A stretch of 32,000 nucleotides of DNA, from assembly GCF_000007985.2 (NCBI RefSeq), contig NC_002939.5, positions 3,782,129-3,814,128 on the forward strand. Reading direction: 5' to 3'. The position numbers were made by a program, and so were the translations under genes. This document shows, in pieces, positions 1-32,000 of the stretch (position 1 is its first letter; the number at the start of each line of letters is the position of its first letter). The stretch is from Geobacter sulfurreducens PCA. GTDB taxonomy: Bacteria; Desulfobacterota; Desulfuromonadia; Geobacterales; Geobacteraceae. The notes below the pieces were generated by a model that saw nothing but the letters and a program-made list of their open reading frames with translations, ran no database searches and was not told the origin of the DNA.

Positions 1-1290
1 GATATTCTCCATGGCAGCCCGCAGCAACCCCGGATCCCCCTCGACCGTCAGGCCGTCGGCTATGATGAAATCCACTGCCCGACCGGGCTCCCCGTCACTC
101 AGCTCACGGGCAATGCTCCGCGCCAGGCGGCTCAGGTTCACCGCCTCGTGGACGACCTCACCCTTCACGCTCCGGGAAAACCTGAGAAGATCGTCTATCA
201 GCTGTTCCATCCGCGTTGCCAGCCGGATCATACGGATGAGGATGTCCCGCCCCTCCCCCTCCAGGCGGTCGGCGTAGTCCTCATAGAGCATGCGGCTGTA
301 CCCGTCCAGCCTCCGGAGCGGGCCGCGCAGGTCGTGAGAAACTGAAAAACCGAACGCCTCAAGTTCGCGGTTGGCGGTTTCCAGGGCCTCGGTGCGCTCC
401 CGCACGCGCTGCTCCAAATCCGCGTAGACCCGCACATTTTCCATGGCCACCGACGTCGTGTCGGCAAGGGCCTGAATGACGCTGATCTCCTGCTCGGAGG
501 GGCGATGGCGCCTGGCCCAGTAGGTGCCGATGGCGCCGATGGGGTCTTCCCCCCGGATGGGGACCATGGCAAGGCTCTGCACGAACGTAGGGCGATAGGC
601 CTCCACGGGTATCCGCTGATCCTGGTAGATATCCTCGATGACCGCCGCCTGCCGGTTGAGCATGACCCACCCGCTGATGCAGCGCTCAAGGGGGAACCGG
701 AGCCCCTTCCAGAGCGGGGCGATGGCATCTTCGTCCGCATAGAAGCAGTTACCGTTTTCCCGCAGGACAAACGTGGCCCCGTCGGCGCTCACCAACTCCC
801 GGGCGGCAGTCCGGACCACCGCCGTAATCTCGTCGAGGCTGCGGGCCCGGGAAAGCTCCTGCACTACGCGGACAAGCCGCTCCATGAGCCCGCCGAGCCG
901 CCGGTTCTCCTCCTGGGCCGCCATGCGGTCGGTAATGTCCCGATTGCTCCCCCGCCGGCCGAGAAACGTTCCGGCGCCGTCGTGCACCGGCTGACAGTGA
1001 TGACTGATCCAACGCACCTCACCGGTGCGCGTGATGATGCGGAAGTCAATGGGGCAGACCCCCTCTCGATTGGCCAGAGCATCCGTCAGATGGCTCTCCA
1101 CGGCCTCCCGGTCCTCAGGATGGACAATCCGCCGCAGCAGGCCCGCTTCACCCATGAACTCGTCGGGACGGTACCCGGTAATCCGCTCGCAGGCCGGGGA
1201 GACATAGCGACAGGCCCCCTCGGGGTCGAGCCAGAACTCCCAGTCAGCTGCGAAATCGAGCAGCAATTTGCAGATGTGTTCGCTCTCCAT
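1..1290 (-). CDS. PAS-GAF sensor histidine kinase, partial (C-terminus cut by window edge; absent from ORF track)
   Basis: My own minus-strand translation from ATG 1290..1288 stays open for 430 codons to position 1. MESEHICKLLLDFAADWEFWLDPEGACRYVSPACERITGYRPDEF (PAS); LSRARSLDEITAVVRTAARELVSADGATFVLRENG...MVPIRGEDPIGAIGTYW (GAF); coiled coil; FGFSVSHDLRGPLRRLDGYSRML (HisKA H-box). Confidence 0.85.
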   Translation of the reverse strand, partial: MESEHICKLLLDFAADWEFWLDPEGACRYVSPACERITGYRPDEFMGEAGLLRRIVHPEDREAVESHLTDALANREGVCPIDFRIITRTGEVRWISHHCQPVHDGAGTFLGRRGSNRDITDRMAAQEENRRLGGLMERLVRVVQELSRARSLDEITAVVRTAARELVSADGATFVLRENGNCFYADEDAIAPLWKGLRFPLERCISGWVMLNRQAAVIEDIYQDQRIPVEAYRPTFVQSLAMVPIRGEDPIGAIGTYWARRHRPSEQEISVIQALADTTSVAMENVRVYADLEQRVRERTEALETANRELEAFGFSVSHDLRGPLRRLDGYSRMLYEDYADRLEGEGRDILIRMIRLATRMEQLIDDLLRFSRSVKGEVVHEAVNLSRLARSIARELSDGEPGRAVDFIIADGLTVEGDPGLLRAAMENI

Positions 1291-1454
1291 CGGCTTCCTC
1301 AATGGTGTGACGCAATGCCGGGAGATGGCCCCCGAATGTATGCACCGCCGCGCCGGGCTGTTTCTTCCACGCGGTTATGACGGCGGAACATGCCATTTAC
1401 AGTGAACTGGTATTCCCGGGCGCCTGTTCGCTTTGCATGCCCGTTTCGCCTCAA

Positions 1455-1796
1455 CTATGCCTTTTTCACAAATTCCGACTTCAACTGCATGGCACCGACG
1501 CCGTCGATCTTGCAGTCGATGTCATGGTCCCCCTCCACGAGCCGGATGTTCCGCACCTTGGTTCCGACCTTGACAACCGAGGACGAGCCTTTGATCTTCA
1601 GATCCTTGATCACCGTGACGGAGTCGCCATCACTGAGCACGTTGCCGAAGGCATCGCGCACAACGCGCTGCTCTTCCGGGCTCTCTCCCGGCGCAGCCGT
1701 CGGCCACTCATGGGCGCATTCCGGGCAGACGTACATGGTCCCGTCTTCATAGGTGTATTCCGAACTGCATTGTGGGCATGCGGGTAAACTGCTCAT
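1455..1796 (-). CDS. phnA: PhnA zinc-ribbon protein
   Basis: [31 protein letters not shown]...[52 protein letters not shown] is near-collinear with E. coli PhnA as I remember it. Internal ATG 1796 is preceded by AAGGAG; the track start at 1883 is an extension overlapping nuoG. Confidence 0.93.
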
Positions 1797-1821
1797 GGTG
1801 CTCCTTTTTCTGTTTGGTAAG

Positions 1822-3855
1822 TCAGACTCCAGGAGCCGCCGCGTAGTGCACGGTCCTCTGGAAGTACCTGTTGAGTAAACCACTCTTGCCAGTTATCGAG
1901 ATGTGGTTCAGTTTCGCGCAACATTTTTCACTACAGCACCGTTTCCCCTCTCCCTTCCGGGTCGAGGTCCCGCAGCAGCTCCCACCGTCCGGCACCCCCC
2001 CCGTCACCGCTTCGCCCCCGAACCGCTCCACCAGCTCGGCCACGAACCGCCAAGCGGGGCGGAGTTCCCCGCCGGGGGGGGCGCTGCGGTGCACCCGCGG
2101 CGGATGGAACGGCGCCGGCTTGTCGGGGGAGGCGTGGTAGCGGGCCGGGAGCCCCCGAATCGGAAGTCCGGGCGCCATGACCTTCCGGAACCGCTGGGCG
2201 CGCCCTTCAAAGTTGACATAGGTGCCGTCCGTCTCCACCCAGGCGGCGGTGGGGATGACGATCTGGGCACGCCTGACCGTTTCCGTCGGAAGCCAGTCAG
2301 CGGCCACCACGAACGGCACGCCGGCCAGGAGCGCCTCGGGGATGTCGGCCTCTACAGCGATGATCCCCTTCACTCTCCCCGAGGCAACGGCCTCGGCCAG
2401 GGTAACCGCTCCGTGCTCCTTCGCCAGAAGACCCGCCCCAAAGGCGTTGGGACCGGGAAAGAGGTACGCGATTTTGGCATCAGTATGGGCAAGTAACTCA
2501 GTGGCTGCGGGAGGATTGTTCCTGGTGCCGCAGATGACCACAGCCCTCTCGAATATCGCCAGAGGCACCTCTTCAATAATGCTGAGCTCGATGGCCTCGA
2601 TGGAAACGGCTCGGGCTTGCTCAAGGGGCGCATGCGTCCCCACCAGGAAGACCGGTGCGCCGCTGCGCCATGCCTGCCGGACCGCCAGAAGCATCATCGG
2701 CCCTTCGTCCCGGAGGTCCGACTCGAGGATGACAATGCAGTCGGCCTTCCGTACGTCCGCCATGGAGGCCGCCCTGCCGTCGGCAAGGAGGGAAACGGCG
2801 GCGGCTACCCGCTCCCCTTCGTCCCGCTCGGCAAAGTAACAAAGGTACTCCGTCCCGATGAGCCCGGCCAGCCGTGCCAGAAGGACACTCCCCTCCAGCG
2901 GGAGACGGGGTGAGCCGACCAGGGCCAAGCGGCCGGGGCCGTAGAGTTCCATGAACTCTTCAATCCGGAGCATGGTGGCGTCGATGGCCGCGGCCCATGA
3001 AACCTCCTCCCCGTCCACCAGCGGCACCCTCGGCCGCACCGGGTCGTTCACGGCGGCATTGGAGAACCGCCCCCGGTCGCAGATGAAGTGGCCGTTCACG
3101 GCGGGGTTCTCCCGGGCCATGGTCTTGAGGAGTTCCCGGTAGCGGGCCGCCGGCACGGTGTTGCAGCCGAGGGAACACCAGGGGCAGACCGAAGGGGCCA
3201 TCTCGTAGTCCCAGTAACGGGCCCGGAACCGGGCGGTCTTGTCGGTAAAGACCCCGGTGGGGCAGATGTCGACGAGATTTCCCGAGAAGGGGGATTCGAG
3301 CTCCCCCTCCTCAAACCGGCCGTAGTAGACCCGCCGGGCGCTCCCCATGACCCCGAAGTCGCTGCCGCCGGCATACTCCTGGTAGAAGCGGACGCACCGG
3401 TAGCACTGGATGCAGCGGTTCATCTCGTGCTGAATGTGCGGCCCCAGATCCTGGTTCACGTGGGTCCGTTTTTTCCCCTCAAAGCGGCGGATGCCGTGGC
3501 CGCCGGCCACGGTGTAGTCCTGAAGGAGGCACTCCCCCCCCTCGTCGCAGACCGGGCAGTCGTGGGGGTGATTGGTCATGAGCCACTCGATGACCAGGCT
3601 CCGCATCTTCAAGGCCTCGGGGTCGGTGGTGGAGACCACCATGCCGTCCTGGGCCGGGAGCATGCACGACATCTGGATCCCCTTCACAGGTCCGTCCAGC
3701 AGCTTCACGGCACAGAGCCGGCAGGCCCCCACGCTGCCGAGGGCCGGGTGATAGCAGAAGTGCGGAATCCAGATTCCCGCGGTCTTGGCCGCCTCCAGCA
3801 CGCTGGTGCCGGGAGGGACTTCGACCAGTATGTGATCGATGGTCAGTTTGGGCAT
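1822..3855 (-). CDS. nuoG: NADH-quinone oxidoreductase subunit G (short form)
   Basis: N-terminal Fe-S motifs [45 protein letters not shown], then a molybdopterin-oxidoreductase-like domain (CPWCSLGCN). ATG at 3855. The 3' end is doubtful: the last ~55 codons are Cys-rich with falling GC3, and an alternative stop lies at 1931 (see frameshift finding). Confidence 0.88.
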
Positions 3856-3864
3856 GGTTTCAGG

Positions 3865-4437
3865 TTACAGGATAATCACCCGTGGTTGTTCCCCCTTGTC
3901 GTACTGGAGCGCCATGACGAGACTTCCCCAGCCAAGGGTGATGATGATGCCGATGCCGAGCAGGAGCGCCCCCACGGCTGTAAAGATGCTCCCCACGAGT
4001 ACCGCTAGAATCCAGCCGGCCAGGTCTCCCCTTATGGTTTCGAGGCTCCACCGCAAGGCGTCCATGAACTTCATCCGCCGGTCAATAATGCCGTACATGC
4101 CGGGCGCGACCACCACCGACAGGACGAACCCCGCCACCTGACCGATGACCGGCACGTGGTTCAGGGCGAACATGGCCACGACCACGAGCAGAAAGTAGAC
4201 GAAAAGATCGCCGAAGCAATCCCAGGCCCGGAAGATGTCCCCCGGCTCCGCCTTTCCCCCGCGGGCCACCTTGAGCACCGCGCGGATGTAGCCGGCCAGG
4301 AAGCCGATGTTGGCCACAGGAATCCACGCCACCAGGGAGAAGACCAGGGAGAGGACGAGGAGATTGCCGAAATTGCCCGTCCAAAGCCTCGTGGCCCGGG
4401 TCACGAGGCCGCCGAAATCGTCAGATGGTGCCGTCAT
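3865..4437 (-). CDS. Integral membrane protein of unknown function embedded in the nuo cluster (190 aa, about 4 TM segments)
   Basis: C-terminal 190 aa of track ORF 3865..5310. MTAPSDDFGG... starts at ATG 4437, which overlaps the nuoF stop as ATGA. Hydrophobic stretches LLVLSLVFSLVAWIPVANIGFLAGYI, LFVYFLLVVVAMFAL, VAGFVLSVVVAPGMYGII, WILAVLVGSIFTAVGALLLGIGIIITLGW. I recognise no family. Confidence 0.7.
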   Translation of the reverse strand: MTAPSDDFGGLVTRATRLWTGNFGNLLVLSLVFSLVAWIPVANIGFLAGYIRAVLKVARGGKAEPGDIFRAWDCFGDLFVYFLLVVVAMFALNHVPVIGQVAGFVLSVVVAPGMYGIIDRRMKFMDALRWSLETIRGDLAGWILAVLVGSIFTAVGALLLGIGIIITLGWGSLVMALQYDKGEQPRVIIL

Positions 4438-5705
4438 CCCTTTCCTCCGAGGGGGCAGCGCCCCATCACGATGTGCTCCCGGATCTCGTCCTCGAAGAGC
4501 CGCAGGAGCCCCTCCACCGGCCCCATGGCACCGGGGGCCAGGGGACAGAAGGCGTAGTTCAGGTACTGGACATGCTCCCGCAGGATGGCGATGTGCTCCT
4601 CCCGCCCGGCGCCCGCCTCGATCCGGGCCAGGACGTCCTTCACAAAGGGGAGCCCTTCCCGGCAGGGGGTACACCAGCCGCACGACTCCCGAGCGTAAAA
4701 GGACACCAGGTTCAGGGTTGCCGCCACCATGCAGGTGTTCCGGTCGAAGACCACGATGCCGCCGGTGCCGAGCCGGGAGCCGGCCCTTGCCACGGCATCG
4801 AAGTCCATGGGGACGTTCCAGTGCTCCCGGGTAAAGAACGGCGTGGACGCCCCGCCGGGTATGCACGCCTTGAACTCCCGCCCCGGCAGCATGCCGCCGC
4901 AGGGGCCGTCGATGATCTCGCCCAGGCTCATCCCCAGGGGAAGCTCGAAGCAGGCGGCGTTGTTCACATGTCCGCTCACGCAGAAGAGCTTGGTACCGGC
5001 CGCTTCGGAGATTCTCGCCAGCCCCTTGAACCAGGCGGCGCCGTTGGCCACGATAGCCGGGATGTTGGCCAGGGTCTCCACGTTGTTCACCACCGTGGGG
5101 CGCCCCCAGAGCCCTTTCACTGCCGGGAAGGGGGGTTTGCTCCGCGGGTTGGCCCGCCTCCCCTCCAGCGCGTTCATGAGGGCTGTTTCCTCGCCACAGA
5201 TGTAACGCCCGGCGGACTGGTGGACGTCCAGGTCCAGGGAGAAACCGGAGCCGAGGATGTTCTTCCCCAGCAGGCCCGCTTCCTTTGCCTCGGCAATGGC
5301 GCGCCGGCAATTCTCCGCCGCCTCTTCGTAGCCGCGGCGGATGAAGATGAAGGCATGGGCCACACCGATGGCATAAGCGGCCAGGGTCATCCCCTCCACC
5401 AGAGAATAGGGGTTCGCCTCCAGGAGTATCCGGTCCTTGTAGGTGCCCGGCTCCATCTCGTCGCAGTTACAGATGAGATAACGGGGGCCTGGGATGTCCC
5501 GCGGCACGAAGGACCACTTCTTCCCGGTGGGGAACCCGGCCCCGCCCCGGCCCCGCAGATTGGCGTCGATCACCACCTGCTGGACATCGTTGGGCGACAT
5601 GCCGGAAAGGGCCTTCTCCAGGGCCGCGAAGCCTCCCTCCGCCCGGTACTCGGCAAAGGTTACGCACCGGCCGGGACGGTTATGTCGGAAGAGAACCTGT
5701 TCCAT
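4434..5705 (-). CDS. nuoF: NADH-quinone oxidoreductase subunit F
   Basis: 423 aa. NADH/FMN motifs GRGGAGFPTGKKW and YICGEETALMNALEG; 4Fe-4S motif ESCGWCTPCREG. Confidence 0.96.
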   Translation of the reverse strand: MEQVLFRHNRPGRCVTFAEYRAEGGFAALEKALSGMSPNDVQQVVIDANLRGRGGAGFPTGKKWSFVPRDIPGPRYLICNCDEMEPGTYKDRILLEANPYSLVEGMTLAAYAIGVAHAFIFIRRGYEEAAENCRRAIAEAKEAGLLGKNILGSGFSLDLDVHQSAGRYICGEETALMNALEGRRANPRSKPPFPAVKGLWGRPTVVNNVETLANIPAIVANGAAWFKGLARISEAAGTKLFCVSGHVNNAACFELPLGMSLGEIIDGPCGGMLPGREFKACIPGGASTPFFTREHWNVPMDFDAVARAGSRLGTGGIVVFDRNTCMVAATLNLVSFYARESCGWCTPCREGLPFVKDVLARIEAGAGREEHIAILREHVQYLNYAFCPLAPGAMGPVEGLLRLFEDEIREHIVMGRCPLGGKG

Positions 5706-5779
5706 TTACCCCTTTGTTCACCCCCCTGCTTCGCTCTCGTTCGCTTCCCCCTACAAGGCAGGGGGGACCGAGGGGGGTC

Positions 5780-6124
5780 TTATTGCTCAACAAGAATGTC
5801 CTTCAGCACCACCGCGTTGTTGTGCTGTTCGTCCTTTGCCGCGAACAGGAGCGTTACCGTCCCGCCGGCCGCCAGTTTCCTGAGTCCATCCAGGAGTTCC
5901 GCCTTCGCGTCCAACTCCCGCCGGTACCGCTCCCGGAACTCGTCCCACCGGGCCGGGTCGTGGCCGAACCACTGCCGCAGCTCGTCGCTGGGGGCGATCT
6001 CCTTCAGCCACTCGTCGATGCGGGCCTTGTCTTTCGCGATACCCCGGGGCCAGAGCCGGTCCACCAGGACGCGCGTGCCGTCCTCGGTTGCCGGTTCGTC
6101 GTAGATCCGCTTTACTCGCACCAT
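5780..6124 (-). CDS. DUF488 / YeaO-like protein inserted between nuoE and nuoF
   Basis: MVRVKRIYDEPATEDGTRVLVDRLWPRGIAKDKARIDEWLKEIAPSDELRQWF... closely parallels E. coli YeaO as I remember it. ATG 6124 lies 3 nt after the nuoE stop, with GGAGGGA upstream. Confidence 0.88.
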   Translation of the reverse strand: MVRVKRIYDEPATEDGTRVLVDRLWPRGIAKDKARIDEWLKEIAPSDELRQWFGHDPARWDEFRERYRRELDAKAELLDGLRKLAAGGTVTLLFAAKDEQHNNAVVLKDILVEQ

Positions 6125-6127
6125 CGT

Positions 6128-6625
6128 TCATCCCTCCGCGGCTGCAAGCTGCCGCCGCTCAGTCGCCAGGATCTCCCCGGCCCGCTCCAGCGTCACCCGG
6201 CCGTGGAGGGTGTCGCCGACCATGAGCGTCGGGGCTTCGCCGCAGTTGCCAAGGCAGCAGCAGGGCAGAAGCGTAAAGAGCCCGTCCGCCGTGGTTCCCC
6301 CCGGTTCGATGTTCAGCGCCGCTGCCAGGTGCGCCATGAGGCTCTCGCCCCCCAGGGCCCAGCAAGAAATGGAGTCGCAGACGTGGATCACCCGCTTTCC
6401 CACGGGGCGGCGGTAGATCATCTCGTAGAAGGTGGCCAGCTCCTCCACCTGGAGGGGGGTGAGTCCCAGGAGCTCCGCCGCCTCCCCCACTGCCTCGTCG
6501 GTGAGCCAGCCGTAGTGGCGCTGCAGCGCTTTCATCACGTCCACGGCCGCCTCACGGCTGGTGACGGCGTGAGCGACGCGGGCCTGAAGTTCCTTTTTGA
6601 GAAGCTCCGAGATCATCGGCGTCAC
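6128..6625 (-). CDS. nuoE: NADH-quinone oxidoreductase subunit E
   Basis: 2Fe-2S thioredoxin-like motifs [12 protein letters not shown] and [14 protein letters not shown] 6625 overlaps the nuoBCD stop (GTGA). An alternative ATG at 6616 is possible. Confidence 0.92.
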
Positions 6626-9000
6626 CTGTCCAAATCCGCCAGCACGAAGTCAATGGACCCGATGATGGCCAGAAAATCCGCCACGAGCCACCCCCGGCTC
6701 ATGAGGGGGAGGGCCTGGATGTGCGGGAAGCTCGGCGTCTTGATCCGCACCCGGTACGGCACGTTGAGGCCGTCGCTCACCACGAAGTAGCCGTTCTCCC
6801 CCTTGGGCGCTTCGATGGCGCTATAGTTCTCCCCCTTCGGCGGCGCCATTCCCCGTGTGGCATTGATGAAATGGTGAATCAGGGATTCGATGTCGTGGAG
6901 GGCGTCCCGCTTCTTGGGCAGCACGTAACGGTAGTCATCGGTGATCCAGCGCCCGGCCGGCATCTCCTTCCAGCACTGGCGGACGATGTGGAGCGACTGG
7001 CGGATCTCCTCGATCCGGACCCGATAGCGGGCCCAGCAATCCCCCCCCTCCTCGGTCGGAACCTCGAAGTGGAAGTGCTGGTAGCCGTTATAGGGGATCT
7101 TTTTCCGCAGGTCCCATTCCACGCCGCAGGCCCGCAGGTTCGGGCCGGTGATTCCCCACTCCAGGGCCTCGTCCCCGGTGATGACGCCCACCCCTTTCAG
7201 CCGCTCCCGGAAAATGGGGTTCCCCTTCAGGAGATCCTCGTACTCCTTGAGCCGGCCCGGCATCCAGTCAAGGAACGCCTTCACCGCCCCGTCCCACCCC
7301 TCGGGGAGATCGTCGGCCACGCCGCCGATCCGGAACCAGGAGGGGTGCATCCGGCCACCGGTGACCATCTCCACAATGTCGAAGATCTTCTCCCGGTCGG
7401 TGAACGTGTAGAAGACTGGGGTCATGGCCCCCACGTCGGCGGCAAAGGTGCCGAGCCAGACCAGATGGTTGGCGATCCGGAAGAGCTCAGCCAGCATGAC
7501 CCGGATGGCGATGCCCCGGTCCGGCACGGTGATGCCGCAGAGCCGCTCCACGCTGTTCACGTAGGCCAGGTTGTTCTGGACCCCGGCCAGGTAGTCGATC
7601 CGGTCGGTGTAGGGGATGAACTGGTTCCAGTGCTGGCGCTCGCCGATCTTCTCGGCACCCCGGTGGTGGTAGCCGATGTCGGTATCCATGTCCACGATCT
7701 CTTCGCCGTCCAGCTTGAGGACGAAGCGGATGATGCCGTGAGTGCCGGGGTGCTGGGGCCCCAGGTTCAGGATCAGTGTTTCTTCGTCAATTCTATCGAA
7801 GAAATCAGAGGCAGGCAGGGCCTGATGGCGCCGGGCGTCGTCCGTGGTGTAGGGATGCATCTCCGTTGCCCGGAAGGGGTGATTTTTCCGCAGCGGGTGC
7901 CCCTCCCAGTCGGGTGGCATGAGGATGCGGCGCAGGTTCGGGTGGCCGGCGAACTGGATGCCGTACATGTCGAAGGCCTCCCGCTCGTACCAGTCGGCCG
8001 CCGGGAAGACGCTTGTCGCGCTCGGGATCTCCGGCGTATCCCCTCGCAACTCGGCCTTGATCCGCAGATGTCCGGGGATGTGGAAGTTCAGTAGGTGGTA
8101 ATTGACGGTGAAGTCCGGGAACCGCGACCGCTCCCGGCGGCACGACTCATCCACGCAGGCCACGTCCTCCAGACGCCGGAAAGGAGCGGCGCTCCGGGTT
8201 TTCAGGTGGCGCAGCACGTCCGGCAGCAGCTCCGGCGGGCAGCGGTAGGTGAGCATGTCGGTAGCGTGATCGTCCCGCACCACCCGGTGGCCGAAGGCCG
8301 TTTCCAGTTCGCCGGCAAGACCGAAGTCGGGGAACTGGTGCTTTGGGGCCGGCGGGCGCCACATCTCGTCCGAGCGGGGCATTGGGAAATGGGGGTGCTG
8401 CACCGAAGTCCCCCTGATGGCGATCCCCTCCATGCCGGGTCCCCGGGTGTCGCGGGACTTGGTCACCCCGTCCACCAGCACCGGCCGGGTGGTTCCCTCG
8501 CTCCCGCCGGCCAAGTGGAGGACCTTCCTGGCGGGGCGTTCTTCCCTCCTGATTTTTTCCTGGAGCAGCATCAGCCCCTGGAGGAATGCCTCGGGGCGCG
8601 GGGGACAGCCGGGGACGTGGACATCCACCGGGATGATCTGGTTCACCCCCTGGACCACGCTGTAGACGTCATACATGCCGCCGGAGTTGGCGCAACTCCC
8701 CATGGAGATGACCCACTTGGGCTCGGCCATCTGCTCGTAGAGCCGGAGGATTGACGGGGCCATCTTCTTGAAGACCGTGCCGGCGATGACCATGAGGTCC
8801 GCCTCCCGGGGGGTGCCCCGGAGCACCTCGGCCCCGAAGCGGGAAACGTCGTAGCGGGAGGTGAAGGAGGTCATCATCTCGACGAAACAGCAGGAGAGCC
8901 CGAAGAACATGGGCCAGAGGGAATTGGCCCGGCCCCAGTTGATCAGGTCGTCCAGGCTGGCCAGAATGATGTTGTTCTGTGGGACCTCAGTCTCGGACAT
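6622..9000 (-). CDS. nuoBCD: Fused NADH-quinone oxidoreductase subunits B, C and D in one polypeptide (792 aa)
   Basis: NuoB part: [35 protein letters not shown]. Linker of about 60 aa. NuoC part: [31 protein letters not shown]. NuoD part: [26 protein letters not shown] ... [12 protein letters not shown] prefer ATG 9000 (GGAGGGG upstream) over the track start at 9015. Confidence 0.93.
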
Positions 9001-9415
9001 GGCCCCTCCGTGCACGGGACGGTCCCCAGTCGAGGCCCCCCTTCAGCCAGAGCCAGACGAGGCCGAGAAGGAGGATAACGATGAAGAAGGTGATATGGAC
9101 GAGCCCTTGAAGGCCCAGTTCGCGCCAGGCCGTGGCCCAGGCGAAGATAAAGGCCGCCTCCACGTCGAAGACGATGAAGAAGATGGCAATGAGGTAGAAC
9201 GGGACCGGATAGGCGAGCCGGGCCGAACCGGTGGGGATTGCGCCCGATTCGTAGGGGAGTTCCTTGTTGCGGTTCGTGGTCTTGGCGCCGAGCCACCAGG
9301 CAGCCAGGAGAAGCACGCCGATCAGAATGGATGCCGCAAGGGTGTAGAGCGCCAGGGGAAGGAACTCGGGCGGCAACGAGGGGAAGAGGGAATGTGAAAT
9401 GCCGGCTGGTTGCAT
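8987..9415 (-). CDS. nuoA: NADH-quinone oxidoreductase subunit A
   Basis: 142 aa, three TM segments. Conserved [49 protein letters not shown] lies upstream of ATG 9415. 14-nt overlap with nuoBCD. Confidence 0.9.
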
Positions 9416-9453
9416 TCTACTCTCCTTGGCGTCGAGTGAAATGCCGAGTTCAT

Positions 9454-9481
9454 ACTCTAGCGCAATCGGGACTCATGTCAA
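9454..9481 (-). promoter_or_regulatory. Candidate sigma-70 promoter for the nuo cluster
   Basis: Minus strand reads TTGACA (9481..9476), 16-nt spacer, TAGAGT (9459..9454). It sits about 40 nt upstream of the nuoA ATG in the 99-bp gap after the thioredoxin gene. Confidence 0.45.
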
Positions 9482-9514
9482 CGGTTTTGAGGGAAACGCC
9501 GATGCCCGGCCACA

Positions 9515-9967
9515 TTAGCGCAGGGCATCGCGGACCCGGGAAAGCACCGCCTCTCTGGGTAGTGCACCGCTCCAGGTTGCGAGCACCTGCCCCCGTCGCA
9601 GGAGCACCAGGGCCGGAATCCCCCGGATGCCGAAGCGGGCTGCCAGCTGCGGGTTCTCCTGGGTGTTCACCTGAACCACTGCCGCCGTGCCGGCAAGCTC
9701 CCGCGCAACCTCCCGCACCACCGGTGCGAAGTCCCGGCAGTGGGGTCACCAGGGGGCCCAGAATTCAACCAGAACGGGGCCATGATAGCCAGCGACGAAC
9801 GGGTCGAAACTCCGGTCGGTAAGCGGGACCGGCTGGAAATAGAGGGGCGGGAGCACACCGCGGCAGCTGCCGCAGCGGCCCGCAACCCCTTCCCTGGATG
9901 CCGGCACCCGGTTGCTCGTGCCACAGGCGGGGCAGGCAACGAGAAATGACTGGCCGCTCTCTGCCAT
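9515..9967 (-). CDS. Trx2-type (N-terminal zinc-finger) thioredoxin with in-frame TGA at the first active-site Cys: predicted selenoprotein, motif W-U-P-H-C
   Basis: Track ORFs 9746..9967 and 9515..9721 share one frame and are separated by TGA (9748..9746). Joined product: MAESGQSFLVACPACGTSNRVPASREGVAGRCGSCRGVL...VLVEFWAPW-[TGA]-PHCRDFAPVVREVARELAGTAAVVQVNTQENPQLAARFGIRGIPALVLL... It is collinear with E. coli Trx2 (DFWAPWCGPCRNFAP...RFGIRSIPT). Confidence 0.8.
9707..9733 (-). promoter_or_regulatory. Candidate bacterial SECIS hairpin downstream of the thioredoxin UGA
   Basis: Minus-strand RNA forms GCACC-GGU-GGUGC (9727..9715), extendable by C-G and two U-G pairs (CUUC with GGG). The core stem starts 18 nt after the UGA, and the GGU apical loop begins at the 24th nt after it. 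Confidence 0.55.
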
Positions 9968-9976
9968 GGGAGGTTC

Positions 9977-10444
9977 CTACCCCTGCTTGGCGAGGAACTC
10001 CGCCACCTGCGCCGGATGGGCCTCTGCCTTGGCCACCTTGGACCAGTGCTTCACCACCGTCCCGTCGGGACCCACCACCACTGTGGAGCGGATCGTGCCC
10101 ATAGTAGTCTTGCCGTACTGGACCTTCTCGCCGAAGGCACCGTAGGCGGTCATCATGGCGGCGTCCGGATCCGACAGAAGCGTGAAGGGGAGGCCGAAGG
10201 CCTTGATGAACTTATCGTGGGACGCGAGGCTGTCTTTGCTGACGCCGAGAAGAACAACGCCGCGCGCCATCAGATCCTGGTGCAGATCCCGGAAGCCGCA
10301 GGCCTCCTTGGTGCATCCCGGAGTATTGTCCCGGGGATAGAAATAGATGACGACCGTTTTCCCTGCATAGTCTTTCAGGGAGTGTTTTTTCCCGTCACTT
10401 CCCTCCAGGGTGAAGTCGGGAGCTTTTTTGCCTTCCAGCGACAT
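9977..10444 (-). CDS. bcp: Thiol peroxidase / peroxiredoxin Bcp (PrxQ type)
   Basis: MSLEGKKAPDFTLEGSDGKKHSLKDYAGKTVVIYFYPRDNTPGCTKEAC... is a typical Bcp with the PGCT active site. ATG 10444 is preceded by AAGGAGG; the track start at 10510 is an extension. Confidence 0.92.
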   Translation of the reverse strand: MSLEGKKAPDFTLEGSDGKKHSLKDYAGKTVVIYFYPRDNTPGCTKEACGFRDLHQDLMARGVVLLGVSKDSLASHDKFIKAFGLPFTLLSDPDAAMMTAYGAFGEKVQYGKTTMGTIRSTVVVGPDGTVVKHWSKVAKAEAHPAQVAEFLAKQG

Positions 10445-10506
10445 GCCTGCCTCCTTGGTGAATCGAATCCGACAGGAAAAACAGTTTACCCCATTCCCGG
10501 TCGTTG

Positions 10507-11718
10507 TCACCCCTGCCCATTCAGGAGCGCGGCCACCTCCTCGGCGTAAACCATTTCCTCATCGGTGGGAATCACGTAGACCGCAACAGGCGAGTCATCG
10601 GCGCTGACCCGCTCCTCCCGGTCCACGGAACGGGCAGTTCGGTTCCGCTCCCGGTCGAGCCGGATGCCGAAGCATGCCATGTCGGCGAGGGCCTTTTCCC
10701 GCACGAGCCATTCCCCCTCCCCCGAGGCCGCGCTGAAGACCACGGCGTCGAGCCGGCCGAGGGCCGCGGCGTAGCCGCCGATGTGCTTCCGGAGTCGGTA
10801 GGCCTCCATCTCCAGAGCCAGGAGGCACCGCTCATCCCCCGCGATGGCCCGGGCCAGAAACGCCGACCGGTCCAGCTTGAGGCCGGTGATGCCCGCGGCA
10901 CCGCTCCGCTGGTTGAGAATCCGGTCCAGATCACGGGGCGAGAGCTGTTCTTCCTGCATCATGAACGGGGGAATGCCCGGGTCGATGGAGCCGCAACGGG
11001 TTCCCATCATGGTCCCTTCCAGCGGCGTGAGACCCATGCTCGTATCAATGGAGCACCCTCCCTCCACGGCGCAAAGGGAAATCCCATTGCCGATGTGGAT
11101 GGTGACCAGATTACAGAGGGCCGGCTCGCGCCCCAGGAGCGCCGCCCCCCGCCGCGCCGCATGACAATGGGAGGCGCCGTGGAAGCCGTAGCGTCTCACG
11201 CCGTGCTGCTCGTACCACTCCCAGGGGAGAGGGTAGAGGTAGGCATGGAGCGGCATTGCCTGGTGGAATGCCGTGTCGAAGACTGCCACGTGGGGAATGC
11301 CGGGCAGAGTAGCCATGGCTCCCTCGATCCCCGCCAGGTTCGGGGGAATATGGAGCGGCGCCAGTTCCTCCACGGATCTGACCGCCTCGATGACCTTCCC
11401 GTCGATGGGAACCGAGGAGGTAAACCGCTCCCCCCCGTGAACGACCCGGTGCCCCACGGCGGTGATCTGCTCGACCCGGGAGAGGGGACCCTCCAGGGGG
11501 TGGGTCAGGGTGGCGAGAATAAGGGCCACGGCTGCACCGAAACTGGAGCAGTCAGACTCCAGGTGATAGGGGTCCCGCCCCGGTACCTCCATAGAGATGA
11601 ACGAGTCGCCCAGCTCGATCCGGTCCACGTCCCCCCGGGCGAGGACGGTCCGCGTAGACCAGTCGAAGAGCTGGAAGTGGATGGAAAAGCCCCGGCAATT
11701 GAGAATCAGGATAATCAT
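10507..11718 (-). CDS. Acetate/propionate kinase family paralog with a divergent N-terminal phosphate motif
   Basis: ASKHA motifs are retained: VGHRVVHGG, PLHIPPN, AVFDTAFHQAMP, RYGFHGASH, IHIGNGISL, GTRCGSIDPG, VIPTDEEMV. The N-terminal NxGSSSxK motif reads LNCRGFSIHF. Start taken at ATG 11718 (MIILILNC). Confidence 0.8.
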   Translation of the reverse strand: MIILILNCRGFSIHFQLFDWSTRTVLARGDVDRIELGDSFISMEVPGRDPYHLESDCSSFGAAVALILATLTHPLEGPLSRVEQITAVGHRVVHGGERFTSSVPIDGKVIEAVRSVEELAPLHIPPNLAGIEGAMATLPGIPHVAVFDTAFHQAMPLHAYLYPLPWEWYEQHGVRRYGFHGASHCHAARRGAALLGREPALCNLVTIHIGNGISLCAVEGGCSIDTSMGLTPLEGTMMGTRCGSIDPGIPPFMMQEEQLSPRDLDRILNQRSGAAGITGLKLDRSAFLARAIAGDERCLLALEMEAYRLRKHIGGYAAALGRLDAVVFSAASGEGEWLVREKALADMACFGIRLDRERNRTARSVDREERVSADDSPVAVYVIPTDEEMVYAEEVAALLNGQG

Positions 11719-11750
11719 GTGTCTTCCCGTATCGTGGGATGTGTGGGCTG

Positions 11751-11939
11751 TTACCCCCAATGGATGCAGGAGACCGGACAGGTGTCAACGGCCTCCTGGA
11801 TCTTTTCCTCGGCAGCGCCGGCCGGATCGTACACCTCGGCCAGGTTGTCGTCGTCAAACCGGAACACCTCCGGAACCGTCTCAACACAAAGACCGCAGCT
11901 GATACAGACATCTTTCTCGACGTACAGATTACGGCTCAT
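11751..11939 (-). CDS. Small single-cluster ferredoxin (62 aa)
   Basis: MSRNLYVEKDVCISCGLCVETVPEVFRFDDDNLAEVY...AVDTCPVSCIHWG has a CxxCxxC...CP pattern. ATG 11939 is preceded by AAGGAGG. Confidence 0.82.
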   Translation of the reverse strand: MSRNLYVEKDVCISCGLCVETVPEVFRFDDDNLAEVYDPAGAAEEKIQEAVDTCPVSCIHWG

Positions 11940-11973
11940 GGTCGTTCCTCCTTGCATCCTCAGGGGGATGCCG

Positions 11974-14900
11974 TCACTCGGTGCTCCTGGGGGTAACGAT
12001 GTTCTTCTCCGGCACGATCTTAACGAAACAGCTCCGGGTGTCGGCAATGATCCCCTCCACGGCGTCGGCTTCTTCCTCCTGGTGGGAGTGGAGGAGCTCC
12101 CGGTGGTACTTCAGGAGGAGCTCCCCAATGCTTGCCACATCCTCTTCCTCAACGTCCCGGATCTCCACCCCGGCCCCTTTGGCCAGCCGCCGACGCAGGG
12201 CCTCACGGGTGAACCCCATGGCTCCGTCCAGGTGGCAGTACACCACGCCACCGGTCATGCCGGAGCAGATCCAGGGGCCCGGATCCCCCAGGACCACCAC
12301 CCGTCCGGCGGTCATGTACTCGAAGGCGAAACCCTTAAGGTTTGCCCGGGAGGCGATGTCCCCTCGAAAGTCGTCAACCGGCTCGCGGATGCGGGAGCCG
12401 AAGACCACATCGGCCCCGGAGAGCCTGATGCAGGCCCTGCTGTCGGCATCTCCCTGGACAAGGAAGGTTCCTCCCTGGGCACCGTAGGCGAGCCCCTTGC
12501 CCACAGTCCCACCCACCCGGCGCCCCTCCCGGTTCTCACCCTTGAGGATGACGATTCTGCCGCCGGAGGTACTCTTGCCCACGCCATCCTGAGCCCCTCC
12601 CTCTACCCGGATGGTGAGCCGGTCGATGGAAAAGGCGGCCAAGCCGTTGCCCGGGATGGAGTCGCGCCGGAACTGGAGGAGCGCCCGCTGCCCGGTCCGA
12701 ACGCGCCCCTCGGCCACACCGCGCTCCAAGGCACCGGCCAGATGGGTGCCGATGGCCCGGTCGGAGCTGGTGGCACTGTCGTCATCGTACCGGACCCGCT
12801 CCTCGCCCTTGGCGAAAGAGTCGGTCACGAGCCCGGAGATAAGAGAGGTCAGGTAATTGAGGGGCTTGCGGATGATGCGCACCTCGGGTTCGAAGGGCTG
12901 ATGCTCCTCCGGTCGGGCCGGGCGGAGCAACTCCGTCAGGTCCAGGCGGTCGAGGCCCCGGGCCTGGGCGAGGAGATCGCTCCGCCCCACCAGGTCCTGG
13001 GTGCGCCGGAAGCCGAGCTTGGCAGTGAGGATCCTGATTTCCCGACTCATCCCCCGGAAAAAGGTGCTCATGTAAATGACCCCGTTTTCCAGCACCCGGG
13101 GAACGAACCGCTTGAGTCCCCGGGCTTCGGCCTCCTCCGCGGTTTCGATCTGGGTGGCGATTCCCACGTGGCAGGTCCCGAGATGGCAGCCCCGGCAGGC
13201 GGTGCAGCCGATGACCACCATGGCCATGGTGCCGAAACCGACCCGGTTGGCGCCGAGGAGCATGAGTTTTACCACGTCCCGGCCGGTGCGGGCGCCGCCG
13301 TCGGCCCAGATCTCCACTTTCTGGCGCATCCCGGCCGCCACCAGCGCCTTGTGGGCCTCTGAGACCCCGATCTCCGCGGGCAACCCCACGAACTTGATGG
13401 CGTGCTTGCGGGCCGCGCCGGTGCCGCCGTCGTAGCCGCTGATGGTGATGATGTCGGCCCCGGCCTTGGCCACGCCGAGGGCGATGGTGCCGATTCCCGC
13501 CACCGCTGGCACCTTCACCGACATGCGGGCCCAAGGGTTGGCGGTACGGAGTTCCTCGACGATCTGGGCCAGATCCTCGATAGAGTAGATGTCGTGGTTG
13601 TTGGAGGGGGAAATGAGGCTGACGCCGGGCGTGGCGTGGCGAGCTGCAGCGATCTTGGCCGTCACCTTGAAGCCGGGGAGATGCCCCCCCTCGCCGGGCT
13701 TGGCCCCCTGCCCCACCTTGATCTCCAGAAAGTCGGCGGAGTTGAGGAATGCCATGTTCACCCCGAAGCGCCCCGAGGCGATCTGCTGCCCCCGGTTCTT
13801 CCGGTACTGCCCCAGCATGTCGGCGATTTCGCCCCCCTCGCCGTTCATGCAGATGATGTTAAGGCGCTTTGCCGCTTCGGCGTAGATCCTGAAAGGAGTC
13901 TCCCCCTGAGAACCGAAGCTCATGGCGGAAATCAGGATCGGCAGGTTATGGTCCCCCACGGTGGTGTCCACCTCGTCCGGGTCCACGGTCAGTTCCTGGG
14001 TGTAGCGGAGGTCGAGCAGGTGCCGGATGGCCAGGGGGTTCTCCGCCTCGTACTGCTGGATGAGGCGGGAGAGGTCCGCGTAGGTCTCCTCCATCTTGGC
14101 CACGGCCCCCACCATCTTCCAAATTTTGGGATAGAGCCGGAACTGGACCGGCACCGGTTGTTTTTCGCGGCTGCGGGCCACGGAGCTGCGGGAGCGGTTT
14201 TCCTCCTCCAGCCGCTCAAGGGTGAGCCCGCCCTGCCCCGAGCCGCAGAAGTTGGGGGTTTCAAATATCTCCGCCAGATGCCGGCAAAGGCCGATGGATG
14301 CGAAGTACTTGCCGTAGCCGCCGATCTCGTGGGTCCCCATGGTGGAGATGACCTTTTCGAGACCCTTGGCAACGACCGAGAAGAGGTTCTTCATCCCCGG
14401 ACCATCGCCGGCCCCTTCCCACATGAGATAGGGACAAAGGGCATCGGCCCCCATGCCGAGAGCGAATATGAGGTCGTGGAGGCTGCGGAGCGCCCCGGAC
14501 CGGACCACCAGGGCGGTCCGCCGCCGCAGACTTTCCCCCGAGGCGTCGGTGGCCTCCTTGAGCCCCTTGTGGAGGACCGCCGTCACCAGAAACGGGTCGA
14601 TGAAGCTCTTCCCCGGGGCGAAGCAGTCGCTGTCGTCCAGCAGGAGCACCGCAGCCCCCCGGGACACTGCCTCCACAGCCTCGCGGGTCAGGCGCGCCAG
14701 GGCGGCTCCCAGACATTCCTCCTTTGCCATGTGGCACGGAATTACCCGACACCGCCCCTTGCCCTCGCCAAAGGCGGCCACGAGCGCCTCCAGGCTGGCG
14801 GTGCCGAACTCCCGGGCCACGGCGGCGTCGGCCGCTTCGATGCCGGTACGGCGGCCACCGGTCAGCAGCGGCACCTCCAGCGTCACCGCCAGGCGGGCGG

Positions 14901-16506
14901 GGCCTCGGAACAGGGGCCGCGGCCCCAGGTAGACCCTGGTGGAAAAATGCTCTGCCTCCCGTTCCCGGTCAATGGCCGGATTGGTCACCACAGCCACCTG
15001 TTCCTTGAAGTAGTCGGAGAGATTCTGACGCCGGCTGGAAAGCGACGCCAGGGGGCCGTCGTACCCCAGGGACGCAATAGGGTCCGAGCCGCTGCCGGCC
15101 ATCTCTCGCAGAATGGACAGATCGCTGGACTTCCAGGCAAAGGCGGACATGAGGTTGTCCTGGTGGAGTTTGGCGCTCCGGCCGAAGCGGACCGCCAGGG
15201 ACGGCAGCCCGTCCCCCAGTGCCGCCCCCTGCGTTACCCACTTCTCCTGGGACGCCAGGTTCGTCCGCTTCCGGAAGCTCTGGTAAACCTCCCCCCGCAG
15301 GGCCGGGTGCCCGATGATCTCCACCTGTTGCCCCGCCACGATCCGCACCCCCACCTTCTCGCCGGGGGCCAGGGGCTTCGGGTCGCTCAGGATCTCCTCA
15401 TGGGGGACGACGCCCAGTTCCGACGAGGCAAATATCTCCCGGTCGGTCTCACCCACCCAGAGAGGGCGCAGCCCCATGGCGTCCACGCTGAAGATGCAGA
15501 GATTGCGATGGCGGGCAATGATGGCCGCGGGCCCTTGGGCTGACGCCTTCAGAAAGCGGCGGAACCAGGTATACATGGCCTTCAGCTCCGGCCCCATGCC
15601 GTCCATGGCGCTGAAAATGGGCGGGAAAACCACCTCCATCGCCTCGAACAGGGTGAGACCATAGCGGAACATGAGCCCTTCCAGGGTCCGATTCAGGTCC
15701 TGGGAGTCGGAGCCGTCGGCGAAGAGAGGAATTCCCATCATCCGAGCCTCTTCCCGAAGCCGGGCGATGGTGTTGATCTCGCCATTGTGCCCCAGAAGCG
15801 AAAAGGGCTGGGCCCGGAGCACTGTGGGGAGCGTGTTGGTGGAATAACGGCTGTGACCGATGGTAACTGAGGAGAGAAAGTCGCGGCGCCGCAATTCGGG
15901 ATAGTAACGGGGAAGGAGTTCCGGTGCGCCGTGAACCTTCCAGGCGGTCACATCGGTGGAGAGAGACGCCACGTGGACCGTGAAATCCCGCTCGATGGAT
16001 GTTTGGAGTTCGAACAGGAGCTTTGGTGCTGCCACCTTCTCCGGGCAGAGGAGCGCCACCTGCCAGAAGAGGGGCTCCCCTTCCCTTGCGCGGCTGGAGA
16101 GGACTTCGCTCCGGACAATCCCGGGCCGCTCCACAAGCAACTGGACGCCGGCGGCGGAGAACCGGCCAAGGATTGCCGCCTGCAGCTGCGGATCGGCGAC
16201 AATGGCCTCCTTCGGCAGAAGCAAATGCCCCACGGCAAAGCCGGGAGCTTCGGCCAGATCGGGGTCGGCGCCTGCGCCAGCCAGGACCTCCCGCCAGATC
16301 GTTCGGGGGATGTCGGTCAGGACGCCACACCCGTCTCCTTCGCCGTTGATTTCACCGGCCCGGTGCCCCATCTTCACCAGGGCCTCGATGGTCCGTTGGA
16401 CGTTGCCGTGGGTGGGACGGGCTTCCTTGTTGATGTGACAGATGATGGCGCAGGCGTCCCGCTCGGGGGGGACGAGGCCGGAGGGGTCGATGGTCTTGTC
16501 GGCCAT
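11974..16506 (-). CDS. gltB: Glutamate synthase large chain, single-polypeptide type (1510 aa)
   Basis: Class II amidotransferase N-terminus (PPERDACAIICHI, aligning with ERDNCGFGLIAHI). FMN domain GQGAKPGEGGHLPG...ISPSNNHDIYSIEDLAQ. 3Fe-4S motif CTACRGCHLGTCHVG. C-terminal GXGXG domain. ATG 16506 is preceded by GAGGAG; the track start at 16623 lies in the loop of a terminator-like hairpin. Confidence 0.94.
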   Translation of the reverse strand: MADKTIDPSGLVPPERDACAIICHINKEARPTHGNVQRTIEALVKMGHRAGEINGEGDGCGVLTDIPRTIWREVLAGAGADPDLAEAPGFAVGHLLLPKEAIVADPQLQAAILGRFSAAGVQLLVERPGIVRSEVLSSRAREGEPLFWQVALLCPEKVAAPKLLFELQTSIERDFTVHVASLSTDVTAWKVHGAPELLPRYYPELRRRDFLSSVTIGHSRYSTNTLPTVLRAQPFSLLGHNGEINTIARLREEARMMGIPLFADGSDSQDLNRTLEGLMFRYGLTLFEAMEVVFPPIFSAMDGMGPELKAMYTWFRRFLKASAQGPAAIIARHRNLCIFSVDAMGLRPLWVGETDREIFASSELGVVPHEEILSDPKPLAPGEKVGVRIVAGQQVEIIGHPALRGEVYQSFRKRTNLASQEKWVTQGAALGDGLPSLAVRFGRSAKLHQDNLMSAFAWKSSDLSILREMAGSGSDPIASLGYDGPLASLSSRRQNLSDYFKEQVAVVTNPAIDREREAEHFSTRVYLGPRPLFRGPARLAVTLEVPLLTGGRRTGIEAADAAVAREFGTASLEALVAAFGEGKGRCRVIPCHMAKEECLGAALARLTREAVEAVSRGAAVLLLDDSDCFAPGKSFIDPFLVTAVLHKGLKEATDASGESLRRRTALVVRSGALRSLHDLIFALGMGADALCPYLMWEGAGDGPGMKNLFSVVAKGLEKVISTMGTHEIGGYGKYFASIGLCRHLAEIFETPNFCGSGQGGLTLERLEEENRSRSSVARSREKQPVPVQFRLYPKIWKMVGAVAKMEETYADLSRLIQQYEAENPLAIRHLLDLRYTQELTVDPDEVDTTVGDHNLPILISAMSFGSQGETPFRIYAEAAKRLNIICMNGEGGEIADMLGQYRKNRGQQIASGRFGVNMAFLNSADFLEIKVGQGAKPGEGGHLPGFKVTAKIAAARHATPGVSLISPSNNHDIYSIEDLAQIVEELRTANPWARMSVKVPAVAGIGTIALGVAKAGADIITISGYDGGTGAARKHAIKFVGLPAEIGVSEAHKALVAAGMRQKVEIWADGGARTGRDVVKLMLLGANRVGFGTMAMVVIGCTACRGCHLGTCHVGIATQIETAEEAEARGLKRFVPRVLENGVIYMSTFFRGMSREIRILTAKLGFRRTQDLVGRSDLLAQARGLDRLDLTELLRPARPEEHQPFEPEVRIIRKPLNYLTSLISGLVTDSFAKGEERVRYDDDSATSSDRAIGTHLAGALERGVAEGRVRTGQRALLQFRRDSIPGNGLAAFSIDRLTIRVEGGAQDGVGKSTSGGRIVILKGENREGRRVGGTVGKGLAYGAQGGTFLVQGDADSRACIRLSGADVVFGSRIREPVDDFRGDIASRANLKGFAFEYMTAGRVVVLGDPGPWICSGMTGGVVYCHLDGAMGFTREALRRRLAKGAGVEIRDVEEEDVASIGELLLKYHRELLHSHQEEEADAVEGIIADTRSCFVKIVPEKNIVTPRSTE

Positions 16507-16600
16507 GGTGTTCTCCTCGGCACGGCAGGGTAGTCGAACGGTGTTAACTATCGCACACAATTTTAGCAGGCCGCAAGGGATAGCTCCCGACGACCGCCGC

Positions 16601-16635
16601 AAAAACAAGAGGGACGCGGCCATGCCCGTCCCCTC
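16601..16635 (-). terminator. Intrinsic-terminator-like hairpin inside the gltB leader
   Basis: Minus-strand RNA forms GAGGGGACG-(10 nt)-CGUCCCUC (8 bp, one bulged G) followed directly by UUGUUUUU. Its U-tract ends 95 nt upstream of the gltB ATG. Confidence 0.5.
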
Positions 16636-16734
16636 GCCATTGGTGTCTCCCTATTCGATGCAACTCAACCATTTTAGTGCGATCCAACAAAAAAAAACAG
16701 CCTGGAATTTTTCCCGCCGGGAGCTATAGTTTAC

Positions 16735-16750
16735 TCAGGTAGCTACCTGA
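16735..16750. repeat. Perfect 16-bp palindrome TCAGGTAGCTACCTGA in the gltB leader
   Basis: Read directly from the sequence; the two 8-nt arms are exact reverse complements. Confidence 0.9.
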
Positions 16751-16886
16751 ACCAGCACTGCCAAAAGGAGGGGCGAAACCTATCGAGGAAGTTTCAGCCG
16801 AACCACAACTTAGGCAGTACGAATCCGGCTGCCGTTGATGCCGGAAGATCCCGTGAAACGGGAACTCGGAAATATGAATGAGCAGG

Positions 16887-16920
16887 GGCCCGCCGCAGAG
16901 TGGCGGGCCTTTCATTTTCT
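16887..16920 (-). terminator. GC-rich hairpin immediately after the hydrolase stop (possibly bidirectional)
   Basis: GGCCCGCC (16887..16894), 7-nt loop, GGCGGGCC (16902..16909). The plus strand continues TTTCATTTTCT. The minus-strand tail is only moderately U-rich (CCUGCUCAUUCAUAUUUCC). Confidence 0.55.
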
Positions 16921-17739
16921 CCCCGACACCCCTTCCTGCTCCAGAAATCCCTCAATGATCCGCCAGAACTCCAGCCAGTCGGGGGGGCAGTCATTATGGC
17001 CGCAGCGAAGCTCTATCAGGCACCCGCGCCGGACGGTACGGGCCAGTTCGCGCCCGTGGCCGACGGGGATGATGTCGTCTTCCGTGCCGTGCAGGATGAG
17101 GACCGCTCCGCCGTAGGATTCCAGGGCCTTACGGTTGTCGAAGACATCGCGTGCCAGAAATCCGGGGAGGAGCATCTGCCGGGCAAAGGGACGGGTCGAG
17201 GTGAACGGCGACTGGAGGATAAGGGCCGCCAGCGGGCGTCTGAGGCTCAGGGCACAGGCGGCCCCGCATCCGAGCGACCTGCCGAAGGCGATCATGCGGC
17301 CGGAATCCGTGTCGCTCCTCCGCACAAGTTCATCATAGGCGGCCACGGCCGCAGCCGTGATTCCCTCCTCTGACGGCGACCCGCCGGAACGGCCGTATCC
17401 CGGATACTCCACGAGCATGACGTGCATCCCCATCCTGCGAAACCCCTCGGCCTGGTCCGGCAGAACGTCGATCACCTCGCCGTTGCCGTGAAAAAAGAGT
17501 ACCACCGGACGCCTGTCTCCGGCAACGCTCCCCGTGGCCGGCAGAAACCAGGATTCGACGTGGCCGTATGGGGTTGTGAGCCAGAGGGGATGGATGTCGG
17601 GCAAATCGGGAGGCTGGCCGGCCACGGAAAGGGAACGGCCGGGATAGATGATGGTGCGCTGGACCAGGAAACAGAGCAGTGCGTACCCCACATAGGCGAG
17701 CACGGCCAGGATGACGATCCGGATGAGGGGATGCTCCAT
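16912..17739 (-). CDS. Alpha/beta-fold hydrolase with N-terminal membrane anchor
   Basis: MEHPLIRIVILAVLAYVGYALLCFLV (TM); VVLFFHGNGE; nucleophile elbow GRSLG; LILHGTEDDIIP. In-frame ATG at 17739; the track start at 18069 would overlap slyX and hemE. Confidence 0.85.
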   Translation of the reverse strand: MEHPLIRIVILAVLAYVGYALLCFLVQRTIIYPGRSLSVAGQPPDLPDIHPLWLTTPYGHVESWFLPATGSVAGDRRPVVLFFHGNGEVIDVLPDQAEGFRRMGMHVMLVEYPGYGRSGGSPSEEGITAAAVAAYDELVRRSDTDSGRMIAFGRSLGCGAACALSLRRPLAALILQSPFTSTRPFARQMLLPGFLARDVFDNRKALESYGGAVLILHGTEDDIIPVGHGRELARTVRRGCLIELRCGHNDCPPDWLEFWRIIEGFLEQEGVSGRK

Positions 17740-17759
17740 GGGGCCCCCATGAATGGCTG

Positions 17760-17963
17760 TCAGTAGTGGGGAGGCGGCGTTTCCTCGTCGGGCGGGCGGG
17801 TTGGCGACGGCGCCACCGCCAGGAACTGCGTCCGCAGGGCCTTCAGCTCGTCTTCCAACCGGTCGATGGCCTGCTGCTGGCGGTAGACCACCTCGTTCAG
17901 TTCCTGGATGGTGTGCTCCAGGTGCGAAAGGTGGATCTCGATGTCGGTGATGCGGTTTTCCAT
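17760..17963 (-). CDS. slyX: SlyX family protein
   Basis: 67-aa coiled coil: MENRITDIEIHLSHLEHTIQELNEVV...ETPPPHY. The C-terminal ETPPPHY matches E. coli SlyX as I remember it. Confidence 0.9.
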   Translation of the reverse strand: MENRITDIEIHLSHLEHTIQELNEVVYRQQQAIDRLEDELKALRTQFLAVAPSPTRPPDEETPPPHY

Positions 17964-17993
17964 GGCTGGTTCGATGCTTGGGCCGGAATGAGG

Positions 17994-18018
17994 AAAAGGC
18001 AGCGCCGGGCTGCCTTTT
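17994..18018 (-). terminator. Rho-independent terminator after hemE (symmetrical A/T flanks)
   Basis: AAAAGGCAGC-gccgg-GCTGCCTTTT: 10-nt complementary arms (6-bp GGCAGC/GCUGCC stem flanked by A4 and T4 tracts) between the hemE stop (18042) and the slyX start (17963). Confidence 0.7.
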
Positions 18019-18041
18019 CCTTGTCCAGGCAGGTAATCGGG

Positions 18042-19064
18042 CTACTTCTGGGACAGCCGGTGCACGCACTCCACCATGTGGATGGCGTTTTCCGGCGGCA
18101 CTGTCGGCAGGATGCCGTGTCCCAGGTTGAAGATGTGTCCGGGACGGCCGGCATTCTCGTCGAGCACCCGCTTCACCTCGGCCTCGATGACCTCTTTGGG
18201 GGCGTAGAGGACCGTGGGGTCCAGGTTCCCCTGCACGGCCATGTTCTGACCGAGCACGTCCCTGGCCTTCCCAAGATTCACGTGCCAGTCGAGCCCCATG
18301 ACGTCGCCGCCGGCCTTCTGCACCGTCTCCAGCATGGTGCCGGCGCCCTTGACAAAGTGGATCACCGGCGTGTTCTGACGGTTCAGGCCGTTGATGAGCT
18401 TGGTGGTGTAGGGCAGAACGTACTTCTCGTAATCGGTGGGGGAGAGGACCCCGCCCCAGGTGTCGAAGATCTGGATCGCCTGGGCACCGGCCTTGATCTG
18501 GGCGTTCAGGTACTCCATGTCCATCATGGTAACCTTGTCCATGAGGGCGGCATAGACGTCGGGAGCGGCATACATCATCCGCTTGATGTTTGCCCAGTCC
18601 TTGGAACCCTTGCCTTCAACCATGTAGCAGGCCAGGGTGAACGGCGCTCCGCCGAAGCCGATCAGGGGAACCCTGCCGGCCAGTTCCCGACGGAGGATCT
18701 TGATGGTGTCCAGTACGTAGGGGACATCTTCCTCGGGGTTGGGAATGCGCAGCTTCTCCACATCGGCCATGGTACGTACGGGGTGCTCGAAGACCGGGCC
18801 GGGCACGAAGTCGAGCTTGAGCCCCATGGGCTCAACCGGAGTGAGGATGTCGGAGAAGAGGATCGCCGCGTCGACATTCAGAATGTCGATGGGCTGAATG
18901 GTCACCTCTGCCGCCAGTTCCGGGGTCTTGCAGAGTTCCAGGAAGGTGCACTTGGAGCGTACTGCCATATATTCGGGGAGATAGCGGCCCGCCTGGCGCA
19001 TGAGCCACACGGGAGTACGGTCAACGGGCTTGCCCCAGCAGGCGTCGAGAAAACGATTATTCAT
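18042..19064 (-). CDS. hemE: Uroporphyrinogen decarboxylase
   Basis: 340 aa: MNNRFLDACWGKPVDRTPVWLMRQAGRYLPEY...FNLGHGILP. GAGGAGGG lies upstream of ATG 19064. Confidence 0.97.
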   Translation of the reverse strand: MNNRFLDACWGKPVDRTPVWLMRQAGRYLPEYMAVRSKCTFLELCKTPELAAEVTIQPIDILNVDAAILFSDILTPVEPMGLKLDFVPGPVFEHPVRTMADVEKLRIPNPEEDVPYVLDTIKILRRELAGRVPLIGFGGAPFTLACYMVEGKGSKDWANIKRMMYAAPDVYAALMDKVTMMDMEYLNAQIKAGAQAIQIFDTWGGVLSPTDYEKYVLPYTTKLINGLNRQNTPVIHFVKGAGTMLETVQKAGGDVMGLDWHVNLGKARDVLGQNMAVQGNLDPTVLYAPKEVIEAEVKRVLDENAGRPGHIFNLGHGILPTVPPENAIHMVECVHRLSQK

Positions 19065-19102
19065 TGAAAACCCTCCTCAGAGAAATTGTCTTTGGAATTT
19101 CG

Positions 19103-19108
19103 ATTATA
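19103..19108 (-). promoter_or_regulatory. Perfect TATAAT -10 hexamer upstream of hemE (no good -35)
   Basis: Minus strand reads gggttttTATAATcg, 39 nt upstream of the hemE ATG in a lower-GC gap. The nearest TTGATG is 23 nt away, too far for a standard -35. Confidence 0.3.
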
Positions 19109-19166
19109 AAAACCCAGAAGCGTGAGATTTGCATCAAATTGCTGCACCCGCAGTAACCCCGGCGGA

Positions 19167-19185
19167 GGCGTAGCCCGGCTACGCC
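19167..19185 (-). terminator. Hairpin after the radical SAM gene (no U tract)
   Basis: GGCGTAGCC-C-GGCTACGCC: 9-nt inverted repeat about 50 nt downstream of the stop at 19237. Confidence 0.3.
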
Positions 19186-19236
19186 GCACAAGGGGGTGAC
19201 GAGGACGACGCCAACACGGCGTAACTATCGCGTTCC

Positions 19237-20307
19237 TTACGCCTTCTTCTGAAGGCGTATCGGCACGTAATTACAGAACGGCTCCTCTTCCATGTAATCC
19301 CCATAGACCGCGTCGGCCCGGGCCCGGCAGCCGCCGCAGACGTTGATGAACTCACACTCGCCGCATTTCCCCTTGTATGCCTTGAAGTTACGGAGATCCT
19401 TGAAGATTTCCGAGTTCTCCCAGATTTCCCGGAAGGGGATTTCCTTCACGTTGCCGGCAGTACGGTGGAAGTAGGAGCAGGGCTTTACGTTGCCGAAGCA
19501 GTCGATGAGACAGATGGTCTGGGCCGCGATGCATCCTTTGCCGCCGCCGGTGGAGAAGGTCAGGGAGCGGCGTTCGAACTTGACCCCTTCCTGCTTGGCC
19601 CGCATGGGGACCATCCGGTAGTAGTGGGGGGCACAGGTGGGGCGCATGAGAATTTCGTCCTCAAGCTTCTCCTGCTGGTAGTGCCACTCCAGGATCTCCT
19701 CGTAGTCCTCCTTGGAGATGAGCTCGTTCATGATCTCCTCGCCCCGGCCCGTGGGGACGATCATGAACATGTACCAGGCAGTGGCGCCCAGGCTCTTGGC
19801 CAGCTTGAAAGTGTTGGCGATATCGTGCTGGTTCCGTTTGGTAAAGGAAGAATTTATGAGGAATTTCTGGCCGTTACGCCGGAAGATTTCGGCGGCCCGC
19901 ACCACTCCCTCGAAGGCACCGGGACACTGGCGGAAATCGTCGTGGACCTCGGCGCTGCTGCCATCCAGAGAGAGGGACACCATCTTGATGTCCGCCTTCC
20001 TCATTTTGGCGCAGATTTCGTCGGTGACCAAGGCGCCGTTGGTGGCCATGCACATCCGCAGCCCCAGAGAGGTGCCGTACTCGGCCAACTCAAAGATATC
20101 CTGGCGCATGAGGGGCTCACCGCCCGAAAGAACGATGACCGGTTTTGAGAAATCGGCAATCTCCTTCAGGAGCTTCTTCCCTTCCTCGGTGGTGAAATCA
20201 CCTTCGGAGGAGGTCAGGTCAGAGGAACAGCGACAGTGGACGCACTTGAGGTTGCATTTCTGGGTGGTTTCCCAGGCAACCCACTTGGGAATGAATTCTT
20301 CGGCCAT
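19237..20307 (-). CDS. Radical SAM / SPASM-domain protein, AhbC/AhbD/NirJ-like
   Basis: [14 protein letters not shown] (CxxxCxxC) near the N-terminus and the C-terminal Cys-rich auxiliary-cluster region [19 protein letters not shown]...[17 protein letters not shown]. 356 aa. Confidence 0.85.
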
Positions 20308-20391
20308 GGATTCTCCGTTCGTGTGACAATCCTGTAAATCCTACTAAAATAACCTCGACAGCACAAGAAGTTTAGCGGCCGGGGGCCGGTA

Positions 20392-21222
20392 CTACTCTGC
20401 CATCTTTCGATTGAAGATGGCCACCGTGGCGACGAAGGCGGCCAGAGCGGTAATGGCGAGGATGGCAATCAGGCCGGCATCGAGAGCACCTGCCAGGAGA
20501 GCCCTGCGGGATCCCTCGAACAGGGCCGTGGTGGGGATGAGCATGACCGTGGCTCGCAACGCCTCGGGATAGGACGATACCGGGAAGAAGACCCCTGACA
20601 GGAAGATGAGGGGCATAATGACCACTGCCTGAACCTTGCCTATGGTCTCGGGTTTGTCCAGGAGCGTCCCGCAGACCGTCCCGGCACAGGAAAAGACCAT
20701 GGAACCAAGAATGATGAAGGAAAGATAGGCCACCAGGTGGGTGGGGTCGAACCGGACGCCGGTGAGAAGGAAGATGACCGCAGCCACGGCCACCCCCTTG
20801 AGGGCGCCCTGGGTGAAACCCGAGAATATCTTGCCGATGACGATATCGTAGACGGTGATCGGGGTGACCCGGTAAGCCTCGATGGTCCGCTGAACCTTAC
20901 GGTGAAACCACATGCTCCAGGCGCTCTCGTCGAAGGCGGCAGAAACGGCGGTCATGGTGATGAGCCCCGGCGCCATGAACACGGTGTATGGCACCCCTTC
21001 CACATCGGCAATGTAGCCGCGAAGGCCGAAGCCGAAGGCGAGGTAAAAGGTGAGGGGAGCGGCCACCACCGCCGCCAGTTCCGAGAAGAGGCTGCGGCGG
21101 AGCACCAGCATGTCGCGCTTCCAGATGGAAAAGGCGCCTGTCAACACGGTTCCCCGCCTCCTGCGGCGCAGATCACCCCCGGACCGGCGGAATGCCGACG
21201 CTGCTGCGCGTTCAGCCGCCAT
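20392..21222 (-). CDS. ABC-2 type transporter permease (no adjacent ATPase)
   Basis: 276 aa, about 6 TM segments. ABC-2 style core FSIWKRDMLVLRRS...WFHRKVQRTIEAYRVTPITVYDIVIGK. ATG lies 24 nt after the def stop. Confidence 0.82.
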   Translation of the reverse strand: MAAERAAASAFRRSGGDLRRRRRGTVLTGAFSIWKRDMLVLRRSLFSELAAVVAAPLTFYLAFGFGLRGYIADVEGVPYTVFMAPGLITMTAVSAAFDESAWSMWFHRKVQRTIEAYRVTPITVYDIVIGKIFSGFTQGALKGVAVAAVIFLLTGVRFDPTHLVAYLSFIILGSMVFSCAGTVCGTLLDKPETIGKVQAVVIMPLIFLSGVFFPVSSYPEALRATVMLIPTTALFEGSRRALLAGALDAGLIAILAITALAAFVATVAIFNRKMAE

Positions 21223-21246
21223 GGCGGTCCGTAGCCTGGCTGGCCG

Positions 21247-21756
21247 TTACTTATAATTTTTCCGCCGGAAGAGGCCCGTTTTGATCGAGACAATCCGGTC
21301 GAGGAACAGGATGCCGTCCAAGTGGTCCATCTCGTGCTGGATTGCGACGGCCTCGAAGCCGGAGGCCGTGATCTCCCGCTCCGAGCCATCCGCGCCGTCC
21401 AGGAAGCGGACCCGGACCTCGGTGGAGCGCTCCACGTCTCCCGTGTAGTCGGGGACGCTCATGCATCCTTCGCGCATGACCGCATTGCCCGACCGGTCAA
21501 CGATCTCCGGGTTGACCATGAGGAGCAGCCCGTGGTTGTTGTCCTTGCCGTGGCGGCTGCCCGAGACGTCAATGACGCAGACCCGCAAGGTGACGCCGAT
21601 CTGGGGGGCGGCAACGCCCACGGAGCCGGGACCTTCACGCATGGTCTCGATCAGGTCGTCGATCAGCCCCCTGATGGCCTCGTCGATGGCCGTGACAGTA
21701 TGACATACCTTCTTCAGGACGGGATGGGGATACTGCAGTATGGTCTGTGCTGGCAT
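21247..21756 (-). CDS. def: Peptide deformylase
   Basis: The three signature motifs are present: GVAAPQIG, EGCMSVP, HEMDHLDG. Confidence 0.96.
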   Translation of the reverse strand: MPAQTILQYPHPVLKKVCHTVTAIDEAIRGLIDDLIETMREGPGSVGVAAPQIGVTLRVCVIDVSGSRHGKDNNHGLLLMVNPEIVDRSGNAVMREGCMSVPDYTGDVERSTEVRVRFLDGADGSEREITASGFEAVAIQHEMDHLDGILFLDRIVSIKTGLFRRKNYK

Positions 21757-21760
21757 GGCG

Positions 21761-22318
21761 TCAGAGGGAAACCGGTGTGATTGAGCGCACCGAGATCTCC
21801 ACGTTCAGCTCCTTCCTGATTTCTTCGAGCATGGCCGACACCTGGTCCACCGAGATCCCCTCCGGCAGCGCGGCCTCGATCATCATCACATAGACCGGTT
21901 CACCTTTTTTCCCTACCAACTTTGTGTTGAGGTCGGTGATATTGATGCTGCGCTCGGCCAGCTCCTTGGTCACCCGGTAGACGATGCCCGGCTTGTCCGA
22001 CCCGTAGACCGACAGCATGCAGATTTCCCCTTCGGGGGCGCGGTACTCGGCCTCGTCGGGGGTCATTGTACGGGCGGAGACGGTGAGGCCCATATCCTCG
22101 CCAAGCACCCGGAATTCTTCGAGCAGCCTGCTCTTGGTGAACGGCTTGGGGTGGGAGATGATGAGGATCATGGCGAACTCCCCTCCCAGCATGGTGGAGC
22201 TGGAGTCCTCGATGTTGCAGCCGAGTCGGTAGAGAATGCCGGTAGTCCCGGCGACGATGCCGGGCCGGTCCTTGCCGACGACGGAAAGGGCGAAGTGGAC
22301 AACTGAATCCTTGGTCAT
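21761..22318 (-). CDS. Tandem ACT-domain protein (GcvR-like)
   Basis: Two ACT repeats: VVGKDRPGIVAGTTGILYRLGCNIEDSS and VYGSDKPGIVYRVTKELAERSINITDLN. ATG 22318 is preceded by GGGAGG. Confidence 0.85.
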   Translation of the reverse strand: MTKDSVVHFALSVVGKDRPGIVAGTTGILYRLGCNIEDSSSTMLGGEFAMILIISHPKPFTKSRLLEEFRVLGEDMGLTVSARTMTPDEAEYRAPEGEICMLSVYGSDKPGIVYRVTKELAERSINITDLNTKLVGKKGEPVYVMMIEAALPEGISVDQVSAMLEEIRKELNVEISVRSITPVSL

Positions 22319-22374
22319 GGTGTGCCTCCCGGGGTCGATGCCCGGCAAAAGTGTCTGCCGATTTGGTTCATTAA

Positions 22375-22403
22375 TCTATAGCAGATGCGGGAGGCCATGG
22401 CAA
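22375..22403 (-). promoter_or_regulatory. Candidate sigma-70 promoter for the ACT-def-permease operon
   Basis: Minus strand reads TTGCCA (22403..22398), 17-nt spacer, TATAGA (22380..22375). It sits about 57 nt upstream of ATG 22318. Confidence 0.45.
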
Positions 22404-22409
22404 GACCGG

Positions 22410-22712
22410 CTACCCGAGCCCCAGCCGCTCCCGGGCCGTCTCCACGAGGCAGTCGAAGACCATCTCGCGGCTTTCGATGAAGCGTGGCATGTCCTGGTGC
22501 ATGATGTCTTCGAGCAGGTTAAGGACCCGGCCATCGCTGGAGCCCAGTTCGTTCATCACCGCTTCCATCATCGCCACAACTTCATAGAGGTCGTCCCGGT
22601 TGAAGGGGGACGGATCGGGCTTGCACCGGAACTTGGGCTGGTCGCGGTTGACCACGTCCTTGGGATATTTGTAAAAGAGGTCAGACGCCTTGAGCTTTAC
22701 CGGCATGGCCAT
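22410..22712 (-). CDS. Hypothetical 100-aa soluble protein
   Basis: MAMPVKLKASDLFYKYPKDVVNRDQPKFRCKPDPSPFNRDDLYEVVAMMEAVMNEL... High GC3 and GGAAGGAG upstream of ATG 22712. No family recognised. Confidence 0.6.
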   Translation of the reverse strand: MAMPVKLKASDLFYKYPKDVVNRDQPKFRCKPDPSPFNRDDLYEVVAMMEAVMNELGSSDGRVLNLLEDIMHQDMPRFIESREMVFDCLVETARERLGLG

Positions 22713-22760
22713 TGTTCTCCTTCCGCTTTGATCAATCCCGCGCGCACCACTGGCCACCGC

Positions 22761-23768
22761 TCAAGTGACGCAGACGAAATCCTCTCCCTCACGCAAGCCC
22801 GCCCTGCGGGCCCAGGCCCGAACTCCATCCCGCGCCCCCCGGGTTCCCACGGTAACGAGGATCTTTTCAGCGCCCGCCCTGACGTCATCCGGTGCCGTCA
22901 CCGGCGCCCCGTGGAGGATTCGACCCTGTTTCCGCGGGTCCACGTCGAGCCATCGGCCCACCCGCACCCCCTCCCGCGCCAGGGCTCGTTGCCACGCCCT
23001 CCCCTCCAGCCCGGCCCCGGCCAGGGTGACGTTGTCCACACCCAGCAGGAACCCCTGACACAGGTGATGGATCTTGCAGGCGCGGAAGGCATCGGCGGCA
23101 TATTCCCCCATGGTGCGGGTCGCGCGCTCGGGGCGCTCCCGCCAGAAGAACAGCACCTCCGGCAGCCGCGTGAACCTGACCCCCCCGGCTGCAAGCCTCA
23201 GCCAGAGGTCGTAATCTTCTGCCCATCCGGTCTTCCGGTAGCCTCCGGCATCTGTCAGAGCCTGCCGGCGAGCCATGACACTCGGGTGGACGACCGGCGA
23301 CTCCACAAAGCGGTCACGCATGATTTCCTCGTGAGTCAGCAGGCCGTTTTGCCACTCTTCATAGGCACGCATGCCGAGTCCCACCGAGTGTCGGGGAAAG
23401 TGGCGAAACCGGGTGGCCACGAGTCCCAGGCCGGGATCCGCGTCAAGGGCAGCGGCCTGGCGTTCCAGCCTCTGCGGGTGGGATATGTCGTCACCGTCCA
23501 TGCGGGCCACGAGTTCCGCACGGCAGTGGGCGAGGCCGTAATTCAGGGCATCTACCAGTCCCGCGCCCGCGTTGTTGAACACCCTCACCCGCCGGTCTCG
23601 GGCCGCGGCCACGCGCAACAGCTCCGGCGTGTCGTCGGTGGAGCCGTCGTCCACGACAATGAGTTCCCATGCCGTCAGGGACTGCCGGCACAGGGAGGCC
23701 AGGGCAGCGGGCAGGAAGCGCTCTTCGTTGCGGACCGGCATGAGAATCGACACGCGGGGTGCGCTCAC
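22761..23768 (-). CDS. Family 2 glycosyltransferase with an extra C-terminal Rossmann-like domain
   Basis: VSILMPVRNEERFLPAALASLCRQSLTAWELIVVDDGSTDDT...DGDD. The GTG start overlaps the thioesterase stop (GTGA). Confidence 0.85.
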   Translation of the reverse strand: MSAPRVSILMPVRNEERFLPAALASLCRQSLTAWELIVVDDGSTDDTPELLRVAAARDRRVRVFNNAGAGLVDALNYGLAHCRAELVARMDGDDISHPQRLERQAAALDADPGLGLVATRFRHFPRHSVGLGMRAYEEWQNGLLTHEEIMRDRFVESPVVHPSVMARRQALTDAGGYRKTGWAEDYDLWLRLAAGGVRFTRLPEVLFFWRERPERATRTMGEYAADAFRACKIHHLCQGFLLGVDNVTLAGAGLEGRAWQRALAREGVRVGRWLDVDPRKQGRILHGAPVTAPDDVRAGAEKILVTVGTRGARDGVRAWARRAGLREGEDFVCVT

Positions 23769-24157
23769 GGCATCTCCGGCATCAAGGCTTGGATCAGCTC
23801 GGCGGGGAGACGTTTGGGCTTCATCCCCGGCCCGACGCAGACGAGGGTCACCTTGCCCCCAACCAGCAGCTTGCCGTCCAGGCAGCGCACCACCTGCTGT
23901 CCCACGGTAAATGAGGTTTTGCCCACCTCAAGCACCTCGGTCTCAACCCGGACAAGATCGTCCAGCACTGCCGGGGCACGAAAGTCGATCTCCATCCGCA
24001 CGACCGGAAAAATGCAGCCTCGGTCGGCCAGCTCCCGGACCGAAAGTCCGCGTTCCCGCAGGAACTCGCATCGTCCCCGCTCGAAAAAGCCCAGGTAGCG
24101 CGCATGATAGACTACGCCGCCGGCGTCGGTGTCCTCATAGTAGATACGGAATTCCAC
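23765..24157 (-). CDS. YbgC/4HBT-family acyl-CoA thioesterase
   Basis: EFRIYYEDTDAGGVVYHARYLGFFERGRCEFLRERG is a hotdog-fold signature. GTG 24157 is preceded by GAGGAG. Confidence 0.88.
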   Translation of the reverse strand: MEFRIYYEDTDAGGVVYHARYLGFFERGRCEFLRERGLSVRELADRGCIFPVVRMEIDFRAPAVLDDLVRVETEVLEVGKTSFTVGQQVVRCLDGKLLVGGKVTLVCVGPGMKPKRLPAELIQALMPEMP

Positions 24158-24171
24158 TCTGGCTCCTCACG

Positions 24172-24199
24172 AAAAAAAAGAGGCTGTGAGCCTCTTTTT
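24172..24199 (-). terminator. Rho-independent, probably bidirectional, terminator after the lipoprotein gene
   Basis: A8-GAGGCT-gtg-AGCCTC-T5. On the minus strand the stem is followed by U8. Confidence 0.8.
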
Positions 24200-24219
24200 A
24201 ATGGCAGATGGGGCTGCGG

Positions 24220-24960
24220 TTACTTGAATCTCAACACCACGTTGGAGGTCACGCCGGTCTCACGCTCCCGCAGCTGCAGGCGCAATTCCTTTGCACTTCC
24301 GGCTTCGGCAGGGAAGAACAGGAAGCCGCTGGCAATGCTGTCTGCCGGCAGAGCTTTCCCCTCAAGCCCCTTGTTACGGATATCTTCGATAATGGTGCGC
24401 TCGCGCTCGCCCGACGTCCCTTCGGAAACACCGCCGGCAATGGCTCCGCCGGCTGCGCCGACGGCTGCCCCCTTGCCCACCGCCTCGGCAACGCTGTGCC
24501 CCGAGACGATGCCGATGGCCGCACCGAGAATCGCACCGCCGGCCGCACCGAGCAGTGCTCCCTTCCCAGCTCCCTTGCCGAAAAAGGAGGCGAACTGGGT
24601 CGACTTCTCGATTCGGTCAACGGCGGTCGTGTTGGGGATCACGGGGAAGTAGCGGTTCTGATCATTCACCAAAAAGGTCTGGCTGGAAACGATCTCAAGG
24701 CTTCTAGGACCCTTGTTGCTCATGACCACCTGCACCGGCATGACCCCGGTCCCGATCACGTCGAATCCGAAAGCGTCGGTGGCGGAGGCCGTGTCGGCAA
24801 AGGCCTCGCCGCCGATGGTCACGCCGTTCACCACCTGACTGTTTATGTAGTCCTCAGCGGGCCTAAACCCGACATACTGGCTCCGATAGGAGGTGCAGGC
24901 CGTGAGGATGAGTGTCGGCAGCAGCACGGCAGCTATGATTTTGAGGATGCGAATTTTCAT
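24220..24960 (-). CDS. Lipoprotein with an internal glycine-zipper segment
   Basis: MKIRILKIIAAVLLPTLILTAC carries a lipobox (LTAC). Gly/Ala zipper: GKGAGKGALLGAAGGAILGAAIGIVSG...GKGAAVGAAGGAIAGG. ATG 24960 has GGGGAG upstream. Confidence 0.8.
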   Translation of the reverse strand: MKIRILKIIAAVLLPTLILTACTSYRSQYVGFRPAEDYINSQVVNGVTIGGEAFADTASATDAFGFDVIGTGVMPVQVVMSNKGPRSLEIVSSQTFLVNDQNRYFPVIPNTTAVDRIEKSTQFASFFGKGAGKGALLGAAGGAILGAAIGIVSGHSVAEAVGKGAAVGAAGGAIAGGVSEGTSGERERTIIEDIRNKGLEGKALPADSIASGFLFFPAEAGSAKELRLQLRERETGVTSNVVLRFK

Positions 24961-25038
24961 TATTTTAATCTCCCCTTTCCTCGACTGGCTAGCAGCGGGA
25001 CTCCGCGGCACCTTACGGTTCACGGGCACCGCGTTTTA

Positions 25039-25066
25039 ATGATATCACCTGCTGGTCGGCACGCAA
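25039..25066 (-). promoter_or_regulatory. Weak candidate sigma-70 promoter for the lipoprotein gene
   Basis: Minus strand reads TTGCGT (25066..25061), 16-nt spacer, TATCAT (25044..25039). The -35 sits in the loop of a 7-bp hairpin CCTGCTG/CAGCAGG (25048..25073). Confidence 0.3.
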
Positions 25067-25199
25067 CAGCAGGGCTGACTGTACGGGAGGCGGGTCCATG
25101 GGCGAAAAACCCCGTGAAGGGCTGCAGAGGGGCGGCTTTCAAATTTTAGCTTTGAGCGGCTTTTAAGGGACCACCAAGGCCGCCTCCTCCCCCGGCAGC

Positions 25200-25227
25200 A
25201 AAAACCGGCGAGAAGGCTGTTTCGCCC
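25200..25227 (-). terminator. Terminator-like hairpin after rsmG
   Basis: Minus-strand RNA forms GGCGA-(10 nt)-UCGCC followed by GGUUUUUGC, 25 nt downstream of the rsmG stop. Confidence 0.5.
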
Positions 25228-25251
25228 ACCAGATTGTTAGATTGTGTAAAA

Positions 25252-25905
25252 TTAACAAAAACCAATCTCAACCAGGGTGCGGGCGTCGCCTGAAAAGGGA
25301 AGGCGGTACTCTGTCACCCGGACAACAGTGAGGCCCATCTCCTCCAGGGCCCCGCGCGCGGCATCAGCCTCTTCCGCGCCCCCCCTCCCCTTCATGGCGA
25401 TGATCGTCCCCTGGGGCATCAAAAGCGGCAGCGCCATTCTCGCAAAGGAGGGAATGTCACTGAAGGCGCGCGATACGATCCGATTGAAGCGACGCTCGAG
25501 CATGCGAGGCAGATCCTCGCCCCTGGCGTGAATGGCCTCGAACCTCCGGCACCCCAGCAAACGGGCCGCGTGGCGCTGAAAGATGATCTTCTTTTCAACG
25601 GCGTCAACCGACACCGCTGTCATAGTCGGGAACACCAACGCCAGGGGCAAAACGGGAAAACCGCCACCAGACCCCAGATCAAGCAGTTCGTCGTCACCGC
25701 TCACCAGCCGACACAAGGCCAGCGAGTCGACAAAGTGCTTCAGGGCGATCTCTTCGTCGCCGGTGATGGCTGTGAGGTTAATTTTCCGGTTCCACTTTTT
25801 CAGCTCGTCGGCAAAGAGGGAAAATAACGTGACCAGTTCGTCACTGATCTCGACACCCAGCTCGGCAGCACCTTCCTGCAGTATCCGGCAGGCCCGGCCG
25901 TTCAC
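25252..25905 (-). CDS. rsmG: 16S rRNA (guanine527-N7)-methyltransferase RsmG (GidB)
   Basis: 217 aa: KWNRKINLTAI...HFVDSL...LLDLGSGGGFPVLPLA. The GTG start overlaps the mnmG stop. Confidence 0.93.
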   Translation of the reverse strand: MNGRACRILQEGAAELGVEISDELVTLFSLFADELKKWNRKINLTAITGDEEIALKHFVDSLALCRLVSGDDELLDLGSGGGFPVLPLALVFPTMTAVSVDAVEKKIIFQRHAARLLGCRRFEAIHARGEDLPRMLERRFNRIVSRAFSDIPSFARMALPLLMPQGTIIAMKGRGGAEEADAARGALEEMGLTVVRVTEYRLPFSGDARTLVEIGFC

Positions 25906-27785
25906 GACGACGCGCTCCTGGATTTGATGGCCACGGAAAGGATACCGACGGCGGCAGGGGTGACCCCCTGGATGCGTGAGGCCTGCCCCAAGGTATCGGG
26001 GAGAAAGCGAAGGAGCTTTTCCCTCACCTCGGCGGAGAGACCGGGGATGACGGTGTAGTCCAGGTCGTCGGGGATACGGGTCCCTTCCAGCTTGCGCGCC
26101 CGCGCCACCTGGTCCAGCTGCCGCTCGATGTAGCCCTGATATTTGATCTGGATCTCCACCTGTTCCTTCACCGACGGCGGAACCATACCCGCAACCGGGT
26201 CAATCTGCGAAAGCTCTTCATAGGTGATGTCGGGCCGCCGCAAGAGCTGCTCAAACGTCAAAGCATTGCGCAGATCGGTCATGCCGTAGGTTTCGAGGAA
26301 CGACGGATCCGCCTCGGACGGCAGGAGTTTCGCGGTGCGCAACCGTTCCAGCTCCGCACCGATCCGCTCACGTTTTTCCAGGAACAGCCGGTACTCCTCG
26401 TCCCGAACGAGACCAACAGCGTGGCCACGTTCCCGAAGGCGCAGGTCGGCGTTGTCCTCCCGCAGCAGCAACCGGTATTCGGCCCGCGACGTGAACATCC
26501 GGTAGGGTTCGCGGGTCCCCAACGTTACCAGATCGTCGATCATGACCCCGATGTAGGCCTCGTCGCGGCCGAGCACCAGGGGCTCCTCACCCTGCACTCG
26601 CAACGCCGCGTTGATGCCCGCCATGAGCCCCTGCCCCGCCGCCTCCTCGTAGCCGGATGTGCCGTTGATCTGGCCGGCGTGATAGAGGTTGCGGATGAGC
26701 TTTGTTTCAAGTGACGTATGGAGTTGAATCGGATCCACGTAGTCGTACTCGATGGCGTAGGCCGGCCGCATGATCTCAACGTTTTCCAGCCCCTCGATGG
26801 AGCGGTAGAGGCGATACTGGATATCGATGGGAAGAGAGGTGGAGAGGCCCGACGGATAGTATTCCACCGTATCGCGCCCCTCTGGCTCAAGAAAACTCTG
26901 GTGGCGGTCCTTGTCCGGGAACCGCATGACCTTGTCCTCGATGGACGGGCAATACCGGGGACCAACCCCTTCAATAACGCCCGAATAGAGAGGTGAACGG
27001 TCAAGACCGCTCCGGATGATTTCGTGGGTACGTTCGTTGGTGTAAGCAATGTAGCAGGGAAGCTGGGGCCGATCGATCCGTTCGGTAGAAAAGGAAAACG
27101 GCACTGGCGGATCATCTCCGTACTGGGGTTCCAACCGGGAAAAATCGATGGTGTTCCCGTCCAGGCGCGCCGGGGTTCCCGTCTTGAGGCGGCCGACCGT
27201 GAAGCCGAGATCGCGCAACTGGTCAGACAGCCCCACCGAAGGCAGGTCTCCCGCCCTGCCGCCCGGGTAGTTGGTGAGACCCACGTGGATCAGTCCGCGC
27301 ATGAAGGTCCCGGTGGTGAGAATAACCGTTTTACCCAGAAAGCGAACCCCGACCTTGGTCACCACTCCCCGCACCCGACCATCTTCAACCACGAGGCCCG
27401 TGACCTCACCCTGCTTGAGCGAGAGATGTTCCTGTTCCTCCATTACGTGCTTCATCCGGAGGCGATAGAGCTGCTTGTCAGCCTGGGCGCGGGAGGCCCG
27501 TACCGCAGGCCCCTTGCGGGTATTGAGAATGCGGTACTGGATGCCGGTGGCATCGATGTTCTTTCCCATCTCGCCGCCCAGCGCATCGATCTCCTTCACC
27601 AAGTGCCCCTTGGCGAGTCCGCCGATGGCCGGATTGCACGACATGAGGGCGATGGCATCCAGGTTGATGGTGAGAAGCAGGGTCTCGCATCCCATCCGCG
27701 CCGCGGCCAGGGCCGCCTCGCAGCCCGCATGGCCGGCTCCCGCCACGATGACGTCGTACTGCTTTTCGTAATCAATGAGATTCAT
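25902..27785 (-). CDS. mnmG: tRNA uridine 5-carboxymethylaminomethyl modification enzyme MnmG (GidA)
   Basis: 627 aa: YDVIVAGAGHAGCEAALAAARMG, GPRYCPSIEDK, AGQINGTSGYEEAAGQG. Confidence 0.97.
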   Translation of the reverse strand: MNLIDYEKQYDVIVAGAGHAGCEAALAAARMGCETLLLTINLDAIALMSCNPAIGGLAKGHLVKEIDALGGEMGKNIDATGIQYRILNTRKGPAVRASRAQADKQLYRLRMKHVMEEQEHLSLKQGEVTGLVVEDGRVRGVVTKVGVRFLGKTVILTTGTFMRGLIHVGLTNYPGGRAGDLPSVGLSDQLRDLGFTVGRLKTGTPARLDGNTIDFSRLEPQYGDDPPVPFSFSTERIDRPQLPCYIAYTNERTHEIIRSGLDRSPLYSGVIEGVGPRYCPSIEDKVMRFPDKDRHQSFLEPEGRDTVEYYPSGLSTSLPIDIQYRLYRSIEGLENVEIMRPAYAIEYDYVDPIQLHTSLETKLIRNLYHAGQINGTSGYEEAAGQGLMAGINAALRVQGEEPLVLGRDEAYIGVMIDDLVTLGTREPYRMFTSRAEYRLLLREDNADLRLRERGHAVGLVRDEEYRLFLEKRERIGAELERLRTAKLLPSEADPSFLETYGMTDLRNALTFEQLLRRPDITYEELSQIDPVAGMVPPSVKEQVEIQIKYQGYIERQLDQVARARKLEGTRIPDDLDYTVIPGLSAEVREKLLRFLPDTLGQASRIQGVTPAAVGILSVAIKSRSASS

Positions 27786-27832
27786 GACGTCCCGCCGCCT
27801 CCTTTCCCCTTCGTTTCACATCAGAGCTTCAA

Positions 27833-27845
27833 GGATACTGTATCC
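27833..27845. repeat. Palindrome GGATAC-T-GTATCC upstream of mnmG
   Basis: 6+1+6 perfect inverted repeat, 48 nt upstream of the mnmG ATG. Confidence 0.85.
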
Positions 27846-27884
27846 CAGCTTTTTTATCACTACATTCGCAATGTTACAGCAAAC

Positions 27885-27898
27885 GTTTCACGTGAAAC
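27885..27898. promoter_or_regulatory. Perfect 14-bp palindrome GTTTCACGTGAAAC, operator-like, upstream of mnmG
   Basis: Read directly, about 100 nt upstream of the mnmG ATG in a 206-bp lower-GC gap. An extra half-site GTTTCAC lies at 27813..27819. Confidence 0.4.
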
Positions 27899-27991
27899 AT
27901 GATGCCGACATCGGACCAATTTTGAGCTGACCCCTACACCGTGTGGCACGGGGAACCCGCGTCAGCCATGCCCCTCACGTGGCGTTTCGGG

Positions 27992-29362
27992 TCACTTGCC
28001 AATGCAGAATCGGTCAAAAATGACGTCCAGGATGTCGTCCGGGGTTGTCTCACCCGTGACCTCACCGACAGCGGCCAGAGCGTCGCGCAACTCAACAGCC
28101 AGCAACTCAAGAGTGAACCCCGACGCAAGTCCCTGCTCGAACGCGGTCAAGTGCATCGTTGAACGGGACAGCAGATCGCGGTGACGAACCCGGGAGACAG
28201 CAACATACTCACGACTGTCAATAGCAGCTCCGTGAATAAAGGTCTGGAAAATTGACTCCTTCAGCTCATCAATGCCGTCGCCTCGCGAGGTGGAAACCGT
28301 GACCCTAGGCATCAGGACAAGTTCATCGGGAATCTGCACGGCCCGCGGCAGATCGCATTTGTTCTCCACGAGAATGAGTCGCTTGCCGGCAAGGGCAGAA
28401 AGGATCATCCGGTCGTCCTCATCAAGAGGTCGCGAACCGTCGATCACCAGCAGTACCAGATCCGCCTCGGGGATCTTTTCAAGGGTGAGGCGGACCCCTT
28501 CTTTTTCCACAATGTCTTCAGTGTCGCGAATACCGGCGGTATCGATCATCCGGAGCGGCAGACCGCGGATATTGACCACCTCCTCGATAATGTCTCGGGT
28601 GGTGCCGGGTACCGAGGTGACGATGGCCCGCTTTTCCTGAAGAAGGGTATTCAGAAGACTAGACTTTCCCACGTTCGGTTTGCCTGCGATAAGGACAGCC
28701 ACCCCTTCTCGCAGGACCCGTCCCTCGTCAAATCCGGCAATTAGTTCTCCAACCGTTTCGGCGGCTTTCCTCACATGGACCGTTAATGCATCCTGAGCAG
28801 CTGGGTCGATGTCGTCTTCGGGAAAGTCGATGAACGCTTCTACCAGTGCTAGAGCCTGACGCAACTCGGCCATAACCGTGTCGAGCCGTTGGGATAGCCG
28901 ACCCTGGCGCTGGTGCTGAGCCAAGGCAAGGGCAGCGTCGGTCTTGGCCCTGATCACGTCGATGACAGCCTCTGCCTGAACCAGATCGATGCGGCCATTG
29001 AGAAAGGCTCGACGGGTAAACTCACCGGGTTCTGCGAGACGCGCCCCGGCGGCAAGCACGAGTTCCAGGACGCGTCGGGTGACGAGATATCCCCCGTGGC
29101 ACTGGATCTCCAGGACGTCTTCACGGGTGTAGGACCGTGGGCGTACCATGAGGACCGCCATTGCCTCGTCCACGGCCTCGCCAGTGACAGCATCAACAAC
29201 CGACCCATAATAAAAACGGTGACTTTCGAAGTCACCGTTGGAACCGCGCCTGAAAACGCGGCGGGCAATCGAGGGGGCGTCCGGTCCGCTAACGCGGACG
29301 ATCCCGACCCCACCCTCCCCTGCCGCCGTGCTGATGGCGGCTATGGTATCTTCCACGTACAT
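27992..29362 (-). CDS. mnmE: tRNA modification GTPase MnmE (TrmE)
   Basis: 456 aa. G-domain GKPNVGKSSLLN, DTAGIR, ENKCD. C-terminal FCIGK motif. Confidence 0.97.
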   Translation of the reverse strand: MYVEDTIAAISTAAGEGGVGIVRVSGPDAPSIARRVFRRGSNGDFESHRFYYGSVVDAVTGEAVDEAMAVLMVRPRSYTREDVLEIQCHGGYLVTRRVLELVLAAGARLAEPGEFTRRAFLNGRIDLVQAEAVIDVIRAKTDAALALAQHQRQGRLSQRLDTVMAELRQALALVEAFIDFPEDDIDPAAQDALTVHVRKAAETVGELIAGFDEGRVLREGVAVLIAGKPNVGKSSLLNTLLQEKRAIVTSVPGTTRDIIEEVVNIRGLPLRMIDTAGIRDTEDIVEKEGVRLTLEKIPEADLVLLVIDGSRPLDEDDRMILSALAGKRLILVENKCDLPRAVQIPDELVLMPRVTVSTSRGDGIDELKESIFQTFIHGAAIDSREYVAVSRVRHRDLLSRSTMHLTAFEQGLASGFTLELLAVELRDALAAVGEVTGETTPDDILDVIFDRFCIGK

Positions 29363-29368
29363 GGTCCG

Positions 29369-30964
29369 CTACTTGGCCTCCGCCGTACTGATGCTGCGGT
29401 TGATGTAGTACTGCTGAATGATGGTAAGCACGTTGTTGACGAGCCAGTAAAGCACAAGGCCCGACGGGAAGTTGAGGAACATGAACGTAAAGACCACCGG
29501 CAGCGCCATCATCATCTTCTGCTGCACAGGATCCATTTGGGAAGGCGTCATCTTCTGCTGGATGACCATTGTCACACCCATGATGATGGGAGTCACGTAG
29601 TAGGGATCCTTGGCGGCCAGATCGGTGATCCAGAGCATGAAGGGCGCGTGGCGCAACTCAATGGAGAACATGAGCGCCTTGTAGAGCGCGAAGAAGACGG
29701 GAATCTGTACGAGCATGGGGAGACACCCGCCCACAGGGTTCACCTTATGGGTCTGGTACAGTTCCATCATGGCGCGGTTCATGGCCTCACGGTCATTCTT
29801 GTACTTTTCGCGCAACTGCTGCATCTTCGGCTGGAGCTTCTGCATCTCCTTCATGGACTTGTAGCTGGAGTGGGTTAGCGGGTAGAAGATAACCTTTATG
29901 ATAACCGTGATGATGATAATGGCTATCCCGTAGTTCCCGGTGTAGTTGTGGAAAAACTTGAGACTGTGGAGAAGGGGCTTAGCCAGCATCGCGAACCAGC
30001 CCAGGTTGATCGCCCGCTCCAGGCTGTTGCCCTGTGCCTTGAGAACATCGATATCCTTGGGCCCGAAGAAAAGACGATAGGTAAGCGCCCGGCCCTCACC
30101 GGGGTTAAGGGACAGTTCAGGTGAAGAGATGGTGTTCTCCAGATAACCCGAGGCTGTCTTGCGGATGGTTGCTGCCGCCATACTACCCTCGTGAGCCAGT
30201 ACGGCAGAGAGGAAGTACTTGTCAGCGAATCCGGACCAGAGCGGAGCCGCATGAGTCTTTGCGCCCGACTCCAGGTCCTTCACCTTGTCCTCAAACAGTT
30301 TGTCCTGGGCAAAGGTCGCCGGTCCGAAGGTCTCAAACCTGCTCTCCTTGACCTTTGGCACAAGGGGATAGGTCTGGACCGTCTGAACAGGCGAGGATAC
30401 GCGAGCGCTGCCGCTGTTGGTGACCTGGTACTGTATCTCCAGCCCGTAGCCGTCACCGGAAAAGTTATATGTCTTTGTCACCGTGACGCCGGCCGGCGAA
30501 ACCCAGGTGAAGGAAAGCTGCTTCTTCTCGCCGGGTCCTACGGTGAGTGCGTCGGCACTCGGGACAAAGACTGCATTCTGGTCAAGACCGAAACCGGGAG
30601 CGCGGAGGCCAATGGTGTAATTCGACGGATTGTCCTCGGAAACCAGCGTGACGTTCTTGCCGCCCGGACCAGCCGTCTCATGATACCGCTTCAGATCGAG
30701 GCGCTTAATACTCCCGCCCTGGGTGGAAAACGTCACCGAATAGGCAGGAGTGTCGACCGACACGTCCCTGGCGGCAACAGCCGGTTGAGGCTGAGCGGGA
30801 ACAGCCACGGGAACCGGTGCGGCAGTCACCTGCTGAGCCGGCTGGCTTTGCGTCGCAGTGGCAACCGGCTTCGGTGTTTCTTTCGGGGGCGGCGAAAAGA
30901 GTGCCGTGTAGCCGTAAAAGAAGAGAATGGATAGTACAACAGCTATCAAAGCCCTTTTTTCCAT
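29369..30964 (-). CDS. yidC: Membrane protein insertase YidC
   Basis: 531 aa. N-terminal TM, periplasmic domain, conserved C-terminal core NYGIAIIIITVIIKVIFYPL...GGCLPMLVQIPVFFALY...PSGLVLYWLVNN. Confidence 0.96.
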   Translation of the reverse strand: MEKRALIAVVLSILFFYGYTALFSPPPKETPKPVATATQSQPAQQVTAAPVPVAVPAQPQPAVAARDVSVDTPAYSVTFSTQGGSIKRLDLKRYHETAGPGGKNVTLVSEDNPSNYTIGLRAPGFGLDQNAVFVPSADALTVGPGEKKQLSFTWVSPAGVTVTKTYNFSGDGYGLEIQYQVTNSGSARVSSPVQTVQTYPLVPKVKESRFETFGPATFAQDKLFEDKVKDLESGAKTHAAPLWSGFADKYFLSAVLAHEGSMAAATIRKTASGYLENTISSPELSLNPGEGRALTYRLFFGPKDIDVLKAQGNSLERAINLGWFAMLAKPLLHSLKFFHNYTGNYGIAIIIITVIIKVIFYPLTHSSYKSMKEMQKLQPKMQQLREKYKNDREAMNRAMMELYQTHKVNPVGGCLPMLVQIPVFFALYKALMFSIELRHAPFMLWITDLAAKDPYYVTPIIMGVTMVIQQKMTPSQMDPVQQKMMMALPVVFTFMFLNFPSGLVLYWLVNNVLTIIQQYYINRSISTAEAK

Positions 30965-30983
30965 GTCAGCTCCTGATTATTCG

Positions 30984-31193
30984 TTACTTGACTGGATCAA
31001 CGCCGCCCGGATGGAATGGATGACACTTGAGGATCCGGATAGTAGTAAGCCAGAGTCCCTTAACGAGACCATACCGTGTGAGCGATTCGTGCGCGTATCG
31101 TGAACAGGAAGGGTAAAAACGACAGGTAGGCCCCTTGAGGGGAGACAGGTAGCGCTGGTAGATGCCGATGATGTAGAGAATACCCTTCAGCAT
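30984..31193 (-). CDS. yidD: Membrane protein insertion efficiency factor YidD
   Basis: [30 protein letters not shown]...[12 protein letters not shown] is the canonical YidD sequence. Confidence 0.94.
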
Positions 31194-31531
31194 TCCAAGC
31201 CTGCGAGGCGTTCAACAACCGGGCCAAGCTCCCGGCAGACGCCGTGATAATCAAGCCGCTCGGCGCCCTTCTTTGCAATGACATTCAGATCAATGCTCGG
31301 AAGGGCGTCACGATGGTGCCGGTAATACTCCCGCACAAGTCGCTTGATGCGGTTACGTACCACAGCCGTTCCCACCTTGCGGCTAACAGTGATTCCAATC
31401 CGTCTCCGTCCTGTTTCACCTGGCGTCCAAAGAACAATGAAGCTGGACGTATGAAGCTTTCGCGCCGCTGCGGAGAGCCGAAGAAAATCGGCCCTCCGCA
31501 GCAGACGCTCATCCTTGGTAAAACGGAACAG
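31187..31531 (-). CDS. rnpA: RNase P protein component; 5' end set at a CTG because no ATG/GTG/TTG covers the conserved N-terminus
   Basis: My translation of the frame of track ORF 31187..31375 extended upstream: (L)[70 protein letters not shown]... It carries the RnpA RNR motif (NRIKR). Confidence 0.78.
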
Positions 31532-31542
31532 GGTCGAACGTC

Positions 31543-31692
31543 CTACTTGCCGGCGATGGAAACCGAAAGTCTCTTCCGCCCCTTGGCACGGCGACGCTTG
31601 ATGACCAGACGGCCGTTTTTGGTTGCCATGCGTACGAGAAAGCCGTGGGTGCGCTTACGCGACGTATTACTCGGTTGATAAGTCCTCTTCAT
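31543..31692 (-). CDS. rpmH: 50S ribosomal protein L34
   Basis: [47 protein letters not shown] 31692 is preceded by GGAGAG; the track start at 31740 is an extension. Confidence 0.97.
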
Positions 31693-31748
31693 GGGTTCTC
31701 TCCGTACAGTGAAAATCGAGGGTGTTCTCGGGGATTGCAAAGAGGATA

Positions 31749-31778
31749 CTTTTAACCACAGAGACCCTTATATGTCAA
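31749..31778 (-). promoter_or_regulatory. Candidate rpmH promoter overlapping a DnaA-box-like site
   Basis: Minus strand reads TTGACA (31778..31773), 18-nt spacer, TAAAAG (31754..31749). The spacer and -10 contain TGTGGTTAA. Confidence 0.5.
31752..31760 (+). promoter_or_regulatory. DnaA-box-like 9-mer TTAACCACA (1 mismatch to TTATCCACA)
   Basis: Read directly from the sequence. Confidence 0.4.
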
Positions 31779-31920
31779 GAGTTTATTTACTTACCCTGCA
31801 ATAAATTGACCTTGCAAATTGGACCACCGTCTGCTAGTCTGCATCTTCCCAAGACTGCCGAAATGGCTGTAAAAGCCACCATTTCACGTTACAACCCCCC
31901 GGTTTTTCGTAGTTATTTAG

Positions 31921-31929
31921 TTATCAACA
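31921..31929 (+). promoter_or_regulatory. DnaA-box-like 9-mer TTATCAACA (1 mismatch)
   Basis: Read directly. It is preceded by the tandem TAGTTATT-TAGTTATC. Confidence 0.4.
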
Positions 31930-31943
31930 GTTGTTGAAAAACC

Positions 31944-31952
31944 TGTGTATAA
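31944..31952 (-). promoter_or_regulatory. DnaA-box-like 9-mer, plus strand TGTGTATAA = TTATACACA on minus (1 mismatch)
   Basis: Read directly from the sequence. Confidence 0.4.
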
Positions 31953-32000
31953 CTAATAAGTTTCACTATCTCCCGGCGAGTACGGGTTCTGAGCGACTGA

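Follow-up and report, generated by a model that had tools for sequence, protein, structure and literature searches.

Introduction

The thioredoxin gene GSU3446 of Geobacter sulfurreducens has close described counterparts, and it is itself among the described selenoproteins. Zhang, Romero, Salinas and Gladyshev (2006, Genome Biol 7:R94; PMC1794560) give the identical 150-aa sequence, with selenocysteine (Sec) at position 74 (U74), in Additional file 4, where the orthologs of G. metallireducens and G. uraniumreducens also carry U-P-H-C. The same survey reports eight selenoproteins in G. sulfurreducens, including thioredoxin, SelD and FdhA, and its sequence file for SelA, SelB, SelD and YbbB holds four G. 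sulfurreducens entries (PMC1794560). Fujita et al. (2007, BMC Bioinformatics 8:225; PMC1914089) enter GSU3446 in Table 1 as 'Thioredoxin, TGA', a known selenoprotein. The initial annotation of this DNA had said that the selenoprotein class is not new, and this is right also for the specific gene: GSU3446 was published as a selenoprotein in 2006-2007, and its recognition here is a rediscovery. Experimental proof of Sec in GSU3446 was not found in the searchable literature, and the published support that we located is all computational.

Here we analyzed GSU3446 within a stretch of 32,000 nucleotides of G. sulfurreducens PCA (contig NC_002939.5, positions 3,782,129 to 3,814,128), which we call the window and whose first nucleotide is position 1. 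We conclude, with a probability of about 0.93, that the UGA at 9748..9746 is the Sec codon of a Trx2-type thioredoxin, GSU3446, and that it is accompanied by a SECIS hairpin.

Results

GSU3446 is a single frame with one internal TGA

We found a single frame of 150 codons on the minus strand (9967..9515), in which the TGA at 9748..9746 is the sole internal stop. The ORFs 9746..9967 and 9515..9721 share this frame and are split by the TGA alone; the initial annotation had read them in this way, and retranslation agrees. The peptide before the TGA is ...GPVLVEFWAPW, and the peptide after it is PHCRDFAPVVREVARELAG. With Cys put at the stop, the read-through product matches the Pfam families Thioredoxin (PF00085, E = 6e-27, 94.1 bits, residues 47-145) and Zn_ribbon_Thio2 (PF21352, 28.7 bits against a cutoff of 27.1), and these two matches bear out the call of a zinc-finger thioredoxin. 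The four Cys residues of the zinc ribbon are kept across GSU3446 orthologs. The TGA had also been placed at the first active-site Cys, and homologs do hold Cys in the aligned column. The features of the locus are collected in Table 1.

Table 1. Features of the GSU3446 locus and its neighbors, in window coordinates.
Feature	Position	Strand	Details
GSU3446, complete selenoprotein gene, 150 aa including Sec74	9515..9967	-	ATG 9967..9965, TAA 9517..9515
N-terminal zinc ribbon, C12-x2-C15 ... C32-x2-C35	9863..9934	-	PF21352, residues 11-36
UGA codon, Sec residue 74, at the N-terminal nucleophilic Cys position of CxxC	9746..9748	-	Ortholog column is TGA or TGC/TGT
Resolving Cys77 (TGC) of U-P-H-C	9737..9739	-	Invariant in all homologs
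SECIS hairpin	9712..9730	-	Codons F80-A-P-V-V-R-E86; covariation
Hairpin, 5' arm	9730..9723	-	UUCGCACC
Hairpin, loop	9722..9720	-	GGU
Hairpin, 3' arm	9719..9712	-	GGUGCGGG
bcp peroxiredoxin GSU3447, 155 aa, Cys-type	9977..10444	-	AhpC-TSA, E = 1e-40 (Pfam)
Promoter-like site GTGACA-16-TAAACT, upstream of bcp	10483..10510	-	Consensus match only; 2 found vs 0.1 expected
Promoter-like site TTGACA-16-TAGAGT, within the 99 nt that separate GSU3446 from nuoA	9454..9481	-	10/12 consensus matches
nuoA	8987..9415		Downstream of the thioredoxin gene
Fused NuoB/C/D subunit, 797 aa	6622..9015	-	NF009808, 1633 bits

Other TGA codons inside long open frames were sought across the whole window, and of the 70 matches all but the thioredoxin codon lie in non-coding frames. 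The window contains no further candidate for a selenoprotein. It also has no tRNA or tRNA-Sec (ARAGORN), and there are no sel genes among its annotated genes. On the question of Sec machinery elsewhere in the genome, the answer comes from the literature, in which G. sulfurreducens is catalogued as Sec-decoding (PMC1794560).

The TGA is conserved in strains and relatives

An exact-protein match of the HemE encoded in the window points to G. sulfurreducens. Over 21 kb, the window matches one assembly of this species without a mismatch and differs from CP002031.1 (about 3.69-3.71 Mb) by 3 mismatches, and the strain-level differences at the locus range from 0 to 51 mismatches in 21 kb. All three matching assemblies that were translated (L201, L203, L204) have the TGA, and the check for a sequencing error gave TGA, not TGC or TGT, in independent assemblies and strains.

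Among GTDB species-representative genomes, we found 11 Geobacteraceae orthologs with 57-66% protein identity. Eight of the 11 have TGA in the exact column with conserved flanks (Geotalea toluenoxydans, Geobacter sp. AOG1, Geomobilimonas luticola, Geotalea sp. SG265 and four MAGs), and the other three have TGC or TGT. WAPW-TGA-PHC occurs in at least 120 metagenome contigs; about 100 among the matches listed are Zn-ribbon Trx2 genes, in which both flanks of the TGA are open and conserved over about 75 codons. The alignment of orthologs called for in the initial annotation gave a column of TGA or Cys between conserved flanks, and decay on both sides of the codon was not seen.

These results bear on whether the TGA arose by nonsense mutation or by miscalling of TGC or TGT, so that the gene would be dead or would really encode Cys. 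Such a reading fits the behavior of gene callers, which split the locus into 73 + 68 aa, and the label 'hypothetical protein' that the N-terminal half carries in strain YM18. Against it, the same TGA is present in independent assemblies and strains, on 170 contigs, in eight other Geobacteraceae species and on about 100 metagenome contigs, both of its flanks are under clear purifying selection in TGA carriers, and a covarying hairpin (below) is found only in TGA forms. The comparative data effectively refute a pseudogene or a sequencing error, to which we give next to no probability.

A second alternative is that the UGA truly terminates translation, which would yield a 73-aa zinc-ribbon peptide, with a separate 68-aa piece initiated at the GTG at 9721. 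Each piece can be called as an ORF, and at the UGA of any bacterial selenoprotein partial termination by competing RF2 is expected. Neither piece, however, would hold a complete CxxC site, and the codons for PHCRDFAPV between the TGA and the GTG would go untranslated, yet they are kept as protein and their Cys77 is invariant. Moreover, the Cys-form relatives are single 145-aa proteins. On these grounds we reject the two-peptide reading as extremely improbable, and we retain decoding of the UGA as Sec.

Public annotations differ in how they treat the codon. The initial annotation had predicted that the locus would be mis-annotated, and this holds in part. A single 150-aa product is called in two NCBI records, but automated calls on Logan assemblies give the split 73 + 68 aa (with the 73-aa fragment on 170 contigs), GenBank strain YM18 has the fragments BBA71867.1 ('hypothetical protein', N-terminal half) and BBA71866.1 ('Thioredoxin'), and JGI/IMG names its fragments 'thioredoxin 2'.

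A covarying hairpin follows the UGA

A hairpin with the core GCACC-GGU-GGUGC at 9727..9715, 18 nt past the TGA and extendable by a C-G and two G-U pairs, had been proposed as a bacterial SECIS. We found the core present exactly so; with the C-G and the two U-G pairs, the stem has 8 bp and begins 15 nt past the UGA. The fold of the single sequence (9690..9760), in DNA rich in GC, is no better than that of shuffles (z = 0.23); therefore, the decision rests on comparative data.

For this comparison, 95 distinct Sec-form sequences were aligned without gaps, and they had been picked by a 23-nt pattern across the TGA with nothing downstream. Pairing was found in 99.3% of stem cells over the 95 sequences (columns 22-29 with 33-40), all eight positions are paired in 90 of the 95 Sec forms, and control helices slid along the alignment were 37-62% paired. 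Compensatory double-sided changes occur in 5 of the 8 stem pairs, with 37 double-change cells observed against 8.5 ± 2.3 in shuffled alignments; none of 500 shuffles reached 37. RNAalifold independently yields the same helix. The covariation is hence in precisely the hairpin that had been proposed as the SECIS. A rival minimum-free-energy hairpin in 9690..9760, CACUGCCGG/CCGGUGGUG, was also considered and rejected: its pairing (76%) equals that of shuffles, and its top three pairs are broken in 50-82 of the 95 sequences.

The pair types of the covarying positions (n = 95) were CG/UA in 77/18 sequences, CG/AU in 89/6, AU/GU/GC in 86/8/1, UA/UG/AU in 61/31/2 and UA/UG/CG in 48/33/10. In codon terms, TTC...CGR becomes TTT/CTT...CAR (C-G to U-A) in 18 sequences, and at the pair that closes the loop 6 sequences have CAG.GTT in place of CCG.GTG (A-U for C-G). 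Two further compensations are GCA...GTG to GCG...GCG, for which G-U intermediates are present, and TTC...CGA to TAC...CGT (U-A to A-U). Several of the compensatory changes are non-synonymous (Arg to Gln, Pro to Gln, Val to Ala), and therefore the RNA structure constrains the protein sequence. In the apical loop, 93 of the 95 sequences read GGU or GGC, and the other 2 read GUC.

Cys-form genes provide the comparison with which the hairpin can be judged. In 73 more distant Cys-form thioredoxin genes, about 2.5 of the 8 positions are paired. Nine close Cys-form genes with CPHC (L005, L009, L010, L205-L210) pair at 4-8 of 8 positions (mean 5.7), with the loops CGC, TGC, AAC, GAC and GGC. Part of the stem complementarity comes from the conserved peptide F-A-P-x-V-R, whose codons are partly self-complementary, and is seen in some Cys forms too; the Sec forms bring it to completion. 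Codon choice in the stem departs from that elsewhere in the same Sec ORFs: the Pro codon CCG is used in 100% of cases in the stem vs 51% elsewhere, the Val codon GTG in 95% vs 36%, and the Ala codons GCC/GCT in 0% vs 53%. In these alignments, the synonymous sites in the stem are locked, and full pairing together with a GGY loop is specific to TGA forms.

The same data address a third alternative, in which the hairpin would not be a SECIS and would instead be a by-product of F-A-P-x-V-R or some other RNA element, with the UGA read by a near-cognate Trp or Cys tRNA or by another route. The pairing of 4-8 positions in the close CPHC genes speaks for it, as does the outcome of the covariance-model check suggested in the initial annotation, which came back empty: Rfam gave no match at the gathering threshold over the whole window, the hairpin included, and neither a SECIS nor any other family of relevance at E ≤ 10 in 9600..9850. 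On the other side, a fully paired stem, a GGY loop and locked synonymous codons mark the TGA forms specifically, and compensation proceeds even where it alters the protein (CGG to CAA with TTC to TTT; CCG.GTG to CAG.GTT). In addition, G. sulfurreducens has the Sec machinery and other selenoproteins, and the position of the hairpin and its loop G fit the bacterial SECIS model of bSECISearch (PMC1794560). We consider a hairpin that is not a SECIS to be very unlikely, and we treat the hairpin as the SECIS of GSU3446 below. Its 3-nt apical loop is small for SelB binding, and the closing pair, though itself covarying, may open in vivo.

Two of the close Cys forms, L010 (C-T-H-C) and L206, are paired at 8/8 positions, with the non-GG loops UGC and AAC. 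The partial hairpins in Cys forms could be a proto-SECIS that eases conversion of Cys to Sec. Alternatively, they could be remnants left after Sec-to-Cys reversion, as described by Zhang et al. (2006, Figure 4; PMC1794560).

GSU3446 is the Sec version of a CPHC subfamily

In a collection of 5.8 billion proteins, the closest full-length proteins are 145-aa Zn-ribbon thioredoxins with about 60% identity. Nearly all of the best 57 matches have the active site C-P-H-C (C-S-H-C or C-A-H-C is rare), and classical C-G-P-C Trx2 proteins appear only lower in the match list, below the C-P-H-C relatives. The initial annotation had called U-P-H-C an unusual motif, and this does not stand: C-P-H-C is standard in this Trx2 subfamily, and U-P-H-C is its norm. 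Every Sec form found has U-P-H-C, which is in part a consequence of a search pattern that demands PHC. Since the nearest relatives have C-P-H-C, U-P-H-C represents the Sec variant within a defined Trx2-like subfamily with CPHC.

The product scores below the cutoffs of the NCBIfam TrxC equivalog NF008229 (112.7 bits, cutoff 125) and of TIGR01068 (86.9 bits, cutoff 96.8). Because of the NF008229 score, GSU3446 is placed outside TrxC proper, and its thioredoxin belongs to a distinct, paralogous Trx2-like subfamily with CPHC or UPHC.

Gene neighborhood

The literature lists GSU3447 as a peroxiredoxin and describes GSU3429-GSU3445 as the adjacent complex I cluster, and the gene order in the window agrees, with GSU3447 upstream and GSU3429-3445 downstream of GSU3446. 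The other genes of the window are nuoA, nuoBCD, nuoE, nuoG, ackA, hemE, an ahbD-like radical SAM gene, def, rsmG, mnmG, mnmE and yidC. Fusion of NuoB, NuoC and NuoD is a known trait of this type of complex I. Long ORFs without a family match, such as 22236..24098 on the plus strand, overlap real genes on the opposite strand or in another frame. They are typical shadow ORFs of GC-rich DNA, not genes, and they are absent from the genes called at the matching G. sulfurreducens loci.

The thioredoxin gene had been described as lying 9 nt behind a Cys-type Bcp, and the coordinates agree: the bcp stop is at 9979..9977, and the ATG of the thioredoxin gene (9967) follows 9 nt further on. No terminator-like site was seen between the two genes, and they are probably co-transcribed. 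The promoter-like site upstream of bcp is a candidate promoter for this bcp-trx transcript, and the site at 9454..9481 suggests that the nuo operon may have its own promoter.

Bcp had further been named as a natural client of the thioredoxin. In G. sulfurreducens it is a plausible client, but among Sec orthologs bcp adjoins the thioredoxin gene in just half of the genomic set (4 of 8) and in 8 of 64 from metagenomes; therefore, the arrangement is local, and we reject Bcp as a universal partner of the family. For nuoA, we found that it lies directly downstream in 8 of 8 genomic and 20 of 63 metagenomic Sec orthologs and in none of the nine close Cys-form loci. We regard as improbable a functional link, in addition to that with Bcp, between the Sec thioredoxin and the proteobacterial-type complex I (GSU3429-3445), which the protein might protect or redox-regulate; inherited gene order within Geobacteraceae more likely explains why nuoA is adjacent.

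Other TGA-containing families

The metagenome contigs also include a second family with WFWAPW-TGA-PHC, made of longer proteins that extend about 100 aa past the TGA and have no Zn ribbon (L101, L116, L118, L119, L125, L132, L134, L143, L145, L159, L163-L165, L198). By sequence, these look like secreted thiol:disulfide oxidoreductases of the TlpA/ResA type. Many members have a small hairpin, CUGC-GGUC-GCAG, at the same offset and over the codons A-P-A-V-A, and L134 and L142 have the apparent compensatory variant CCAC-GGUC-GUGG. The GGUC loop of this hairpin resembles the loop of E. coli fdhF. The second family probably belongs to the published 'thiol:disulfide interchange / Prx-like' selenoprotein families.

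A third metagenomic group (L121, L186, L192) is Trx1-like, lacks the Zn ribbon and reads DFWAPW-TGA-PHCKK, and its predicted hairpin is longer and lies further downstream (GUUCGAGCUUAGACGAGCUGG).

Among the TGA read-through candidates that were still unknown to Fujita et al. (2007; PMC1914089) is a multiheme cytochrome c encoded outside the window in G. sulfurreducens (GSU2937+GSU2936). It may be related to a selenoenzyme, also a multiheme cytochrome c, that has been described as essential for sulfur respiration (2026; PMC13510729).

Discussion

Following the E. coli model (PMC1794560), the complex of SelB, GTP and Sec-tRNA(Sec) would bind the hairpin and deliver Sec to UGA-74, which would then be decoded as Sec rather than terminating translation. 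The product would have 150 aa, in which a four-Cys zinc ribbon at the N-terminus precedes a thioredoxin fold bearing the active site U74-P-H-C77. By analogy with thioredoxin chemistry, Sec74 would be the nucleophile that attacks a disulfide or sulfenate of the substrate, and reduction of the substrate would leave a selenenylsulfide between Sec74 and Cys77. Thioredoxin reductase presumably recycles the protein, and Bcp (GSU3447) would be one likely client in G. sulfurreducens.

With the gene already published, the additions made here are modest: a SECIS consensus with statistical support, evidence that environmental Geobacteraceae-like genomes commonly carry the Sec form, and a record of split annotations that persist. 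Split or 'hypothetical protein' annotations remain in public data in YM18, in JGI/IMG and in automated calls on hundreds of contigs. The consensus from 95 sequences, UUCGCACC-GGY-GGUGCGRR at 15 nt past the UGA, is usable as a family-specific SECIS model for the repair of such annotations, and it is useful because Rfam has none. The case also shows that raw sequence alone was enough for the initial annotation to recognize a genuine Sec codon together with its SECIS.

Compared with known systems, GSU3446 is closest to its Geobacteraceae orthologs, including those of G. metallireducens and G. uraniumreducens, with which it shares the Zn ribbon, the Trx fold and FWAPW-U-PHC; in the Sec-thioredoxin orthologs of this family the SECIS hairpin is at the same offset. 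The likeness to Trx2/TrxC of the E. coli type lies in the two domains, a four-Cys zinc ribbon at the N-terminus and then a thioredoxin fold, and the solved Trx2 relatives 1v98, 7d6l, 3p2a, 7ysi and 2ppt are full-length matches (E = 9e-31 to 2e-23). The active site differs, with W-C-G-P-C in Trx2/TrxC and U-P-H-C in GSU3446. Judged from thioredoxin folds in general, a P-H dipeptide may give a higher redox potential than that of CGPC. DsbA (C-P-H-C) shares the P-H dipeptide between its redox residues with GSU3446, but DsbA acts as an oxidase in the periplasm and has a helical domain inserted in its fold, whereas GSU3446 is a cytoplasmic-type Zn-ribbon thioredoxin with no evident signal peptide, and the Pfam DSBA match to its product is negligible (E = 0.007, under the cutoff). 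The SECIS of the E. coli fdhF type is likewise a stem-loop that lies in the coding region immediately downstream of the UGA and carries G-G-U/C at its apex. Its sequence, however, is unrelated, and in GSU3446 the 8 bp of the stem run without interruption, there is no bulged U, and the GGY loop has 3 nt.
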